A stretch of DNA of 63,195 nt, filler included, from Anaerolineae bacterium (lineage in GTDB: Bacteria; Chloroflexota; Anaerolineae; Epilineales; Epilineaceae): NCBI GenBank assembly GCA_029262755.1. It is 4 parts of 4 records of this genome, joined end to end, with 100 filler letters (N's around TTAATTAATTAA, not from the genome) between each part and the next. Parts side by side here need not be neighbours in the genome. Positions count along the whole stretch, not along the records: positions 59,565 to 63,195 come from JAJCYU010000048.1; 3 more parts are not named here. The stretch is one strand, 5' to 3'. Shown here in pieces: positions 1-63,195 of the stretch. The number at the start of each line of letters is the position of its first letter. Position 1 is the first letter of the stretch. The notes beneath the pieces were generated by a model that saw only the letters and a program-made list of their open reading frames with translations, did no database searches and was not told the DNA's origin. A program made the position numbers and the translations under genes.

Positions 1-2
1 GG

Positions 3-2018
3 TCTTCGTCTTATCGCCTCTGTCAATCTTCCTCCCTCTTCATAACCCACATATCCGGGAGGAGCGCCGATAAGCCTTGCAACAGAATGCTGCTCCATAA
101 ATTCAGACATGTCTATCCTGACCATTGCATTTTCATCATCAAAGAGAAAAGATGCCAACGCCTTGCAAAGCTCTGTCTTGCCCACACCAGTTGGCCCCAG
201 AAATAGGAAAGTGCCTATCGGGCGATTTGGATCCTGCAGGCCGGCACGCGCGCGTCTGACAGCATTTGAAACAGCTTCTATCGCTTCTCCTTGCCCGACT
301 ACCCTCTCTTTTAGGCGTTCTTCCATCCTGATAAGCTTCTCCTTTTCTGCCTCCATCATTCTGGACACTGGAATTCCTGTCCATTTAGATACAACCTCGG
401 CTATATCATCAGTATCAACCTCCTCCTTGAGCAGACATCTATCTTTTTGAATATCCTGTAATCTTTCATGCAGTTTTTGAAGATCATTTTCATAATCCCT
501 CAAAAGGCTATATCTTATTTCTGCGACCTTTTCCAGATCACCGTTTCTTTGAGCTGCCTGCTCGTCTATCTTTGCCTGATCAATTTTACCATTCAAATCC
601 TGAATCTCTTTTATTACTTTTTTCTCATTCTCCCAATGCAGCCTTAATGCGCTGCCATCTTCTTTCAGTCCTGATAGCTGACGCTCCAGTTTATCCACCC
701 TCTTTTTTGATTCATCATCGGTCTCTTTTTTCAATGCTTTTTTTTCAATTTCCAGTTGAGTAACCTTCCGTTCTACTTCATCCAGTTCAGTAGGCATGCT
801 GTCTATTTCCATTCTTAACTTTGAAGCGGCTTCATCTATAAGGTCGATAGCCTTATCAGGAAGGAATCTATCAGCGATATATCTATGTGACAGTGTTGCA
901 GCTGCAACCAACGCGGAATCCTTAATCCGAACACCATGATGCAGGTCGTAACGCTCCTTCAAGCCACGGAGAATAGCTACAGTATCTTCAACAGATGGCT
1001 CACCGACATATACTGGCTGGAATCTTCTTTCCAATGCAGCATCCTTTTCAATATGTTTTCTGTATTCATCTAAAGTCGTTGCACCAATACAACGAAGTTC
1101 ACCACGAGCCAGGGCAGGCTTCAGAAGATTGGACGCGTCTACCGCTCCCTCTGCTGCTCCTGCACCAACAACCGTATGCAGCTCATCAATAAAGAGAATT
1201 GATTGCCCTTCAGACGCATCAATATCTTTTAAGACCGCCTTTAAACGGTCCTCAAACTCTCCCCTGAATTTCGAACCGGCAATCAATGCCCCCATATCCA
1301 GGGACCTCACCCTTTTGTTTTTCAGCCCTTCCGGAACATCACCGTTAACAATCCTGAGGGCCAGACCCTCTGCAATAGCCGTCTTACCTACACCCGGTTC
1401 TCCAATTAACACAGGATTGTTTTTAGTCCTGCGTGATAGCACCTGAATTACCCGCCTTATTTCATCATCACGCCCAATAACAGGGTCTAATTTACCCTTA
1501 GACGCTAACTCTACAAGATCTTTGCAGTAGCGTTCTAATGCCTGATATTTTTCCTCAGGATTCTGATCAGTGACTCTCTGGCTTCCTCTTATATCCTTCA
1601 GTGCTGCAAAAATCTCAGTTCTGTTAACTCCTGATTCTAACAGTATTTTTCCGGCAGCATTTTGTTTGTTATCTGCCAGAGATATTAGAAGATGTTCTGT
1701 GCTTACATATTCATCTTTCAATCTACCGGCTTCAACAGCGGCCTTGTTTAATATATCTTTCAATTCATTACTAATATATTGCCCCTGCACGCCACTCACC
1801 TGTGGTAACAATTCTATGGTTTTATGTGCTTTGGCAAGAACTTCATCACTATTTACCCCCAGTTTTTTCATAATAGGGACCACTACTCCCTGTTGCTGCT
1901 CAAGCAGACTAACAAGAAGATGTAAGGATTCTACCTGTTGGTGCCCTTTTGAACCTGCAAACTGCTGGGCTTCCTGTATTGCGTCCTGTGCCTTTATGGT
2001 AAATTTATCCAATCTCAT
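3..2018 (-). CDS. clpB: ATP-dependent chaperone ClpB (3' end runs off the window)
   Basis: Hand translation from ATG 2018 (GGAGG RBS upstream) gives [13 protein letters not shown]..., [25 protein letters not shown] (Walker A1), a coiled-coil middle domain and [10 protein letters not shown] (Walker A2). Absent from the ORF track because there is no stop in the window. Confidence 0.95.
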
Positions 2019-2043
2019 TTCGTTATCCTCCAACGGTTAAAAC

Positions 2044-2073
2044 AAAAAAAGCCGGGCTAAACCCGGCTTTTTT
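2044..2073. terminator. Bidirectional intrinsic terminator between dnaK and clpB
   Basis: AAAAAAA-GCCGGG-CTAAA-CCCGGC-TTTTTT: perfect stem with A and T tracts on either side. Confidence 0.85.
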
Positions 2074-2128
2074 CTTACTATCAATACTAGCAATTTTCCG
2101 CATCTATGTGGAATAGAATCATTATATC

Positions 2129-4072
2129 TTATTCCTTTACCTCATAATCGGCATCAATAACATCGTCACCTTCTTTACCCTTTTTAGAATCTTTTTCGTC
2201 TGAAGACTTTTCTCCGCCAGAAGGTTCTTCGGTTGTCGCTTCCGCACCAGCGGCCGCCTGTTGCTCTTTGGCTGCTGCTTCATACATAGCCTGCGACAAT
2301 TTGTGAGAAGACTCCTGAAGTTCATCTATAGCCTTCTTGATTTCATCAACATTCTTTCCTTCTTTCGCTTTCTTCAGTTTTTCCAGTCCCTGGTTTATGT
2401 TGTTCTTCTCCGCCTCATCAACCTTATCGCCATGTTCTTTCAGGGTGTTTTCGGTCGAGTAAATTACCTGATCAGCCTGGTTAAGCACATCTATTACTTC
2501 CCTGTTCTTTTTGTCTTCTTCAGCATGCAGCTCAGCTTCCTTCTGCATCTTCTCTACTTCTTCGTCAGATAAACCGGAAGAAGATTTTATCTGAATAGAT
2601 TGCTCTTTACCGGTTCCGAGATCTTTAGCTGACACATGAAGAATACCATTCGCATCAATATCAAAAGAAACCTCAATTTGCGGAACACCTCTGGGAGCTG
2701 ATGGAATTCCGGTTAATTGGAAGCGACCGAGTGTACGATTATCGGTAGCCATTGAACGTTCACCCTGTATTACATGTATGTCTACTGCCGTCTGATTATC
2801 CGCGGCAGTTGAGAATATTTCCTTTTTGTTAGTAGGTATAGTGGTATTACGAGGAATCAGAACAGTACAAACACTGCCCAATGTTTCAATACCTAATGAA
2901 AGCGGAGTAACATCCAACAGCAAGACATCATGAACTTCACCCGCAAGAACTGCTCCCTGAATTGCGGCACCCAATGCAACAACTTCATCAGGATTTACAC
3001 TTTTATTCGGTTCTTTTTTAAAGACCTCTTGTACCAGTTTTTGAACAATTGGAGACCTTGTTGTTCCGCCAACGAGTATTACCTCGTTTATATCACCGGA
3101 GCTGACTTTCGCATCTTGCATAGCAAGTTCACATGGTTTACGGCATTTTTCAACAAGATTACCTATCAGTTGTTCAAACTTTGCCCTTGTTAAACTCATC
3201 GTTAAATGTTTTGGTCCCGCCTGGTCTGCTGTTATAAAAGGGAGATTAATCTCAGCGGTTGTCGAAGTTGAAAGTTCACATTTCGCCTTTTCTGCCGCTT
3301 CTCTGAGACGCTGCAGAGCCATGTGATCCTGCCGGAGTTCAATACCCTGCTCTTTTTTAAACTCGTCAGCAATATAGTTCAATAGTACCTGATCGATATC
3401 GTCACCACCAAGATGTGTGTTACCATTTGTAGAAAGAACCTCAAAAACACCTTCACCAACTTCCAGAATTGAAACATCAAATGTTCCACCACCAAGATCA
3501 AAAACAGCTATTTTTTCGTTTTTCTTTTTATCAATGCCATATGCTAAAGAGGCAGCAGTAGGTTCATTGATAATACGAACTACATCCAAACCCGCTATTG
3601 ATCCGGCATCTTTTGTTGCCTGTCTCTGACTGTCATTAAAATAAGCAGGAACCGTAACCACGGCTTTCTTGACTTCGGTACCCACATAATCTTCAGCCGT
3701 TTTCTTAAGATTTTGAAGCACCATAGCGGATATCTCGGGAGGAGTAAAACTTTTTCCTCTTGCTTCCACCTTTACTAATTCTTCAGGTCCGCCAGCTATT
3801 TCGTACGGTACCAGTTTTTCTTCCTCTCCAACTTCATTATGTCTCCTGCCCATAAAACGTTTAATGGAAAATACCGTGTTTTTCGGATTTATAACTGCCT
3901 GCCGCTTGGCAAGCTGCCCAACCAAACGCTCATCCTTATCAGTAAACGCTACAACAGAAGGAGTAATCCTGTTTCCTTCGGAATTTGTAATTACTTTGGG
4001 CTGATCGCCTTCCATTATGGCAACCACAGAATTAGTAGTTCCCAAGTCTATACCAATGATTTTTTCCATCAA
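2129..4072 (-). CDS. dnaK: Molecular chaperone DnaK (Hsp70)
   Basis: [21 protein letters not shown] and EVILVGG motifs; DADYEVKE tail; AGGAG RBS (true start may be ATG 4069). Confidence 0.98.
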
Positions 4073-4219
4073 ATTCTCCTTAAAATATTAAATTCAATAC
4101 TTTCGCTTAGTCAGATTGATAATTGTTTTATTTTTTTCTCAAAGAAGATTCTGCCTGCCTTATTTGTGCCAGACATAACAAGTTGAACTTTAACCAGTAA
4201 AACCTTCTGACAAAGTTAG

Positions 4220-4235
4220 AGCAAACTATATACCA
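4220..4235 (-). promoter_or_regulatory. Sigma54 (-24/-12) type promoter for dnaK
   Basis: Minus strand TGGTATATAGTTTGCT has the exact GG-N10-GC spacing of the TGGCAC-N5-TTGCW consensus, about 150 nt upstream of dnaK. Confidence 0.6.
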
Positions 4236-4445
4236 TATTTCCTGCAAACATTATAAACATTTGTATTGCAAGTACTTATAACAAACCTTACAATTTATCT
4301 ATACAAACTTCTGCCTTTTCCACAGACATATTATGCCATAATGGCAGATTCTTGTTAAAACCAGAAATGACATGACAAACAAAATTTGCGGAAAAAAGTT
4401 TTGGTAGGATTAAGATCAGATTTCCAGAGTATTAATGTGCAGACT

Positions 4446-5243
4446 TTAGCACATATCCCCTAAAGCATCTTGCATATTATAGAAACCGGGTGGTTTTCCC
4501 GCTAAAAATTTTGCAGCTCGAATGGCACCCAAGGCAAAAGAATCTCGCGTTTGTGCTTTATGGACCAATTCGAGACGTTCTCCAGCGTTACAAAAAGTTA
4601 CCGTATGTTCCCCTACAATATCACCGGACCGAATTGAATGTATACAGATTTGATCTTGTGGTCTTTCTTCGGAAAGGCCTTTACGCCCGTAAATTACGAC
4701 ATCATCCATTTCCCGATTTGTTGCAGAACATATTTTTTCTGCAAGCTTCAAAGCGGTACCACTCGGTGCGTCTTTCTTATAACGGTGATGTGATTCAATT
4801 ATTTCTATATCAGATTCTTCACCCAGAATTTTCGACACAGATTCAACAAGATTGAAAAGCAAATTTACACCAACACTCATGTTTGGTGAAAAAAGGCATG
4901 GTATTGTTTGAGATGCATTTTTAATCTGCTCCATTTGTTCACTGTTAAGGCCAGTAGTTCCTATCACCATGGCAATTCCTTTATCAGTACAAGCTTTCAG
5001 TCTGTTCATTGTTGAATCCGGAGATGTAAAATCTATTAATACATCAGATGAACCATTAAGTTCATCTGATATTATCACATTATTGTGCCCTCGGCTGATT
5101 ATAGAACTTAAATCCTTTCCGATATGTTGATGACCTTGCATTTCAAGAGCAGTCACTAACTTTAAATTCTTGTCTTCTGCTACTAGCGTCGCAATCCTTA
5201 AACCCATTCTTCCACATACACCGTTTATTGCTAAATTAACCAT
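4446..5243 (-). CDS. dapB: 4-hydroxy-tetrahydrodipicolinate reductase
   Basis: GVCGRMG, IGTTG and ESHHRYKKDAPSGTA signatures. Confidence 0.97.
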   Translation of the reverse strand: MVNLAINGVCGRMGLRIATLVAEDKNLKLVTALEMQGHQHIGKDLSSIISRGHNNVIISDELNGSSDVLIDFTSPDSTMNRLKACTDKGIAMVIGTTGLNSEQMEQIKNASQTIPCLFSPNMSVGVNLLFNLVESVSKILGEESDIEIIESHHRYKKDAPSGTALKLAEKICSATNREMDDVVIYGRKGLSEERPQDQICIHSIRSGDIVGEHTVTFCNAGERLELVHKAQTRDSFALGAIRAAKFLAGKPPGFYNMQDALGDMC

Positions 5244-5525
5244 TATATAATCAGCTTTCTTTTTTTTGAAAAATGTTTGTAACTAACAAGGTAAAATACC
5301 ATTGTGGATGCCTCACATATATAAAATTCCTGCTGGAGCAAAACCCGTTTATCCATACAGACTCCTGCCAGAAAAACCTATTATGTGGATAAACTAATCG
5401 AAACATCGGTTCAAAAAGACAAGATGAATTATTCGGAAGTGTTCAAAATGAATCTTGTAATGATATATCCACTTGAACGGAACTAGCATAGACGAAATAT
5501 CTGATTTTTACTAATAGAGCACCTA

Positions 5526-6419
5526 CTATTTATCACGTGGTCTTCTATATCTTTTGCTTGCGTTTCTAAGAAAGCCCCTCTCTCTCCGTGTCAGACTTTT
5601 CATGCCTCCCCTGTTCACTTTATCTAACAAAATATCAACCTGTCTTTTAATATCCTCCTCTTTTTTATATTCTTTTTCCTGTTGTTGTGCCTGCCACGAC
5701 AGAAGAGAACTGCTAAATCTGGGTTCGTAACGAATGAACAGAAAACCATAAATGAGCCCTCCAAGATGCGCAAAATGCGCAGTATTACCACTTGCTGGCA
5801 TAATACAACTGATAACGGTAATACCGGCAAAAATCATTACAAGATATTTTGCCTTTATTGGGAATATGTAAAAAACTACCGTAGTGTTAGGAAAGAACAT
5901 AGCAAACGCAATTTCAACGGCAAAAATTGCACCTGAAGCTCCAATGATTGGACTATTAGGAGTAAACAGACAGCAAAATATACCTGCAAAAATGCCTGCG
6001 GTAAAGTACATAGCCAGGAACTTCCTTGTACCCATTGCCCTTTCAACTTCACTACCGAACATCCATAGCACAAGCATATTGAATATTATATGCCATGGGC
6101 TGGATACACTATGAAGAAACATGTACGTTACAAACTGCCATAACCACAACTTTCCTATAGCGAGAGGTTGATAAAGCCAGAAAATAGTAGTAAATTTGTC
6201 TGGCCCCAAAATTAACTGCGGAGCCACACCTCCTATATCTGTTCCGGAAGATATCCCACCCCATTGTGAACTAATAGTGGAAAACAGAAGCTGGACGACA
6301 AAGACACTGACATTTACAATTATCAGTATCATTATAGCCCTTGACCATTTACTTCCTATTGATAAACCAAACCCCGGCCCCGGTTTGTAGTAACTATCAT
6401 TGTAGTTTGCCATTTTCAA
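5526..6419 (-). CDS. Rhomboid family intramembrane serine protease with C-terminal soluble extension (DUF6576-like)
   Basis: WQFVTYMFLH, HIIFNM, GASGA (Ser) and AHLGG (His); VDILLDKVNRGGMKSLT tail. Confidence 0.9.
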   Translation of the reverse strand: MKMANYNDSYYKPGPGFGLSIGSKWSRAIMILIIVNVSVFVVQLLFSTISSQWGGISSGTDIGGVAPQLILGPDKFTTIFWLYQPLAIGKLWLWQFVTYMFLHSVSSPWHIIFNMLVLWMFGSEVERAMGTRKFLAMYFTAGIFAGIFCCLFTPNSPIIGASGAIFAVEIAFAMFFPNTTVVFYIFPIKAKYLVMIFAGITVISCIMPASGNTAHFAHLGGLIYGFLFIRYEPRFSSSLLSWQAQQQEKEYKKEEDIKRQVDILLDKVNRGGMKSLTRRERGFLRNASKRYRRPRDK

Positions 6420-6575
6420 TTAGAACTACTATTTTGAAAACTTATAACTCATTGAATACAATAACCATATCGCAGATTAAGCTGAACTTTTACTATAACT
6501 AATTCAATAAAAATGTCAAGATTGTTCTCTACTGTTTTGCGAATTGAAATGTTACATATTTCCCTGTCAAATTGA

Positions 6576-8189
6576 TTATTGTTTAAGTATTTTTCTAAAT
6601 AGAAACGCGCTTAAAATGAGATTAACAACATTTGCTCCCCAGACTGAAGGAATAATAGGAAAACTCATGCTTTCTGCTACAACTAAACCCGTTGCCACCA
6701 GTGGATAGTAAATGAAAAGTATCAAAATAAAACTTATCCCCAAACTGACCAGCATGTTACTGCTTCTTGTCATTATACCTAATGGAATACCTATCAATAT
6801 AAACGAAAGACTTGCAAGGGAGGGAGATATTCTCTTGTGTATATTTATTGATAATTCACGTTTCATTTCCTGCTTTTCAGTCATTGCAATTTGTCCAGCA
6901 AAAACTAAGTTCTCTTTCTCCAGTTCTTCTTTACTTCTGTTAAGTTCCTCAATCTCCAGAGTTACTTTCTCAATTTTTTTGTTCGCTTCGTTTATTAATC
7001 TTTGAGAAATTAATATCTTTCTCTTTGCGATCTTAATTCTTCGTTGTTCTTTCTCTATTATCTTTTTAATTAACGAAATATTTCTAGCAAACTCCTCTTC
7101 CCTCTCACGTTCTTGTCCTAATGTTTCTATATCTTCTTCACTTTCCTTTTCTAGAGCTAACTTCCTGATATTCTCTTTTGCCACATTAATATAATTCTCG
7201 TAGATATTAAGATTAAACTTCCCACGTTTTATCGCCCCCTCATGCTTTGAAATATTGGATCCTGAATCCTTTATTTCCTTTTCAGCTTTTTGCAGTTTCG
7301 CTTCAATGACACTCTTTTTATCCTCAATCGACGAAATCCCTCTTCTTGCACGTTTGACAGTTTTTCCAGGATCTTTAGGCAATCTGCCTAAACGGCTTAA
7401 CTCATTATTAATTTCTCCTCTTTGTTCAATAAGACTTGTTAATGTAGTATATTTAAGCGCCGAATGGCGTACTCTTTGCTTTAATGGAATCGCAAATACT
7501 GCTTCCTCGAAACTCCCCGTTGTAGGAGAATCAACACTATTACCAGAATCCGGTTTAAGAAATTCTCCACGCCTCAATGTTAATAATACCTTATTTCCGT
7601 CATCATCTATCTCTATTTCTCCCTCCTCCGCCAAAAGAATACTAACTATAAGCTCACCTTCATATTCAAAAACAGCAATGTCTTTAAAATTGCTGCTTTC
7701 CACCGTACCTATAAAGATCTGGTATGGATAAAAATCAATCTTCTTCTTAGCCGTAATAAAGTGTGTAGCAAGAACTCGTTTAACTGCCTTTTCTTGAAGT
7801 TGCCTCACCTTAAAATACGATTTTGGCAAGATTTCAGCATTAAGATACAAGGCCAATATACTAAAGAATACTCCTACAATGATAACGGGTGTAACCAGAT
7901 TGTGAAGATGTATCCCGGCTACTTTAATTGCCGTAATCTCGTTATCAGCACTCAGTCTTCCATAAGACATAACAGTCGCAGTAAGCAATGAAGTAGGTAA
8001 AGCATGCGGTAAAGTGTATAGAGCCATATAAGGTAAAACCGAGAAAAGGCTTGGAACATCAAGCCCTTTATGGAGCAATTGTATGGAAAACCCCAATAGT
8101 AGCACAAATTCAAAACATAACAGTGATGGCAAGAATGTCCTGAATAACTCCTTTACTAAATACTTATGTAATATTTGTATATTCATCAA
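6576..8189 (-). CDS. LptF/LptG family LPS export permease with long coiled-coil insertion
   Basis: YGRLSADNEITAIKVAGI motif, three N-terminal and three C-terminal TM segments, ELSINIHKRISPSLASL motif; about 190 aa K/E/I-rich insert. Confidence 0.85.
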   Translation of the reverse strand: MMNIQILHKYLVKELFRTFLPSLLCFEFVLLLGFSIQLLHKGLDVPSLFSVLPYMALYTLPHALPTSLLTATVMSYGRLSADNEITAIKVAGIHLHNLVTPVIIVGVFFSILALYLNAEILPKSYFKVRQLQEKAVKRVLATHFITAKKKIDFYPYQIFIGTVESSNFKDIAVFEYEGELIVSILLAEEGEIEIDDDGNKVLLTLRRGEFLKPDSGNSVDSPTTGSFEEAVFAIPLKQRVRHSALKYTTLTSLIEQRGEINNELSRLGRLPKDPGKTVKRARRGISSIEDKKSVIEAKLQKAEKEIKDSGSNISKHEGAIKRGKFNLNIYENYINVAKENIRKLALEKESEEDIETLGQEREREEEFARNISLIKKIIEKEQRRIKIAKRKILISQRLINEANKKIEKVTLEIEELNRSKEELEKENLVFAGQIAMTEKQEMKRELSINIHKRISPSLASLSFILIGIPLGIMTRSSNMLVSLGISFILILFIYYPLVATGLVVAESMSFPIIPSVWGANVVNLILSAFLFRKILKQ

Positions 8190-8323
8190 ATTTGCGAAAT
8201 AATCTTCTGTAACGTAAGATGCTAAATTTAAAGATCTTAAGGATGATTATATCTATCCTGCTTCGAATAGGTCAATAACAAATATTTAACCGTTAATCTG
8301 CTGCTGAAGACGCAATCTTTTTA

Positions 8324-8351
8324 TTGACAAAAGGCTTATGTATGATAACAT
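8324..8351 (+). promoter_or_regulatory. Putative sigma70 promoter for the msbA-like gene
   Basis: TTGACA, 16 nt spacer, TG-a-TAACAT. Confidence 0.4.
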
Positions 8352-8407
8352 CATTTTCCAAATCAGCACGTAGTTTGTAAATATAACTAGTTAAAGAGTA
8401 TAGCTAT

Positions 8408-10279
8408 ATGTCTAAGAACAACAACACGATAAGAGAATGCGGCAGACTGTTTTCATACGCAAAACCGCATTGGAAGATGTTTTTTCTAACCCTGCTCTGC
8501 ATGGGACTTTTCACACTATTCATTGGTGCACAATTAGCATTAATTAAGCCCGTGATAGATCGCTTAATAAAGGGAGAAATAACCAAGTCTACATCCAGGA
8601 TGGACAGCATTCAAAAGAAAAATAACTCCGCAGATATAATCAGTAGTATAAAACGAAAAACTGTTTCCAGAGTAAAAAGAGTAACTTTTATATCAAAGTT
8701 TGAAAAATTATCTAGCTCGTTTACTTTCATAGGTGTGCTTATCGCAATTATGGCTCCATTCATTTTTGCCTTTAATTATTTTCAAACATACCTGAAGAAT
8801 CATGTCATGTGGAGTGTCCTCATGGACATACGCAATCATCTATGCGAACATATCCTACCACAATCGCTTAGTTACTTTGAGAACAGAAAGAGTGGAGAAC
8901 TGATTTCCAGACTTACTAATGACATTAACGCAACACAATTCGGACTTTCGATCCTGTTTGATAGTATTCTCCTTCAGCCTATGCGCCTGGTATGCGGATT
9001 CGGGCTTGCATTCTATTTCAGCTGGAAGCTTTCAATGTTCACATTTATATTTTTGCCCATTATCGTTATCCCGGTTCTGGTATTTGGGCGCAAAATAAAG
9101 AAATATGGAAGAAGAAGTTTAACGCATTTAGGAGAGCTGACAGATGCAATGAGAGAAATGTTTTCTGGGATAAGAACGGTAAAAGCCTTTAAAATGGAAG
9201 ACGAAGAGTTCATAGAATTCAAAACAATAAATTCAAGATTCTTTAAAAGAATGATGCAAACGGTTAAGGCAAAGGCTTTAAATGCGAGCACTACAGAGTT
9301 TATCTATTCTCTGGGATTAGCCGCCGTAATCATCGTTGGAGGTTACGTCATTTCATCCAAGACAATCTCTCCGGGCTCACTGGGAGGATTTGTCACTGTA
9401 ACAGCATTTTTGGTACTTACATCAATAAAGAAGCTGGCTAAAAGCTATGGAAAACTTCAGGAATCTCTGTCTGGTGCCAGCAGGGTTTTTGAGCTACTGG
9501 ATCAACATCCAACAATTACAGATAATCCAGATGCGATAGAACTGAAGGAAATTAATAATGAAATTGCATTCAAGAACGTGAACTTCGCATACGATACAAT
9601 TCCTGTCCTCAAAGATATTAATCTGACCGTACAGAAAGGACAGATTATTGCTATTGTAGGTGAAAGCGGTGCAGGCAAATCAACGCTGCTCGACCTTGTT
9701 CCGCGCTTTTATGATACTACAAATGGAAGTATTGAAATAGACGGTACAGATATTCGCTTAATAAAACGCGATTCGCTCCTTGATCAGATTGCAATTGTCA
9801 GTCAGCAAACCTTCCTATTCAACAGAAGCTTTAAAGAAAATATTCTGTATGGAAGAAGAGATGCAAACAAAGAAGAGGTACAAGATGCTGCCAAAGCAGC
9901 TAACATACACAATTTTATCACAAACCTTCCAAAAGGTTATGATACCGTAGTAGGAGAGCAAGGTGTAAAACTCTCAGGCGGACAAAAACAGAGGGTAACC
10001 ATAGCGAGAGCAATACTGAAAAATGCGCCTATCTTAATTTTGGATGAGGCGACTTCATCTCTCGATTCTGGATCTGAAAAGCTTGTCCAGAAAGCATTGG
10101 ACAATTTAATGAAAGACAAGACAACTTTCGTTATCGCGCATCGCCTCTCAACTATACGTCATGCAGACCGAATTATCGTCCTAAAAAGAGGTTGTATCGT
10201 TGAGGCTGGAACACATGATGAACTCATAGGCAAAGAGAGTGAGTACAAAAAACAATATAAAATCCAGTTTAATACATAA
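8408..10279 (+). CDS. MsbA-like ABC exporter (TMD+NBD)
   Basis: GESGAGKST Walker A, LSGGQKQR signature, ILILDEATS; next to LPS genes. Confidence 0.9.
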   Translation: MSKNNNTIRECGRLFSYAKPHWKMFFLTLLCMGLFTLFIGAQLALIKPVIDRLIKGEITKSTSRMDSIQKKNNSADIISSIKRKTVSRVKRVTFISKFEKLSSSFTFIGVLIAIMAPFIFAFNYFQTYLKNHVMWSVLMDIRNHLCEHILPQSLSYFENRKSGELISRLTNDINATQFGLSILFDSILLQPMRLVCGFGLAFYFSWKLSMFTFIFLPIIVIPVLVFGRKIKKYGRRSLTHLGELTDAMREMFSGIRTVKAFKMEDEEFIEFKTINSRFFKRMMQTVKAKALNASTTEFIYSLGLAAVIIVGGYVISSKTISPGSLGGFVTVTAFLVLTSIKKLAKSYGKLQESLSGASRVFELLDQHPTITDNPDAIELKEINNEIAFKNVNFAYDTIPVLKDINLTVQKGQIIAIVGESGAGKSTLLDLVPRFYDTTNGSIEIDGTDIRLIKRDSLLDQIAIVSQQTFLFNRSFKENILYGRRDANKEEVQDAAKAANIHNFITNLPKGYDTVVGEQGVKLSGGQKQRVTIARAILKNAPILILDEATSSLDSGSEKLVQKALDNLMKDKTTFVIAHRLSTIRHADRIIVLKRGCIVEAGTHDELIGKESEYKKQYKIQFNT

Positions 10280-10311
10280 ACCAACTCACATCCTGTACTA
10301 ATTTAAATACA

Positions 10312-11172
10312 ATGAAAATACTTATCACAGGATCAAACGGGATGCTTGGAACAGATCTCGTTGATCTGCTTATGGACAGGAAGGCTTCACTTTACCCTAA
10401 TGTGGAAGTCATAGAGGCCCCACACGAAGTGCTAGATATCACACAAGAAGATAATGTAACAGCCTTTATCTCCACACACACACCAGACGTTATTGTTAAT
10501 TGTGCAGCATTTACAAACGTTGATAAATGCGAGACGGAAAGAGAAGCGGCATCCAATGTTAATTCCATGGGGCCAAAATACATCGCTACTGCCGCAAAAG
10601 AATGTGGTGCCAGAGTTATTCATATCAGCACTGATTTTGTCTTCGACGGAAACAGTAATAGACCTTATGCAGAAGAAGACCAAACCAATCCATTGTCAGA
10701 ATATGGCAGGACAAAGCTTGAAGGTGAAAAAAATATACAAAGCCACTGCAATTCGTATCTTATAGTAAGGACTTCATGGTTATTCGGACATAATGGAATC
10801 AACTTCGCTACAAAAATGCTTGAGTTGGCAGAGCACAAAAAAGAACTGTCCATTGTTACCGACGAAATAGTATCTCCAACGTATACTCCTGACCTCGCCG
10901 GGGCACTGTGGACATTAATAAAGCAGGAATGTGAAGGTGTTATCAACGTCTCTAATGACGGTAGCTGTTCACTATATGAATGGGCAAAGTATATTCTTAA
11001 AACGATGGGCTACAAAATTAAAATTAACCCGATAAAATTATCCGAATATAAGCGCCCGGCTAAGGTCCCCCTGAATTCAACCCTGAACTGTCAAAAGTTT
11101 ACCACAATTACCGGAATGCGAATGAGATCGTGGAAAGAAGCAGTAAAGTCATATTTGGAAATACAAAAATAA
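10312..11172 (+). CDS. rfbD: dTDP-4-dehydrorhamnose reductase
   Basis: GSNGMLG, NCAAFTNVD, HISTDFVFDG and YGRTK motifs. Confidence 0.93.
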   Translation: MKILITGSNGMLGTDLVDLLMDRKASLYPNVEVIEAPHEVLDITQEDNVTAFISTHTPDVIVNCAAFTNVDKCETEREAASNVNSMGPKYIATAAKECGARVIHISTDFVFDGNSNRPYAEEDQTNPLSEYGRTKLEGEKNIQSHCNSYLIVRTSWLFGHNGINFATKMLELAEHKKELSIVTDEIVSPTYTPDLAGALWTLIKQECEGVINVSNDGSCSLYEWAKYILKTMGYKIKINPIKLSEYKRPAKVPLNSTLNCQKFTTITGMRMRSWKEAVKSYLEIQK

Positions 11173-11261
11173 CTCGTTTTTTCTCATTCCCACTTGATTA
11201 AAATCCTTCCTCCCTCTCCTTAATGCACTATGCTATTTAACTATTATCTGATCATAAAACT

Positions 11262-11900
11262 CTACAACTGAAGACCTGAACCATTTGCATTAAAATTGTT
11301 AACCGCATCTTCAGAATGTTCGTGGTATGTCAACGCGCTTAAAACATCAAAAGGCAGAGTTAAGTGGTCAGCACCGGCCAGAATAGCCGAACTTGCCTCC
11401 ATCGGTGACTTGAGACTGGCAGCAAGTATCTGTGTCTGGCTTCCATGGAGTACTCTGCTGATTTCTGTAATGAGGGATAGTCCGTCCCCTAACAATTTTG
11501 TTGCCCTGCTGACATAAACAGCTATGTACCGAACACCTGCCTCTCTGGCAACTAAAGCCTGTGCAGCACTGTAAATGGCCGTAATGCAGCATGGAACATC
11601 CGGTGGAAGATACTGGATTATTTGAAATCCCAGCTTTGTTGGAGGAATTTTGAGTACCAACTGTTCTCCTGCAATTACCTTTGCAATTTTTGCTTCTTTC
11701 AGCATGTCTTCTTTACACGTAGCTATAAGCTGGTAAAATAATAAACCCGTATTCAGTTCTGTAAGCTGTTGCAGTGTATCAGCAGCAGAAGAACCGGAGT
11801 TTGCCAGGAGGATTGGGTTAGTAGTAATTCCATGGATCCAGCCTGATGCTTTCGCTGCTTTTGCCTGTTCAACATCTGCTGTATCTATAAATATTGACAT
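11262..11900 (-). CDS. Transaldolase / fructose-6-phosphate aldolase family protein
   Basis: IFIDTA, GITTNP, VLKIP and ILAASLK motifs. Confidence 0.88.
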   Translation of the reverse strand: MSIFIDTADVEQAKAAKASGWIHGITTNPILLANSGSSAADTLQQLTELNTGLLFYQLIATCKEDMLKEAKIAKVIAGEQLVLKIPPTKLGFQIIQYLPPDVPCCITAIYSAAQALVAREAGVRYIAVYVSRATKLLGDGLSLITEISRVLHGSQTQILAASLKSPMEASSAILAGADHLTLPFDVLSALTYHEHSEDAVNNFNANGSGLQL

Positions 11901-11906
11901 ATTTTC

Positions 11907-12377
11907 TTAATCTCTATAACGCGTAGTCAGGCCCTTTAAAAAATTCCTGAGTATCTGATCGCCGCACTCTTTATAATGTCTCTGCCCTTCTTTTCTAAAT
12001 AGCGCAGACAACTCTGATTTTGAAAGACTCATGCCTGCCAGTTTCAAAGTACTTAGCATTTCATCCTCTCTGAATTTCAGTGCAATCCGTAGCTTCTTCA
12101 AAATACCATTATTTGTCAAAGGCTCATCCTTCTTATCAGCATGCCCCGGCATCTCTTCTTTCTTGCCTCTTTTATGAATAATTAAACCGTCCAGAAAAAG
12201 CCCCATAACATTGTCACTACAATCAACATACCCCTCTTCCTCTTCCTTTTTAAGGAGATCAATTAAAACGGCCCGTGAAATTTTATGTTCAGATAGTTTA
12301 AAAATATTAATCATCGTCGAATCTTTAATATCCAGTGCATATCTTAGCCTTCTCAATATATCATTATTAGTTATCAT
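11907..12377 (-). CDS. DUF1456 (YehS) family protein
   Basis: NNDILRRLRYAL / NNGILKKLRIAL internal duplication; ECGDQILRNFLKGL. Confidence 0.85.
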   Translation of the reverse strand: MITNNDILRRLRYALDIKDSTMINIFKLSEHKISRAVLIDLLKKEEEEGYVDCSDNVMGLFLDGLIIHKRGKKEEMPGHADKKDEPLTNNGILKKLRIALKFREDEMLSTLKLAGMSLSKSELSALFRKEGQRHYKECGDQILRNFLKGLTTRYRD

Positions 12378-12385
12378 GTTTACTT

Positions 12386-13822
12386 TTAGGGGTTAAAAAT
12401 GTTGTCACCGTACGGCAAACCAAAATACTCATGGATGAATGCCTTTCTATCACCTTCATACTTTGTATATTGTACGAGCGTGTAGAGTTTTTGCTGGTCT
12501 CGTTTGAGTTTAGTATCCAGATAATTCTGATCAATTAATTGAGGATGAATTTCAGAAATGATTTCAATCTTGAATGGTTCAATATTGAGTTCGATTACTC
12601 CATATCGGTCAAACATGTTTAAGGCCGTTTCCAGCCTGAAATCATGACCGCTCCTGAAGTGAATATTTTCCTTAAGCCAGTCCAGACCAAACGCCGCTAC
12701 TTTTTCCATATTTTCTTCCAGGATGTGATATACCCTCTGAAAATATTCTGCGTCAGGATTGCTCCACTTGATAAAATTCATATGTGTTAATAAATCATGT
12801 TCGTCGTATAACAGAGTACACAAAGAGTCCTTACCATCCCGACCGGCACGGCCGATTTCCTGGTAATAAGATTCAATAGATCCCGGTATATCAGCATGAG
12901 TTACAAAACGAATATCTTCTTTGTCAATGCCCATACCGAATGCGTTTGTTGCCAACACGAGAGTATTCCTTCCTCTCATAAACTGCTCCTGCACTTTAGA
13001 GCGCTGAACCCTATCAAGGTTGCCATGGTAGCAGAGATGTGAAATCCCTTGTTTGTTTAACAGGTCACTGAAATTATTCAGTTGTTTGATAAGGGTAAAA
13101 TATACAATACCATTACTATCATATTTATTCGTAATAGAAATAATATGTTCCAATTTCTCTTCATTACAAAATAACTTTTCAACCTGTAAATGCAAATTAG
13201 GACGGTCTATTCCCCCGTGAAACATCTTAACCTGCCCTGTCTCCAGGCAGAGGGTTTTGATGATATCCTTTTGCACCTCAGGTGTTGCAGTAGCAGTGAG
13301 CGCAATGGTAGTGGGATTACCTAATACCTGACGAAACTCCTGAATCCTTGTATAATCCGGACGAAAATCATGTCCCCATTCGCTTATGCAGTGCGCCTCA
13401 TCAACCGCAAGAAGACTTATACAACGCCCGGAAAGAGCCTCAATGAAATCAGGTTTACGAAAACGCTCTGGAGTAACGTAAATAATCCGATAACTTCCGT
13501 TCTTGAGCGCCGCATATCTTGCTTCCCTTTTCTCCCGTCCCAGTGAAGAGTTGATGTATGTCGCGTCAATGCCACGATTTTTCAATGTGTCCACCTGATC
13601 CTTCATCAGCGCAATAAGAGGAGAGATTACCACAGTGAGTCCCTCATTGATGATGGCCGGTATTTGATAGCACAGAGATTTTCCAATACCTGTAGGCGCT
13701 ACTACTAAAGCATGTTTTTCTGCTAAAACATGCCTGATAATTTCTTCCTGTTTCCACAGAAACGATGTATAACCAAAATAATTTTCTAAGACTTTTAAAG
13801 GCTCTTTATCAGCTAAAAGCAA
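12386..13822 (-). CDS. recQ: Short RecQ-family DNA helicase (no HRDC domain)
   Basis: PTGIGKSLCYQ, VDEAHCISEWGHDFRPDY and YYQEIGRAGRDG motifs. Confidence 0.88.
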   Translation of the reverse strand: MLLADKEPLKVLENYFGYTSFLWKQEEIIRHVLAEKHALVVAPTGIGKSLCYQIPAIINEGLTVVISPLIALMKDQVDTLKNRGIDATYINSSLGREKREARYAALKNGSYRIIYVTPERFRKPDFIEALSGRCISLLAVDEAHCISEWGHDFRPDYTRIQEFRQVLGNPTTIALTATATPEVQKDIIKTLCLETGQVKMFHGGIDRPNLHLQVEKLFCNEEKLEHIISITNKYDSNGIVYFTLIKQLNNFSDLLNKQGISHLCYHGNLDRVQRSKVQEQFMRGRNTLVLATNAFGMGIDKEDIRFVTHADIPGSIESYYQEIGRAGRDGKDSLCTLLYDEHDLLTHMNFIKWSNPDAEYFQRVYHILEENMEKVAAFGLDWLKENIHFRSGHDFRLETALNMFDRYGVIELNIEPFKIEIISEIHPQLIDQNYLDTKLKRDQQKLYTLVQYTKYEGDRKAFIHEYFGLPYGDNIFNP

Positions 13823-13867
13823 AACGACTTCTCCATTTTTGAATTAATATTCAGTAAATCAATTCTA

Positions 13868-14134
13868 TTAAAAAACAAATTTTATATCGTCATGCCCCTT
13901 GAACGCTTGATAAATTTTATTACGATATGCTTCATCTCCAACCATAACTGTCACATTAAAGCTTAAATATTTTCCCGTTTTACTGGTATTAGAAATGTTG
14001 ATCTGATATTCGCTATCTTGTATTATGCTCGCAATTGCGTTATGTACAGACTCCTTATCGTTTCCAATAACCTTGTAAATCCATTCGCAAGGATAATCGA
14101 TACTGGCTTCTTCATTTTCTCTTTTATCAATCAT
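13868..14134 (-). CDS. DUF493 (YbeD-like) protein
   Basis: DYPCEWIYKVIG and SKTGKYLSFNV motifs. Confidence 0.85.
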   Translation of the reverse strand: MIDKRENEEASIDYPCEWIYKVIGNDKESVHNAIASIIQDSEYQINISNTSKTGKYLSFNVTVMVGDEAYRNKIYQAFKGHDDIKFVF

Positions 14135-14274
14135 CTAATAACCCGTTCTTCTATGAATTTTATCTTTACCTTTTACGTAAATATATTTGTCATTCCCGTC
14201 GTCTGTTAAGAGGACACATTGCAAATCAGCTGCATCGCTTTTTAGCGTTGGCGGCATTTGATTTGTTCGTTTTT

Positions 14275-14727
14275 CTATGAATAAGTTTTTATTACTTGAT
14301 ATATATTTGCGGTTGCGCATTTGAATTCAGTCATTACTCGATAAAATTCCATATCATGAGTTACAAGTGTTAAATCATTATTAATTGCCGTTTCACCAAT
14401 AAGAGCATCCATTCCGTTATTTTCCTTCTTTTTTCTATTTAGCTCATCTAAACGATCCTTCAGTTGTTGATATAGAACTCCATCTCCCAGTTTACCCATA
14501 CCCAATCTTGAAATACCAAGAACAAAAGTTTCAGTTGGATATTCCTCTTCTGTCAAATCAGAGAAAACGCTGTTTAGTGCTTTTCGTCACATTGCATCTT
14601 TTGTTTTATTTATTCCATCTCTTTGAATCTGCGTGACACAGCATATTATGCCTTCTCTAAAATTCTTATAATCAATATTTCCATCGAGTATGTCGTTAAA
14701 TACATTTGTATCAAAAATATATTTCAT
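14275..14727 (-). pseudogene. PIN-domain protein interrupted by one in-frame TGA
   Basis: From ATG 14727: MKYIFDTNVFNDIL...TKDAM*RKALNSVFSDLTEEEYP...DALIGETA...LVTHD. TGA at 14587-14589 is in frame with the 14275-14556 ORF. Confidence 0.75.
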
Positions 14728-15006
14728 TTAGGTTTCTCAGTTTGTTTTTTGATAAAATCTAACGCTAGCCATCAACCGACGCTTTGGAGCGCAGTATAAG
14801 ACACGGAAAATCGGCAATGGAATGCTCACCGTTTTTATGCTAATAAAACCTATCATGGAAAACAAGAGAAAACCAAACTAGGCCCTGATTCAAAACCTTC
14901 AAAATGCATACATCGTAGCGTAAATAATTCATCATTCAACTCTTTTGTATTTACATTACTAAATAGTATTGACATTTATTAATTCACCCTGTTGAATGGT
15001 TAATTC

Positions 15007-15038
15007 TATTAGAATATTAGAATATTAGATTGTTAGAA
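15007..15038 (+). repeat. 8-bp tandem repeat (TATTAGAA)x4, imperfect
   Basis: TATTAGAA TATTAGAA TATTAGAT TGTTAGAA, about 60 nt upstream of uvrA. Confidence 0.7.
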
Positions 15039-15100
15039 TTTTAAAGTAACAAAGTGGATTATTTAAAATCTTGAGTTAGTCCTTCGGTCTGAAAAACATA

Positions 15101-17926
15101 ATGAAGAAATCAATTATTGCCCGAGGTATCAGGGTACATAACCTTAAAAATATTGATATCGAGATTCCTTTACGGAAGCTGGCAGTGATTACGGGCGTCA
15201 GCGGGTCAGGCAAATCGAGCCTGGCTTTTGATACCTTGTACGCTGAGGGTCAGAGGAGATATGTTGAGTCTTTCTCTGCCTATGCCCGTCAGTTTCTGGA
15301 GAGAGTAGACAAACCGGACCTGGACCATATAGAAGGCATACCACCTGCAATTGCAATTGAGCAGAAGAACCCGGTGAAAAATCGCCGCTCCACTGTTGGA
15401 ACTGCAACCGAGATAAATGATTATCTCCGTCTTCTTTTCGCACGCATAGGTAAGACGCACTGTGCAGAGTGCGGCGAGATTGTCCAAAACGATACAATAT
15501 TGCAGATCACAGATTACATACTATCGCTGCCGGAAAGCACAAAATTCCTGGTTGTGTTCCCTCTCGCAATCAGTAAAAAAATCTCAAGTGACATGCAGGT
15601 TTCTGCCTTAAGAGAGCGAGGTATAATAAGAATACTTGCAGACAATACTATTATTGATATCTCTTCTACAAAAAAGGACTTTGATATACGCATATACAAG
15701 TCGGTTGGTGGAATAGTGGACAGATTAGTTGTAGGAAAAAAGATTAGGAGCCGTCTAACGGACAGCCTTGAAACAGCGTATAGACTTGGTTCAGGAAATT
15801 TAAGAATTATCTTTTTGCGAGGAGAGGCTAAAGAAAGCAAAAAAGATTCTATCAAAAGGAAAAATCCTTCCAGAAAAAAAATTAACACTATCTCAATAAA
15901 CAATGCTGAATGGACGGTAATGTCATTTAGCAATCACTTCCGTTGTAATAGTTGCGATATAGAATACAAGACGCCCACTCACCATATGTTTTCCTTTAAT
16001 AACCCACTGGGAGCATGTAAGAAGTGCCAGGGGTTCGGCCACACTATCGAAATAGATATGGACCTTGTAGTGCCTGACAAGACAAAAACTCTTAATGAAG
16101 GGGCAATCGCCGTCTGGAACTCACCGGCCTACAGTATATTGCTTGAAGAATTACAGGAAGCAGCACCGGCTCATAATATTCCGCTTGATGTACCTTTCAA
16201 TAAATTAACAAAGAACCAGTTAAAATTAGTAGATGAAGGAACAGAAGCGTTCTATGGTATCAGCAAATTCTTTGACATGCTGGAAGAAAAAAAATATAAG
16301 ATGCACGTCAGAGTGTTACTCAGTAAATACCGCTGTTATACCATATGTGATGAGTGTAATGGTACCAGGCTAGATCCGTCCGCCCATAATGTGAGAATAA
16401 ATCAAAACAACATAACAGACATATGTAGTATGTCTATTGACGACACACATAGTTTTTTTGAAAAAATAAAGCTCTCTAAATACGAGGAAGAAGTCGGCAA
16501 GATTTTGTTACTGGAAATAAAGAAAAGGCTTAGCTATATGGTTACGGTTGAATTAGATTATTTGACACTGCACAGAATGACAAGGACCCTGTCAGGTGGT
16601 GAGGCGCAGAGAGTAAATCTAACAACATCTCTCGGCTCATCTCTTGTCAATACATTATATATCCTGGATGAGCCGAGTATTGGTCTGCACCCGAGGGACA
16701 CAAAGCGTCTTATCGACATTCTCGTACGACTCAGGGATATCGGAAATACCGTTGTTGTCGTTGAACATGACAGAGATATTATTAAGTCTGCAGACTATCT
16801 TATAGACATTGGTCCAGGAGCGGGTGAAAATGGTGGCAACGTTGTTTATGCCGGAGATGTCAAAAAGATATCCTCTCGAAACGGTTCGTTAACCGGGCAG
16901 TACCTGAAGGGCAAAAAACAGATTGAACTACCTCAGACACGAAGGAAAATCACACAAAGTCATATTGAAATTATTGGTGCTACTGAGAACAACCTGAAAG
17001 AAATTAATGTACAATTCCCTCTCAATGTATTTACCTGTGTAACAGGTGTATCAGGTTCCGGCAAAAGCACACTGATACAGGACACTCTATACGGCGCTCT
17101 TAAAAGAAAAATGGGGATATATCCCGGCCATGTCGGTAGCCATAAAAATTTAAATATTAATGGTCATATTGATGATGTAATCATGGTAGATCAATCACCA
17201 ATCGGCAGAACACCAAGATCAAATCCAATCACCTATGTAAAAATATTCGATTATATAAGGAAGATATTTGCTTCAACGAGGGAGGCTAGACTGCATGGCT
17301 ACACCCAAGGCTCTTTCTCTTTTAATGTTGAAGGTGGAAGATGTGATTATTGTGAGGGCTGTGGCTATATAAAGGTGGATATGCAGTTCCTTGCCGATGT
17401 GTATGTAACCTGTGATCAGTGCCATGGTAAACGTTTCAGGAAGGATATCCTGGAAGTCTGTTATAAGGACAAAAATATTCACGAAGTCCTGGAAATGACG
17501 GTAAGCGAGGCAATGACGTTCTTTTCTAATCGTAACAAGTATACACTGACACCGGAAATGAATAGCAGTTTATCTAAGGCTACATCACACATTAAAAAGG
17601 GACTGAAGTATCTTGAAGATACAGGTCTGGGATACCTGAGATTGGGGCAACCGGCAACAACACTATCAGGGGGAGAAGCACAACGATTAAAACTGGCAAC
17701 TTATATGGCAAAGGGGAAACACGAAAAAATTCTTTTCATATTTGACGAACCTACAACGGGTTTGCATTTTGATGATATAAGAAAGCTGCTTGATTGCTTC
17801 CAGAAGCTGATCAACAACGGACATTCCGTGATCGTCATTGAGCATAACCTTGAAATCTTAAAATGCGCAGACCATATCATTGATCTCGGGCCGGAAGGTG
17901 GAAAAGGGGGAGGATATGTGATAGGC
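15101..17926 (+). CDS. uvrA: Excinuclease ABC subunit UvrA (cut at contig end)
   Basis: Two GVSGSGKS Walker A motifs, LSGGEAQR twice, CxxC zinc fingers, YAEGQRRYVES. Confidence 0.96.
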
Positions 17927-18026
17927 NNNNNNNNNNNNNNNNNNNNNNNNNNNNNNNNNNNNNNNNNNNNTTAATTAATTAANNNNNNNNNNNNNNNNNN
18001 NNNNNNNNNNNNNNNNNNNNNNNNNN
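17927..18026. other. Artificial contig linker
   Basis: N-run + TTAATTAATTAA (stops in all six frames) + N-run; abrupt GC shift across it. Confidence 0.98.
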
Positions 18027-18952
18027 ATATGCTTCTCGAAGAAGGCGAGCATGCGCGTCCATGCATCCTCTGCGGCGTCCGCGTCGTAACTGGCGCGCGT
18101 GTCGTTGAAGAAGGCGTGCTCCGCCCCCTCATACACCACCGTCTCGGCCTCGATGCCCGCGGCGAGAAGCGCGGCTTCCATGGCCTCGACATCCGCTACC
18201 GGGATTCCGCCATCCTCGGAGCCGTAGAGGCCAAGCACGGCGGCACCCATGCCCGGCGCCTCCTCAGCGGTCAGCGGTGTGCCGTAGAACGCCACCACCG
18301 CCTGCGCATCCGTGTCGCTTAGACCCGCTTGCAGCGCGAGACGGCCCCCCATGCAGAATCCGACGATGCCGATTCCGGCGCCGGTTACATTCGGCTGGCC
18401 GCGCAGAAAATCACTGGCCGCATCGAGCTCGGCGACGGCGGCGGCCTGGTCGAGTTCCATGACGAGCTTGCGTGCTTCGTCCGGCTCCGTGGCCGCGACC
18501 CCGTGATAAAGGTCCGGCGCAAGCACGACGTAGCCTTCTCGCGCGATGCGGCGGGCCACGTCCTCGATATGTTCGTTCAGCCCCCACCATTCCTGGATGA
18601 GCACGACGCCCGGGCCACCGTCCTGCGACAACGGAGCGGCGAAATAGCCGCTCAATTCCTGGCCATCGCGATTGCCGTACACCACGCGCTCCCCGACGAC
18701 CTCGGACTCGTCCGTCATGCTTGTCGAGCCGTCGGACGCGCCGGTGCCTTCGGAAGACGTTGCGTCGCCGCCGTCTTCCCCTTCGCCGTCCACTACGGGC
18801 GGCGCATCGGGCGCCGGTGCGCATGCTGCCAACAACGTCTGCGCTGCGGCTGCGCTGCCGAGTGCCAGGGTCGCGCGGCGCAGAAAGCCACGACGGGAGA
18901 GGCCTCCCACCTGGAAGGAACGAACGAGCTGCATGACGTATACGCGATCCAC
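18027..18952 (-). CDS. Dienelactone hydrolase family protein with Tat/lipoprotein signal (cut at contig end)
   Basis: SRRGFLRR twin-arginine motif, LLAAC lipobox, QEWWGLN, GFCMGG and HAFFND; GTG 18952 after AAGGAG. Confidence 0.88.
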
Positions 18953-19125
18953 GGCGGTCTCCTTGGAGTTGGGGACTCCAGGGTACCTCATGGCGATCTC
19001 GGCAGCGATTCGGAGCGTAACCCTTCCCCGGTGCACTTCGTCTCTACGCTGGGGAAGGGGCGCCGTTTGGCGTCATGGGACAGGCCGCCGTTTCGTATAC
19101 ACGCGCGCGCCATGGAGGCTCCTGT

Positions 19126-21624
19126 ATGACACCCCCCACCCCCCACACCCCCTCGCGCAATCTCATGAGTCCGTACACACCGTTCGTGACGTTCACCATC
19201 GTGCTTCTCGGCGCGCTGGTTGCCGGCGCGCTCACGCCTGTTGACCCCGTCGCCGCTGTGCCGTCCCTGACCCTTGCCCAGTCCGCCGTGGCTGCGCCCG
19301 CGGTCCAAGACGACGTGCCGGCCGGTCATATCGTGGTCAGCGGCCAGATCAAGATCACGGACCGCGACGGCGATCGCAATCATCCGGCTGCCGGCGTTCG
19401 TGTCGAGATCTGGGACATCGACAACGGCTTTCCCGCTCCCGCCGAGTTGCTCGACACGACGATGACCGACGCGGCTGGACGATTCCAGTCGGACGAGATC
19501 GCCAACGTGGATCGCGATGGTCGGCCCGGTCAGAATGATCGGACCCAAGACCTGTTCCTGCGTATCTACACCGACAACGGCACCGTCTCACTGCGGCGGG
19601 CGGGCACCGAGTTGCCCTTCGTCTGGACCAGCTACGAGATCAACGAACAAACCGGCCGCGTCAACGACGTGCCGGACGGTCGTGTGACCTTCCCCACGCA
19701 GTTCATCGACACGCGCGCGCCGGACATCCAGGCGCTTTGGACCTACGTCGATCTAGCCTCGATCTGGCTCTTCGTCCGCGATCGCACCGGCGTGGAGCCC
19801 CCCGGTCTGCGCGCCTATTGGAAGCTGGGAAGCCAGGACGGCCCGCGGGTGGATCCGGACACGGGCGCCCTGCACTTGTCGGACGCCGCGATCAACTTCG
19901 GTCATGTAGTCGCGCAGTTTGCTGTCTATGCCATGCTGCCGGCGGTACTCGATCCGCTGCCGGCCGGCTGGGACGTCTGCATCCAAAACGTGCCCGGCGA
20001 CATCCGGCGCGCCACCACGGCGGATTGCGCCATGGTGCACGGTCTAGCGGTGTTCCTGGCCAGCGCCGGTATCGGCGACGTCGAGTACGAGAACCAGGAG
20101 CTGGCCGGCGTCGATCTCGACCTTGCGACGACGGGTACACCAGGCTGGGAAGACGGCGACAAGGTTCCTGGCCGGGTCGCGGGCGGATTCTGGGACCTGC
20201 ACGAAGGCGATGAGACGGAGGATGGCGTTGACCGCTACAACGCGACCTTCGCCGATATCTGGGAGGTCATGGAGCAGGCTCGACCCGAGACGCTGGCGCA
20301 ATGGTGGGAGGGCTGGAAGGCCCTGGGCAAGGACGGCTGTGCGGCCGTTTCGGCCTTGGCCCAGAACACGATCGACTACAACACGCCGCCCACCGTCCAG
20401 GACATTCCGGATGTCGAGATCAAAGAGGACGAGACGGCCATCGTCGATCTCAACAACTACGTGTTCGACACGGAGTGCGGCGACGAAGGGTTGATCTTCA
20501 CGATGATCGACGCCGGCACCCCCGAAGCGGGCATCAAGCTATTGCCGACCAACGTCATCAGCATCACGCCGCAAGCAAATTGGGCCGGCGAGACGCAGGT
20601 CAAGCTCGAGGTGAGCGACGGCCTTATCGCTAGCGAGATCAGCTTCCGCGTGATCGTGACCCCGATCAACGACTGTCCCGTGATCCCGAAGCGGATTCCC
20701 GATCCTGCACCGGCGCTGTTCTCACAGCCGATCGTGCTCGACTTGACGGACAAGGCGACCGATACGGAGGATGCGCAGACGGAGCTTAGGTGGGACGTCG
20801 AGGTGCCGCCCGAGCACACGAGCGACATCACGGTAAGCGGGCGCAACAGCCGGCAGATCGCGTTCCTGCTCAACCGCTCCATCCGCGATCATTACAGCGC
20901 CATCGTTACCCTGATCGTCTCGGACCGCGACGGCTGCAGCGTCCGGCAGGCGATCGCCCTCTACTGGACCCGTGAGGGCAACACGCCACCCGTGATCGAC
21001 AGTGAGCGTCTTATCCGCAGCTACGTCGCGCCCGTCGGGCAGACGATCTCCGTCGATCTGACGAACGTCGCGGACGATCAGGAAGATGGGCCCGCGCTGC
21101 TTGAATGGTTCGTGATCAACCCGGATACCGTCAGCGCCCAACTGGACAAGAAGGGGCCGCAGGTCTTGGACTTCGTGCCCTTCGACGGCTTCGTAGGGAC
21201 CACCAATGTCGAGCTCGAAGTACAGGACACGGGTGCCGCCCGAGCAACGGCCGGAATCTCGTTGACGTGGAAGAGCCTGGACGACCAGAGCAACTTCCCA
21301 CCGGAGATCCTGCGCCAGCGACTTGTAGGCCGCAGCGGCGCCGTCAACGGAGAGGTGTGCTACGCGTTGACGGACATGGCGCGCGACCGGGATCACAATC
21401 GTTTCTCACTACGGTGGTTCGCGGAACCGCACGACGAGAATAGCCTCTTCGTGGGCGCACAGGGTCGGCGCAGTTTGTGCTTCCGAGCGCGTCCCGACTT
21501 CGAGGGCTGCCTGGTCGCCACCTTCATCGTGCGCGATCCGCGGCACGCCGAAGACCGCTACGACGTCCGCACGTGCTTCCGCACGGTGGACCTGTATCTC
21601 CCGTTCTCGATGCTGCGGCGCTAG
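19126..21624 (+). CDS. Secreted surface protein: degenerate metallopeptidase-like domain plus Ig/cadherin-like repeats, C-terminal LYLP tail
   Basis: Signal peptide; repeats starting NTPP/NDCP/NTPP/NFPP with DL..D.ED..L.W; ends DLYLPFSMLRR; GGAGG RBS before ATG 19126. Confidence 0.65.
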   Translation: MTPPTPHTPSRNLMSPYTPFVTFTIVLLGALVAGALTPVDPVAAVPSLTLAQSAVAAPAVQDDVPAGHIVVSGQIKITDRDGDRNHPAAGVRVEIWDIDNGFPAPAELLDTTMTDAAGRFQSDEIANVDRDGRPGQNDRTQDLFLRIYTDNGTVSLRRAGTELPFVWTSYEINEQTGRVNDVPDGRVTFPTQFIDTRAPDIQALWTYVDLASIWLFVRDRTGVEPPGLRAYWKLGSQDGPRVDPDTGALHLSDAAINFGHVVAQFAVYAMLPAVLDPLPAGWDVCIQNVPGDIRRATTADCAMVHGLAVFLASAGIGDVEYENQELAGVDLDLATTGTPGWEDGDKVPGRVAGGFWDLHEGDETEDGVDRYNATFADIWEVMEQARPETLAQWWEGWKALGKDGCAAVSALAQNTIDYNTPPTVQDIPDVEIKEDETAIVDLNNYVFDTECGDEGLIFTMIDAGTPEAGIKLLPTNVISITPQANWAGETQVKLEVSDGLIASEISFRVIVTPINDCPVIPKRIPDPAPALFSQPIVLDLTDKATDTEDAQTELRWDVEVPPEHTSDITVSGRNSRQIAFLLNRSIRDHYSAIVTLIVSDRDGCSVRQAIALYWTREGNTPPVIDSERLIRSYVAPVGQTISVDLTNVADDQEDGPALLEWFVINPDTVSAQLDKKGPQVLDFVPFDGFVGTTNVELEVQDTGAARATAGISLTWKSLDDQSNFPPEILRQRLVGRSGAVNGEVCYALTDMARDRDHNRFSLRWFAEPHDENSLFVGAQGRRSLCFRARPDFEGCLVATFIVRDPRHAEDRYDVRTCFRTVDLYLPFSMLRR

Positions 21625-21665
21625 CAGGTCGATGGGCCGCGGGCGCCGATAGCGCTTCGCGGACC

Positions 21666-21718
21666 CGAGGCACAGAGGAGGCGCTGCGGGCTCGCCCGCG
21701 GCGCCTCCTTCTGCGTCG
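21666..21718. terminator. Long GC hairpin, probable terminator
   Basis: CAGAGGAGGCGCTGCGGGC-TC-GCCCGCGGCGCCTCCTTCTG inverted repeat. Confidence 0.65.
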
Positions 21719-21733
21719 CTGGGTGATTCGCAA

Positions 21734-21904
21734 ACGCCCCACGTGCAATCGGTGAGCGACGCGACGGTACACCGGCGCGGTGGGCGAACCCTGAAGATTC
21801 AGTGCAACCGAGTACGAGCAAAGGCTGGCCTGAGGCGCTCCCCTAGAGGATGATTGCAGGTGCGTCATGCGTCGATGGACCGCAAACCGGAGCACGTCGA
21901 GCGC
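21734..21904 (-). ncRNA. ssrS: Probable 6S RNA
   Basis: About 170-nt rod: closing stem GCGCTCGACGTGC/GCACGTGGGGCGT, unpaired central bubble CACCTGCAATCATCCTCTA, GGGGAGC...GTTCGCCC upper stem, CACC-GCGCC-GGTG hairpin in the 3' bubble, hairpin downstream. Confidence 0.55.
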
Positions 21905-21960
21905 ATGGGGTTGGAATCGCACGATCCATCCCATTGCCCTGCGGCAACGAGGAACCTTCC

Positions 21961-23187
21961 ATGCCCCCTCCCGCTTCAGAGTCCCCGTCCGTAAACAGCA
22001 CCGCAGAACCTGTCTCCGCGCTCGACCACCTCTCCTGCAGCGTCTGCGATCGCAACCACGAGGCCGACACACTCCAGGCGCTCTCCACATGTTGTAGTCG
22101 GCCCTTGCTGGCACGCTACGACTTGGAGCGGGTCGCGCAGACCGTGACACCGCAGCGCGCCGCGGCACGGCCCTTCGACCTCTGGCGCTACGCGGAGTTA
22201 TTGCCCGTAGGTAGCGGCGAACATCGGTTGCGGCTCGGCAGCGGTGGAACGCCGCTTCTTGCGACACCGCGCCTGGGTACGGAACTTGGGCTGCCGCGCC
22301 TGCGCATCAAAGATGAATCGCTGAACCCGACGGCCAGCTTCAAAGCCCGTGGGCTCGGCATGGCGGTCAGCCGCGCGGCGGAACTTGGAGTACGGCGTCT
22401 CGCGATTCCGAGCGCAGGCAACGCAGCGGGCGCGGCGGCCGCCTACGCCGCCGCCGCCGGCCTGCCCGTCGATGTGTTCATGCCCGCCGATGTGCCGGCG
22501 CTGTTCCGCACCGAATGCGAGGTGCTTGGCGCGTCCGTTCATCTGGTAGACGGCTTGATCACCGACTGCGGGGCACGCGTGCGCGCCGGTGTCGAAGAAC
22601 ATGGGTGGTGGGATCTGTCGACCCTCAAAGAACCCTATCGCCTCGAGGGCAAGAAGACGATGGGCTACGAGATCTGGCAGCAATGTGAAGGCCGCCTGCC
22701 CGATACCATCCTCTATCCCACCGGCGGAGGCACGGGTTTGATCGGGATCTGGAAGGCGTTCGCGGAGCTGCGCGCGCTCGGATGGTTGCCGGCCGATGCA
22801 GTGCTACCGCGCATGGTGGCCGTGCAGAGCAGCGGCTGTGCCCCGATCGTACGCGCCTTCGAACGCGGCGACGTGGAGGCGACGGCGTGGGTGGATGCCG
22901 CCACGATCGCGGACGGGTTGCGCGTGCCCGCCGCCGTGGGGGACCGGCTGATTCTAGAGGCGATCCGCGAGAGCGGCGGAACGGCAATCGCGGTAGACGA
23001 TGCCGCAATGATCGCGGAGGCGCGTCGCGCCGCGTCTCGGACAGGTGTGTTTCCGGCACCGGAGGGCGCGGCGTGCATGGCTGCGGCGAGGCAACTGCGC
23101 GCCTCCGGATGGTTGCGGGAACACGACGACGTCCTCGTGCTCAATACCGGCAGCGGATTGAAGTACGCGCACCTCTGGGAAGCGTAG
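21961..23187 (+). CDS. thrC: Threonine synthase (PLP-dependent)
   Basis: NPTASFKARG (PLP lysine), SAGNA, EGKKTMGYE, PTGGG and NTGSGLKY motifs. Confidence 0.9.
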   Translation: MPPPASESPSVNSTAEPVSALDHLSCSVCDRNHEADTLQALSTCCSRPLLARYDLERVAQTVTPQRAAARPFDLWRYAELLPVGSGEHRLRLGSGGTPLLATPRLGTELGLPRLRIKDESLNPTASFKARGLGMAVSRAAELGVRRLAIPSAGNAAGAAAAYAAAAGLPVDVFMPADVPALFRTECEVLGASVHLVDGLITDCGARVRAGVEEHGWWDLSTLKEPYRLEGKKTMGYEIWQQCEGRLPDTILYPTGGGTGLIGIWKAFAELRALGWLPADAVLPRMVAVQSSGCAPIVRAFERGDVEATAWVDAATIADGLRVPAAVGDRLILEAIRESGGTAIAVDDAAMIAEARRAASRTGVFPAPEGAACMAAARQLRASGWLREHDDVLVLNTGSGLKYAHLWEA

Positions 23188-23331
23188 GCGGACCCGACGC
23201 ACGCACGTTCGCACTTCCGGCTCGGTCGCCGACCAAACGGCCCCTTCGTGAAGAGGCGGCGATCCCGCTCCTGCGAGCGGGATCGCACAGCTCGGCGCTA
23301 CGCTCGTTGGCCTCAACCCCGGGCCCCACCG

Positions 23332-23930
23332 CTACCGTGGGGCGGTGATCGCAGGTCGGCCTTCGGAACTCACGGCACCATGCGTTTCGGGACGCAATCG
23401 GGATGCGCGCCGGACGCCGATCCAGACGGCCGTCATCACGTCCATGAACACGACGATCGCGAGGAGCGCCGTCCATCCGAGTGCGCTGGGGCGAGCGCCC
23501 AACGCAAGCGGCCCGGCCAGAAGCGCAACGGCGTTCCCCGGATCAGCGCGCCGTCCCCCGCGACGGCCACCACGGCCGAGGTGCCAGCGACGAGGCCGCC
23601 CAGCACGAGCATCATCGGCAGCAATCCTCGGCGCCAAACGACACGAGCAAAGCGTTCGGATCGAGATCCGGAGGGCAGGATCGCGAGTGCGGCGTCCAGC
23701 CACAGCGCGGGCGCGATCGCACGCAGGCCCCAGGACCAGCGGGTGGCAGCCTCCAGCCATTGCGGTCCCGCGGCCGCAACTGCATCGGCCATGACGGAGA
23801 GTGCCAACAACGTGAGGGCGGCAGAAGCGGGCACGGTCGCGCTAAGCCCGCCGCGCCGCCGCTCGTGCAGCAGATGAACGGCGAGAAAGAGTGAGAGAGC
23901 CGCTACGGCCAAGCGCGCAAGGAGCAACAC
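23332..23930 (-). CDS. Membrane protein, possibly frameshifted near 23500-23545
   Basis: Hydrophobic helices in ORF 23436-23930 appear to continue in a second frame (GNAVALLAGPLALG...WTALLAIVVFMDV) ending at 23332; the start abuts the sulfotransferase stop. Confidence 0.4.
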
Positions 23931-24752
23931 TTAGCGCTGTCCTCCCGGTGCGTCGAAGTCGAGCCGATAGCCCCAACGGTCCATCTCGTCCGCACACAAA
24001 GCGGCCAACCGATCGCGGCGCGCCTTCGACCACTGCACCGGATGCTCGTAGTCACCCGGGGCGCGATCCGGGAAGGAGCTCAGCGCGCGTGTTTCGCGGA
24101 ATTCGGCCGCCATCGCCGGCTCGCCGGACGGCGCGTCTAGGAAGGCGCAGATGCGCGCGGCCGCAACGCCAGGGCGTTGCGCAAGCTGCGCCTGAGCGAG
24201 TTCGAGGAATCGACCCTCAAGTACCGGCCGCACGTCGCGCCAGGCGGACATCGTGCGGCGCCAGCCATCCGCCAGGCTTTCGAATCGCGCGTCCGAGTCC
24301 CCCCACATCCGTAATCCCGACGCCACGACGGCAATGGGATTGCGGTGCAAGAACAAGAATTGTGAACGCGGGAACACGTGCGCCAGCTCCGGCGCTACGG
24401 TGACGGGGTCGTGTCCCGGCGACTTGTCGAGCCACCGGTGGAGCGCGGGGTCGAGATGGTCGCGATGAAAGCGATCGATCGCGAGCCCGAGATAGGCCGC
24501 GTAGCGTTCCGCGCGGATGTCACCCAGGGCCATCAAGGGGTCACGCAGCGGCGTCAGATGGCTCGGATCGCGCAGTTCGCGAAATGGTCGCAACGCCTCA
24601 AACCAAAGGTGCCCCTCCCCGAACCCGATGATGCCGATTCGGTGAAGCCCTCGCGCCGTGATCGACGTGCCGGAGCGCTGCATTCCGCGAACGAACACGG
24701 GGTCGAGGGCCCGCCACCTTCGCTGCATAGGCGGCCACGTGTCCTCGATCAT
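23931..24752 (-). CDS. Sulfotransferase family protein
   Basis: GMQRSGTS (5'-PSB loop), DKSP and RNPIAVVAS (3'-PB motif). Confidence 0.85.
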   Translation of the reverse strand: MIEDTWPPMQRRWRALDPVFVRGMQRSGTSITARGLHRIGIIGFGEGHLWFEALRPFRELRDPSHLTPLRDPLMALGDIRAERYAAYLGLAIDRFHRDHLDPALHRWLDKSPGHDPVTVAPELAHVFPRSQFLFLHRNPIAVVASGLRMWGDSDARFESLADGWRRTMSAWRDVRPVLEGRFLELAQAQLAQRPGVAAARICAFLDAPSGEPAMAAEFRETRALSSFPDRAPGDYEHPVQWSKARRDRLAALCADEMDRWGYRLDFDAPGGQR

Positions 24753-26785
24753 GCCCGGCTCGTACGAAGGCGCGACGCTGCCGCCGCTCCTTCACGCATC
24801 AGCAGCTCTGGGTCGACGTCCGCGCCCACGGCGCGTTGCATCCACGCACGGGGGCTAAGCCTACCGATGGCGCACATACGCTGCATCTCGTCGGCAAGCG
24901 ATCCACGCTCGACGTGTCGGCGAACCTGATGCGCGATAGCATGTCCGATCACGTAGCTCGGTAAGTACAACGGGTACGCGATCATGTGTTGATAGGCGCC
25001 GAGTAGGTGGTGGGGGTCAGGGCCAAAGAATTCCTCATAGCCGGCTGCCCATGTTTCGTCGCACAGCGCGAGGACACAATCCTGCAAGGCCTGTGGCGTC
25101 GGATCGTCGTGCTGGTAGATCCACTCCCAGGCGCGCTGCTCCACCAGCGCCGCGCCCGCGATTTGCCATGCAGCCAAGGCCTGCGAGACAGACGCTTCGT
25201 CACGCGCGCGCTCGTGGTCTCCGGACTCCACCCCGAGGAGCTCGCCGGCCCGAGCCTGGAAGAGGAAGGCGAACGCCTCACTGCACGCGGCGTTTGGGAC
25301 GCCGCGCAGCGCGGGGCGCGGCACCTCGCGCGCGGAGATCAGCTGCTCGATATTGTGGCCGAGCTCGTGGATCGCAATGTCGTAGCCGTCCCAGCCGAGT
25401 TGCTCGCTTCCGGTGAGCGCGTTCGTGCGCAGCCAAGCATCGGCATCGCGCAAGCGGGGTCCGCTGGCATGGCCGGCGCCGCGCGCGATCTCAACGCGGA
25501 CGCTGTCGCCGTAACGCGCGGCGGCCGCTGCGTCGAAGCCCAGGTCGAGCAACAACTGCGGCACGGCGGACTCGAGCGCCGCTGCATTCGGATAGCGCTC
25601 GGCGACGCGCGACGTCCATAGCTCGCGATGCGCTGTTTCCCGGACTCGATCAAAGTAGATGTCAAACGAAGCCAGCGGACGGCGCACCCGTGATGCCACA
25701 AAGGCGGCGAGCTCGACTCGACCGGGCGCCGTCAGGACGCTCTCAAGCAGCTGTGTGACCTGGCTCGTCGGCATCTCGCGCCGCAGCGCGTTGGCGCGTT
25801 CCAATGCGGAAGGCGCAACGGGGTAGTAGCGATCGAGGGCCCGTTCTGTGCGCGCAATGTGCAGCCAATGGGCATAGCGGGCGGGTCCGACAAACTCCGA
25901 AGCATCGTCGCTGCCCACCGTGTTGGCGACCGGATCCCACGAGGCGCAGCGGCCGCTTCGCATGACCGCCGCCGGTATGCTGCCGTCGACTGTCCGGCCC
26001 ATTACCGCTGCCAGTTGGCGCTGCGTCACCTGCCCGGCCGGATCATCGTAGCCCGCGCGGATCTGCTCGCGGATGAGCCAGTGGGCGACAAGCCGCCGAC
26101 CCGGTTCAAAGACGCGCGTTCCCGAGGCGTCCACCAGCCCGTCAACGGGTACTTGGAAGCCGTCCACGAACGCGCTCGCGCTCTGCCGGGCCGATCGCGC
26201 CTGCTCGCTCACCTCGACGGGAACACGGGGGCCAACCGCCCCAGCGAGTCGGGCTTCCGCCCACTGATCGGTCGACCACGATGCGCCGTCTTCCAGCATG
26301 GTCGACAAATTCGGCGGCGCGAAATGTAACAGGATCAGCGGTGCGAGACCCTGGCGATGAAGGGTGGTGGCTCGGTCCGGAGCCGGATCCAATCGCGCCG
26401 CGATATCATCGACGGCTGGGCACGGTTCTACGCGCAAATCGCGCCACCGGCGTAAGGAGCGTTGAAGCTCGCCCAGATGGCCATCGAGCAGGTCGAGGAT
26501 GTGCTCGATTCGATCCCGAAGGAGCGACCGCCCCGGCCCCATGGGCACAAAGCGTTGTACGCAAAAGTCCTCGAATGCGGTCGCCGGCCCGTCCTCCTTC
26601 CGCCATGCGCGCGCAACGCGTTCCACGCCGGTGGTCGCGTCCGTTGCAGCCGCCGATCCGTGGACCGCGACGAGTTGCGCGACGATGTCCGGCACCATCT
26701 CGACAAGCGCTACCGCATCGTTCGTCGCTTCACGGGCTTCGCGAAGAATGGATCCGGACTCGGTCACGTCTTCTGTCACGCGCAT
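24749..26785 (-). CDS. Gluzincin-type (M3-like) zinc metallopeptidase
   Basis: HELGH followed by EAFAF third ligand and HMIAYPLY; stop overlaps the sulfotransferase start (ATGA). Confidence 0.65.
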   Translation of the reverse strand: MRVTEDVTESGSILREAREATNDAVALVEMVPDIVAQLVAVHGSAAATDATTGVERVARAWRKEDGPATAFEDFCVQRFVPMGPGRSLLRDRIEHILDLLDGHLGELQRSLRRWRDLRVEPCPAVDDIAARLDPAPDRATTLHRQGLAPLILLHFAPPNLSTMLEDGASWSTDQWAEARLAGAVGPRVPVEVSEQARSARQSASAFVDGFQVPVDGLVDASGTRVFEPGRRLVAHWLIREQIRAGYDDPAGQVTQRQLAAVMGRTVDGSIPAAVMRSGRCASWDPVANTVGSDDASEFVGPARYAHWLHIARTERALDRYYPVAPSALERANALRREMPTSQVTQLLESVLTAPGRVELAAFVASRVRRPLASFDIYFDRVRETAHRELWTSRVAERYPNAAALESAVPQLLLDLGFDAAAAARYGDSVRVEIARGAGHASGPRLRDADAWLRTNALTGSEQLGWDGYDIAIHELGHNIEQLISAREVPRPALRGVPNAACSEAFAFLFQARAGELLGVESGDHERARDEASVSQALAAWQIAGAALVEQRAWEWIYQHDDPTPQALQDCVLALCDETWAAGYEEFFGPDPHHLLGAYQHMIAYPLYLPSYVIGHAIAHQVRRHVERGSLADEMQRMCAIGRLSPRAWMQRAVGADVDPELLMREGAAAASRLRTSRA

Positions 26786-27077
26786 GGAGCGGCCTTTCGC
26801 GTTGGAAGGTGGTGGGTGCACTGAATGTCCGCGAGCCGTGGATTGCGCCCGGTGATCCAACCCGCGACGACGCCGAGCGCCACGTTCCCGCTGCCGCGAG
26901 TGGCTCTGACTGCGGGCGATCATAGCATCGACGCCTGCCTGCCCTCGGCAGTGCCAAAGACTGTTGTGAGCCCCCGTTCCTTGGGCTACCCTGACTCAAC
27001 TTCGATGGAGGCGCTCGACCCCCCCCGAGCGTCAATCCGCGGCCGGGCACGGCCGCTCGCCCAGACCAAGGTGGGGC

Positions 27078-28580
27078 ATGGCTCCTTCAACGATCAGCCA
27101 ATCATCGGCAGCGGTGTCGCAACGGTCTCGGATCGCCGGTCGGACGACCGGGATCGTGATCGTTGCGATGGTGTTCGCCGCCCTCGCGGTGGGTATCCCT
27201 CCCGGCCGCGCACAGACGGCGCCTCCCTGTTCTCTGGACGTGACACGGTCCGTGGCTCCACGTGTCGTAGCCGCCGGAGAATCCGTGACCGTGACCGTGC
27301 GGTGGCGCTACGCGTGCAAGCCGGACGAACGGCGTGTACGCGACGTTGTGATCGCCCTCGACATTTCCGCGGGCCTCAACGACGCGAGCGGGCGACTCCT
27401 ACCTGCCGTTCAGGACGGACTTGCACGGATCGTCAACCGGTTGCCGGTTGATGAGGCGCGCCTGGGCATCATCTTCTACGACACGCGAATCCGTGCCAAC
27501 CTGCAACCGGCGACGGGTCTGGAAGCCTACACCCAACGACGCGACGCGATTCGGGGCGTTCGAAACACAGGGAGCGGCTTCGCCGATGCGCGTGTGGCTC
27601 TCGATGCGGCAGCGGCTGCGTTGGGCGACGAAGCGCAGGAGCCTGTGATCGTACTGGTTGATGTCGGTGGTTCGCTGCCACCGTCTCGATCCATCTCCGA
27701 CGTGCTCACAACCTGCCGTTCTCTTCAGGACGCGGGGGCGTCTGTCGCCGTTCTCTCCTTGCCGGGCTCCAATGCGCGGTTTGCTTCGTGTGCGAGTATC
27801 GGTGGAGAGATGACGTCGATCACCGCGGACGGCAGCGATGCGCCGCTCTTGCTCGGTGGTCTGGCCGGCCGGTGGATCGGCGATCCGGATCCACTCTTGA
27901 CGGAATGGCATGAGCCACTAGACGCAGCCGGGTGGAGCTATGAACTGGCGTCGGGCCGGCCGCGAGACCCCGATGCGCTGCGCGGCGCGGAACGAATGTG
28001 GCAGGAATACGCGATCTCCGCGGCGGGCGACCACACGCTCACCTGGCGCGCCAAGGCACAGCCGGTGCGCACGGCGGTCACGACGAGTGTCACGACGGCC
28101 GGCGGCCCCTTCGTCGCCCTGATCGACCGAGCGGGGCACGCTTTCACGTGGCCGGCCCCGCGCGTCCCGCTGTGCATTCACCCCGCAGAGAGCGTGGACG
28201 GTTGCGCGGGCTTCGTCGCGCGGCTCACGGCGACGGTGCCCGCTCCGTCGCCGGATCCGCCATCGACGCCTACGGTACCCAGTATCACAGCGACGCCGAC
28301 CACGGCCGCTCCGGGCGCAACGGAGACACCCGCAGCCGCAACAACGACGACTCCTAGCCCCACGCCGGACTCCGGCGCGACGTTGACAGCGACCCGAACC
28401 CCCGCTGTTTCGGCGACGGCGATCGCTACGCCCTCGACGGCCACGCCGGTTCCAACCGAACCCGCCGCGAGCCCGACGACCGAGCGCCCGGAGGCCACAC
28501 CCACGCCGGGTGCGGCGCCCCGGGCGCCGATTTTCCTACCAATGCTAATCCGCGGTGCGGGCGCCCGTGCCGGCGCATGA
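27078..28580 (+). CDS. Secreted vWA-domain protein with Pro/Thr-rich linker and C-terminal IFLP tail
   Basis: Signal peptide, DVVIALDISAG (degenerate MIDAS), PT repeats, PIFLPMLIR. Confidence 0.75.
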   Translation: MAPSTISQSSAAVSQRSRIAGRTTGIVIVAMVFAALAVGIPPGRAQTAPPCSLDVTRSVAPRVVAAGESVTVTVRWRYACKPDERRVRDVVIALDISAGLNDASGRLLPAVQDGLARIVNRLPVDEARLGIIFYDTRIRANLQPATGLEAYTQRRDAIRGVRNTGSGFADARVALDAAAAALGDEAQEPVIVLVDVGGSLPPSRSISDVLTTCRSLQDAGASVAVLSLPGSNARFASCASIGGEMTSITADGSDAPLLLGGLAGRWIGDPDPLLTEWHEPLDAAGWSYELASGRPRDPDALRGAERMWQEYAISAAGDHTLTWRAKAQPVRTAVTTSVTTAGGPFVALIDRAGHAFTWPAPRVPLCIHPAESVDGCAGFVARLTATVPAPSPDPPSTPTVPSITATPTTAAPGATETPAAATTTTPSPTPDSGATLTATRTPAVSATAIATPSTATPVPTEPAASPTTERPEATPTPGAAPRAPIFLPMLIRGAGARAGA

Positions 28581-28611
28581 ATCCCCCATCGCGGCAATCA
28601 TGGCCAAGCGG

Positions 28612-29214
28612 CTATTGCGCTGACATCGCCTCTACGTCGAAGATGAGCGTCGCGCCACCGGGAATTCCAATCTGGGGAATGCCACCGTCACCGTATGCAA
28701 GGTCGGCCGGAATGATCAGCACGCGGCGACCACCGACCGCCATGCCCTGCAAACCAATGTCCCAGCCCTGGATCACGCCGCCCGTTCCCACGGTCACGGG
28801 GAACGTGTCGCCGCGCGTGCAGGAAGAATCGAACATCGAGCCGTCCTCGAGGAAGCCTGCATAGTGCATGTCGACGCGCGTGCCGGCCGCAATCGGCGTG
28901 CCTTCTCCCACGGTCAGGTCCTTGTACATCAACCCGCCACCGAGGTCCTCAAAGCCCTCGTCCACCGCCGGGATGCTCAGCCCCCCAGCGCAGACCGCGC
29001 TCGCCACCATAACCGGCGCCGGTTCGACGGGCGCGACAGGCGGGGCTTCATCGACGGCGGCCGCGTTGTCCGCCGGGGCATTCGTGTTGGCGGCGGCGTC
29101 GTCGACGGCCGCCGTGTCGGGCGCGGCCTCTTCATCGCTCGAACACGCGGCCAAGGGCAAGAGCAAGAGCAGCGACAGGGCAAACAGAGAGGCAATCGGG
29201 GCGCAACGGCGCAA
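28612..29214 (-). CDS. FKBP-type peptidyl-prolyl isomerase lipoprotein
   Basis: LAAC lipobox, HYAGFLEDGSMFDSS, VIQGWDIG and LAYG motifs; TTG 29214 after CAGGAG. Confidence 0.92.
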   Translation of the reverse strand: MRRCAPIASLFALSLLLLLPLAACSSDEEAAPDTAAVDDAAANTNAPADNAAAVDEAPPVAPVEPAPVMVASAVCAGGLSIPAVDEGFEDLGGGLMYKDLTVGEGTPIAAGTRVDMHYAGFLEDGSMFDSSCTRGDTFPVTVGTGGVIQGWDIGLQGMAVGGRRVLIIPADLAYGDGGIPQIGIPGGATLIFDVEAMSAQ

Positions 29215-29309
29215 GGTAGTCTCCTGATCGGGAACACGGGATCTCGTGCGACCCGTGTCGTAGCGGCATCGAAGGGGCGAGATGGTACGAGCCGGCCGGC
29301 ACGGCGTCA

Positions 29310-30140
29310 ATGAGCAGCCTGCCACGAATCGTCCCGATCGACGACCCTTCCGATCCACGCGTAGCGGCGTATCGGACGATACGAGACCGGGACCTTCTCG
29401 GACATCCATCGCGGCCGGACCGCTTCGTCGGCGAACAAGACCTGATCGTACGGCGGATGCTTGCACGGCCCGGATGCACGGAGAGTGTGCTGGTCGTACC
29501 CGCGAAGCTAGCCCGCGTGATCGAGCATGTGCCACCGGAGGTGCCCGTCTACGTGGCCTCCAAGGCCGTCATGTCCGCCGTGGTCGGCTTTCCCATCCAC
29601 CGGGGTGTGCTCGCCATCGGCAGGCGTCCTCATCCTGACCTACTTCAGCCGGACCACGTGCTGGAACAGATCGGCTCCGGCGGCGCCACAGTGCTCGTAC
29701 TCGAGGATATCTCCCACGTCGACAACCTAGGCTTTCTCTTTCGCGTCGCGGCGGCGCTCGCCGTGGATGCCGTGCTGCTGAGCCCCGGTTGCCACGACCC
29801 GCTCTACCGCAAGGCGCTGCGGCTCTCCATCGGGCATGTTCTCGAAGTCCCGTGGGCACGCGTCGACCCGTGGCCTTCCGGCCTGGCGACGCTCAGCGAA
29901 CGCTGGGGATTGGAGTTCGTCGCCGCCGCGACGGAGGACGCGATCCCGCTCGATGCGTGCGAGCGACCGGAGCGCGTGGCGCTACTCGTGGGCACGGAAC
30001 GTCATGGCTTGAGCGACGATGCGCTTGCCCTGTGTCGACTTCGCGTCCGTATCCCAATGGCGGAGGGCGTCGACTCTTTGAACGTTGCGGTTGCCGCGGC
30101 CATTTGCCTGCATCATCTAAGCGTCGGGAAGCGGGTCTAG
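29310..30140 (+). CDS. TrmH/SpoU family RNA methyltransferase
   Basis: NLGFLFR, GTERHGLS and IPMAEGVDSLNVAVAAA SPOUT motifs. Confidence 0.92.
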   Translation: MSSLPRIVPIDDPSDPRVAAYRTIRDRDLLGHPSRPDRFVGEQDLIVRRMLARPGCTESVLVVPAKLARVIEHVPPEVPVYVASKAVMSAVVGFPIHRGVLAIGRRPHPDLLQPDHVLEQIGSGGATVLVLEDISHVDNLGFLFRVAAALAVDAVLLSPGCHDPLYRKALRLSIGHVLEVPWARVDPWPSGLATLSERWGLEFVAAATEDAIPLDACERPERVALLVGTERHGLSDDALALCRLRVRIPMAEGVDSLNVAVAAAICLHHLSVGKRV

Positions 30141-30229
30141 TTCGTGGGCGCTGTGCAGTCGCAGACGTACGTTCTGCGATGCTGTTCGGTTGAGGAGCGA
30201 TCCGCGCTGCGCGGTTGCAGGTCGGTCGC

Positions 30230-30796
30230 TCACGTGTCCGAATCGGCGCCGAGTCTCAGGGAGAGCTGTTCCGGTGCGTCCAGCAACCACACGGGATCCC
30301 CAACACGAACACACCCACCCGACATGACACGCGCATAGAGGCGCGACCATCCTGGATGGCGCGTTTGGGATACCCGATCGTAGCCACCATCCCGGAAGGC
30401 GCCCGCGATCTGACGGCACGGCACCGCGAAGCTCGTCAGCTCGAGGCGTACGTCCGCTCCGAGAGCGAGTTGCCGGCCCGGCACCATGTGTTCCCAATCG
30501 ATGCCGGCAAGCGTGATGTTTTCGCCGATGGCACCCGGCTCGATCGGATGACCCTCCGCCTGCAGGGCCTTGATAAGCTCGCACGCGTACACGCACACGG
30601 CGCGCGTCGGGCCACCGTGGAATGCGGTATGTCGCTGCCGGTCACCATGCAGCCCTGCGGCATCGATGCGCGCTTCCGCGATGCCGCGTTTGGGCACACC
30701 CCCGTCACTTATGAGGATCGCTCCAATCCGACCCTTTGAAGCGGTCGCGCGCGGGTAGGCGGTTGCAGACGAGGCACCTTCGTACGATTCGTTCAT
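30230..30796 (-). CDS. MOSC-domain (YiiM-like) protein
   Basis: GGVPK, HGGPTRAVCVY, GENITLAG and VPC conserved Cys. Confidence 0.88.
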   Translation of the reverse strand: MNESYEGASSATAYPRATASKGRIGAILISDGGVPKRGIAEARIDAAGLHGDRQRHTAFHGGPTRAVCVYACELIKALQAEGHPIEPGAIGENITLAGIDWEHMVPGRQLALGADVRLELTSFAVPCRQIAGAFRDGGYDRVSQTRHPGWSRLYARVMSGGCVRVGDPVWLLDAPEQLSLRLGADSDT

Positions 30797-30861
30797 CGTG
30801 GTTGCTCCCTGCGGTCGAGATCGAGCGGTCGCCTGGGACTGAGAACGGGCTTGGGATCGGG

Positions 30862-32610
30862 CTAGCGCAAGCTGCGACGAACGCGCGCGCTGACGATGTC
30901 GACCGCCAAGGTCAGCACGATGAAGACGACGATCGTGGCGGACATGCCATCGAAATCGAAACTCGTTCGCTGCTCTTCGAGGAGTCGGCCGAGCCCGCCG
31001 GCTCCCACGAGGCCGACGATCGCGGTGGCGCGGATGCACTCCTCCCAGCGGTAGACCGCGTAGGCCGTGAAGCGCGGCAGTGCTGCCGGCATGGTTGCGT
31101 AGGCCAGGGCTTCGGCGTTGGATGCGCCGGCAGCCAAGAGCGCTTCGCCCGGACGATCGTCCATCGTCTCCAAGACTTCCGCAGCCAAGCGGCCCACGAT
31201 GCCACCGGTGTAGATCGCGAGCGCAAGGGCGCCGGGCACGACGCCAGGAAAGAGCACGAAGAGAAATGCCAAGGCCCAAATTGGTGCCGGAACCGTGCGC
31301 ATCGCCAAGAGCACGGCCCGTGCGCCGCCAAAGCGCAGCACGCGTCCGAAGGCATGTCGCGCGCGTTCAGGCTCATACGACCGGCTGGTGTGCCGTCGGC
31401 TTCGTGCGGCGGGCAACGCGAGCGCGAGGCCGAGAACGGACGCTCCTACGATGGCAAGCACGGACATCGAAAGCGTCTGGACGGCCGCGAGAGCAGCCTG
31501 GTCCCAAGTCACGGGATCAAAGCGCGGCGGCCACGCGGCCTGGATCAATTCCCCTACACGCACGCGAGTGGTGGGTTGTAGCAGCGTGCGCGGCGATGGT
31601 CCGATGACCAACCAGGCTAACGGCGCCGAGACTAGCCACACGAGGGCGGTGCCGCGGAGCGCGGAACGCACCGTAGGGTCTGCGCGGGAAGCAGAACCCG
31701 TCTCCGGGCCGGTAGCATCACGACGGGGCGTGCGCATGCGGGGGCTCGCTCCGCGCCCCATACGTCGGCGGACGCGTCCGCTCCAGGCGTCCGTGGCGCC
31801 GTTCAAGAGGAATAGCGCAGCCAGTAGGGTCCACAGTTCTTCGTAGCGCAACGACTGGAGGCTGAGGCGAAGCTGGTAGCCCAATCCGCCGGCGCCGATG
31901 ATACCCAGTACCGCCGACGCGCGGATGCTGCACTCGAATCGATACAGTGCGTATGCGGTCCAATCGGGCAGGACGCCGGGCAGGAGGCCGTAGAGGATCG
32001 CTGCCGAACGTGTCGCGCCGGCACCGCGCAACGAGCGCATGGTTCCGCGTGGTTGTTCGTCCAGCAACTCCGAAAAGACTTTTGCGGTAATCGCACCGTA
32101 AGGAATGCCGATGGCTAGTACCGCGACGAGGGGGTCAAGCCCGAGAATCATGATGAGCAACAGTCCCCAGACGGCCTCGTGCAAGCCGCGGGGGACAGAG
32201 AGCGCGAGTCGGGTGCTCAGCCAGCCCCAACGCGCAGCGCGGCGCCTTCCTGCAGACGACGTCGCGGCCGTCTCCCACCAACTCTCCGAGCTCAGGATTC
32301 CAAAGACGAGCCCTACGACGACAGCAAGGCTGGCACCCAACACGGCGTAGCCCAACGTGGTCGCGCTCGCCTCCGCCGTGATCCATAGGAACTCCGCGGA
32401 GAGCGCTGGATACCGCGCCGCCGCCAAGAAGCGCCGCAGCACGGTCCATCCGCCTAGGTTGAGGATGAGACCGTTTGGTGCAGCGAGCACGGCCACGCCG
32501 AGCGAGAGCAGGGTGGCGACGCCCGCCACGGCCAGCCAACGCACGCGCGGGTCGTCGCGCCGCGCTATGGCCGGCCGTACCCGTGGCAGTGCCGAAGCGA
32601 CGGAACTCAC
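30862..32610 (-). CDS. PhnE/PtxC-family ABC permease (two fused permease units)
   Basis: Duplicated YRFECSIRASAVLGIIGAGGLG / YRWEECIRATAIVGLVGAGGLG. Confidence 0.9.
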   Translation of the reverse strand: MSSVASALPRVRPAIARRDDPRVRWLAVAGVATLLSLGVAVLAAPNGLILNLGGWTVLRRFLAAARYPALSAEFLWITAEASATTLGYAVLGASLAVVVGLVFGILSSESWWETAATSSAGRRRAARWGWLSTRLALSVPRGLHEAVWGLLLIMILGLDPLVAVLAIGIPYGAITAKVFSELLDEQPRGTMRSLRGAGATRSAAILYGLLPGVLPDWTAYALYRFECSIRASAVLGIIGAGGLGYQLRLSLQSLRYEELWTLLAALFLLNGATDAWSGRVRRRMGRGASPRMRTPRRDATGPETGSASRADPTVRSALRGTALVWLVSAPLAWLVIGPSPRTLLQPTTRVRVGELIQAAWPPRFDPVTWDQAALAAVQTLSMSVLAIVGASVLGLALALPAARSRRHTSRSYEPERARHAFGRVLRFGGARAVLLAMRTVPAPIWALAFLFVLFPGVVPGALALAIYTGGIVGRLAAEVLETMDDRPGEALLAAGASNAEALAYATMPAALPRFTAYAVYRWEECIRATAIVGLVGAGGLGRLLEEQRTSFDFDGMSATIVVFIVLTLAVDIVSARVRRSLR

Positions 32611-32766
32611 GCGTGCACGGCCGAACGAACGCTACGCGCGGCGCGCGTCGACCCGCCCGCGCTTTGGTTCCCGGGAACAAGTATGGCGATCCACGGTCGT
32701 TTCAATGTCGACGCCTCGCGGATGGGCGTCGGGGCCGGCGGACGTGGCTTTCCCGCCTTCCCTGCT

Positions 32767-33504
32767 CTAGGCGGAGACGGCATGCTCGATCCGGTAGAGC
32801 GCTTCCAGTTGTGGGCCCGTCGTATCCGCAGCGTTGACGCAGAACTGCACCCGACCGGCACGCAATCCGACGATGCGGTCGCAGACCTCGAGAGCCAGTT
32901 CCGGAGCATGCAAGCAAAGCAGCAACGCAGCTGCCTGCTCTTTCGCCACGTCTACGAGCAGTCTCACGATGTCGGCCCCGCGCACGGGGTCGAGGCTCGC
33001 GATCGGTTCGTCGGCGAGCATCAAGGCCGGCCGCTGTACGAGCATTCGAGCGATCGCGACCCGTTGGCGCTGCCCGCCCGACAACCGGTCGGTCCGGGCA
33101 TGGAGCAGTTCCTCGATGCCGACGCGCCGCAGAGCATCCCGGGTACCTAGACCTCCCTGAGGCCGCCAAAGTGAAGCCAACGCGCGGGACGTGGACCACC
33201 TTCCAAGGTGTCCGGCATTGACGTTGTGAATGACACGCAGGCCGTCCACGAGGCGATAATCCTGGTACACCGTGCCGATTCGACTTCGAAGGCGTCGGCG
33301 GTCACGAGCGGACGTAGTCGCCCATTCGCTGCCCAAGATGCGGACCGAGCCGGTCGTCGACGCCAATGAGCCGTTGAGCAAACCCACCAACGTGCTCTTC
33401 CCCGCTCCGCTGGGGCCGATCACGCCCACCACCTCGCCCTGCCCGAGCGCGAGGTTGATGCCCTCTAACGCGTGGACCTTTCCGTACTGGACGGAGACGT
33501 TCAC
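32767..33504 (-). CDS. PhnC-family ABC ATP-binding protein
   Basis: GPSGAGKST, LSGGQRQRV and ADEPIASLDP motifs. Confidence 0.9.
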   Translation of the reverse strand: MNVSVQYGKVHALEGINLALGQGEVVGVIGPSGAGKSTLVGLLNGSLASTTGSVRILGSEWATTSARDRRRLRSRIGTVYQDYRLVDGLRVIHNVNAGHLGRWSTSRALASLWRPQGGLGTRDALRRVGIEELLHARTDRLSGGQRQRVAIARMLVQRPALMLADEPIASLDPVRGADIVRLLVDVAKEQAAALLLCLHAPELALEVCDRIVGLRAGRVQFCVNAADTTGPQLEALYRIEHAVSA

Positions 33505-33545
33505 AAGCTCGGCCGCGCGCGACGCCGGCTCCCCGCCTTGGGCGT

Positions 33546-34511
33546 TCAGTCTTGAATCTTTCCGATCTCGCGTCCTACGGCCTCGATCGCAGCGTAGGTC
33601 TCGTTGTTCGTTTCGATGAACGATTCCGCGCCGAAGAGCTCGAGGATTTCGTTGTCAGCGGGCACGTTGGGATCCAAGGCGAGGAGCGTCGCTTGAATCT
33701 GATCGGTGAAGTCGGCGCCGAAGCGTTCATCCAGGTCCGGCCGGGCGACCCAGTGGTAGTCCGCATACGGCGGAGTTCGCCAGATCACACGGACCAGGTC
33801 CGTGTCGACGGCGCCTTCTTCGACGCGCGATAGCCAGACCTGTTCGTTGAGAACACCGGCCGCGTAGCTTCCCGCCTCGACGAGCTGAATCGTGGCGTCG
33901 TGTCCACCGGAGAAACCCGGCTCTCCGGCGAAGTCATCCAGGCCGATTCCGGCTTCCGCCAGGAAGTGCTGCGGCATCAACCGCCCGGACGTGGAAGACT
34001 CGCTGCCGAACGTAAAGGTATTGCCCTTCAAGGTCGCGAGATCCGCAGGATTCGAGACGTCTTCGATCCCACGATCTGTGCGTGCGATGAACACGCTATG
34101 GAACGCGGCATCAATGTCCCGCTGGGCGATTGCACGCGCGCCGTCCACTGCGAGTCGAGCCTGGACGCCCGTCAGCCCACCGAACCAGACCAGATCCAGA
34201 TCGCCGGTAGCGAAGGCGGATACGGCCGCAGCATAGTCGGTGACGGGCACATAGGTCACGGGAACCTCGAGGGAGGCGGCAAGGTGATCTGCGACAAGCC
34301 CGTAGGTGCGCTGCAGCCGCTCCGGATCTTGATCCGGAATAGCCCCCACCTTCAGCGACTCGAGCGACCCAGTTTCGTCTGACGCCGCGCACGCGCCCAA
34401 GACCATCATGCCCGCCGCGGCCAACGCGATCGCGAAGATTGGGTTCCGCAGCGCGATGCAAACACGCTGGAATGCTCGGGGCTCGTCGCTACCTGTTACG
34501 TGATTGGTCAT
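33546..34511 (-). CDS. PhnD-like substrate-binding lipoprotein, 'putative selenate ABC transporter' clade
   Basis: AIPDQDP, LVWFGGLTGVQAR, FGSESSTSGRLMP and GFSGGHD motifs; VLGAC lipobox; GGAGGA RBS before ATG 34511. Confidence 0.8.
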   Translation of the reverse strand: MTNHVTGSDEPRAFQRVCIALRNPIFAIALAAAGMMVLGACAASDETGSLESLKVGAIPDQDPERLQRTYGLVADHLAASLEVPVTYVPVTDYAAAVSAFATGDLDLVWFGGLTGVQARLAVDGARAIAQRDIDAAFHSVFIARTDRGIEDVSNPADLATLKGNTFTFGSESSTSGRLMPQHFLAEAGIGLDDFAGEPGFSGGHDATIQLVEAGSYAAGVLNEQVWLSRVEEGAVDTDLVRVIWRTPPYADYHWVARPDLDERFGADFTDQIQATLLALDPNVPADNEILELFGAESFIETNNETYAAIEAVGREIGKIQD

Positions 34512-34674
34512 AATTCGTCCTCCGGCGCCTAAGAATTTGTGCGGCAGATGATAGGCAAGTCGCTTGGTCCTTGCTACCTCGGCGTCCTCGAGTTCTTTGA
34601 CGGGCCTACTGCGCTCCGCTAGCGTAGACAATTCGGAGGCAGCCTAATCTTGGGCTGTTTGTGAGGAGAGAACT

Positions 34675-35949
34675 GTGACCCAGGTCAGTCATCAACCGGG
34701 GATCGAGGACGCAACGACGTCCGACCCCGAAGCGCCGCACACCGCCGTGCAGCAGGACGCGGGCACCATCGCGGCAGCGCCGGCAGAAGCCCCGTCCTTT
34801 GTGTCGCTCGGAATTTCAGCGGAAGTTGCCGCCGTGCTCGCGGCGCAGGGAATCGAGACGGCCTTTCCCATTCAGGCCAAGTCCATCCCCGACGCGTTGG
34901 CAGGCAAAGACGTGTGCGGCAAGGCCCGCACCGGTCAAGGCAAGACACTCGCGTTTGGATTACCGCTAGTCGAACGAAGCAAGCGGGGTCGTTCGCGCCG
35001 CCCGCGTGCGCTGGTGTTGACGCCGACGCGAGAGCTCGCCGTGCAGGTCGGTGACGTCCTGGCGCCGCTCGCAGAGGCCAAGGATCTTCGCGTCGACACC
35101 TTCTACGGGGGGACCTCGATCGGAAGGCAGATCGAAGCGTTGCGCACCGGAATCGACATCGTGGTGGGCACGCCGGGTCGGCTGATCGACCTCGTGGAGC
35201 GCAACGCCCTCAATCTGGACGACGTGCGGACGATCGTTGTCGACGAAGCCGATCGCATGTGCGACATGGGCTTCTTCCCGCAGGTGGAGTTCATATTCCA
35301 GCGGCTGAAGCATCGCGAGCAGACGCTGCTGTTCTCCGCGACGCTCGACGGACAGGTCAACCACCTGATCAAGATCTATTTGCGCGAGCCGGTCTATCAC
35401 GACGTCGTAGTCGGGGACGATGCCGACAACACGGAAATGCGGCAGTTCTTTTTCCAAGTGACGCGGCACAACAAGTCCAACGTGGCGGCTGCGATCGGTC
35501 GAGGCGGCGACAAAGTGCTGATGTTCACGCGAACGAAACGCGGCGCGGACATGCTCGTCAAGCAACTCGAACGCGAAGGCGTGCAAGCGGCGGCCATCCA
35601 CGGAGACCGGCGCCAAGAAAGCAGGGAACGCGAACTCGCTCGATTCTCGGACGGGAAGCTGGACGTCCTCGTGGCCACCAATGTTGCGGCGCGCGGTTTG
35701 CACATCGAGGGCATCGACGTCGTTGTGCACTACGATCCGCCGGAGGATCCGAAGGACTACGTGCACCGTTCGGGTCGAACGGCTCGCGCGGGTAAGGAAG
35801 GGGTCGTGGTCACATTGGCACTACCGAGCGAGAGCTTCGATATGTGGCTACTGCAGCGAGAGATTGGAATGAGCACCGAACCGACGCCGGTTCGCCCCGA
35901 TGATCCGCGGCTGGCCGACCTGAGTGCTTGGATTGACGAAGGCGCGTAG
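34675..35949 (+). CDS. DEAD-box RNA helicase
   Basis: ARTGQGKT, PTRELA, DEAD, SAT and HRSGRTAR motifs. Confidence 0.95.
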   Translation: MTQVSHQPGIEDATTSDPEAPHTAVQQDAGTIAAAPAEAPSFVSLGISAEVAAVLAAQGIETAFPIQAKSIPDALAGKDVCGKARTGQGKTLAFGLPLVERSKRGRSRRPRALVLTPTRELAVQVGDVLAPLAEAKDLRVDTFYGGTSIGRQIEALRTGIDIVVGTPGRLIDLVERNALNLDDVRTIVVDEADRMCDMGFFPQVEFIFQRLKHREQTLLFSATLDGQVNHLIKIYLREPVYHDVVVGDDADNTEMRQFFFQVTRHNKSNVAAAIGRGGDKVLMFTRTKRGADMLVKQLEREGVQAAAIHGDRRQESRERELARFSDGKLDVLVATNVAARGLHIEGIDVVVHYDPPEDPKDYVHRSGRTARAGKEGVVVTLALPSESFDMWLLQREIGMSTEPTPVRPDDPRLADLSAWIDEGA

Positions 35950-35971
35950 AGCGGCACGGATTGGCCGCCTT

Positions 35972-36451
35972 CTACACCGCGCCTCGCCCACGCCCGTCGG
36001 TCGGTAGCACGAGGGCCAGCAGCGCGGCGGCGAACATCGCGAACATCACCGCTGCAAGCCAGACCGCGAACGGCGATGGCATCGCGCCGGGCAAGAACGT
36101 GGTCCAAGCCTCCATACCGAAGAGCGCCAACCTGCGTAGCCAAATCGGCCCGTCTCCGGCGAGTGCCCAGATTGCCCACGCGAACGCAATGCCGGTGGTC
36201 GAGCCGGCAAGAACGGGCAAAGCCACGTCAATGGCACGCACGCGGAAGCGCGGCAGGCCCGTAGCCCGTTCCACCGTTCGCGCAACGAATCCGGCGGGCA
36301 ATGGTGCGGCGGCCATGTCGCGCAGCGCCGCATCCAACGCGGCATCGCGCGGTCCGAGCGCGGCAGTCGCCGACGTCGCGTTTCGCGGATCGTGTCGATG
36401 CTGCTCGTCGCGAGCCCGAATCGGAATGCCCCAGCGCGACCGGTTATTCAT
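35972..36451 (-). CDS. Putative membrane anti-sigma factor
   Basis: Start overlaps the ECF sigma stop (ATGA); LDAALR...PAGFVARTV then TM helices. Confidence 0.6.
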   Translation of the reverse strand: MNNRSRWGIPIRARDEQHRHDPRNATSATAALGPRDAALDAALRDMAAAPLPAGFVARTVERATGLPRFRVRAIDVALPVLAGSTTGIAFAWAIWALAGDGPIWLRRLALFGMEAWTTFLPGAMPSPFAVWLAAVMFAMFAAALLALVLPTDGRGRGAV

Positions 36452-37155
36452 GACGCGATTACGGAACCGGGCTGCGACTGGGTTGCGGGCATCGTGGCCG
36501 GCGACTCCATGTATCCGTCCTCGGCCAATAGCTCGCGAAGACGCTTGCGGCCTCGGTGGATACCGGTTTTGACCGTGCCCAGCGGCATCCCTGCAATCTC
36601 TGCGATCTCCGCGTAGCTCAACTGCTGTTGATGACGCAGCGTCAAGAGCATGCGATAGGGATTCGGCAACCGGTTGGTCGCCTTCTCTACCGCACGCACC
36701 AACTCCCGATCGGCCGTCGCCGCCTCGGGCGAGGGCCGGCGATCCGCCATCGTGGACGCAGCGTCAACGGGCAACGCAAGGAGTTGTTTCCGCATCCGCG
36801 GTGCCCGGTCGTAGCATAGGTTGACCACGATTCGATACAGCCACGTGGAAAACCGGCCATCTTCGCGGAAACGCGGCAGCGCACGCCAAGCGCGGACAAA
36901 TGCCTCCTGCGCGACGTCTTCTGCCTCGGCCGGATCGCGCAGGGTGCGCAGTGCCACGTTGTAGGCGAAGCTGGCATGCGTACGGACGAGCACTTCGAAC
37001 GCCCGGCTGTCGCCGTCGCGGGCGCGAAGGACAAGCGCCTGATCGACCGCGGGTGTACCGCGTCGCGTGCGTGTTGCGGTGGCTGTCGCAGATCGCTTCG
37101 TGGGGCGCGTGTCGATGGGATTCTCCCGCTGCGGATGGCGGCGCGCCGCCTTCAA
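36448..37155 (-). CDS. ECF RNA polymerase sigma factor (SigW-like)
   Basis: AEDVAQEAF, FSTWLYRIVVN and LSYAEIAEIAGMPLGTVKTGIHRGR motifs. Confidence 0.93.
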   Translation of the reverse strand: MKAARRHPQRENPIDTRPTKRSATATATRTRRGTPAVDQALVLRARDGDSRAFEVLVRTHASFAYNVALRTLRDPAEAEDVAQEAFVRAWRALPRFREDGRFSTWLYRIVVNLCYDRAPRMRKQLLALPVDAASTMADRRPSPEAATADRELVRAVEKATNRLPNPYRMLLTLRHQQQLSYAEIAEIAGMPLGTVKTGIHRGRKRLRELLAEDGYMESPATMPATQSQPGSVIAS

Positions 37156-37177
37156 CCAATGTTCGAACTATCCTTCA

Positions 37178-37204
37178 GACGAGCCGCGGTCGCTTCCAGT
37201 TTCA
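37178..37204 (-). promoter_or_regulatory. ECF (SigW-type) promoter for the sigma/anti-sigma operon
   Basis: TGAAAC-N17-CGTC on the minus strand. Confidence 0.7.
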
Positions 37205-37263
37205 AATCCTTCTGACGACCATCATGTCGAAACTCGTCTGGGGGTCAAGGGCGGCCGGCCCGA

Positions 37264-37289
37264 TGAAACCTCGTTTGCCGATTCTCGTC
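37264..37289 (+). promoter_or_regulatory. ECF (SigW-type) promoter for the DUF4097 gene
   Basis: TGAAAC-N16-CGTC on the plus strand. Confidence 0.7.
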
Positions 37290-37333
37290 TCATTCAGCGA
37301 TGCTCGCATCCATTCGCCTGCGGAGGAGAAGAC

Positions 37334-38698
37334 ATGAAGCGTAAGCGCATCGTGTCCCTGCTCTTGGGGCTGGCGCTCTTCGGCGCGGGCGCGGCGCTGG
37401 CGATCAGCAGCCTCGCCGGACTCTACGACGCGCAGCCGAAGATCGTTCGACACATTGCGCGCGCGGAAACGCATACGGTTGTCGTCGAGGTCGCGGATCG
37501 CATGCAAACATCAACGTCTGCTCTGCGGTTGCAGAATCCGGACGGATCCATCCGTGTGCGCGCTGTTCACGGGGCGCCGTTCTCCATGCGCGTTCACGTG
37601 ACGGTCGAGACCGAGGAACGTCAGGAAGCGGAGCGTGTCGCGGCTAGCTTCCGAATCTTGCCCGACGCGAACGATGGCCGGCTCGACGTGAGCGTCCCGA
37701 ATGCCGATCCGCGCGTCGCATCGGTGGATTGGGAACTCAGCGTGCCGGCATCTTGGTCGGTTCGGATTGATGCGGAGCACGGCGAGGTGCACGTGGAGGG
37801 CATGTCCGGGATGGTTGTCGCATCCAGCCTCTCGGGCGAGATTCGCATCGAGGGCGCACGCGGCGGGATGCAGGTGAGCAGCGAGACGGGAGCGATCTCG
37901 TCTCGTGACAGCGGTGGGTCGATTGCGATCACGACAACGACGGGCGCGATCTTGGTCCGTGGCGCGAGTACGGTGGAGCCGATTGTCCTCCGCTCGGAGT
38001 TCGGAAACGTACAGCTGCTCGAATCCTCCGGCGCCGACGTAGTTGCGGTGAGCAGCACGGGCAGCGTCTCTGTGGACGGGCTGGAGGCAACGGGTACCGT
38101 CGCGCTTTCGTCCCGATTCGGCGAACTCTCGCTGCAACGATCGCATGCGGTAAAGGTCGATCTCGACACGCGTTCCGGAGGGGTTCTCCTCCAGGAGGGC
38201 GCCGTCCAGACCGGGGTTGAGATCACCGCCGGCAGCGGCGACGTACGGATCGAGCGCTGGGCCGCGCAGCGCATTGACGTGGCCGGCGAGAGCGCGGCGG
38301 TGGAGATCATCGGGCTCGCCTGTCCTTCGAGCGTCTCGACGAAGTCAGGTGACGTTCACGTGCGCGATGCGGAGGCTGCGGCACCGACCATCGTCTCCAA
38401 TTCCGGGGACATTCGCTTTGCCGGATCGCTCGCGTCCGATCAGGAAGTTCGCTTCGAAAGCGAGTCCGGCACGATCGAGTTGCGGTTGCACGGCGACGTA
38501 CATCGGGATCTGACCGTGCAAACGACCATCGGCAACCTGCGATTGCCGTCCATGACCAGCCGCAGCCGGACGCCGGATGGAAAGCAGGTCGTGGGAAAGC
38601 TCGGCGACGGCGGCGCCGCGCTGCTCGTACGGACCACCAGCGGCGATATCTCGCTTGAACGTGCGTTTTCGGTGGAGGACGCTTCCGATTCACGCTGA
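37334..38698 (+). CDS. DUF4097-like beta-strand repeat protein
   Basis: Repeated S.SG.I / T.SGDV units; N-terminal signal/TM; GGAGGAG RBS. Confidence 0.8.
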   Translation: MKRKRIVSLLLGLALFGAGAALAISSLAGLYDAQPKIVRHIARAETHTVVVEVADRMQTSTSALRLQNPDGSIRVRAVHGAPFSMRVHVTVETEERQEAERVAASFRILPDANDGRLDVSVPNADPRVASVDWELSVPASWSVRIDAEHGEVHVEGMSGMVVASSLSGEIRIEGARGGMQVSSETGAISSRDSGGSIAITTTTGAILVRGASTVEPIVLRSEFGNVQLLESSGADVVAVSSTGSVSVDGLEATGTVALSSRFGELSLQRSHAVKVDLDTRSGGVLLQEGAVQTGVEITAGSGDVRIERWAAQRIDVAGESAAVEIIGLACPSSVSTKSGDVHVRDAEAAAPTIVSNSGDIRFAGSLASDQEVRFESESGTIELRLHGDVHRDLTVQTTIGNLRLPSMTSRSRTPDGKQVVGKLGDGGAALLVRTTSGDISLERAFSVEDASDSR

Positions 38699-38785
38699 CT
38701 CTTCGCTTTGGGATGACCGCATCGGCTGTTCGATGTACGCCGAAGCGGCGCCCCCGACAACACGGTTTGAGAGGGAGACCCTTCC

Positions 38786-39289
38786 ATGGAAGACGTACTT
38801 GTCGTTGCAATTCCATCGCTGCTGCTGGTGGCCATACTCAGCATCACGTCGTCGTGGCATCGTTGGCTGCGTCATCGGGAGTTGATCGCCCTGGCCGAGC
38901 AGGGCCTGGTGCCGCCGCCCGCACGACGCAATCCGCGCCAGCTCTTCTTTGGACTGAACCTGACCGCCATCGGCTTGGCACTGTGCATTGGGCTCTATCC
39001 GATGTCGCGCAGCTTTCATCCCGGATTTTTCCTCGGTATCGGACCGGAGCTGTTGTTCGGCTTGATCCCACTCGCACTCGGCCTGTCCTTGCTCTTGTCG
39101 TGGCATGTGGGGCGCTCGGAAGAGCCGGAGCCGGTACACACGCCCCCGCCGGCGTTCGACCGTGATCCAGGCGCGGAGATGCCCGACGTGGCCGCGTGGC
39201 TCGACGATCAAGACCAACGGGCCTTGGACCCCTTCGAAGGCATGGAGGCGCATGCCGCGCAGCCGATCGAGGGTGGCCGGCAAGAGTGA
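38786..39289 (+). CDS. Small membrane protein (DUF6249-like)
   Basis: RHRELIALAEQG motif followed by two TM helices; GLIPLALGL. Confidence 0.6.
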   Translation: MEDVLVVAIPSLLLVAILSITSSWHRWLRHRELIALAEQGLVPPPARRNPRQLFFGLNLTAIGLALCIGLYPMSRSFHPGFFLGIGPELLFGLIPLALGLSLLLSWHVGRSEEPEPVHTPPPAFDRDPGAEMPDVAAWLDDQDQRALDPFEGMEAHAAQPIEGGRQE

Positions 39290-39470
39290 GGCTGGGCCGG
39301 GAATGCTCTGAAGCGGGGAAGTCCGTGCGCCCGCCGTTTCGAATTGCCGGTTCTCGGGCCATCGTGCGGCTCTCCCTTCGGCCCCGTGAATCGACCCGAC
39401 GGCGCGAACAATCCCTCGGTCGGCAACCCTGTTCCCGGACAGGGTGTAACGCGCCGGAGTCTTGCCTGCC

Positions 39471-40571
39471 ATGAACCTGACCGATTCTCGTCCCAAGCTT
39501 CCTTCTCGCCTTCGATCGATCCTCCACCTGCTCGCTCGCGTCGTGGCGACGGCCGGCGGAATCGGCTTGAGTACGGCAAGCGTGCTGAGCGTGCAGGCGC
39601 TGCCGTCCGGACGCAGCTACGTGGGCGGCCTAGCCTCGCACTTCCGGGTTCAATACCTGATCGGTCTACTGGTCTGTGGTCTCGTGCTCGTTGCGATGCG
39701 TCGACGCGGCGCCGCGGCAATCCTTGCGCCGGCGCTTGCGCTCAATGCATTCCTCGTCTTCTCGCGATTCGTGCCCGTGGCGGCCGATCCGTCCGCGGTA
39801 TCGGTGATTGCCGAGACCTCTGGCGGTGACGCTGGAGAGGCCATCGTAGAGGCATCCACGGACAACCTGTTGCTGCGCCTCCTGTGGTTCAACGTGCTCG
39901 GAGCGAACCCGAACCACGATGCGATCTTGCGCGTCGTGTCCGACTCCGGCGCGGATCTAGTCGTGCTCGGCGAGGTCAGGCCCGGGCTAGCCGAACGATT
40001 CCAGGATGTGCTGCCCGGCTATCGTGTCGCCGCGATCGAGGCGAGGGACGACAACTTCGGCATGGCGTTGCTCGTTGCAGATCAAGGCGTCGAGCCGGAG
40101 TCCGCGATCCAAGTGCACGGTGCCAGGGCCTTCGTGCTCCGTACTGACGATGCGAAGGCACATCCTGCAATCGAGGCGACACTGGAATGGAATGGGCGCG
40201 AGGTGGGGCTACTCGGGCTTCACGTCGTGCCGCCGACCTCGGCTGCCAATGCAAGAGCACGCGCCGCGGACATCCAGGCAGCAGCCGACAGACTCCGAGA
40301 TCGCCAACGACCGTACATCGTGGCCGGGGACCTGAATACCAGCTTCTGGGGACCTGACTTCGATCGATTGCTCGGTGTCGGTCTGGTGGACGGCGGGCGC
40401 GGGTTTGGCGTGCTCGCCACGTGGCCTGCGCTCTTGCCGCCGGCGTTTCGCATCCCGCTCGACCACGTCCTGGTGGATCCGGCGCTCCAGGTTCGGAGCC
40501 TTCGTCTCGGGGACGCGGCGGGATCGGACCATCGACCCGTGATGGCGGGCCTCTCCTGGCGGACGCCGTAG
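39471..40571 (+). CDS. Membrane-anchored endonuclease/exonuclease/phosphatase family protein
   Basis: N-terminal TMs; WFNV, GDLN, LDHVL and GSDHRPV motifs. Confidence 0.88.
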   Translation: MNLTDSRPKLPSRLRSILHLLARVVATAGGIGLSTASVLSVQALPSGRSYVGGLASHFRVQYLIGLLVCGLVLVAMRRRGAAAILAPALALNAFLVFSRFVPVAADPSAVSVIAETSGGDAGEAIVEASTDNLLLRLLWFNVLGANPNHDAILRVVSDSGADLVVLGEVRPGLAERFQDVLPGYRVAAIEARDDNFGMALLVADQGVEPESAIQVHGARAFVLRTDDAKAHPAIEATLEWNGREVGLLGLHVVPPTSAANARARAADIQAAADRLRDRQRPYIVAGDLNTSFWGPDFDRLLGVGLVDGGRGFGVLATWPALLPPAFRIPLDHVLVDPALQVRSLRLGDAAGSDHRPVMAGLSWRTP

Positions 40572-40662
40572 CCGGGGAGCCGCCTGCGCGGATCCTGCCT
40601 TCGGCAGGACGAGCCCTACGCCGGGCACCGGGGCGGTCGCGTTCACTGCTACCCTCTCCCGC

Positions 40663-41886
40663 ATGCGGAACGCACGGCGGGTTACGGTATGGACATGGAT
40701 CAGCGCAGGCACGCTTGCGGTGCTCAGCGCCGCGGCCTGGCGTCATCCGGCCTGGGTCGAGACCACCTACGCCGAGGACATCGGGCCCGCGATCGGCGCG
40801 GTGCTGGCTGCCACGTGGGGGCGATTGCCCTTCGGAGCCGCAGAGTGGCTGGTGCTCGCCGTGCCGGTCGTAGTCGTCATCGCGGGGCTGCGTTCGCTGC
40901 GCTACATACGGGGCCTGCGCCCATCGCTCGCGGAAGGGGGCTTTGCGAAGCTCAACGCCTACGTTGCACGTGCAGCCGTTGTCCTCGTCGCGTTCTATCC
41001 GCTCTGGGGCCTCCACTACGCGCGACCCGCGCTCTCGACCCGCCTCGGCTGGTCGCCGGCGGAGGATGGCTCCGGCGCGGACACCGCGTGGGCCGCGCGT
41101 GCATCCGCCGAGCCAGAGAGGAGCGATCTGCTGTTGCGGATCGCATCCGAACTCGTGACGGCGACCAACGTGGCCTACTTGGAGATCCATCGGTTGTCGA
41201 TGCCCATGCGCGCGGACTCGGACGAGGATCGCTTCGATCGCACCACCGTGTCGCACTCGTTCCCGTGGGAAGCGAACGCCGCGCAGGATGCATCCATCGA
41301 CGTAGGCTTGACGCGCGCCGGGCAGTTCCTTGCACTGGATGACGGATTCGAACGTCCCCGTAGTCCGGCTCGGCCGGTCCGCAATAGCTGGTTGCTCAAC
41401 CGCCTACATCTCGCCGGCTTCTATTTTCCATGGACCGGCGAGGCAAACTTCAACGCCGCCATGCCCACATGGCAGCAACCACACACGATCGCGCACGAGA
41501 AAGCGCATCAGCGCGGCATTGCCAGCGAAGACGAGGCGAACTTTCTCGGCTTCTTCGGCTGCGTGCTCGCGCCGAAACCTTTCATACGCTACAGCGGGTT
41601 GCTCTTCGCGCAGCGCCAGTTGCTGCGTGAGCTGATCGCGATCGATCCTGACCGCGGCAACGCGCTGCTCGCCCAGCGCAACCCCGGCGTCCAACGCGAC
41701 GTTGATGCGGCTCAAGAGTATTGGCGTCGCTTCGACGGGCGAGCCGCCGACCTACAGCGCGACGTCAACGACCGGTACTTGCGCGCGAACCGCGTCGACG
41801 GCGGGATCGAGAGCTACGGACGAAGCGCCCGGCTCATCCTACTCTGGGCCCGCGAATCCGGCGGATCGCTTCCGATCGCCCCGTAG
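40663..41886 (+). CDS. DUF3810-like putative zinc metalloprotease
   Basis: WGLHYAR, GFYFPWTGEANFN and HEKAHQRGIASEDEANF motifs. Confidence 0.82.
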   Translation: MRNARRVTVWTWISAGTLAVLSAAAWRHPAWVETTYAEDIGPAIGAVLAATWGRLPFGAAEWLVLAVPVVVVIAGLRSLRYIRGLRPSLAEGGFAKLNAYVARAAVVLVAFYPLWGLHYARPALSTRLGWSPAEDGSGADTAWAARASAEPERSDLLLRIASELVTATNVAYLEIHRLSMPMRADSDEDRFDRTTVSHSFPWEANAAQDASIDVGLTRAGQFLALDDGFERPRSPARPVRNSWLLNRLHLAGFYFPWTGEANFNAAMPTWQQPHTIAHEKAHQRGIASEDEANFLGFFGCVLAPKPFIRYSGLLFAQRQLLRELIAIDPDRGNALLAQRNPGVQRDVDAAQEYWRRFDGRAADLQRDVNDRYLRANRVDGGIESYGRSARLILLWARESGGSLPIAP

Positions 41887-42013
41887 CGCCGTGGTGTGTA
41901 GCGGCGAAGCGCAACACGAGCGGTCATGTGCTACCGCAACGTCCTCATCTTCGCGCACCACCTCGACGGCGCATCGGAGCCGTCCAGCCCTGAATATTCG
42001 TTGCGACCGAGTA

Positions 42014-44044
42014 CTACAGCTGCCGCGCCGAGCTCTTGATCGCGACGACCGCCGGACCGTCGTGTGCGAGCGCGCGATGGAGCGCCGGCCGCACCTCGCG
42101 CGCCGTCGTGACCCGAATCCCGAGGGCGCCGCAGTTCTCTGCGTATGACGCGAAGTTCGGGTTGGACAGGCCGGTTTGCCAAGGGTGGTATCCGCCGGCC
42201 TGCTGCTCTTTCGTAATCTTCGCCAGCTCGCCGTTGTCCAACAAGATCAGGGTGATCGGCATCTTGTACCGCACGGCGGTGTTTAGCTCGGCCATGTACT
42301 GCCCGAATCCACCGTCGCCGGCGATAGCGACGATGGCGCGCTCCGGCGCCGCCGACCATGCGCCCATCGCTGCCGGGAAGGCGAAGCCGATCGAGCCGAG
42401 GTAGCCGCTCATCAGCACGTCCTGTCCGCGGCTCTCGAAGTACTTGCCGAACGCGTACGCGTTGTTGCCTACGTCGACAGTGATCACCGCATCGTCCGGG
42501 CATACCTCGGACAACTCCTGGAAAATGCGGGCGTTGGGCACCCGTCCCTCCGCGTCCTTCGCGCTCGCGATGCGATGCTTCTCGCCGCGCCAATGGTCCC
42601 AGATCTTGGCGACATAGGCTCTTCGCTCGGGGCGGCTCACGGCCGGCAGCGCTTCCCGCAGCCGCTGGACCGTGCGTCCGATCTCGCCCCAAAGCGGGAC
42701 GTCCACCGGATGGAATTTGCCCAGCGTGAGCCGGTCGTAGTCCACCTGGATCGTCTTCTTCTTTGTGCTGATCCCCGTGTGGTTGCTGAAGCTCGCACCG
42801 AGCACCAACAGGACATCGCTCTTGCCCATGGTGGCGCTGGCTACCGGAGTGCCGCTTCGGCCCAGCACGCCGCACGCAAGGGGATGCGCATCCGTGACAG
42901 CGCCCTTGGCCTTGAACGTAGTGAGCACGGGGGCGTCGATGTGTTCGGCCAGCGCAAGGACGGCATCGGCATGCGCGCGACCTCCCTGCCCGAGCACGAT
43001 CGCCGGGGCGTCGGCGCTCGCGAGGAGCTCGATCGCCCGCGCAAGCTCGTCCTCGGGCGGTGCGATGCGATCCGGCGCCAGACGTCCGGCCGGCCCCGAT
43101 GTCGCTGCCCCCGCGTGGGCCGGGAGGTCCTGCATCTCGTCGGGAAAGATCAGATGCCCGACGCCCTGCTCGACGACCGCATGCTTGATGGCGAGCGCCA
43201 TCAGCTCGCCGGCATTCTCGGGGCGGAGGACGGTTTGGCTCCACGTCGTGACGGCGCGGAATGCATCATCGAGCGGCACTTCCTGAAATGCGCCGGGACC
43301 CAAGATTTGCGTTTGAACTTGTCCCGTAAGCGCCAAGATCGGCACCCGATCGGTCTTGGCGTCCCACAATCCGGTAAGGAGGTTTGTCGCGCCGGGTCCG
43401 GCGATCGAGAAGCAGGCGGCCGGCCGGCCGGTCAGCTTCGCGTGACCGCTCGCGGCGAAGGAGGCCGCGCCCTCGTGACGAATCCCGAAGTAGCGCAGAC
43501 GCCCGGCCTCCTCGGCCTTGTAGAGCGCGTCGGCCAGCCCGAGGTTGCTGTGTCCGACCATGCCGAAGACGCGATCGACGCCCCACGCGATCATCGTGTC
43601 GACCATCTGATCCATCAGCGTGGGCTCGTGTGTAGGCTCAACCACGCCCACGTAGATACCGTCCGCACGTTCCTCGACCGGCCATGCGTCCACGGCCTCA
43701 TCGTCGAATTCTCCCGGCGGCTTGCCGTTTTGGGGATCGTACTCCCACCCATGCCAAGGGCAGACTACGTATCCGTCTTGCAGGAAGCCGTCGCCGAGAG
43801 GACCCCCTTGATGCGGACATCGATTGCTGATCGCGCCGTAGCCATCCGCGCTCCGGCTCAAACAGACAGCGTGGTGGCCCGCCTGCACCGTGGCCAGACC
43901 GCCTTCGGCGAGGAGGGTCGTGTCGGCCACTCGAAACCATGTGTAGCGACCGACTTGCTCACCGCCGAGTTCGTGGACGGATGGCTGAGGCGCCAGCGGG
44001 CCATCCGGGGGCGCGGGCATCGCGGCGGAGATCGGGCTGGGCAT
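42014..44044 (-). CDS. Rieske [2Fe-2S] domain fused to a ThDP-dependent pyruvate-oxidase-like enzyme
   Basis: CPHQGGPL...CPWHG Rieske motif; RHEGAASF, GPGATN and GDGG...N ThDP motifs. Confidence 0.88.
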   Translation of the reverse strand: MPSPISAAMPAPPDGPLAPQPSVHELGGEQVGRYTWFRVADTTLLAEGGLATVQAGHHAVCLSRSADGYGAISNRCPHQGGPLGDGFLQDGYVVCPWHGWEYDPQNGKPPGEFDDEAVDAWPVEERADGIYVGVVEPTHEPTLMDQMVDTMIAWGVDRVFGMVGHSNLGLADALYKAEEAGRLRYFGIRHEGAASFAASGHAKLTGRPAACFSIAGPGATNLLTGLWDAKTDRVPILALTGQVQTQILGPGAFQEVPLDDAFRAVTTWSQTVLRPENAGELMALAIKHAVVEQGVGHLIFPDEMQDLPAHAGAATSGPAGRLAPDRIAPPEDELARAIELLASADAPAIVLGQGGRAHADAVLALAEHIDAPVLTTFKAKGAVTDAHPLACGVLGRSGTPVASATMGKSDVLLVLGASFSNHTGISTKKKTIQVDYDRLTLGKFHPVDVPLWGEIGRTVQRLREALPAVSRPERRAYVAKIWDHWRGEKHRIASAKDAEGRVPNARIFQELSEVCPDDAVITVDVGNNAYAFGKYFESRGQDVLMSGYLGSIGFAFPAAMGAWSAAPERAIVAIAGDGGFGQYMAELNTAVRYKMPITLILLDNGELAKITKEQQAGGYHPWQTGLSNPNFASYAENCGALGIRVTTAREVRPALHRALAHDGPAVVAIKSSARQL

Positions 44045-44296
44045 GGGTAGCTCCGTAGTGGTTCGAGGAGGCGGCCGAGCGGATCGAAACGGGCGCCGCG
44101 ATCCAGCGTGCGCGTGGCTGCGGGTCACCGGGCGTAGTCGGCCATACACGCGAGACCGTTTCGTCGCCGTCGCAGTCTGGCTCGTTCGCGCCGTTTCCGT
44201 GGTGGGGGGGGCGACCAGAGGTAAGGGACGGGCACCGTAGCACGTCGAGCACCTGTGACGCGAGACGCGGCGCTGATTTCACCCACGTTGGGCTAT

Positions 44297-44455
44297 GGGC
44301 TCGTCAAACGATCACAGGCGCTATTCGGCCACCGCCTGGCTGCCCCAGCGCCCCGCTGCTCCACCGCAATGGCGCTGCCATTACCTCGTCACCGCGAACC
44401 ACGGGAACAGCCAAGCGGCGCCGTCGGTAGCAGCCTCCTATTGTTTGACGAGCCC
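44297..44455. mobile_element. 159-bp MITE / internally deleted IS remnant
   Basis: Perfect 13-bp terminal inverted repeats GGGCTCGTCAAAC / GTTTGACGAGCCC with imperfect extension; flanking TAT direct repeat (44294-44296 and 44456-44458). Confidence 0.7.
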
Positions 44456-44524
44456 TATGGCTAGCATGGTCGGCCGCTCTTCGTAGGCTGACCTAGACCG
44501 CCCACCCGTCCTGGATGTTGTCCG

Positions 44525-46236
44525 ATGCGCTCCGAGTTGCTCAATCTGTTGCGCCTTCTGGGCAGCCGCCGCCGTCGCTACGGGTGGGGCGCGCTCTTCC
44601 TCGCCCTGTCCGATGGTGGGCAGCTAGGCGTCGCTTGGTTGGTCGGCGAGGCGATCGATGCCTTGTCCGGATCCGGGCCGACGCCGGACCTCACGTCCTA
44701 CGTAGCCGGAATTGCCGTCCTCGCGGTCGTCATTGCGGCCGCGCGCGTGGGATGGCGTATCGCCATCTTCGGCAGCGCGAGGCAGATCGAGCGGGACCTT
44801 CGCCAACGCTTGTACGACCACCTGCAACGTCAAGACGCGCGCTTCTATCTGGGACGTAAGACCGGTGCGATGATGGCCTACGCCACCAACGACATCCCGG
44901 CGGTTCAAATGGCCGCGGCCGGCGGCATGATGGCGGGGCTGGACGCCGGCATCCAGTTCCTGGGCGCAGCCGTCATGATGACGCTCACCGTCGACGCGCG
45001 GCTCACGGCCTTCGCGCTCCTGCCGCTCTTGCTGCTGACGCCCGTGTCCTACGTGCTCGGGCGACGCCTGCACGGCGAGTTTCGTATCGCCCAGGGCGCG
45101 TTCGCGGACCTCAGCGACCGCGTGCAGGAAGCCATCGCCGGCGTGCGCGTGGTGAAGGGTTTCGCCGTCGAGGACGTCCAACGAGGACGGTTTGCTGCGG
45201 CGAACGAGGCCTACCGCTCCGCCTTCTCGCGCATGCTGCGCTGGGATGTGGCTTTTGAGCCCGCGATCGGCCTGCTCGCAGGCATCGCCTTTGCGGTCAC
45301 GCTGGGCTACGGCGGGCTTCTGGTGGGTCGCGGCGAGATCAGCATCGGACGCTACGTGGCGTTCTTTACCTATCTGCGCATGATGATTTGGCCGATGATG
45401 GCGGTCGGTCGGGTGACCAACCTGTTCCAGCGGGCGACGGCGAGCCTGGCGCGCCTCGACACCCTCTTTGCCATCGAACCCGTCGTGCGGGACGACGACG
45501 CGGCTGTTGCCCTACCGGCTGTGCGCGGCCACGTGGAAGCCCGCGATCTCTCCTTCCGCTACGGTGCGGACCTGCCTTGGGCCGTGGCGGGCATGAACTT
45601 CGATCTTGCTCCCGGACGAACCCTTGGCATTCTCGGGCGCACGGGCAGCGGCAAGAGCACGATCGCGCGCCTCTTGCTGCGCGTAGACGATCCGCCACGA
45701 GGCTCGTTGTGGTTGGATGGCACGGATGTGCGTGCGGCCAGGCTCTCCGATCTGCGAAGGGCGGTGGCCTATGTTCCCCAGGAGGGCTTCCTGTTCTCGC
45801 GCAGCATCCACGACAATATCGCCTTCGCGCCGGGCGCCCACGACCGGGCAGCGGTCGAGCGTGCGGCTCAGCTGGCCGATGTCGCCCGCGACATCGAGCA
45901 GTTTCCAGCAGGCTACGACACCGTTCTCGGGGAGCGGGGCGTCACCCTCTCCGGCGGACAGCGGCAGCGCGTCTGCCTCGCCCGCGCCTTGCTCGTCGAG
46001 GCGCCCGTCCTCGTGTTGGACGACTGCCTTTCGGCGGTGGATACCCTGACGGAGGCGCGGATCCTTGCGGGGCTGCGCCCCTACACCGCCGAGCGGACCA
46101 CCATCGTCATCGCACACCGGATCTCGGCGCTGCGGCATGCCGACGAGATCCTGGTGCTCGAGGAAGGTCACGTGATCGAGCGGGGTACGCATGACGCGCT
46201 GCTTGTCGCGGACGGCGAATACGCGTCCGTATGGCG
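44525..46236 (+). CDS. ABC multidrug exporter half-transporter (cut at contig end)
   Basis: TMD plus GRTGSGKS, LSGGQRQR and LDDCLSAVD (degenerate Walker B). Confidence 0.9.
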
Positions 46237-46336
46237 NNNNNNNNNNNNNNNNNNNNNNNNNNNNNNNNNNNNNNNNNNNNTTAATTAATTAANNNNNNNN
46301 NNNNNNNNNNNNNNNNNNNNNNNNNNNNNNNNNNNN
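46237..46336. other. Artificial contig linker
   Basis: N-run + TTAATTAATTAA + N-run. Confidence 0.98.
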
Positions 46337-46337
46337 C

Positions 46338-46478
46338 ACCACCTTCGGCGGCCTCAACGTCTTCGACGGCGAGTACCCCGGCGACGACTGGACCCTCCGC
46401 ATCACCGACAACCTCCCCGGCGACAACGGCGAGCTCCGCAACTGGACCATCCAGGTAAGCACCGAGCCCATCCCGTAA
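46338..46478 (+). CDS. C-terminal fragment of a proprotein-convertase P-domain-like protein
   Basis: Hand translation: TTFGGLNVFDGEYPGDDWTLRITDNLPGDNGELRNWTIQVSTEPIP*. Confidence 0.7.
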   Translation, partial: TTFGGLNVFDGEYPGDDWTLRITDNLPGDNGELRNWTIQVSTEPIP

Positions 46479-46559
46479 CGCTTGACACTAGGGCGTAGCC
46501 GGCCCGGGATCCCGTGCCCGGGCCGGCCCCACGCCCAGCTCGCCACGACCGCGGACGTT

Positions 46560-46897
46560 GATCGCGGAAGGTGAGACTAAGGGGCAGCAAGAGTAGAAGC
46601 AGACGCAGGTGCAGGTCGCAGCGGTAGGTAGCAGATACAGCTGCAGGAAGAAGCGCCGGGCAGGAAGTTACGGGAAAGAGTCAGGCCCGGTATCCAGTAC
46701 ACGTACTCGAAGCAACACACGGAACACACGGCGCGCGCAGCAGACGGTCGCGAAGATGGTCGCAGCGACGACGCAGGATCGCGATCCACGTGCCGGCAGC
46801 ACGATACGCAGCACGTAGCGCAGCATCCCCGCAACCGCGGGACGGGTGGCCACCCGCCGACCTCCGGCCATCCCGTCTCGCGGTTGTGTTTGTTGTT
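46560..46897 (+). ncRNA. Putative GCAG-rich non-coding RNA ending in a terminator
   Basis: T-poor intergenic tract with about 15 GCAG copies (hand count), closed by CAACCGCGGGACGGGTGGCC / GGCCATCCCGTCTCGCGGTTG hairpin and a U-rich tail. Confidence 0.4.
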
Positions 46898-47172
46898 GCG
46901 AGAACGGAATCCGTGGATTTGGGCGAACGCGAGGGGGTGCAGGGTGCCCCCTTCGCGGAAGGCGCAGCGGTGGGATTGTGACGTTGGAGCGCGAGCTTTA
47001 TGGACGTTTCTGAACATCGGGTAGTCGCGCGCTGATGAGAGTATCCCATCGGCTCATATCGTTCTCGAACTGAACGCGTTCGCCCCATTTCCCGTTCGTG
47101 TCGCGTTGGGCCTTGATCGTGCCTGGACGTCGGCGCACCGTGGATCGATCCCCTCTGATGTAGGATTGCGCT

Positions 47173-49119
47173 ATGCATAATCGTGGCTGGTTTACGTTTC
47201 TTAGTTATGACGAGTCGAAAGGGGCGCCCAAGATCGATCGGGCGCTCCTGCTGCGCGTAGCTGGGTGGGCGCGCCCGTACGCCAAGGGCGTGACGGGCAT
47301 GCTGCTGCTGTTGCTCGTGATTTCGGTCGTCGAGTTGTTGCCGCCCTATCTGTACGGGCAGTTGATCAACGAGTTGGCGGGCGAAGAGCCGACGTTGACC
47401 ATCCCCCGACTCAACCTCCTGGCAGCCGGGCTGCTCGGAGCGCCGCTGATCAGCAACCTTTTGGGCGTAGCGCAGCGGCATCTCTCCGCCTCGATCGGAG
47501 AGGGGCTGATCTACGACTTGCGCGTGCAAACTTATGCGCACGTGCAACGGTTGGGTCTGCGCTTCTTCACGGAGACGAAGGCCGGCGACATTATCTCGCG
47601 CTTCAATAACGACGTGATCGGCGCCCAGAGCGCGGTGACGAACACGATCCCCAACATCGTGACGAACGTGCTCACCCTGGTCACGACGCTCGCGGTCATG
47701 ATCGCGATGGAATGGCGGTTGACGCTCTTGGCCGTGGCGGTCCTGCCGCTGTTCTTGATGCCGACGCGCCGAATCGGGCGGATCCTGCGAGTGATCCGGC
47801 GTGAAGCCGCGGAGCATCAAGCGGCGATGTCCAGCCAGCTTCAAGAGACGGTCAACGTCAGCGGCGCATTGCTGGTGCGGACCTTCGGGCGGCAGAGAGC
47901 GACCGCGGCTCGCTTCGCGGGAACGGCAGCGGCGGTGCGAGACATCGGGATCCGGCGGGCCGTCGTGGGACGCTGGTTCTTCCTGGGACTCGGCATCGCC
48001 GGGGCGATCGGAACCGCGCTCATGTATTGGGCGGGCGGCTATCTGGCGCTGAAGGAAAACCTTGATCCCGGCACGATCGTGGCATTCGCGGCCTATCTGA
48101 CCCGTTTGTACGGGCCGATCTCGGGGCTATCCAACGTGCAGGTTGAGTTCGCATCCAGCTTGGTGAGCTTCGAGCGGGTATTCGAGTACCTGGATCTACC
48201 GGTAGAAGTCGACGAGCGGGATGGCGCGGTCGAGCTGGAGAACGTCGATGGGCGGCTCGTGCTCGACGACATCTGGTTCAGCTATGCGGCGAATCCCGCG
48301 AAGGGCGGGGAAGCGGCGATGCCGCCGGAGGACGAGGCGGCGGTTCCCGCGAACGGCCTGTCGGATCCGGAGGACGATGAGGCGGTCGCCCCGGCCCGAG
48401 CGCGACGATGGGCGATTCGCGAGGTCAGCGCGGAGATCGCGCCGGGCACCGTGACGGCGCTCGTCGGCCCGAGTGGATCGGGCAAGACGACGGTCTCCTA
48501 TCTCGTGGCGCGTTTGTACGATCCGACGCGGGGGCGAATCACGTTGGACGGGCATGACCTGCGGGACCTGAGCCTGGCCACGTTGGCGCGGCACATTGGT
48601 GTGGTAACCCAAGAGACCTATCTCTTCCACGACACGATTCGGGCGAATCTAGCCTTCGCGCGGCCGGATGCGAGCCAAGATGAGATCGAGGATGCGGCAC
48701 GAGCGGCGAACATTCATGATCACGTGACGGGCCTGCCCGATGGATACGACACGGTCGTCGGAGAACGAGGCTACCGCTTGTCGGGCGGAGAGAAGCAGCG
48801 GTTGGCGCTGGCGCGTGTGATCCTCAAGGATCCGAGCATCCTCGTGCTCGATGAGGCGACGAGCCATCTGGATAGCCAGAACGAGGCCCTGGTGCAGGAA
48901 GCACTCAGCCGCGTCATGCAAGGCCGGACGAACGTCGTCATCGCGCATCGGCTTTCGACGGTGCGTGCGGCGGATCAGATCTTGGTCGTGCAAGCGGGCG
49001 AGGTCGTCGAGCGCGGAACGCACGACGAACTCCTCGCAGCGGCGGGGCTGTACTCCGATCTGCACGAGACACAGTTCCGCGAAGGCGATGCAGCGGGTGC
49101 AGGGGCCGTGCGGTCGTAG
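47173..49119 (+). CDS. ABC exporter (TMD+NBD)
   Basis: GPSGSGKT, LSGGEKQR and LDEATSHLD motifs. Confidence 0.92.
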   Translation: MHNRGWFTFLSYDESKGAPKIDRALLLRVAGWARPYAKGVTGMLLLLLVISVVELLPPYLYGQLINELAGEEPTLTIPRLNLLAAGLLGAPLISNLLGVAQRHLSASIGEGLIYDLRVQTYAHVQRLGLRFFTETKAGDIISRFNNDVIGAQSAVTNTIPNIVTNVLTLVTTLAVMIAMEWRLTLLAVAVLPLFLMPTRRIGRILRVIRREAAEHQAAMSSQLQETVNVSGALLVRTFGRQRATAARFAGTAAAVRDIGIRRAVVGRWFFLGLGIAGAIGTALMYWAGGYLALKENLDPGTIVAFAAYLTRLYGPISGLSNVQVEFASSLVSFERVFEYLDLPVEVDERDGAVELENVDGRLVLDDIWFSYAANPAKGGEAAMPPEDEAAVPANGLSDPEDDEAVAPARARRWAIREVSAEIAPGTVTALVGPSGSGKTTVSYLVARLYDPTRGRITLDGHDLRDLSLATLARHIGVVTQETYLFHDTIRANLAFARPDASQDEIEDAARAANIHDHVTGLPDGYDTVVGERGYRLSGGEKQRLALARVILKDPSILVLDEATSHLDSQNEALVQEALSRVMQGRTNVVIAHRLSTVRAADQILVVQAGEVVERGTHDELLAAAGLYSDLHETQFREGDAAGAGAVRS

Positions 49120-49265
49120 AGGCCAAGGCGCCGTCCGGATCCGACCCGAAAATAGTTCTTTACGCGTCACGAAAGCCCGGCTATACTTGCGCGTCGTTGC
49201 CCTTATTCGCGGTCTGTCATTGATCGCCCGAAACTCTACGTATGCAGAAGGTAGGAGCATTACCC

Positions 49266-49550
49266 ATGGCCAATATGGCATCCGCCAAGAAGCGTGCCCG
49301 TCAGAATCCGAAGCTCTATGCTCGCAACCGGTGGTATCGTGGCCGAGCGCGCACCTTCATAAAGCGCGCGCGAGCCCTGATGGAAGCGGGCGAGAAGGAC
49401 GAGGCGCAAACCATGATGCAGATGGCGTGCCGCGCGTTGGACATGGCCGCCCAGAAGGGTGCGATCCACGACAACAACGCGTCGCGCCGCAAGTCGCGCC
49501 TGATGAAGTTGTTCAACAAGTCCTTCAACGAGGCTGCAGTCGAGGCCTAG
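49266..49550 (+). CDS. rpsT: 30S ribosomal protein S20
   Basis: MANMASAKKRARQ...LDMAAQKGAIHDNNASRRKSRL; AGGAG RBS; TTTACG-17-TATACT promoter candidate at 49159-49187. Confidence 0.95.
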   Translation: MANMASAKKRARQNPKLYARNRWYRGRARTFIKRARALMEAGEKDEAQTMMQMACRALDMAAQKGAIHDNNASRRKSRLMKLFNKSFNEAAVEA

Positions 49551-49588
49551 ACCCGGCCGCTCTCTGTCTCAACATTCGTCGTACGACC

Positions 49589-49620
49589 GGACATCGCCCA
49601 CACGGGCGGTGTCCTTTGTC
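49589..49620 (+). terminator. Intrinsic terminator after rpsT
   Basis: GGACATCGCCC-ACAC-GGGCGGTGTCC-TTTGTC. Confidence 0.75.
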
Positions 49621-49627
49621 GTTGCTG

Positions 49628-49675
49628 TTGACTCCGAACACTTGTTCTGATATCCTCCAGTAGAACAGACGTTCG
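49628..49675 (+). promoter_or_regulatory. Sigma70 promoter with two LexA (GAAC-N4-GTTC) boxes
   Basis: TTGACT-17-TATCCT; CGAACACTTGTTCT (49635-49648) in the spacer and AGAACAGACGTTCG (49662-49675) over the start site. Confidence 0.8.
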
Positions 49676-49740
49676 AATTCTCGTATCGCACTGTAGCCGC
49701 CACCTGGCTGCGGTTCGGAACCGGCGAAGGAGGGTCGAAA

Positions 49741-50409
49741 ATGACGCATGTGGCCCAGGGATTGTTGCTCGACGACACCATCGATGTGAGCGCGCGGAAG
49801 CCGCAGCTCGTAGCCGTCGATGCGCCTATCGCTCCGGAGCTTTCCCCGGCGGAGGCACGGGCCAACGCCCGACGACGCCATCGACCGGCATTCTACCGAC
49901 GCGACCGACAGCTCAAGCTCGTGCTGCTACCGCCGTTGGCGCCCGCCCCCGCGGACGCGTCTGCTCCCATCCTAGATCTAGACCGCGTTGCAGCCACGAT
50001 CGCTTCGGTGACGGAGCGGACCGACGGCGCCAGGGGCCTCGAAGCACCGATCGCGTTCAAGGCGAGTGCCACGGGTGTTCGGACGATTCAGGTGAACGAT
50101 GAGAGCATGCGTGACGCCGGAGTTGCGGCGGGCGACGCGCTCCTGATCGGCGGGACCGGCGGTGACGCCTTGGCCGATTCGCCCGCTGGCGTTGAATTCG
50201 ATGACGGCGCTCTTCTGGCACTGCGTGTGTCGGATGGTCCTCTGTGTCTGCGACGCGTGTTCAACGCGGGGGATGATTGGCTGCATCTTCAGGCCGAGGA
50301 TCCCGAGATTCCGGTCGCAACAGCTCAGCGTTGCGATGTCTCGGTCGAGGGCAAGGTGATCACGATCGTACGTGCCGTCCGCGGGCCTGAAGTCCACGAT
50401 CGTAGCTAG
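49741..50409 (+). CDS. LexA/S24 C-terminal-domain-like protein, degenerate, no obvious wHTH
   Basis: VNDESMRDAGVAAGD...LCLRRV...LQAEDP...VEGKVITIVR aligns by eye to the LexA C-terminal domain; GAAGGAGG RBS. Confidence 0.7.
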   Translation: MTHVAQGLLLDDTIDVSARKPQLVAVDAPIAPELSPAEARANARRRHRPAFYRRDRQLKLVLLPPLAPAPADASAPILDLDRVAATIASVTERTDGARGLEAPIAFKASATGVRTIQVNDESMRDAGVAAGDALLIGGTGGDALADSPAGVEFDDGALLALRVSDGPLCLRRVFNAGDDWLHLQAEDPEIPVATAQRCDVSVEGKVITIVRAVRGPEVHDRS

Positions 50410-50720
50410 CTGGCACACCGTCGGGACCCGCTCCGCGCGTCGATTCCGACCCGACACAGCGGTTCTGCGGCGCCCGCACAGCGCCGCGTTCGCGGTCCCA
50501 ATTGAGCGAGGGCGCCTCGTAGCGGAGGCGCCCTTCGCTCGTTCGCGTCCCGACGGAGAGCCGGGCGAAGAGGCGGCCGGGGTCGCGCGTCCGGTGAGAC
50601 GGTAGATTCGGGTGCGCGACCGGCGTTTCAGCGGATTCTGCGCCGGCGAGGGGCCGACGATCGACGCCAATCTCCTGCTCGTTCTTGTGCCGCACTTGGC
50701 CGTCGGTATCCTTGCCGCTG

Positions 50721-53700
50721 ATGAACGCAATCGATCCGGACTCCAGGGCCCTGCCCGCGGACCCGCCTACCCGACCTGAGGCCCGCGGTGAGCCGAGTCC
50801 GGAGGGCGGTACGGGCGCGTCCATCCCACGCACCCGCGAGCGAGCGTCGGCGATGCTGCGGTCGGTCTGGATCCGTTGGCGGGCCACCCTTGCGGTCACG
50901 CTGCTGCTGTTCGCGCTTCCGCTGGTGTTGCTTGCCCCGCAGACCCTCGGCGGGCGGTCTCCGATCCCCTACGACGCGCTCGTCTCAGATCCCGTGTACC
51001 GCGCCGACCTGCGCGCGGCCGGCGTCGAGCAGCCGCAGAACGAACTCGTAGCGGACTTGGTCTACCAAAACCTAGTCTGGAAGGAACTGCTCGTCGACAG
51101 CCTGTCGGACGGGGAGTGGCCGCTTTGGAACCCGTACATCTTGGGCGGCGTGCCGTTCTTGGCCGGCGGCCAGCACGGCCTCTTCGCACCCCAGACGTTG
51201 CTCTTCGCCTGGCTCGACACCGACCGAGCGTTCGGTTGGGGCGCCGTGCTGCTGCTGTGGTGGGCGGGGCTTGGCGCGTTCGCGTTGTCCCGCGCACTAC
51301 GGCTGGCGACACCGGCGGCCATCGTGGCCGCCGTCGCATGGTCGCTCTCGACCTTGTTCAGCACCAACGTCGTGTTTCCCATGATTCAAGGCGCGATGGC
51401 CTGGACACCGTGGCTCCTGGCGGGGATCTCGGCGGTGACCGACCTTCGGCCCGGGGCGCCGCCGCGCGGTTGGCTACCACGGGGTCGGGACGCCGCGCGC
51501 CTCGTCGGGACGGCGCTGGCCGCCGCGCTCGTGGCGTTGGCAGGACACGCGGAGATGCTGATCTACGCGGCGCTTGTCGCGAGCACGTGGGCGGCATGGC
51601 GCCTGTACGGGATCGGCCACGCGCAGGGACGTCGCGCGGCCGTGCACGTCGGCGTTTGGCTCGGCCTTGCTGCGCTGGCGGGCGCGCTCGTGTCCGCTGT
51701 TCAATGGCTGCCATTGCTCGAGCTGGCCCGTACGAGTTCGCGCGCCGGCGCGGTCTACGACGACGCTGTGCAACACGCCTTCGGCTTGCGCCAGCTCGCC
51801 ACGTTCTTCGTTCCGGACTTCTACGGCAACCCGGCCCACCACGCGGTGCCATTGCTGGAAGGCCGCCGATCCGCGGGGCTGGCCACGCATGCCATGTGGG
51901 GCACGGCCTGGGGCACGCGCAACTACGTCGAAGCGGCCGCCTATGTCGGCCTCCTGCCCTGGCTTCTTGCCGTCGTCGCATTGTTCGATCACAAGCGACG
52001 AACGACAGCCCGATTCTTTGCATTGGTAGCGGGGCTCTCCCTGGCTTTCGCCTTTGGGACGCCCCTATACCGGCTGGTGTTCGCAATTCCGGGCATCGAT
52101 CAACTCCGTTCGCCGTTTCGCTGGGTGTTCCCGTTTGTGCTGGCCATGGCGATCCTTTCCGCGCTTGGATTGGACGCTCTCCTGCAGCCGGATGCGCGCA
52201 GGGCCACGCGCGCCCAATGGGCGGCGCGCGCGGTGGGCCTCGGCGCGGTGGTGGGCGGGATCGGTGCTGGTTTCGCCTTGGCGCTCGCGTGGGTCGTTCC
52301 GGCGCGGTGGACGTCCTTGGTGGAACGCGCCGTAGGCGTGCTGCCCGACGCCCGCGCGCCCGTACTGGACACGTTTGGGTCGATGGCAGCGTTTGCAGCC
52401 TATCAATACTGGAACCTGCTCCACGCGGTCGTGTTTCTGACCCTGTCGGGAATCATTCTCTCCGCCCTGGCACGACCCGGGTTGCTCGGCTATCAGACGC
52501 GGCGCCTCGCCGCTGCCGCCGTGACCATCCTTGCATTGGACCTCTGGCTCATCGGCTTCGGCTTCAACCCGGCCGTGGATCCGGCCCTCGGGCAGATCGA
52601 GCCCGCGGCGGTGACCTTCCTCGCCGAGGCCTCGGAGCTCGAATGGGGTCGCGTCATCGGCTACGGCGACGCCAAGATTCTCTGGCCCAACACGGGCATG
52701 CGCGCCGGAATTCGCGACCTGCGCGGCTACGACTCGATCATTCCGTCCTGGATTGCCGAGACCCTGGATGCAATCAGCGAACAGGACGGATGGCTGCGCT
52801 TCAACCGGATCGGCAATCCTGTGACGCCCGACGCATTGACGCACCCGGCGCTCGCCGCGTTTGGAGGGCGCTACGTCGTCACACGCGAACGACTGGATGT
52901 GCCGGGACTCGACCTGATCCATGACGAGGACGTTCGCGTCTACGAGAACACGGCGGCGATGCCCCGTGCATGGGTTGTCACGAACGTGCGGGTGGTGGCG
53001 GACCGCACGTCGTTGCTCGAGGATCTGCGCACCTTGGAGCCGCGCGAAACGGTGTTGCTTGAGGAGGACCCGGATCTAAGCGTGTGGGATAGCTTGCGAC
53101 AAGGGCGGCAGGTATTCCAGCCATGGACGCGGGTCCGCTCGGAGAGCAGGAATGAGCTGGAGCTCGACGTGTTTGCTGGAGCGCCCGGAATGCTCGTGTT
53201 GTCGGAGAGCTGGTTCCCCGGCTGGCGGGCGTGGGTGACGCCGGCCGTTGCGGGTGGCCCGCGCGCCGTGGAAGTCCCGGTGTTCCGCGCGAACGGTGCC
53301 ATGCGGGCGGTTCCGGTGCCGGCCGGCCGCATGACGGTGCGGTTTCAGTACTTCCCGATGTCGGTGAAGATCGGGCTCTATGCCAGCTTCCTCGGCCTGA
53401 TCCTCTTGTTCCTAGCCGCGGTCTATGCGCTGTGGATGCGCTTCGTACGCATCGACGAAGACGATGCCGTGCAGCGGGTCGCGGTCAACAGCGTCGGCCC
53501 GATCGGCGCGGCGCTGTTGGGCAAGGTCCTGCTCTTCGTATTCGCGATGCTCTACTTGCGGGTGCTTGGGCCGGAGCAAGCCGGCAAGTACTACCTGGCC
53601 GTCACCGTCTACACCCTGGCCGATATCATCACGAACTTCGGCCTGAATCTGCTCGTCGCACGCGAAGTCGCGCGGCGGCCGGCGGATGCCGCGGCGTTGC

Positions 53701-54920
53701 TCGCAAGCAGCACCGCGCTGCGCCTCTTGTTGTGGTTGGTCGCGCTGCCCGTGATCGCAGGCTACATCGCGCTGCAATCCGCGACCGGACATCCGCTCGA
53801 TGGGGATACCCGCGCGGCGATTGGGCTGTTGGCGCTGGCGCTCGTGCCGGCCAACCTCAACACGGCATTGTCGTCGATCTTCCAGGGCCTCGAGCGCATG
53901 GTGCTGCCCGCGGCGGTCTCGATCGTGAGCACCCTGTTCACGGTGTCGCTCGGCGCGCTGGCCTTGTTGGCCGGATGGGGCTTCGTGGGCCTGGCCGGTA
54001 TGGCCATCCTCACGAATTGGTTGACGTTCGCCATCCTGCTCACCCTGGTCCTACGCGCCGGGATCCGCCCGTGGGGCCGTGTGTCGCCGCGCATGATGCG
54101 CTGGATGGCCGCGGCTTCGTTCCCGTTGATGCTCAACCACCTGCTGCAGGTCGTGTTCTTCAAGATCGACGTGCTGCTGCTCGAGCCGCTCAAGGGCAGC
54201 CTTGTCGTCGGTTGGTACCAGAGCGCATACAAGTGGGTGGAGGCATTGTTGATCCTGCCCGCCTACCTGACCATGGCCCTCTTTCCGTTGATGAGCCGCA
54301 AGGCCGAGAACGATCCCGAAGGCCTGCATCAGGCCATGTTCAACGTCATCCGCTGGCTGGTTGCGATCGCGCTGCCCGTCGCGGTCGTGACCACCTTCCT
54401 CGCGGATCCTTTGATCCGGCTGCTGGGCGGGGATGAGTACCTGCCGCAGGGCGCCCAGACCCTTCAGGTGATGATCTGGTTCCTACCGTTCTCGTACGTC
54501 AACGGGGTTGTCCAGTATGTGCTGATCGCGTTGGACAGGCAGCGTTGGATCACGCTTAGCTTTACGATCGCGGCCACGTTCAACATCGTCGCCAATTGGC
54601 TCGTGATCCCGACCTACGGCCATGTCGGTGCCGCCGCGGTGACCATCGTATCGGAGATCATCCTGATGGCCCCGTTCTTCTGGGGCTTGCGCGATCTGGG
54701 CGCACCGCCCTTGCTCGTTCTCGCCTGGCGGCCCTTGCTCGGTGCGAGCGCGATGGCGCTGATCCTGGCCGGCGCGGCCGACGCAGGCCTGCCGGGCGGC
54801 CCGGCAGCTCTCGCCTCGGTGATCGGCTATGTGATCGTGCTACGCGTACTCGGCTGGCTCTCGGACGAGGATCGTGCGGTACTGGACCGCCTCGTTCCCG
54901 GGCGAAGGCCTACCGGCTAG
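50721..54920 (+). CDS. YfhO-family (GT-C-like) membrane protein fused to a Wzx-like oligosaccharide flippase
   Basis: PLWNPYILGGVPF, GYDS and SESWFPGWRA (YfhO); from about 53470 LRVLGPEQAGKY, NFGL..LVAREVA and KIDVLLL...VGWYQSAYK (flippase). Confidence 0.82.
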   Translation: MNAIDPDSRALPADPPTRPEARGEPSPEGGTGASIPRTRERASAMLRSVWIRWRATLAVTLLLFALPLVLLAPQTLGGRSPIPYDALVSDPVYRADLRAAGVEQPQNELVADLVYQNLVWKELLVDSLSDGEWPLWNPYILGGVPFLAGGQHGLFAPQTLLFAWLDTDRAFGWGAVLLLWWAGLGAFALSRALRLATPAAIVAAVAWSLSTLFSTNVVFPMIQGAMAWTPWLLAGISAVTDLRPGAPPRGWLPRGRDAARLVGTALAAALVALAGHAEMLIYAALVASTWAAWRLYGIGHAQGRRAAVHVGVWLGLAALAGALVSAVQWLPLLELARTSSRAGAVYDDAVQHAFGLRQLATFFVPDFYGNPAHHAVPLLEGRRSAGLATHAMWGTAWGTRNYVEAAAYVGLLPWLLAVVALFDHKRRTTARFFALVAGLSLAFAFGTPLYRLVFAIPGIDQLRSPFRWVFPFVLAMAILSALGLDALLQPDARRATRAQWAARAVGLGAVVGGIGAGFALALAWVVPARWTSLVERAVGVLPDARAPVLDTFGSMAAFAAYQYWNLLHAVVFLTLSGIILSALARPGLLGYQTRRLAAAAVTILALDLWLIGFGFNPAVDPALGQIEPAAVTFLAEASELEWGRVIGYGDAKILWPNTGMRAGIRDLRGYDSIIPSWIAETLDAISEQDGWLRFNRIGNPVTPDALTHPALAAFGGRYVVTRERLDVPGLDLIHDEDVRVYENTAAMPRAWVVTNVRVVADRTSLLEDLRTLEPRETVLLEEDPDLSVWDSLRQGRQVFQPWTRVRSESRNELELDVFAGAPGMLVLSESWFPGWRAWVTPAVAGGPRAVEVPVFRANGAMRAVPVPAGRMTVRFQYFPMSVKIGLYASFLGLILLFLAAVYALWMRFVRIDEDDAVQRVAVNSVGPIGAALLGKVLLFVFAMLYLRVLGPEQAGKYYLAVTVYTLADIITNFGLNLLVAREVARRPADAAALLASSTALRLLLWLVALPVIAGYIALQSATGHPLDGDTRAAIGLLALALVPANLNTALSSIFQGLERMVLPAAVSIVSTLFTVSLGALALLAGWGFVGLAGMAILTNWLTFAILLTLVLRAGIRPWGRVSPRMMRWMAAASFPLMLNHLLQVVFFKIDVLLLEPLKGSLVVGWYQSAYKWVEALLILPAYLTMALFPLMSRKAENDPEGLHQAMFNVIRWLVAIALPVAVVTTFLADPLIRLLGGDEYLPQGAQTLQVMIWFLPFSYVNGVVQYVLIALDRQRWITLSFTIAATFNIVANWLVIPTYGHVGAAAVTIVSEIILMAPFFWGLRDLGAPPLLVLAWRPLLGASAMALILAGAADAGLPGGPAALASVIGYVIVLRVLGWLSDEDRAVLDRLVPGRRPTG

Positions 54921-54929
54921 GGCGCGTCG

Positions 54930-55454
54930 CTAGCCCTCCAACGCGTCCGTGCACTGTTCCCGAAACCCGCAACCGGCGCAGCGCCGCGGATCGTCGTGGC
55001 TCCTGCGGACGACGCGCGACGACCGGTCGGCCCGTACCTGAGCAATGGCCGCGAGCAGATCGCGGCGCCGCGCGCGCGTCCATGGCACCGTCCATCGCGC
55101 GCCGGCATACGCCAGCACGCCAAACGGCGGTGGGTTACCGGTCTCGGCCTCGACGAGCAAGCCGTAGGCGGACAGCTGCCGCAGATCGCCGAGGTATGGC
55201 GCCGCGGCCCGCCGATTCGGCTTGACCTCGACGGGTACCAGCCTTCCGCGCTTGCCGAGCAGATAGTCAGGACGGCCGACGAGCCCGTGTTGGGGAGCAC
55301 GCAAGGTGCGGGCCGGATGAACGGCGTCCGCATCGTCCGATTCGCGAAGCCGAAGGCCCGCGTGCAGCACATCGGAGGCAAGATGGCGCGCACGGATGCG
55401 AAGCGACGCCGCCAGGCCCAGCAGCAGAAGGCCGACCAGCAGCGGTGCACTCAC
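54930..55454 (-). CDS. Cas4-like PD-(D/E)xK nuclease, C-terminal half with N-terminal TM helix
   Basis: GLVGRPDY...PVEVK, QLSAY and CAGCGFREQC motifs; GTG 55454 overlaps the upstream TGA. Confidence 0.8.
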   Translation of the reverse strand: MSAPLLVGLLLLGLAASLRIRARHLASDVLHAGLRLRESDDADAVHPARTLRAPQHGLVGRPDYLLGKRGRLVPVEVKPNRRAAAPYLGDLRQLSAYGLLVEAETGNPPPFGVLAYAGARWTVPWTRARRRDLLAAIAQVRADRSSRVVRRSHDDPRRCAGCGFREQCTDALEG

Positions 55455-55720
55455 CCAGCGACAGCCGCGAACATCGACCAGACTCCGTATAGGACAAGCA
55501 CCGTACCGATCCATGCAAGCCAACGGCTCCATCCGGCGGCATGCAGTCCGCGCTCCACGCGCCGTGCATGCTGTTGATGGGCCTCTCGGCCCTGCTGCAG
55601 ACGCGCGCCGCCCGCGGAGGGTTGCAAGCCCTCGACATGGCGCAGCCACCAAGCGCGTCGACAAAACGCGTGCTCGCCGAGCTCGCTTGCGCGTACGATG
55701 GGACGGACGGGCGGGTCGAT
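55451..55720 (-). CDS. Cas4-like N-terminal half with C-terminal TM helix (not in ORF track; apparent ATC start)
   Basis: Hand translation: (I)DPPVRPIVRASELGEHAFCRRAWWLRHVEGLQPSAGGARLQQGREAHQQHARRV...WLAWIGTVLVLYGVWSMFAAVAG*; GGGAG SD 6 nt before ATC. Confidence 0.75.
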   Translation of the reverse strand: MDPPVRPIVRASELGEHAFCRRAWWLRHVEGLQPSAGGARLQQGREAHQQHARRVERGLHAAGWSRWLAWIGTVLVLYGVWSMFAAVAG

Positions 55721-55753
55721 AGGCGTCTCCCGAAAGCCGAAAACGATGGGCAG

Positions 55754-55782
55754 AGGCTAGCTAGAACATGCGTTCGCGTCAA
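55754..55782 (-). promoter_or_regulatory. Sigma70 promoter with a LexA box in its spacer, facing the split Cas4 pair
   Basis: TTGACG-CGAACGCATGTTCTAGC-TAGCCT; GAAC-N4-GTTC box at 55763-55776. Confidence 0.78.
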
Positions 55783-55793
55783 GAAGTGATTCG

Positions 55794-55822
55794 TTGACCG
55801 GGCTCGGGCTGCCCACTACCAT
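55794..55822 (+). promoter_or_regulatory. Sigma70 promoter for the Rdx selenoprotein gene
   Basis: TTGACC-17-TACCAT. Confidence 0.6.
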
Positions 55823-55882
55823 CCGCAACAGATGCGTCTTCCGGAATTGCGGCGCACTCGAATCGCCAGGAGGATAGTCGCT

Positions 55883-56122
55883 ATGAAGGTCAAGGTTACC
55901 TACTGCAGTCAGTGAAACTACGCACCACGATCCGCCAGTCTGGCGGAAGCGGTGTTGGGAGAGTTTGGGACGGACATCACGTCCTGGACGCTCGTGCCGA
56001 GCAGCGGCGGTGTACACGAGGTGGAGGTGGACGGCACGCTCGTGTTTTCGAAGAAGGAGACCGGTCGCCATCCCACCGCGGCGGAGATCATCGAAGCGAT
56101 CAAGGAACGAAGCGCAGCGTAG
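55883..56122 (+). CDS. SelT/SelW/SelH (Rdx) family selenoprotein (not in ORF track)
   Basis: MKVKVTYCSQ-U(TGA 55913-55915)-NYAPRSASLA...PSSGGVHEVEVDGTLVFSKKETGRHP; AGGAGG RBS; SECIS-like hairpin at 55922-55955. Confidence 0.9.
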
Positions 56123-56270
56123 CTCTCGGTTGCGATCGTCGGTCGATACTTGGGAGTTTGGTCACCACGGGGGGGTGCGGGTTGACTCGCGATTTCGTCC
56201 CTGTTTGGTTGCACCCCCGCAGCTTCGAGCCATGGGCTGATCGGGCCTCAGGGAGCCTCAGGGAGCAATC

Positions 56271-57557
56271 GTGAACGACGCCGTCGAGCAGATCTTGCAA
56301 AGCGCCCGTGAACAGGCCGGCAACGATACGGCGGACCTCATCCTGGCGCTGGACCAGCTGGCGGAGCAGGCGCCCGACCAGGTCGACGTCTACTTGGCGC
56401 GGGGCATGTTCTATCGCCAACGTTCTGCGTGGAATCTCGCGTGCGACGAGTTCGGCTACGCCGCCGAACTCGCGCCGGAGGACGCACGCGCGTGGCGTGC
56501 CCTCGGCGATTGCGAGTTCGCTCGGGGCGCGTGGGAGGCGGCGGCCGAAGCCCTGTCCGAGGCCGCCTCGCTCGTGGACGGACATTCGGAACAATGGGCG
56601 CGCGTGGGAGACTGTTGGCTGGCCCTGGACGAACCCGGTCGGGCGATCGCCGCCTTCGAAGAGGGTCTGGCCTTCGACGAGACATCCGGCCTGCTCTACC
56701 TGGGTCGGGCACGCGCCACGGTTTCGATGGATCTGCTCGAGGACGCGGAGGAGGACATCGCCCTCGCGCGCAGCAACGGCGCCGATCACGCGGATTGTGC
56801 GGAACTGTCTGCGCGAATCGCGTTGATCCGTGGCGAGATCGAGGCGGCCATCGCGCTGCTCGATCCGTTGATCGGAGACGCGCCGGACCGCGTGGAGGCA
56901 TTGCGCCTACGGGGCGACGCGCGTTGGGAGCTCGGCGAGATCTCGGACGCGCTTGCCGACTACGAACACTCGCTGAAGGTGGCGCCGGACGACCCGGATA
57001 CGCTCTTGGCGGTTGCTGAGTGCCACCTTGCTCTCGGCAATCTCGACGGCGCCGTTGCCGCGGCCGAGGCCGTGATCAAGGCCAGCCGGGCCGAGGATTC
57101 TGCGGGGCTGGAGTTGCTCGCACGTGCGCTGCAGGCCCGGGGCGATTGGGCGGCGGCGCGGTCTGCGCTAGAGAAGGGTCTACGCGTGGACGGCGCGGAT
57201 TCCGCGCCGCTGTACTTGCAGCGAGCGCGGCTCCACCTGGCTTCCGGCCGGCCAAACCTAGCGTGGCGCGACGCCCGGTGGGCCATCGAAGATGATGCGG
57301 AATATGCACCCGCCTACGTTCTTCGGGGACGGCTTGCGCTCGAGTTGGAGGGAGCGGCCGAGGCGCTCGCCGACCTCGATGCGGCCGTCGAGCTCGATCC
57401 GCTCTCCGGCTCCGCATGGGCGTGGCGCGGCCGCGCGAAGGAACTCGAAGGGGACATGAGCGAAGCGGAAGCCGATTGGGCCGAGGCCGAGGCCCTGCTC
57501 CCGGACCACGATCCGCTCCGCGACACGCTCAATGACTGGCGCCGCCGCGCAGGGTAG
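56271..57557 (+). CDS. Tetratricopeptide repeat protein
   Basis: Many roughly 34-aa Ala/Leu helical repeats (A..RG.A...LG...A..D...A..LDP). Confidence 0.85.
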   Translation: MNDAVEQILQSAREQAGNDTADLILALDQLAEQAPDQVDVYLARGMFYRQRSAWNLACDEFGYAAELAPEDARAWRALGDCEFARGAWEAAAEALSEAASLVDGHSEQWARVGDCWLALDEPGRAIAAFEEGLAFDETSGLLYLGRARATVSMDLLEDAEEDIALARSNGADHADCAELSARIALIRGEIEAAIALLDPLIGDAPDRVEALRLRGDARWELGEISDALADYEHSLKVAPDDPDTLLAVAECHLALGNLDGAVAAAEAVIKASRAEDSAGLELLARALQARGDWAAARSALEKGLRVDGADSAPLYLQRARLHLASGRPNLAWRDARWAIEDDAEYAPAYVLRGRLALELEGAAEALADLDAAVELDPLSGSAWAWRGRAKELEGDMSEAEADWAEAEALLPDHDPLRDTLNDWRRRAG

Positions 57558-57716
57558 TGCTTCCGAATTGGGAATTGGTCGCGGCCGAGCCCGTATCTGC
57601 CGGTTTCGGCCCCATGGCAGCGACCATCCGGTCGTCACGCGACGGCTGCGCTGCGCGTCCTCCATGAACGATACCAGCAACCCCCACGTGCCGTCGTCGT
57701 CGAAAGGCTTGTATTC

Positions 57717-59464
57717 ATGAATCCCCGCACCTACTGCCGCGGACTTGCGGCCAGCCTCATCGCGCTCTTCGTGTTTCTGTCGGGTGATACCCGTACCGAC
57801 GCACAGGCGCCGTTCGGCCTCACTGTTCGCCTTGCCGCCACCGCGCAAGACGCTACGCAGGCGGCAGGCGTCGACGTTCGCATGGCTTCACCATGGATCC
57901 GGTGGACGACCCTGCCGGAAATCGCCGTGACCGCGGAGCTGTGGCGCGGAGGCGAACGCGTCGCCACGACCACATCGGAGTCCGACGGCACGGGAAACGT
58001 CGTGCTCGGCCTCTTCGGGCCGATGGGGCCGGCGCGTGTGCAGGGCGGCGACGAGCTGCTCGTTCGTGCCGGCGAGGGCGAGGTCGAGCTGCGGCTTACG
58101 GCGCCGGATCTTGTGGCCGATGTCGACGTGCTTCGCGGCCGCGTCGTGGGTCGCGCTCCGGCCGACTCCTCGCTGACGCTCGCGCTCTGGCGCGCAGGCG
58201 CTCTCGTTTCCGAAGACCCTGTGCTAACCCGCACGTTGACCACGGACGGCAGCGGCCTGATCGATGTGGATCTCAGCAATGTCGGATTGCGTCCCGGAGA
58301 CGCCGGACACTTGATCGTCCGTGATGAGGACGGCCATCGCTTTGTCGCCGGGTTCACGGCTCTCGGCATTGAGGTTCAGCTCGGCAACACCTTCCTGACG
58401 GCCAGCGCGACGCAGGGCACCACCGTCACGTTGGCAATCGAACCCTCGCCCGATGGTGCCGCGCCGATCCAACGGCGCCTCGAAGCCGGCCTGCCCTTCG
58501 ACCAGGCCCCCGTGGCCAGCCGAGTTTCGATCGGCCTTCAACGGGGCGAGGGTGCGCCCAGCCCACTTGCTCCGGGCGATCGTCTGCGGGTTTCGCGCAC
58601 GGGTGGGTTGGTCACCTACGTCACGCAGAGGATCTCGTTACCCGCGATGGAAATCAATATCGTTTCGCGCGACGGCCATGTCCGCGGCACGGGACCCGTG
58701 AGCAGCAGCCTCGAGCTCGTGCTGAACGGCCCGCTGGGCGAATTGGTGCGGTCGACGGTCGAGACGGACGCCACGGGGACCTTCGACACGGTGGTCGACG
58801 CGGAACCGGGGCCCGGATGGCAAGCGACATTGCTGTGGGAGCAGGGGATCTTTCGTGTCCTTCGCTTCGGGGTCGTTCCTCAAGTCCAGGTGCGCGTGCA
58901 CACGTCGTCCGTGCGCGGGCTGAACCGTCCGCAAGCGCCTGTGAGCGCCACGTTGCATAGCGGAGGCAGCCATATCGGCACGTGGTCCACCGTGGCGGAT
59001 AGCCAGGGACGTTGGCAGCTCCAGTTGCGGGATGAGAGCGGCCAAGGTGTCGGCGACGAGCCGGGGCCGGCACATCGCGTGCGCCCGGGTGATGTACTCG
59101 AGATCGACCTCGCCGGCGGCGACCCGATCAACTTGGTCGTCCCACCGATGTCCGCCCGAAGTGATGCGGACGCGGAGACCGTCTCCGGAGCAGTGCCCCC
59201 GGGAACCCGATTGCAGCTCACGATCGACGGTGGATTAGACGGTACGCCGGGAAGCGAGCTCGAGCCGGTTCAAAATCCCGGCGGCCCCGCGCTCGTCGTG
59301 AAGCTCGATGCGGGAACGGACGGGCGCTACGTTGCGGATCTGGGCGCGCAGAGCGGCCCGGACGGGCAGCCCATCGATCTGGAACCACCCATGTTCGGCT
59401 CGCTCGTGATCACGCGCGACGACGGGCACCAATTCCTCTTGCGTTGGGCGCCGCTCTCGGTTCA
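57717..59464 (+). CDS. Large secreted beta-rich repeat protein (cut at contig end)
   Basis: Signal peptide; recurring V.G.AP...(T/A)D..G.(F/W/Y)...L.PGD units. Confidence 0.6.
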
Positions 59465-59564
59465 NNNNNNNNNNNNNNNNNNNNNNNNNNNNNNNNNNNN
59501 NNNNNNNNTTAATTAATTAANNNNNNNNNNNNNNNNNNNNNNNNNNNNNNNNNNNNNNNNNNNN
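59465..59564. other. Artificial contig linker
   Basis: N-run + TTAATTAATTAA + N-run. Confidence 0.98.
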
Positions 59565-59738
59565 ACTTCTTCGCCGAGGCGTTCGCCTCGCACGCGGAGT
59601 TGGCGTGCATGCCGGTGGCCGGCGGTCCGGGTCAGACGCACGAGGTCATCGACGACGGCGCGCGCTGCAACACCGACCCCAGTCTTTTCAACGACGATTC
59701 CGCACGGCTCCTTCGGCCGCGCCGAGAGCCGCCCATGC

Positions 59739-61523
59739 CTAGGGCGCCACCTTCGGCTCCCTGAGATAGGCGACCCGCTTGATGTTGAGCAGGTTGGTAT
59801 AGGTCACGTTGTCGGTCGTCGAGTTGTTGCCGAACGTACCGCAGCCGAGGGTCAGCGACGGGATCAGACCGCTGGTCAAGCCGACAACGCCGTGGGAACC
59901 CGGGCTGTTGACCAGGATCCGGCTCGCGGGCATCAAGCGACTGTACTGCTGCACCCATGCGTCGTTCTTGGAGTGGATGATCGCGGTATGGCCGATACCC
60001 TCCAGCTGGAGTAACTGCGCGGAGATCTCCATGCCCTGCTGCTCATCTTCCACCGTGAACAGACTGAGCACGGGGATCATCTTCTCGCGAGCATAGATGT
60101 TTTCCGAGTGGACGCCCTTGGTCGGGACGACGATCAACCGGATCGGATAGTCTCTCTGGATGGACGTGAATTCGGCCACGTAGGACGGGTCCTTGCCGAT
60201 CAGGCGGCGACGAAAGCTGCTCCCGTCCGCGAGCACCGCCTTCTCGGTAAAGCGGGCGGTTTCCTCCGCATCTAGTACCGCGGCTCCCTGCTCTTGCAAG
60301 CTATTGACGAAGGCATCACGGATGGACGCCACGACCACCAGATTGTGCTCGGCGCCGCAGATCAAGCCGTTGTCGAAGGACTTGCTGAGTACGACGCTGG
60401 CGGCCGCCTGGTCCGCATCGGCATCGGAACAGATCAGGGCCGGCGCGTTGGCCGGCCCTACGCCGAGCGCCGGTGTCCCCGAGCTGTAGGCGGCCTTGAC
60501 CATGCTGGCGCCGCCGGTGGCCAGAATCAGGGACACCTTGTCATGCTGCATGAACAACTCCGTCTTCTTGCGCGAGCTGCGGTGTCGGACCCATTGCACG
60601 AGATGTTCGGGTGCGCCCTCGCTGCGGAGGATCTGTTGTACCAACGGACCGACCTCTTCGGCGACGTCGCGCGCGGTGCGGTGAAAGCTGAGAATCAGCG
60701 CATTGCGCGACTTTATACAGATCAACGCCTTGAAGACCGCGGTGGCGACCGGGTTGGTGATCGGAATCATGCCGAACACGATGCCGACCGGCGCAGCGAA
60801 GTCGTGGACGAGGCGGTCCTGATCGCGGGCGACGATGCCACTGGCCGGTCGTCCGAGCAGGGATTCCAGCACGCCGAGCGCGGCCAAGTTGTTCTTGGCG
60901 GTCTTGTCGTGAACATTGCCCATACGCGTGACACGCACGGCTAGTTCGGCGTGTTCCTGCGCCTTCTCGGCAAAGCCTTGCGCAATCGCGGTCAGCAGCG
61001 CATCGATCTTGTCTTCCGGCCAGTCGGCGATCACCTTCTGCGCCTCGAGGGCCTGATCGATCAGCTCGTCAACCTCGCTGTCGTTGCCGGACACAATCAT
61101 GCTGGAAAGCAGCTTGTTGGCGGACCGCAGTTTCATAGCTGCCCCCTGACCCAACGCGGAAACCAGGGCTAAGCCGACGCGCGGGTCTTCGCGCGTCAGT
61201 GTCTCCAGCACCTCCGTGCTCAGCTTGCGGCACTCGACATCGCTGTGTGCATAGGCGCTGGCCGAGCGCGGCTGGCTGTCGAGCAGGGCCAGCTCACCCA
61301 TCACCGCACCCTTTTCGAGAAAGCCCAGAACGCCGTCCGAATCGAGTTCAGGGTGCGGCAGTTCCACGCGCACGGTGCCTTCGTCGATGAAATAGCAGCA
61401 ATCGCCCTCCTCGCCGGCATTGAAGATGCAACTGCCCGCTGCAAATCGGACCGCTTCAAGATATTGCTCCAGGCTCTGCAAGTCCTTGACTTGCAGGGAA
61501 ACCAAGGATTCATGGATCGACAC
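59739..61523 (-). CDS. cNMP-binding domain fused to a CoA-acylating aldehyde dehydrogenase (AdhE-N/EutE type)
   Basis: N-terminal GELALLDSQPRSASA phosphate-binding cassette; PITNP, ATGG..MVKAAYSSG, SKSFDNGLICGAE (catalytic Cys), GHTAIIHS and PSLTLGCG motifs. Confidence 0.9.
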   Translation of the reverse strand: MSIHESLVSLQVKDLQSLEQYLEAVRFAAGSCIFNAGEEGDCCYFIDEGTVRVELPHPELDSDGVLGFLEKGAVMGELALLDSQPRSASAYAHSDVECRKLSTEVLETLTREDPRVGLALVSALGQGAAMKLRSANKLLSSMIVSGNDSEVDELIDQALEAQKVIADWPEDKIDALLTAIAQGFAEKAQEHAELAVRVTRMGNVHDKTAKNNLAALGVLESLLGRPASGIVARDQDRLVHDFAAPVGIVFGMIPITNPVATAVFKALICIKSRNALILSFHRTARDVAEEVGPLVQQILRSEGAPEHLVQWVRHRSSRKKTELFMQHDKVSLILATGGASMVKAAYSSGTPALGVGPANAPALICSDADADQAAASVVLSKSFDNGLICGAEHNLVVVASIRDAFVNSLQEQGAAVLDAEETARFTEKAVLADGSSFRRRLIGKDPSYVAEFTSIQRDYPIRLIVVPTKGVHSENIYAREKMIPVLSLFTVEDEQQGMEISAQLLQLEGIGHTAIIHSKNDAWVQQYSRLMPASRILVNSPGSHGVVGLTSGLIPSLTLGCGTFGNNSTTDNVTYTNLLNIKRVAYLREPKVAP

Positions 61524-61533
61524 ATCATTCTCC

Positions 61534-63168
61534 TCAAGTTGTGTAAACGATTTCCTCTTGCATCGAATCGCTATCCAGTTCCGGCCGCCCGCGGGTATTG
61601 GACAGCGCGCGCACCGATCCGGTCAGCACTTCCGCCGCCCCTTGTTTGATCTTCAGGACCCGCACTCGCCCCTTGGCGCGTACCGAGGCCGTCCGCCGGC
61701 CCCGGTGGAACACCGACTCGCCAAAATGCTTGCCTTCGGACAAGGTGCCAATCAGCTCTTCCACACCGTTCTCGTTTTGAAGTACTTCAACTTCGCCCTG
61801 CTGGATGATGTACATGCAGTCGCCGGCTTCACCTTGTTTTACGATCGTTTGCCCGGGCTCATACAGGCTCTCCTCGATCCCGAGGGTTTGATCGGGACGC
61901 ACGGCCACGATATCTCGGCCAAAGAATGGCGCTACACACCAGTCGAGCAGGGTGCGCACGCGACGGTCCCAGGTCGGCAGATAGATCAGCATGAACGCGC
62001 GCCAGATGAGCCAGGCGGCAAAGCCCTTGAATTGAACTCTGTCCAGCAACTGTCCCACGGCGCGCCGGCTGCCCAGGGAACAGGCATCTCCCAGTCCGGT
62101 GAAACGGTAGGGTCTTGGAGGCTGGGCAAGGCTCAACAAGCGCAGGTTCCTGCCGATCTGGGTGCCGGCATTCATCGCGAACGTCGCCAGTGGCGGACAA
62201 TAGCCGCCGCGCGGATGGGGGACCGCGGCACAGTCGCCGCCGGCCCAGATGTTGTCGTGCCCCGGGAGTCTCAGGTAGGGGTCCGTGATCAGCCGGCCGC
62301 CGTCGTCGCGCTCGCATTCCAGTTGATCGAGCAGCGGGGATTGGGCGGTTCCGGTACAGCTGATGATGGTCCGCGTGGAGATCGTCTCGCCGCTACTGAA
62401 CATGACCTCTTCAGCGGTGGCCGATTCCACGCGCGTTCCCAGGTGCAGCTCAAGACCGGACTCCTGCACGAATCTCTCTGCATAGTTCACCAGTCCGGGA
62501 AAACGTTCCCTCAGTTCAGGCAGGATGTGTTCGCCGTTGTGCACGAGGACCACGCGCACCTCTTCATGGTCGATGCGTGCATACTCCTTGCGGGTCAGCA
62601 CGCGGAAGAAATCGACAAGCTCGGTGGCCACCTCGACGCCCGCATAGTTGCCGCCGGCCACGACGAAGGTCAGCAGGCGCCGGCGTTCGCGTTCGTCCGC
62701 TTCGATTTCAGCCAGATCGAGCATGGTCAGGATATGGCTGCGCAGGCGAAAACAGTCCCAATAGGCTTTCAGGCGAAAGGTGTGCTCGGCAATACCCGAA
62801 TAGCGCGAAAGATCGTCCACGGAGCCGAGCGAGACGACCAGGTGATCGTAGGAAAGCACATACTCCCGCCCATCCAGCGCGCGGCGGGTGGTGACGGTCT
62901 GGGCGGCCGTGTCGATGGACTCGATTTCCGCTTGGTGAAGCGCCGCGCCGGCAAACAATCTACGTGCCGGACTGGTGATGTTGAATGGTTGTATATGCCC
63001 GGTCAAGGTTTCAGCGATCAGGCCATGAAAGGTGTGATAGTTGTTGCGGTCGACAATGGTGACTTCGACACGACCTTTTTTTATGGAAGTCCTCAAGCTA
63101 CGAACCAGCCGGGTAGCGACATAGCCGCCTCCCAGACACACGATGCGGGTCGGGCTCTTCACCAACAT
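61534..63168 (-). CDS. Type II NADH:quinone oxidoreductase (Ndh-2) with a C-terminal cNMP-binding domain
   Basis: LGGGY, YDHLVVSLGS, AGGNYAGVEVATEL, WAGGDCA and AWLIWRAFML motifs; C-terminal IVKQGEAGDCMYII...FGESVFHRGRRTASV. Confidence 0.88.
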   Translation of the reverse strand: MLVKSPTRIVCLGGGYVATRLVRSLRTSIKKGRVEVTIVDRNNYHTFHGLIAETLTGHIQPFNITSPARRLFAGAALHQAEIESIDTAAQTVTTRRALDGREYVLSYDHLVVSLGSVDDLSRYSGIAEHTFRLKAYWDCFRLRSHILTMLDLAEIEADERERRRLLTFVVAGGNYAGVEVATELVDFFRVLTRKEYARIDHEEVRVVLVHNGEHILPELRERFPGLVNYAERFVQESGLELHLGTRVESATAEEVMFSSGETISTRTIISCTGTAQSPLLDQLECERDDGGRLITDPYLRLPGHDNIWAGGDCAAVPHPRGGYCPPLATFAMNAGTQIGRNLRLLSLAQPPRPYRFTGLGDACSLGSRRAVGQLLDRVQFKGFAAWLIWRAFMLIYLPTWDRRVRTLLDWCVAPFFGRDIVAVRPDQTLGIEESLYEPGQTIVKQGEAGDCMYIIQQGEVEVLQNENGVEELIGTLSEGKHFGESVFHRGRRTASVRAKGRVRVLKIKQGAAEVLTGSVRALSNTRGRPELDSDSMQEEIVYTT

Positions 63169-63195
63169 TCTCCTGTTCCGTGGATGCCACTTGTA

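Follow-up and report, generated by a model that had tools for sequence, protein, structure and literature searches.

Cas4 proteins of CRISPR systems (PF01930/TIGR00372) are soluble single chains of about 170–220 amino acids, and in solved Cas4 a 1 + 3 arrangement of cysteines binds an Fe–S cluster. The solved proteins compared in this work were SSO0001 (4ic1), Pcal_0546 (4r5q), 8d3l and the Cas4-Cas1 entry 7mi4. Fe–S nuclease domains of the RecB family are also present in AddB and Dna2, and membrane-anchored proteins such as NERD provide a precedent for a PD-(D/E)xK nuclease on the membrane. To our knowledge, AddB, Dna2 and NERD are all single chains, in which the Fe–S or transmembrane (TM) elements are not divided between two gene products.

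Cas4-family nucleases that work outside CRISPR adaptation have been described as well. ACE1, which occurs with long-A Argonautes (PMC12094033), and the Solo-Cas4 of Methanosarcina mazei (PMC12501428) are, according to the abstracts of the two papers, single soluble proteins. The supplement of Hudaiberdiev et al. 2017 lists one or two Cas4 family proteins each in Herpetosiphon, Roseiflexus, Chloroflexus, Anaerolinea and Caldilinea (PMC5704561), and the "solo-Cas4 of Chloroflexi" of that paper is probably the clade of the family studied here. The words "transmembrane", "split", "truncated" and "N-terminal" are missing from its main text (PMC5704561). Therefore that text describes neither the small partner nor the TM helices, nor a protein of two subunits.

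We analysed a locus of an Anaerolineae bacterium (GCA_029262755.1) that probably encodes one Cas4-family nuclease, of the RecB-like PD-(D/E)xK and Fe–S type, as two obligate subunits and that may have been recruited to SOS control in this genome. Like CRISPR Cas4, the pair carries the motifs ASx..C.R, G..H, D, ExK, QxxxY and CxxCx5C in the same order and has the 1 + 3 cysteine arrangement, here on two polypeptides. It differs from CRISPR Cas4 in that each of the two polypeptides has a TM helix at the break point, so that the enzyme is predicted to be membrane-bound instead of a soluble single chain. Moreover, neither cas1/cas2 nor an array was found nearby or in the genome, and the score stays under the TIGR00372 equivalog cut-off. 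It is likewise set apart from ACE1 and the M. mazei protein, with which it shares a place outside CRISPR adaptation, by being a split pair, and no Argonaute neighbours were found in the annotated related loci. A search of the literature outside subscription journals gave no description of a split, bipartite or membrane Cas4. The split membrane Cas4 pair is an undescribed variant of solo-Cas4.

Two overlapping genes that cover one Cas4 profile

The nuclease pair lies on a contig of 13,128 bp, one of four contigs that are joined by runs of N in the window (the whole stretch of DNA analysed, 63,195 nt). Both genes are encoded on the minus strand, the small one (N-half) at 55451–55720 and the large one (C-half) at 54930–55454. 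The reading frames differ, and the ORFs share 4 nt, in which the TGA of the small ORF (55451–55453) overlaps the GTG of the large ORF (55452–55454) as GTGA. Between them, the ORFs span one Cas4 profile. Run X1 was assembled independently, and its assembly, which may originate from the source sample, is letter-identical over the ORF overlap, the ATC codon that would start the N-half and the LexA-type box considered below. Runs X2–X4 gave pieces of 112–151 nt and were left out of the account of habitat and strain. A consensus scan found no terminators at the locus. On reading the minus strand, we located all sequence features named by the first-pass annotation, at the positions it had given.

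The frame that closes at TGA 55451–55453 translates as ...PIVRASELGEHAFCRRAWWLRH...GREAHQQHA..., followed by a hydrophobic end. It carries the Cas4 N-terminal segment (ASE..C.R, G...H) with the predicted first Fe–S cysteine ligand. The only Cys codon of the N-half (FCRR, minus strand 55661–55663) corresponds to the invariant column C16 and aligns with a Cys of Cas4 4r5q; it is the proposed fourth ligand of the cluster. The C-terminal TM helix is encoded at 55454–55510 on the same strand (Kyte-Doolittle 1.79, best 19-residue mean). A Pfam profile search matched the N-half to positions 5–49 of PF01930 (E 0.053, 14 bits, under the cut-off), and an NCBIfam profile search matched it to positions 4–47 of TIGR00372 (E 0.014, 15.2 bits); all Cas4 profile matches of the N-half are under the curated cut-offs.

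The family of the N-half shows the same features. Eight columns are invariant in an alignment of 24 N-halves (A, S, E, C, R, A, G and H), the Cys and the His among them, and all eight are present in this N-half. All 24 sequences end in a TM segment with K/R on the domain side and a tail of 0–10 residues beyond it. At E ≤ 1, PDDEXK_1 matches 14 of the 24 (best E 0.0023) and Cas_Cas4 matches ten (best E 0.00066); two give weak matches to Dna2. The family profile aligns the C.R and G..H motifs with those of Cas4 4r5q at E 0.12, and it finds 1342 cluster representatives at E ≤ 0.001.

The start of the N-half is unusual. The gene would have 89 codons if ATC 55720 is the start, and a Shine-Dalgarno-like GGGAG (minus strand, 55727–55731) lies 6 nt before this codon and could drive initiation there. 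No ATG, GTG or TTG is found upstream of the Cys motif in this frame in this genome, and ORF calling gave only a 58-aa ORF from TTG 55627. A canonical start is present in 72 of 76 N-half relatives, at a median of 6.5 codons ahead of the motif. Since such a start is missing here, the N-half of this genome may be poorly translated or may have been disabled recently. Thus the 89-codon ORF proposed by the first-pass annotation holds as to frame, motif and TM helix, but it begins with ATC and has no canonical start. The small partner gene is annotated as hypothetical where it is called, and it is probably uncalled in the annotation of this genome.

The C-half encodes 174 aa from GTG 55454; a public gene call (P0003) takes the alternative start ATG 55514 and yields 194 aa. 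Residues 2–20 form an N-terminal TM helix (minus strand 55395–55451, Kyte-Doolittle 1.89), which is found in all 18 C-half family members compared, with K/R on the domain side. The motifs GRPDYL, VEVK, QLSAY (QxxxY) and CxxCx5C follow. The predicted catalytic residues D63 and E76-x-K78 (GRPDYL ... VEVK) are encoded at 55221–55268, and the three predicted C-terminal Fe–S cysteines, C159-x2-C162-x5-C168, at 54951–54980, both on the minus strand; the cysteine spacing is as in Cas4 8d3l. D63, E76, K78, Q93, Y97, C159, C162 and C168 are invariant in the 18 members, this protein included. A similarity to Fe–S RecB-family nuclease domains is seen in the match of the C-half to PDDEXK_1 (PF12705; E 1.7e-5). 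PF01930 is matched over positions 54–159 of 160 with E 3.7e-5 and 24.3 bits, a marginal pass of the gathering threshold of 22.7, and TIGR00372 with E 1.1e-12 and 48.2 bits, under the equivalog cut-off of 65 bits. The C-half family profile matches the Cas4 structures 8d3l (E 6.5e-8), 7mi4, 4r5q and 4ic1. Within its family this C-half is divergent: it has 41–58% identity to its best relatives, lacks the family stretch GLP.GRV.YSD and has QLSAYG in place of QLAAYC. With regard to Cas4 similarity, then, each half covers the part of the profiles that the other leaves out, the N-half at sub-threshold level.

Conservation of the split and predicted pairing of the halves

A survey of related loci indicated that the split is conserved in the family and is not an accident of this genome's assembly. 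Among 96 unique C-half loci, the 92 with at least 400 nt of upstream DNA were counted. Fused halves were found in none of the 92. The N-half lies directly upstream of the C-half in 68 loci, in a different frame in 59 of these pairs and in the same frame behind a stop in the other nine. One whole gene separates the halves in eight loci, and the remaining 16 have no N-half in the locus. In five of five tested genomes without an adjacent N-half, the gene is encoded elsewhere, 4–5 kb away or on another contig. The best 150 of the 1342 N-half relatives have 70–183 aa and none runs on into a C-half, while among the best 120 C-half relatives (98–200 aa) none is long enough or arranged as a fusion. 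The pair is also present in cultured hosts, for example Herpetosiphon aurantiacus DSM 785. Relatives of the C-half also occur in Acidobacteriota (Pyrinomonadaceae and Bryobacteraceae), and the family counts at least 583 loci. Judged from these sequences, the family, which is large, chromosomal and found in Chloroflexota, is as a rule encoded in two pieces, and the gene studied here is not a broken one.

The two halves were then modelled as a complex. The N-half and C-half gave an ipSAE of 0.78 (0.79, 0.78 and 0.76 in the runs), with 0.00 for the best control; of 157 solved complexes, 116 reach the mark applied, and of 215 mismatched pairs, 2 do. At least 96% of the contacts are common to the runs, and the partner pLDDT is at least 76. 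Residues 1–29 of the C-half contact residues 50–79 of the N-half (TM to TM), and residues 2–32 of the N-half contact residues 133–170 of the C-half, which include the Cys region. The N-half Cys contacts C-half residues 152–153. The modelled contact list is consistent with four cysteines converging on one cluster. The fold that the two chains restore is one already solved, so that likeness to Cas4 structures may be what the passing score reflects.

From the above we infer a heterodimer with a defined membrane topology, Fe–S binding and nuclease activity. The small subunit (N-in, C-out) would supply the N-terminal helices, the first cluster cysteine and the G...H histidine and would end in a TM helix with nearly no external tail. 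The large subunit would start with its TM helix (N-out, C-in) and contribute the D/ExK and QxxxY core as well as the CxxCx5C cysteines. Within the membrane the TM helices of both subunits would pair, and the cytoplasmic parts would complete a single Cas4 fold at its inner face. The Fe–S cluster would thus be built across the chains from 1 + 3 Cys, and the active site would probably be common to both. By analogy with characterised Cas4 enzymes, the enzyme most likely trims or degrades DNA ends, limited to membrane-proximal DNA. The first-pass annotation had proposed such a heterodimeric, membrane-tethered Cas4-like nuclease joined via its TM helices, and the conserved split, the co-occurrence of the halves, the invariant Cys and His and the complex model support it.

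Other readings of the pair have to be weighed against this one. The 4-nt overlap in different frames, with a single Cas4 profile covered by both ORFs, and the missing canonical start of the small ORF are what would be expected of a pseudogene, a single Cas4 gene interrupted by a frameshift or by faulty assembly. The family survey refutes this reading, to which we give next to no probability: none of the related loci surveyed has the halves as one continuous ORF, most adjacent pairs are in different frames, and other halves are parted by a whole gene, by 4–5 kb or by a contig border. A fused reading would furthermore put both TM helices midway through the fold, and the X1 assembly is identical over the junction. 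Alternatively, the large ORF could be a self-sufficient membrane-anchored nuclease with three cysteines, and the small ORF an unrelated membrane protein or one that is unexpressed here. The 16 loci without an adjacent N-half, the start of the N-half in this genome and its sub-threshold profile matches would fit that. Against it, the N-half was present elsewhere in every such genome tested, its invariant residues are those of the Cas4 N-terminal motif and align with solved Cas4, and the complex model passes its controls. In addition, the C-half begins only at Cas4 profile position 54–60, so that neither the first cluster ligand nor the G..H helix is part of it. We consider a C-half working by itself quite unlikely.

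A role as a Cas4 acting in trans in CRISPR adaptation is suggested by the name "CRISPR-associated exonuclease Cas4", which relatives bear in the sources, and by CRISPR Cas4 proteins being the best profile and structure matches. No Cas1 match was found in the genome, which is 84% complete, and no cas genes occur among 132 ORFs of 16 annotated related loci. Four of 14 repeat-flagged contigs were inspected and held no CRISPR arrays; the periodic repeats there are tandem or coding. The conserved neighbours of the pair include rseP, a translin-like gene, ykuD and hisS. Together with the score under the cas4 equivalog cut-off, these results make a part in CRISPR adaptation highly improbable, and they bear out the first-pass description of the nuclease as CRISPR-free.

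If the two-subunit reading is correct, the "CRISPR-associated Cas4" labels in many Chloroflexota genomes cover only the larger part of the enzyme. It would be a natural split enzyme, with an Fe–S cluster and probably an active site that are complete only on pairing of TM helices, and hence of relevance for the assembly of Fe–S proteins, for recognition between membrane helices and for the engineering of split nucleases. Cultured carriers such as H. aurantiacus offer a testable entry to the cellular work of solo-Cas4 enzymes.

The LexA-type box and possible SOS control

A putative promoter for the pair, TTGACG (55782–55777), a spacer of 17 nt and TAGCCT (55759–55754), lies on the minus strand at 55754–55782. 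Inside the spacer is an exact GAAC-N4-GTTC palindrome, GAACGCATGTTC (55764–55775), a putative LexA-type box. The first-pass annotation had described a promoter with the box between −35 and −10; both elements are there, but the hexamers match the consensus in 8 of 12 positions, under the threshold of the consensus scan, which reported only a plus-strand promoter at 55794–55822.

The box type was examined throughout the genome. Upstream of lexA, at a distance of 40–50 nt, there is an exact box; recA is preceded by one with a single mismatch, and further boxes lie ahead of dnaE-like, radA, mrfA-like, herA and gyrB genes. Genes were called with a codon-usage model that gives 82% coding and that failed to call the C-half gene. 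By this model, 33 of the 60 boxes fall between genes, compared with 146 of 656 occurrences of 11 control palindromes (Fisher p 2e-7), and 22 of the 60 boxes, compared with 55 of the 656 controls, lie at most 200 nt ahead of a called gene (p 1.6e-8). Two other definitions of intergenic sequence were tried and rejected. Stop-to-stop frames with GC3 ≥ 0.78 gave 28 of 60 boxes as "non-coding" vs 297 of 656 controls and hence no discrimination, and a codon-phase GC classifier put 37% of random positions "inside a gene" and was too strict. GAAC-N4-GTTC is a credible LexA box type of this genome on the basis of these sequence counts.

Conservation of the box in relatives, by which the first-pass proposal of SOS control could be judged, was not found. 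The exact box is present in one of 76 related N-half loci, which is the locus of this window, and in none of 19 relatives' loci; the seven one-mismatch boxes in related loci are about the chance level. SOS control is thus at most lineage-specific and no family property. What stands of the proposal is that the box is of the genome's LexA type and falls within the promoter spacer. This suggests that the nuclease pair has been recruited into the SOS regulon in this genome alone, with predicted LexA binding at 55764–55775. If the link is real, it shows the SOS regulon recruiting a nuclease, an event local to this genome.

The box might instead be a chance match, or it might serve the divergent Rdx/SelW-like gene, with the pair constitutive as in relatives. 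The restriction of the exact box to this one locus would fit, as would the genome total of 60 boxes vs about 48 expected from base composition and the weakness of the minus-strand promoter. Background would account for about 13 of the 33 intergenic boxes, which leaves only ~60% of them as likely functional sites, and the intergenic region here is common to the plus-strand gene. On the other hand, only one plausible promoter is seen on the minus strand, and the box falls exactly within its 17-nt spacer. The promoter on the plus strand does not include the box, which is placed 19 nt beyond its −35 hexamer. Its type is strongly enriched ahead of genes, including lexA and repair genes, and it has the plus-strand GAACA form seen at the lexA, dnaE, radA, herA and mrfA-like sites. 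We hold a chance box or one for the plus-strand gene to be a serious possibility that stays short of probable.

Gene neighbourhood and a possible proteolytic switch

The first-pass annotation had proposed repair, DNA uptake or defence as possible roles of the pair; its recurrent neighbours are housekeeping genes, rseP and the translin-like gene, with no defence or competence genes. In 49 of 100 loci the next gene upstream, in the same orientation, encodes an RseP-type M50/PDZ protease. Studies of E. coli RseP indicate that site-2 proteases accept type-II single-span substrates with a near-zero external tail untrimmed, and the small subunit is predicted to have this shape. It is conceivable that the TM helices are a switch besides an anchor and that intramembrane cleavage of one helix controls the nuclease, a speculative reading to which we give a small chance of being right. 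Cleavage of a helix would then either dissolve the common Fe–S cluster and active site or free the enzyme, and envelope or DNA-damage stress would toggle the nuclease by regulated intramembrane proteolysis. In a second lineage, the translin-like gene is linked to the pair (19 of 100 loci), a hint of a pathway that acts on nucleic-acid ends and is particular to Chloroflexota.

The split Cas4 domain

The pair is encoded on the minus strand of contig C46 (13,128 bp; 46337–59464), part of an assembly that comprises 428 contigs, is 84% complete and has 66.8% GC. N runs at 17927–18026, 46237–46336 and 59465–59564 separate the C44 part, C45, C46 and the C47 part of the window, and gene neighbourhood is not readable across them. 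The open frame of the small ORF (N-half, 55451–55720) runs from 55756 to a TGA at 55451–55453 and translates as ...ETPIDPPVRPIVRASELGEHAFCRRAWWLRH...QQGREAHQQHA...WSRWLAWIGTVLVLYGVWSMFAAVAG. This TGA overlaps the GTG (55452–55454) of the large ORF (C-half), which extends over 174 residues from GTG 55454 to 54930 and holds, in this order, a hydrophobic start, GRPDYL, VEVK, QLSAY and C-x2-C-x5-C. The first-pass annotation had proposed an SOS-controlled, CRISPR-free Cas4-like nuclease split into two membrane-anchored halves; every sequence feature it listed is confirmed in place on the minus strand, and the structural half of its interpretation is well supported.

Profile matches indicate that each ORF encodes part of a single Cas4 domain. 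Against Pfam Cas_Cas4, the N-half aligns to profile positions 5–49 of 160 (E 0.053, under the cut-off) and the C-half to positions 54–159 (E 3.7e-5; 24.3 bits, cut-off 22.7); Pfam PDDEXK_1 also matches the C-half. Against NCBIfam cas4, the corresponding positions are 4–47 (E 0.014) and 60–179 (E 1.1e-12; 48.2 bits, short of the 65-bit equivalog cut-off). A C-half profile of 18 relatives matches the solved Cas4 structures 8d3l (E 6.5e-8), 7mi4, 4r5q and 4ic1, and in an N-half profile of 24 relatives the C.R and G..H motifs align to Cas4 4r5q at E 0.12. The top structure match of the N-half profile was a low-complexity designed coiled coil, reached via the TM part. Scanned one by one at E ≤ 1, 14 of the 24 N-halves match PDDEXK_1 and 10 match Cas_Cas4, and the eight columns that are invariant among them (A, S, E, C, R, A, G, H) hold the residues of the Cas4 N-terminal motif. 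The likeness of the N-half to Cas4 is weak by score but specific by position.

Two overlapping ORFs could be a single gene broken by a frameshift, in which case homologues should be one continuous ORF. We scanned 96 unique C-half loci in six frames with profiles of both halves. Among the 92 with at least 400 nt upstream, the N-half is directly upstream of the C-half in 68 (a different frame in 59, the same frame behind a stop in 9), 640–880 nt upstream with a single gene in between in 8, absent from the locus in 16 and fused to the C-half in none. A frameshift is therefore excluded; the split is genuine, and separate halves are the normal state of the family. All five searched genomes that lack the N-half in the locus encode it elsewhere, as found with the N-half profile: three have it on the same strand, 4.4–5 kb upstream, and two on another contig.

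Relatives of the C-half number 173 at E ≤ 0.001, with lengths of 98–200 aa among the 120 matches listed; those inspected begin with the hydrophobic helix and are devoid of the N-terminal Cas4 segment. The source name of these relatives is ‘CRISPR-associated exonuclease Cas4’. Of 41 genomes from class-level relatives, the window's own among them, 24 carry the C-half (12/20 among high-quality genomes), as do at least 583 stretches from species-representative genomes. Almost all of the best 80 stretches bear the label Chloroflexota, and cultured Herpetosiphon species are represented. Against 1.84 billion cluster representatives, the N-half profile finds 1342 relatives at E ≤ 0.001 and 551 at E ≤ 1e-10; none of the best 150 of the 1342 (70–183 aa) continues into the nuclease core. 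The Atlas clusters nearest the N-half are named ‘hypothetical protein’ and share no common Pfam family.

The small ORF had been described as having 89 codons. Its frame and motifs hold, but such an ORF starts at ATC 55720, not a canonical codon. No ATG, GTG or TTG precedes the Cys motif in the window's frame, and the earliest canonical start, TTG 55627, leaves only 58 aa. Of 76 N-half relatives, 72 have a canonical start (ATG 46, GTG 18, TTG 8), which precedes the motif by a median of 6.5 codons; two of the other four seem to be script indexing artefacts. ATC 55720, with GGGAG 6 nt upstream, is the best candidate start by sequence. The motif residues are intact despite the missing canonical start, and the window's small subunit is either synthesized at a low level or has lost its start codon very recently. 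Contigs from two sequencing runs cover this region: the assembly of X1, which may be the source sample of the genome, is letter-identical over the ORF overlap and the ATC, and a 151-nt contig of X2, from another study, covers 55647–55797 with two differences, one at 55724. The window's C-half is a divergent member (41–58% identity to relatives; GC3 0.78) and lacks the GLP.GRV.YSD stretch. Our confidence is lower for the window's own copy, mainly because of the odd start codon.

Predicted membrane-anchored assembly

A hydrophobic 19-mer (KD ≥ 1.79) lies near the C-terminus of 24/24 N-halves, with 0–10 residues behind it, and another opens 18/18 C-halves; both helices have Lys/Arg on their domain side. 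By the positive-inside rule, this fits a small subunit N-in/C-out and a large subunit N-out/C-in, with both soluble parts cytoplasmic. The two chains were modelled together with a 4Fe-4S cluster, using alignments of our own. The complex model gave an ipSAE of 0.78 (runs 0.79, 0.78 and 0.76) versus 0.00 for the best control, a mark reached by 116/157 solved complexes and 2/215 mismatched pairs in a calibration set that held no ligand. At least 96% of contacts agree between runs, with partner pLDDT of at least 76. In the model, C-half residues 1–29 pack helix to helix on N-half 50–79, and N-half 2–32 meet C-half 133–170, a contact that takes in N-half Cys16 against residues 152–153 and the Cys region at 158–168. 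The halves part after the G..H helix and before the first core strand, from which it would follow that the Fe-S cluster is held jointly by both chains (1 + 3 Cys); the active site would probably be joint too, with His from one chain and D/E/K from the other. The proposed two-subunit, membrane-tethered assembly is backed by the helices, the conserved split and the ipSAE; since the pair re-creates a solved fold, the model's pass may come from that likeness.

We predict that the pair is a two-subunit, membrane-anchored solo-Cas4. It matters because it is widespread, mislabelled ‘CRISPR-associated Cas4’ and easily testable in cultured hosts. The full-text literature, most subscription journals being outside its coverage, yielded no account of a split or membrane-bound Cas4. 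The supplement of Hudaiberdiev et al. (PMC5704561) gives 1–2 Cas4-family proteins per cultured Chloroflexi; the words ‘transmembrane’, ‘split’, ‘truncated’ and ‘N-terminal’ do not occur in the main text.

LexA-type box at the pair and across the genome

On the minus strand, we read a −35 hexamer TTGACG (55782–55777), a LexA-type box GAACGCATGTTC (55775–55764) and a −10 hexamer TAGCCT (55759–55754). The promoter claimed for the pair is in place with its box, but it agrees with the consensus at only 8/12 positions and was not called by a consensus scan, whose only call was the plus-strand promoter of the divergent gene (55794–55822).

GAAC-N4-GTTC serves as a LexA box in Chloroflexota, and several observations make it a credible one in the window's genome. 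The high-GC lexA gene of the window's genome has GGAACACCTGTTCC just upstream, and recA is preceded by a one-mismatch box. Twenty genes downstream of boxes, chosen regardless of function, include a dnaE-like polymerase, radA, an mrfA-like DEAD/MZB/HNH helicase, herA and gyrB. In Firmicutes and Actinobacteria, this palindrome is the known LexA box (PMC3323433). A codon-usage gene model (82% coding) places 33 of the 60 boxes between genes, versus 146/656 for 11 control palindromes of the same composition (Fisher p 2e-7), and 22/60 sit at most 200 nt ahead of a called gene versus 55/656 controls (p 1.6e-8); two cruder coding/non-coding classifiers were discarded after failing their controls. Because of this excess, about 60% of the intergenic exact boxes in the genome should be real sites.

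Given that excess, the position in the promoter spacer and the GAACA form of repair-gene sites, LexA control of the N-half and C-half genes seems somewhat favoured. The box type argues for the proposed SOS control, but the box itself is unconserved: of the 76 unique N-half loci, one, the window's own, has an exact copy within 250 nt upstream, and 0/19 relatives' loci have one within 800 nt. Seven one-mismatch boxes in the 76 loci sit at scattered positions, about the chance expectation. The box is not a family trait, and SOS control is plausible in the window's genome as a lineage-specific feature.

Two exact boxes 27 bp apart (49636–49647 and 49663–49674; C46 3300 and 3327) precede a 222-aa ORF without a Pfam family (49741–50409), a candidate SOS gene 6 kb from the pair. 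A similar double box lies upstream of an SLT transglycosylase gene on contig C17. The predicted LexA regulon takes in two SLT-domain lytic transglycosylases, a divergent herA/DUF6909 pair and a glyoxalase/bleomycin-resistance-like gene, with boxes on C17 (6385, 6412), C160 (5797), C28 (8547) and C259 (2492); DUF6909 is also directly upstream of the split pair in the Ardenticatenaceae locus L031. A second lexA (C90 737–928, minus strand) is carried by a contig that is AT-rich, in contrast to the 67% GC genome, and is probably either mis-binned or a mobile element.

Gene neighbourhood

The pair is not CRISPR-linked, and its neighbours are housekeeping genes. The CRISPR-free claim is borne out by the lack of any Cas1 match in the window's genome (84% complete) and of cas genes among 132 Pfam-annotated ORFs of 16 related loci; the missing cas genes on the 13-kb contig carry little weight alone. 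Periodic 18-mers occur on 14 contigs; on inspection, four of them proved to be tandem or coding repeats in which the ‘spacers’ are identical.

Profiles over 100 loci, some duplicates and many kin included, place an RseP-type M50/PDZ site-2 protease gene immediately ahead of the pair, in the same orientation, in 49 (within L024–L102). This gene closes an frr-uppS-cdsA-rseP cluster in both Chloroflexia loci annotated that far (L027, L056), and the adjacency may be functional or simply positional inertia. A translin-like gene (PF01997, E 7e-7 in L064) immediately precedes the small subunit gene in 19/100 loci from Anaerolineae, Caldilineae and others (L002, L012, L017, L019, L032, L050, L054, L055, L064, L071, L084, L089, L091, L095–L097, L100, L103), and in 7 of these 19 a YkuD L,D-transpeptidase gene lies between the halves. 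We know of no characterised bacterial translin homologue. An M3 peptidase gene is upstream of the pair in 7/100 loci and hisS downstream in 9/100.

In the window, a convergent gene for a 1411-aa membrane protein (50685–54920, plus strand) has its stop (54918–54920) 9 nt from that of the C-half (54930–54932). Its last ~470 residues form a Polysacc_synt/MatE-type flippase domain, and the first ~900 have no Pfam match. The divergent gene (55883–56122, plus strand) is Rdx/SelW-like (PF10262, E 6.8e-22). It has an in-frame TGA at 55913–55915, giving a C-S-Q-U motif if read as selenocysteine, with a short GC hairpin (CGCCA..TGGCG) behind it, and SelA is encoded in the genome (E 4.5e-136). The product is likely a selenoprotein, cut to 56 aa by ordinary ORF calling.

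Follow-up and report, generated by a model that had tools for sequence, protein, structure and literature searches.

Two adjacent genes on the minus strand at the end of the window—the whole stretch of 63,195 nucleotides analysed here, joined from four records of the Anaerolineae bacterium assembly GCA_029262755.1—encode an NDH-2-like flavoprotein with a C-terminal cyclic-nucleotide-binding (CNB) domain and a CoA-acylating aldehyde dehydrogenase (ALDH) with an N-terminal one, and the co-occurrence of their homologues elsewhere makes it clear that the actual unit is a module of two or three genes, each enzyme of which is equipped with a sensor domain. On balance, it seems probable that the window holds the two-gene version of this recurrent module and that its enzymes are switched allosterically by one and the same cyclic nucleotide. 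Bacterial cAMP is chiefly thought to act through CRP-type transcription factors and, to our knowledge, only a few bacterial enzymes are directly switched by cAMP, the one that has been studied being the mycobacterial acetyltransferase Pat. What sets the present case apart is that two or three linked catabolic and respiratory enzymes each carry a receptor, and that such sets recur in many phyla. An earlier note on this DNA had already placed the two genes and assigned the CNB domains, the acylating ALDH and the NDH-2; these calls were borne out by the Pfam searches and by the closest solved structures.

The ALDH gene (59739..61523, minus strand) starts with GTG and encodes 594 amino acids. Its CNB domain (aa 25-112; 61188..61451) was recognised by the Pfam model cNMP_binding (PF00027) with an E-value of 2.3e-17 and 63.2 bits against a cut-off of 27.5, its strands being predicted over aa 23-102, and it contains the canonical phosphate-binding cassette GELALLDSQPRSASAY (61251..61298), the residues G76, E77 and R86 of which are invariant in 20/20 aligned relatives. 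In the AlphaFold2 model (mean pLDDT 82.2), a predicted long helix (aa 114-143; 61095..61184) connects the CNB barrel with the ALDH domain (Pfam Aldedh, PF00171), the catalytic region of which spans aa 147-589 (59757..61085). The top solved relative is the acetylating acetaldehyde dehydrogenase 5j78 (E-value 1.5e-96 over aa 149-588), the AdhE structures reaching about 1e-82 and the other solved acylating relatives being 3k9d, 6ahc and 8cei. With homology extending over the whole catalytic region and a cysteine within FDNG-x-IC—part of the FDNG-x-IC-x-x-E stretch in common with EutE and the AdhE N-terminal domain, the closest characterised proteins—the enzyme belongs to the acylating clade of EutE, AdhE-N and PduP. 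This residue, Cys389 (codon 60357..60359; FDNGLICGAEH, in the context SFDNGLICGAEHN), is invariant in 20/20 relatives and aligned to the cysteine of 5j78; from work on AdhE and EutE, we take it to be the catalytic nucleophile. Since the protein scores below all NCBIfam equivalog cut-offs (398.4 bits vs 620.1 for the EutE model TIGR02518, 437 vs 951 for the AdhE model NF010378), it is treated here as a member of a separate subfamily, and it differs from EutE and AdhE also by its N-terminal CNB domain and by having neither an ADH domain nor a microcompartment context. A quick tree placed the fused ALDHs together with their close unfused relatives in one clade, apart from the four AdhE-length outgroup rows (SH-aLRT 100).

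Concerning the NDH-2-like flavoprotein (544 aa; 61534..63168, minus strand), its two-Rossmann FAD/NAD(P)H region (Pyr_redox_2, PF07992; aa 8-322; 62203..63147) was found with an E-value of 6.5e-31 and 108.3 bits, the segments CLGGGY, AGGNYAGVE and WAGGDCAA in it being invariant columns of the homologue alignment, and it is followed by the amphipathic C-terminal NDH-2 segment NDH2_C (aa 363-419; 61912..62082), the score of which, 28.3 bits, lies barely over the cut-off of 27.7. The closest solved structures are NDH-2 enzymes (9mqy 1.7e-37, 4nwz 1.4e-35; range 1.7e-37 to 1.5e-32), and both dinucleotide-binding motifs, the GDCA motif and the NDH2_C segment are found in common with 9mqy, 4nwz and 5na1, so that by fold and tail the protein belongs with NDH-2. 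It differs from these enzymes by the additional CNB domain (aa 436-511; 61636..61863; cNMP_binding E-value 1.5e-19, 70.2 bits vs 27.5, with matches also to PKG and PKA-R) and by its quinone-site region. The canonical quinone-site motif of NDH-2 is AQxAxQ; PPTAQIAIQHG in 4nwz corresponds to PPLATFAMNAG in the window protein, and the whole family shows the consensus PPLAIYAMTAG, i.e. A[IT][YF]AM[TN]AG (ATFAMNAG in the window). Among the NCBIfam models, no NDH-2 equivalog matched this putative NADH:quinone oxidoreductase.

Both phosphate-binding cassettes had been described as intact in the earlier note. By the canonical spacing rule for the G-E ... R-[ST]-A cassette, this holds fully for the ALDH, whereas the NDH-2 cassette FGESVFHRGRRTASVRA (61675..61725), reading FGE-SVFHRGRRTASVRA, still has the G, E, R, T and A; compared with 20/20 aligned homologues, among them P0121 with 89% identity, it lacks one residue. 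The junction between the genes (61524..61536, minus strand; AACTTGAGGAGAATGATGTG) bears out the overlap that the note had described: the TGA stop of the NDH-2 gene is overlapped by GAGGAG, i.e. a ribosome-binding site lying within the 10-nt junction, which a 6-nt spacer separates from the GTG with which the ALDH gene begins, 10 nt past the stop. From this arrangement, the two genes look translationally coupled.

The pair is, however, not the singular oddity for which it had been taken. Each of the two fusions represents a large family with generic annotation: PF00171 with PF00027 was present in 120/120 best relatives of the ALDH, and PF07992 with PF00027 in 120/120 best relatives of the NDH-2-like protein. 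A census of 80 genome loci, representing the best 80 of 172 confirmed relatives (identities 41-59%), contained 58 loci with CNB and ALDH in one open reading frame. An NDH-2 homologue occurs within ~6 kb in 40 of these 58, in 33 with a detectable CNB domain, and is missing from the flank in the other 18, so that the two fusions do co-occur in other genomes, contrary to the outcome that the note had named as refuting. A gene for an NTE-like patatin (lyso)phospholipase with its CNB domain at the N-terminus accompanies 34 of the 58; when eight of these patatins were scanned with Pfam, all carried cNMP_binding and Patatin, seven of them additionally NTE_Ploop. Both partners are present in 27 loci and neither in 11, while none of the 13 loci with unfused ALDH has an NDH-2 homologue or a patatin gene. 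Seven metagenome loci with the fused ALDH, the flanks of which are often one-sided, contained neither partner (0/7). Gene order and orientation fall into 14 arrangements, some with NDH-2 encoded on the other strand; the two-gene forms are represented by four loci with NDH-2 preceding ALDH and nine with the reverse order. The catalytic parts of the two enzymes vary together, their pairwise distances over 37 loci giving a Mantel r of 0.74 that was reached by none of 2000 permutations, and a Myxococcales locus clusters with Nocardioides for both ALDH and NDH-2. The module is scattered over at least 11 phylum labels and rare within families; its distribution is patchy, and it is probably horizontally mobile.

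As regards the literature, the earlier statement that no such system had been described stands in part. The family 'Bact_Pyrredox' listed by Kannan et al. (2007; Genome Biol 8:R264, PMC2246266; Table 1, 'Diversity in prokaryotes') combines an N-terminal pyridine-nucleotide-disulphide oxidoreductase with a C-terminal CNB domain in prokaryotes, and NADH-related processes are suggested for it there. Its members have tandem CNB domains with the cassette consensus GEMGLISGRRRGATVRA, whereas the window protein has a single CNB domain after NDH2_C and a family cassette FGE(x)AVF...RRTATVRA. The table of that survey includes neither a CNB-ALDH family nor an operon, the word 'aldehyde' being absent from its main text, and no published study of the CNB-NDH-2/CNB-ALDH pairing or of its patatin-containing form was found.

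The assignment of the window to the two-gene form follows from the lack of a patatin gene on the contig bearing the two genes; it is to be read within the contig ends, a patatin start being absent from the 173 nt downstream of the ALDH. This contig, a separate record (JAJCYU010000048.1) of 3631 bases occupying 59565-63195, with 59566-63195 mapping to positions 2-3631 of contig C48 of its own genome, is connected to the rest of the window, i.e. to another contig on its left, solely through an artificial joiner (59465..59564) consisting of an N run, TTAATTAATTAA and an N run. It contains no cyclase gene either. Of the patatin gene, the genome has only a paralogue of 33% identity, which lies on a different contig and encodes two CNB domains. 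The G+C content of the contig is 61.7% vs 66.8% for the genome, and the fused ALDH was absent from 40/40 relatives; the contig may therefore be mis-binned or horizontally acquired, and its membership of the genome is uncertain.

In the mechanism that we infer—for the ligand, the sign of regulation, the substrates, the direction of the ALDH and the quinone as acceptor alike—a single second messenger, most likely cAMP made by class III cyclases, would bind every CNB domain in cis, and the joint switching of all the enzymes would take place on the proteins themselves, without recourse to a transcription factor. The ALDH would convert aldehyde and CoA to acyl-CoA and NADH, the NDH-2-like enzyme would pass the electrons of NADH to the quinone pool and the phospholipase, where present, would supply the pathway from membrane lipid. 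The co-occurrence with cyclases, proposed earlier as a check, was found: class III cyclases gave 12 matches in the window's own genome and one to eight in each of the five other module-bearing genomes searched, and they directly adjoin the module in two unrelated lineages, as a cyclase-FHA gene convergent to the NDH-2 gene in six Nocardioides-type loci and as a CHASE2-cyclase in a Dehalococcoidia locus, its end lying ~50 nt upstream of the CNB-ALDH. Genes for lipid handling likewise speak for the scheme, namely the patatin gene itself, the MMPL and LolA-like pair, the fatty-acid CoA ligase and the exporter genes detailed below, a desaturase in four loci and a gene with LPG_synthase_C in L116. 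Should the domains prove to bind cAMP or cGMP, the module would constitute a post-translational 'regulon by domain fusion', by which the oxidation of lipids or aldehydes would be coupled to the quinone pool within seconds, and it would illustrate how a pathway can pass between hosts and leave its regulator behind. The switching of a fused bacterial enzyme by a CNB domain has a precedent in MtPat/MsPat (Rv0998, MSMEG_5458), a GNAT acetyltransferase with an N-terminal CNB domain acting as an allosteric, post-translational cAMP switch (PMC8556138), and the NCBIfam Pat model NF058543 gave a match in the CNB portion of each window protein. The output there, however, is a GNAT rather than an ALDH or NDH-2 domain, and Pat is a single protein rather than a linked set of CNB-tagged enzymes.

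The same module could also run the reverse chemistry, the ALDH being an acyl-CoA reductase that makes a (fatty) aldehyde for a modified or exported lipid and the flavoprotein not being its respiratory NADH sink. Several neighbours would suit such a biosynthetic role equally well: a fatty-acid CoA ligase (NF009233, 835.5 bits, cut-off 832) adjoins the closest unfused ALDHs and is also found in loci L023 and L051, a pair of MMPL and LolA-like genes lies beside the CNB-ALDH in 9/58 loci and DevB/FtsX-type exporter genes are present in the cyanobacterial locus L057. PigE-like or putrescine-type aminotransferases, which act on aldehydes, are encoded beside the ALDH in L047 and L058, and the family's departure from the canonical quinone motif points the same way. 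The nearest characterised relatives, the acetylating acetaldehyde dehydrogenase and the AdhE N-domain, are bidirectional, so homology is no guide to the direction; the tight pairing with the NDH-2-like gene, on the other hand, reads most simply as an NADH producer with an NADH oxidiser, and a reductive ALDH is considered unlikely.

A similarly low probability is given to the view that the CNB domains are not cyclic-nucleotide sensors and respond to another small molecule, or serve only as a dimerisation or regulatory scaffold, as in several families of this fold. It should be pointed out that whole lineages keep the module despite degenerate cassettes, the Solirubrobacterales-type loci having FGQRWL--E..ETES in NDH-2 and R-W-A in ALDH, and the Ignavibacteria/Bacteroidota-type ALDHs having the cassette arginine replaced by histidine or glutamine; the CNB domains of these lineages thus cannot all be classical cAMP or cGMP binders. 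The one-residue deletion in the window's NDH-2 cassette would fit as well, and parallels are offered by CNB families that have non-canonical cassettes and respond to different signals (PMC2246266, section 6, Table 1) and by trypanosomatid PKA, in which nucleosides are reported to replace cAMP (PMC10959531). The cassette residues are, however, kept in most lineages, the full G-E..R-[ST]-A pattern being present in 36/58 ALDH loci, with the arginine retained in 49/58, and in 23/33 NDH-2 loci. The invariant G, E and R of the aligned ALDH relatives, the fully canonical ALDH cassette of the window and the cyclase genes adjacent in two lineages likewise argue for the binding of a cyclic nucleotide.

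CRP-type proteins dimerise through a long helix following the CNB barrel, and the helix predicted at the same place in the ALDH, together with the conserved adjacency and the apparent translational coupling, might suggest that the CNB domains dock the enzymes into a hetero-complex channelling NADH from ALDH to NDH-2. The docking idea, raised in the earlier note, gained no support and is quite improbable, given the variable order and orientation of the genes and the many loci with an ALDH but no NDH-2. That the adjacency in the window is functionally meaningless—a matter of chance neighbours or of an assembly or binning artefact—is hardly credible, because, although the contig is short and deviates in G+C and none of the 40 relatives has the fused ALDH, the pairing recurs in independent loci of many phyla and not with unfused ALDHs, a ribosome-binding site lies in the junction, mis-binning would alter the host but not the linkage, and the identities of 41-59% exclude copies of one contaminating sequence.

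Within the preferred reading, that of enzymes switched jointly by a cyclic nucleotide, the module might further be a self-contained, horizontally transferable cassette, its lysophospholipase, CoA-acylating ALDH and NDH-2 leading from membrane lipid to the respiratory chain once triggered by cAMP, and in a bolder form it might be the bacterial equivalent of the system that protects eukaryotes from lipid peroxidation; both are offered as a rather doubtful extension. With each enzyme having its own receptor, such a cassette would need only a cyclase in a new host. The eukaryotic system divides the work between a patatin-type phospholipase that takes out damaged acyl chains, an ALDH that disposes of lipid aldehydes and an FSP1-like NDH-2 by which quinol is regenerated; the bacterial version would place all three under one second messenger. 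Several CNB domains and a membrane anchor characterise the eukaryotic NTE/PNPLA6/Swiss-cheese proteins, and the third gene of the module resembles them in combining cNMP_binding, NTE_Ploop and Patatin. The module offers a testable function for three uncharacterised, widespread protein families and, being found in cultured Nocardioides strains, is accessible to ordinary biochemistry and genetics.

Both genes lie on the minus strand of the contig G000:C48 (window 59565-63195; 3631 bases), one of the four contigs joined by linkers, each consisting of an N-run, TTAATTAATTAA and a further N-run, at the window positions 17927-18026, 46237-46336 and 59465-59564, across which neighbourhoods must therefore not be read. 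The linker at the left edge of this contig (N...TTAATTAATTAA...N) is artificial and the contig is a separate one, so that the sequence to the left of the linker represents no true neighbour. The NDH-2 gene (63168..61534) encodes a protein of 544 aa, in which Pfam recognises Pyr_redox_2 (aa 8-322), NDH2_C (aa 363-419; barely over the cut-off) and, at the C-terminus, the cyclic-nucleotide-binding domain (CNB) cNMP_binding (aa 436-511; E 1.5e-19). Among solved structures, it comes closest to type II NADH:quinone oxidoreductases—9mqy (1.7e-37), 4nwz, 5na1 and YjlD—and the cyclic-nucleotide domains of PKG, PKA-R and HCN match its tail. The CNB-ALDH gene (61523..59739), which starts with GTG, encodes 594 aa with the cNMP_binding domain at aa 25-112 (Pfam, E 2.3e-17). 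Its ALDH region has 5j78, an acetylating acetaldehyde dehydrogenase, as the top solved relative (1.5e-96), ahead of AdhE N-domains and an acylating succinate-semialdehyde dehydrogenase, and the presumed nucleophile Cys389 (FDNGLICGAEH) is invariant in 20/20 relatives. At the junction, GAGGAG overlaps the NDH-2 stop and the GTG of the ALDH follows 10 nt past that stop. The two adjoining CNB-bearing genes described in the earlier note are thus confirmed at the coordinates given there.

Neither fusion is singular. The ALDH search gave 3250 matches among 8000 scored candidates at E <= 0.001, and all the best 120 of them (identity 51-85%) combine PF00171 with PF00027; the NDH-2 search gave 1786 matches, PF07992 and PF00027 being present in 120/120 of the best. 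The listed ALDH relatives bear generic source names ('aldehyde dehydrogenase family protein', 'acyl-CoA reductase-like'), those of the NDH-2, which include proteins from cultured Nocardioides, being named 'NADH dehydrogenase', 'FAD-dependent oxidoreductase' or 'cyclic nucleotide-binding domain-containing protein'. Among these 120 NDH-2-CNB relatives, seven (P0128, P0132, P0134, P0138, P0139, P0153 and P0154) are ~911 aa long and have an extra ketopantoate-reductase-like C-terminal part (PF02558 + PF08546); the source name of one of them is '2-dehydropantoate 2-reductase'.

Linkage was followed at 80 genome loci—one genome per species, the best 80 of 172 confirmed ALDH relatives—and at 14 metagenome loci; the ORFs of the 80 loci were all translated and then classified by means of a patatin query and the four domain segments taken from the two window proteins. 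CNB and ALDH share one ORF at 58 loci, an NDH-2 homologue being present within ~6 kb at 40 of them and a patatin gene at 34, and neither partner occurs at any of the 13 loci with an unfused ALDH (9 close relatives and 4 AdhE-length proteins), although the sampled loci are interrelated and these counts do not represent independent events. Partners were not counted at the remaining 9 loci, which are ambiguous: at 3 of them the CNB has an upstream ORF of its own, and the other 6 are truncated by a contig end. The co-occurrence of the two fusions in other genomes, on which the earlier note had made its proposal depend, is thus borne out. The linkage behind the proposed two-gene redox module is real, but the module, with its third gene and its spread over many phyla, is wider and less singular than had been stated. 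A CNB is detectable by BLAST in 33/40 linked NDH-2 homologues; among the other seven, two are cut by a contig end, one is frame-split, two are 583-aa proteins without a detectable CNB and two are plain NDH-2 of ~450 aa. The third gene encodes ~610 aa, with cNMP_binding and Patatin in all eight proteins scanned by Pfam and an NTE P-loop-like domain also in seven of them.

Both NDH-2 and patatin genes accompany the fused ALDH at 27 of the 58 loci and neither does so at 11. Fourteen arrangements were seen, the most frequent being ALDH>patatin>NDH-2 (15 loci) and ALDH>NDH-2 (9), with the former having the NDH-2 on the other strand at 5 further loci and the order of the window, NDH-2>ALDH, found at 4. 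In the window, the 173 nt from the ALDH stop to the contig end gave only chance-level matches to a patatin start. On the plus strand, window 59565-59764 contains an open frame (...ARCNTDPSLFNDDSARLLRPRREPPMPRAPPSAP*) that is already open at the contig edge and terminates after overlapping the last ~25 nt of the ALDH gene; a convergent gene may have its C-terminal part here. The metagenome scan, aimed at the contigs of the nearest relatives, returned its 14 loci at 59% identity at best, those of P0002 (85%) and P0121 (89%) not being among them, and no NDH-2 or patatin partner was found at the seven with a fused ALDH, where the flanks are often one-sided. Over 37 loci, the catalytic parts of ALDH and NDH-2 show correlated pairwise distances (Mantel r 0.74, 0/2000 permutations as high), as would also be expected from shared ancestry alone, and odd taxonomic placements are common to both genes, e.g., a Myxococcales locus beside Nocardioides. 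In one Actinomycetota MAG (L080:7676-11251, plus strand), CNB-patatin and NDH-2-CNB form one open frame of 1192 aa, which reflects either a genuine fusion within the module or a stop lost in long-read assembly. The window's genome has another patatin, with two CNB domains in a 774-aa open frame (G000:C155:316-2418, minus strand; loci L082/L099/L102), which shares only 33% identity with that of the module.

The labels of the module carriers span at least 11 phyla, the module being rare within groups: a fused ALDH was not found among 40 relatives of the window's genome and occurs in 2/151 sampled Nocardioidaceae genomes. Cultured carriers include Nocardioides silvaticus CCTCC AB 2018079 (L074), N. 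humilatus BN130099 (L078) and Nocardioides sp. MH1 (L075). Near-identical modules are seen across differently labelled bins, such as L009 and L013 (MAGs with Planctomycetota and Pseudomonadales labels; aa identities of 92% and 90%) or L015, L016 and L039 from three gammaproteobacterial families (branch lengths <= 0.014), which means either very recent transfer or binning errors. Concerning the window itself, the genome's RecA has its nearest relatives among proteins labelled Ardenticatenia/Anaerolineae, whereas the ALDH clusters with Verrucomicrobiota/Planctomycetota-labelled loci (quick tree, SH-aLRT 95), and the G+C content of the contig is 61.7% vs 66.8% in the genome, with an ordinary tetranucleotide distance; these affinities suggest that the contig was either horizontally acquired or mis-binned. 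The linkage of the two genes holds in both cases. Contigs C25, C423, C286, C372, C276 and others of the same bin have 35-40% G+C and tetranucleotides far from the 67% G+C bulk, which points to contamination despite the estimate of 0.72%.

Both phosphate-binding cassettes had been taken to be intact, and this is so for the window ALDH, whose cassette GELALLDSQPRSASAY is canonical, with no variation of G76, E77 and R86 in the 20-sequence alignment A1. The cassette of the window NDH-2 (FGE-SVFHRGRRTASVRA) keeps its key residues Gly, Glu, Arg, Thr and Ala, but is one residue shorter than in 20/20 aligned homologues, which might shorten the cassette helix and weaken binding; P0121, 89% identical to the window NDH-2, has the full-length cassette FGEMAVFHQRRRTASVRA. 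Among the fused loci, the full ALDH pattern G-E..R-[ST]-A is present at 36/58, with the Arg retained at 49/58 and replaced by His or Gln at 9. The 33 NDH-2 cassettes, one of which (L080) may represent the patatin's domain as both genes are in one ORF, comprise 23 canonical ones, 5 with R-[ST]-R and 5 without both Glu and Arg. Degenerate cassettes are concentrated in Solirubrobacterales-type and Ignavibacteria/Bacteroidota-type loci. Most family members, including the window ALDH, thus look like competent cyclic-nucleotide binders, whereas the CNB of some lineages probably senses something else, or nothing. In the AlphaFold2 model of CNB-ALDH (mean pLDDT 82.2), the CNB barrel is connected to the ALDH fold by a helix of 30 residues (aa 114-143); helical connectors of this kind are the usual signal route out of CNB domains.

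In the best-supported reading, each enzyme would be gated in cis via its own CNB, and a single second messenger could act directly on the proteins and switch the whole enzyme set at once. The cAMP-activated acetyltransferase MtPat (PMC8556138) is the studied precedent for a CNB-gated enzyme. The favoured chemistry would be aldehyde + CoA + NAD+ -> acyl-CoA + NADH, the NADH being drained into the quinone pool by the NDH-2-like enzyme; in the three-gene versions, membrane lipid might enter the pathway via the NTE-like lipase.

No further gene common to all clades was found among the module loci examined, their recurrent neighbour themes being cyclases and lipid handling, with the patatin gene itself counted among the latter. 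An MMPL and LolA-like pair is present at 9/58 loci (Verrucomicrobiota, Planctomycetota and Proteobacteria labels), a fatty-acid desaturase with DUF2461 at four Ignavibacteria/Bacteroidota loci, a phospholipase/carboxylesterase gene at L049 and an LPG_synthase_C gene at L116. At L047 and L058, the ALDH lies next to a class III aminotransferase that handles aldehydes, DevB/FtsX exporter genes occur at a cyanobacterial locus, and a fatty-acid CoA ligase (NF009233, over the cut-off), located directly after the closest unfused ALDHs, is found also in L023 and L051. Owing to the CoA-ligase and exporter neighbours, an ALDH working in reverse, in the biosynthetic direction, is a serious rival to the NADH-yielding direction favoured here. 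The close unfused relatives without CNB (L007, L017, L024, L028, L031, L069 and L070) share ~50-54% identity with the catalytic part, the ligase gene following directly at L024, L028 and L031.

As to the catalytic domains, the ALDH falls short of all NCBIfam equivalog cut-offs (AdhE 437 vs 951, EutE-type 398 vs 620, SauS 300 vs 600), and the fused and close unfused ALDHs form a clade apart from the four AdhE-length outgroup rows (SH-aLRT 100) in a quick tree, in which the rows L011, L019 and L020, labelled 'unfused', are actually cut by contig ends. The ALDH is thus treated as a putative distinct subfamily. The NDH-2 keeps both dinucleotide motifs and GDCA. A canonical NDH-2 has the motif AQxAxQ; as ATFAMNAG stands at this position in the window protein, we only infer quinone to be the acceptor of this NDH-2-like flavoprotein. 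The ALDH as a split AdhE partner was rejected, no Fe-ADH gene recurring in the 80 loci, as was the NDH-2 as a CoA-disulfide reductase (43.6 bits vs the cut-off of 578.8).

A 2007 CNB survey (PMC2246266) describes a 'Bact_Pyrredox' family, i.e. Pyr_redox with tandem CNB, with possible roles in NADH production; the word 'aldehyde' does not occur in its main text and its family table (Table 1) has no entry for an ALDH family or such a cluster. In full-text searches of a mainly open-access literature, no paper was found on CNB-ALDH, NDH-2-CNB or the three-gene cluster. The module is real, recurrent and uncharacterised, and extends the known theme of CNB-regulated enzymes.

As for the cyclases, a class III cyclase-FHA gene is convergent to the NDH-2 at six Nocardioides-type loci and, at a Dehalococcoidia locus, a CHASE2-cyclase ends ~50 nt before CNB-ALDH. 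Searches of the window's genome gave 12 matches for class III cyclases and 13 for CNB, and all five other module-bearing genomes searched have 1 to 8 cyclase matches each. Most class III cyclase domains of the window's genome are found in open frames of 1100-1360 aa (contigs C60, C255, C328, C277, C30, C218 and C223), which are predicted to be large multidomain signalling proteins.
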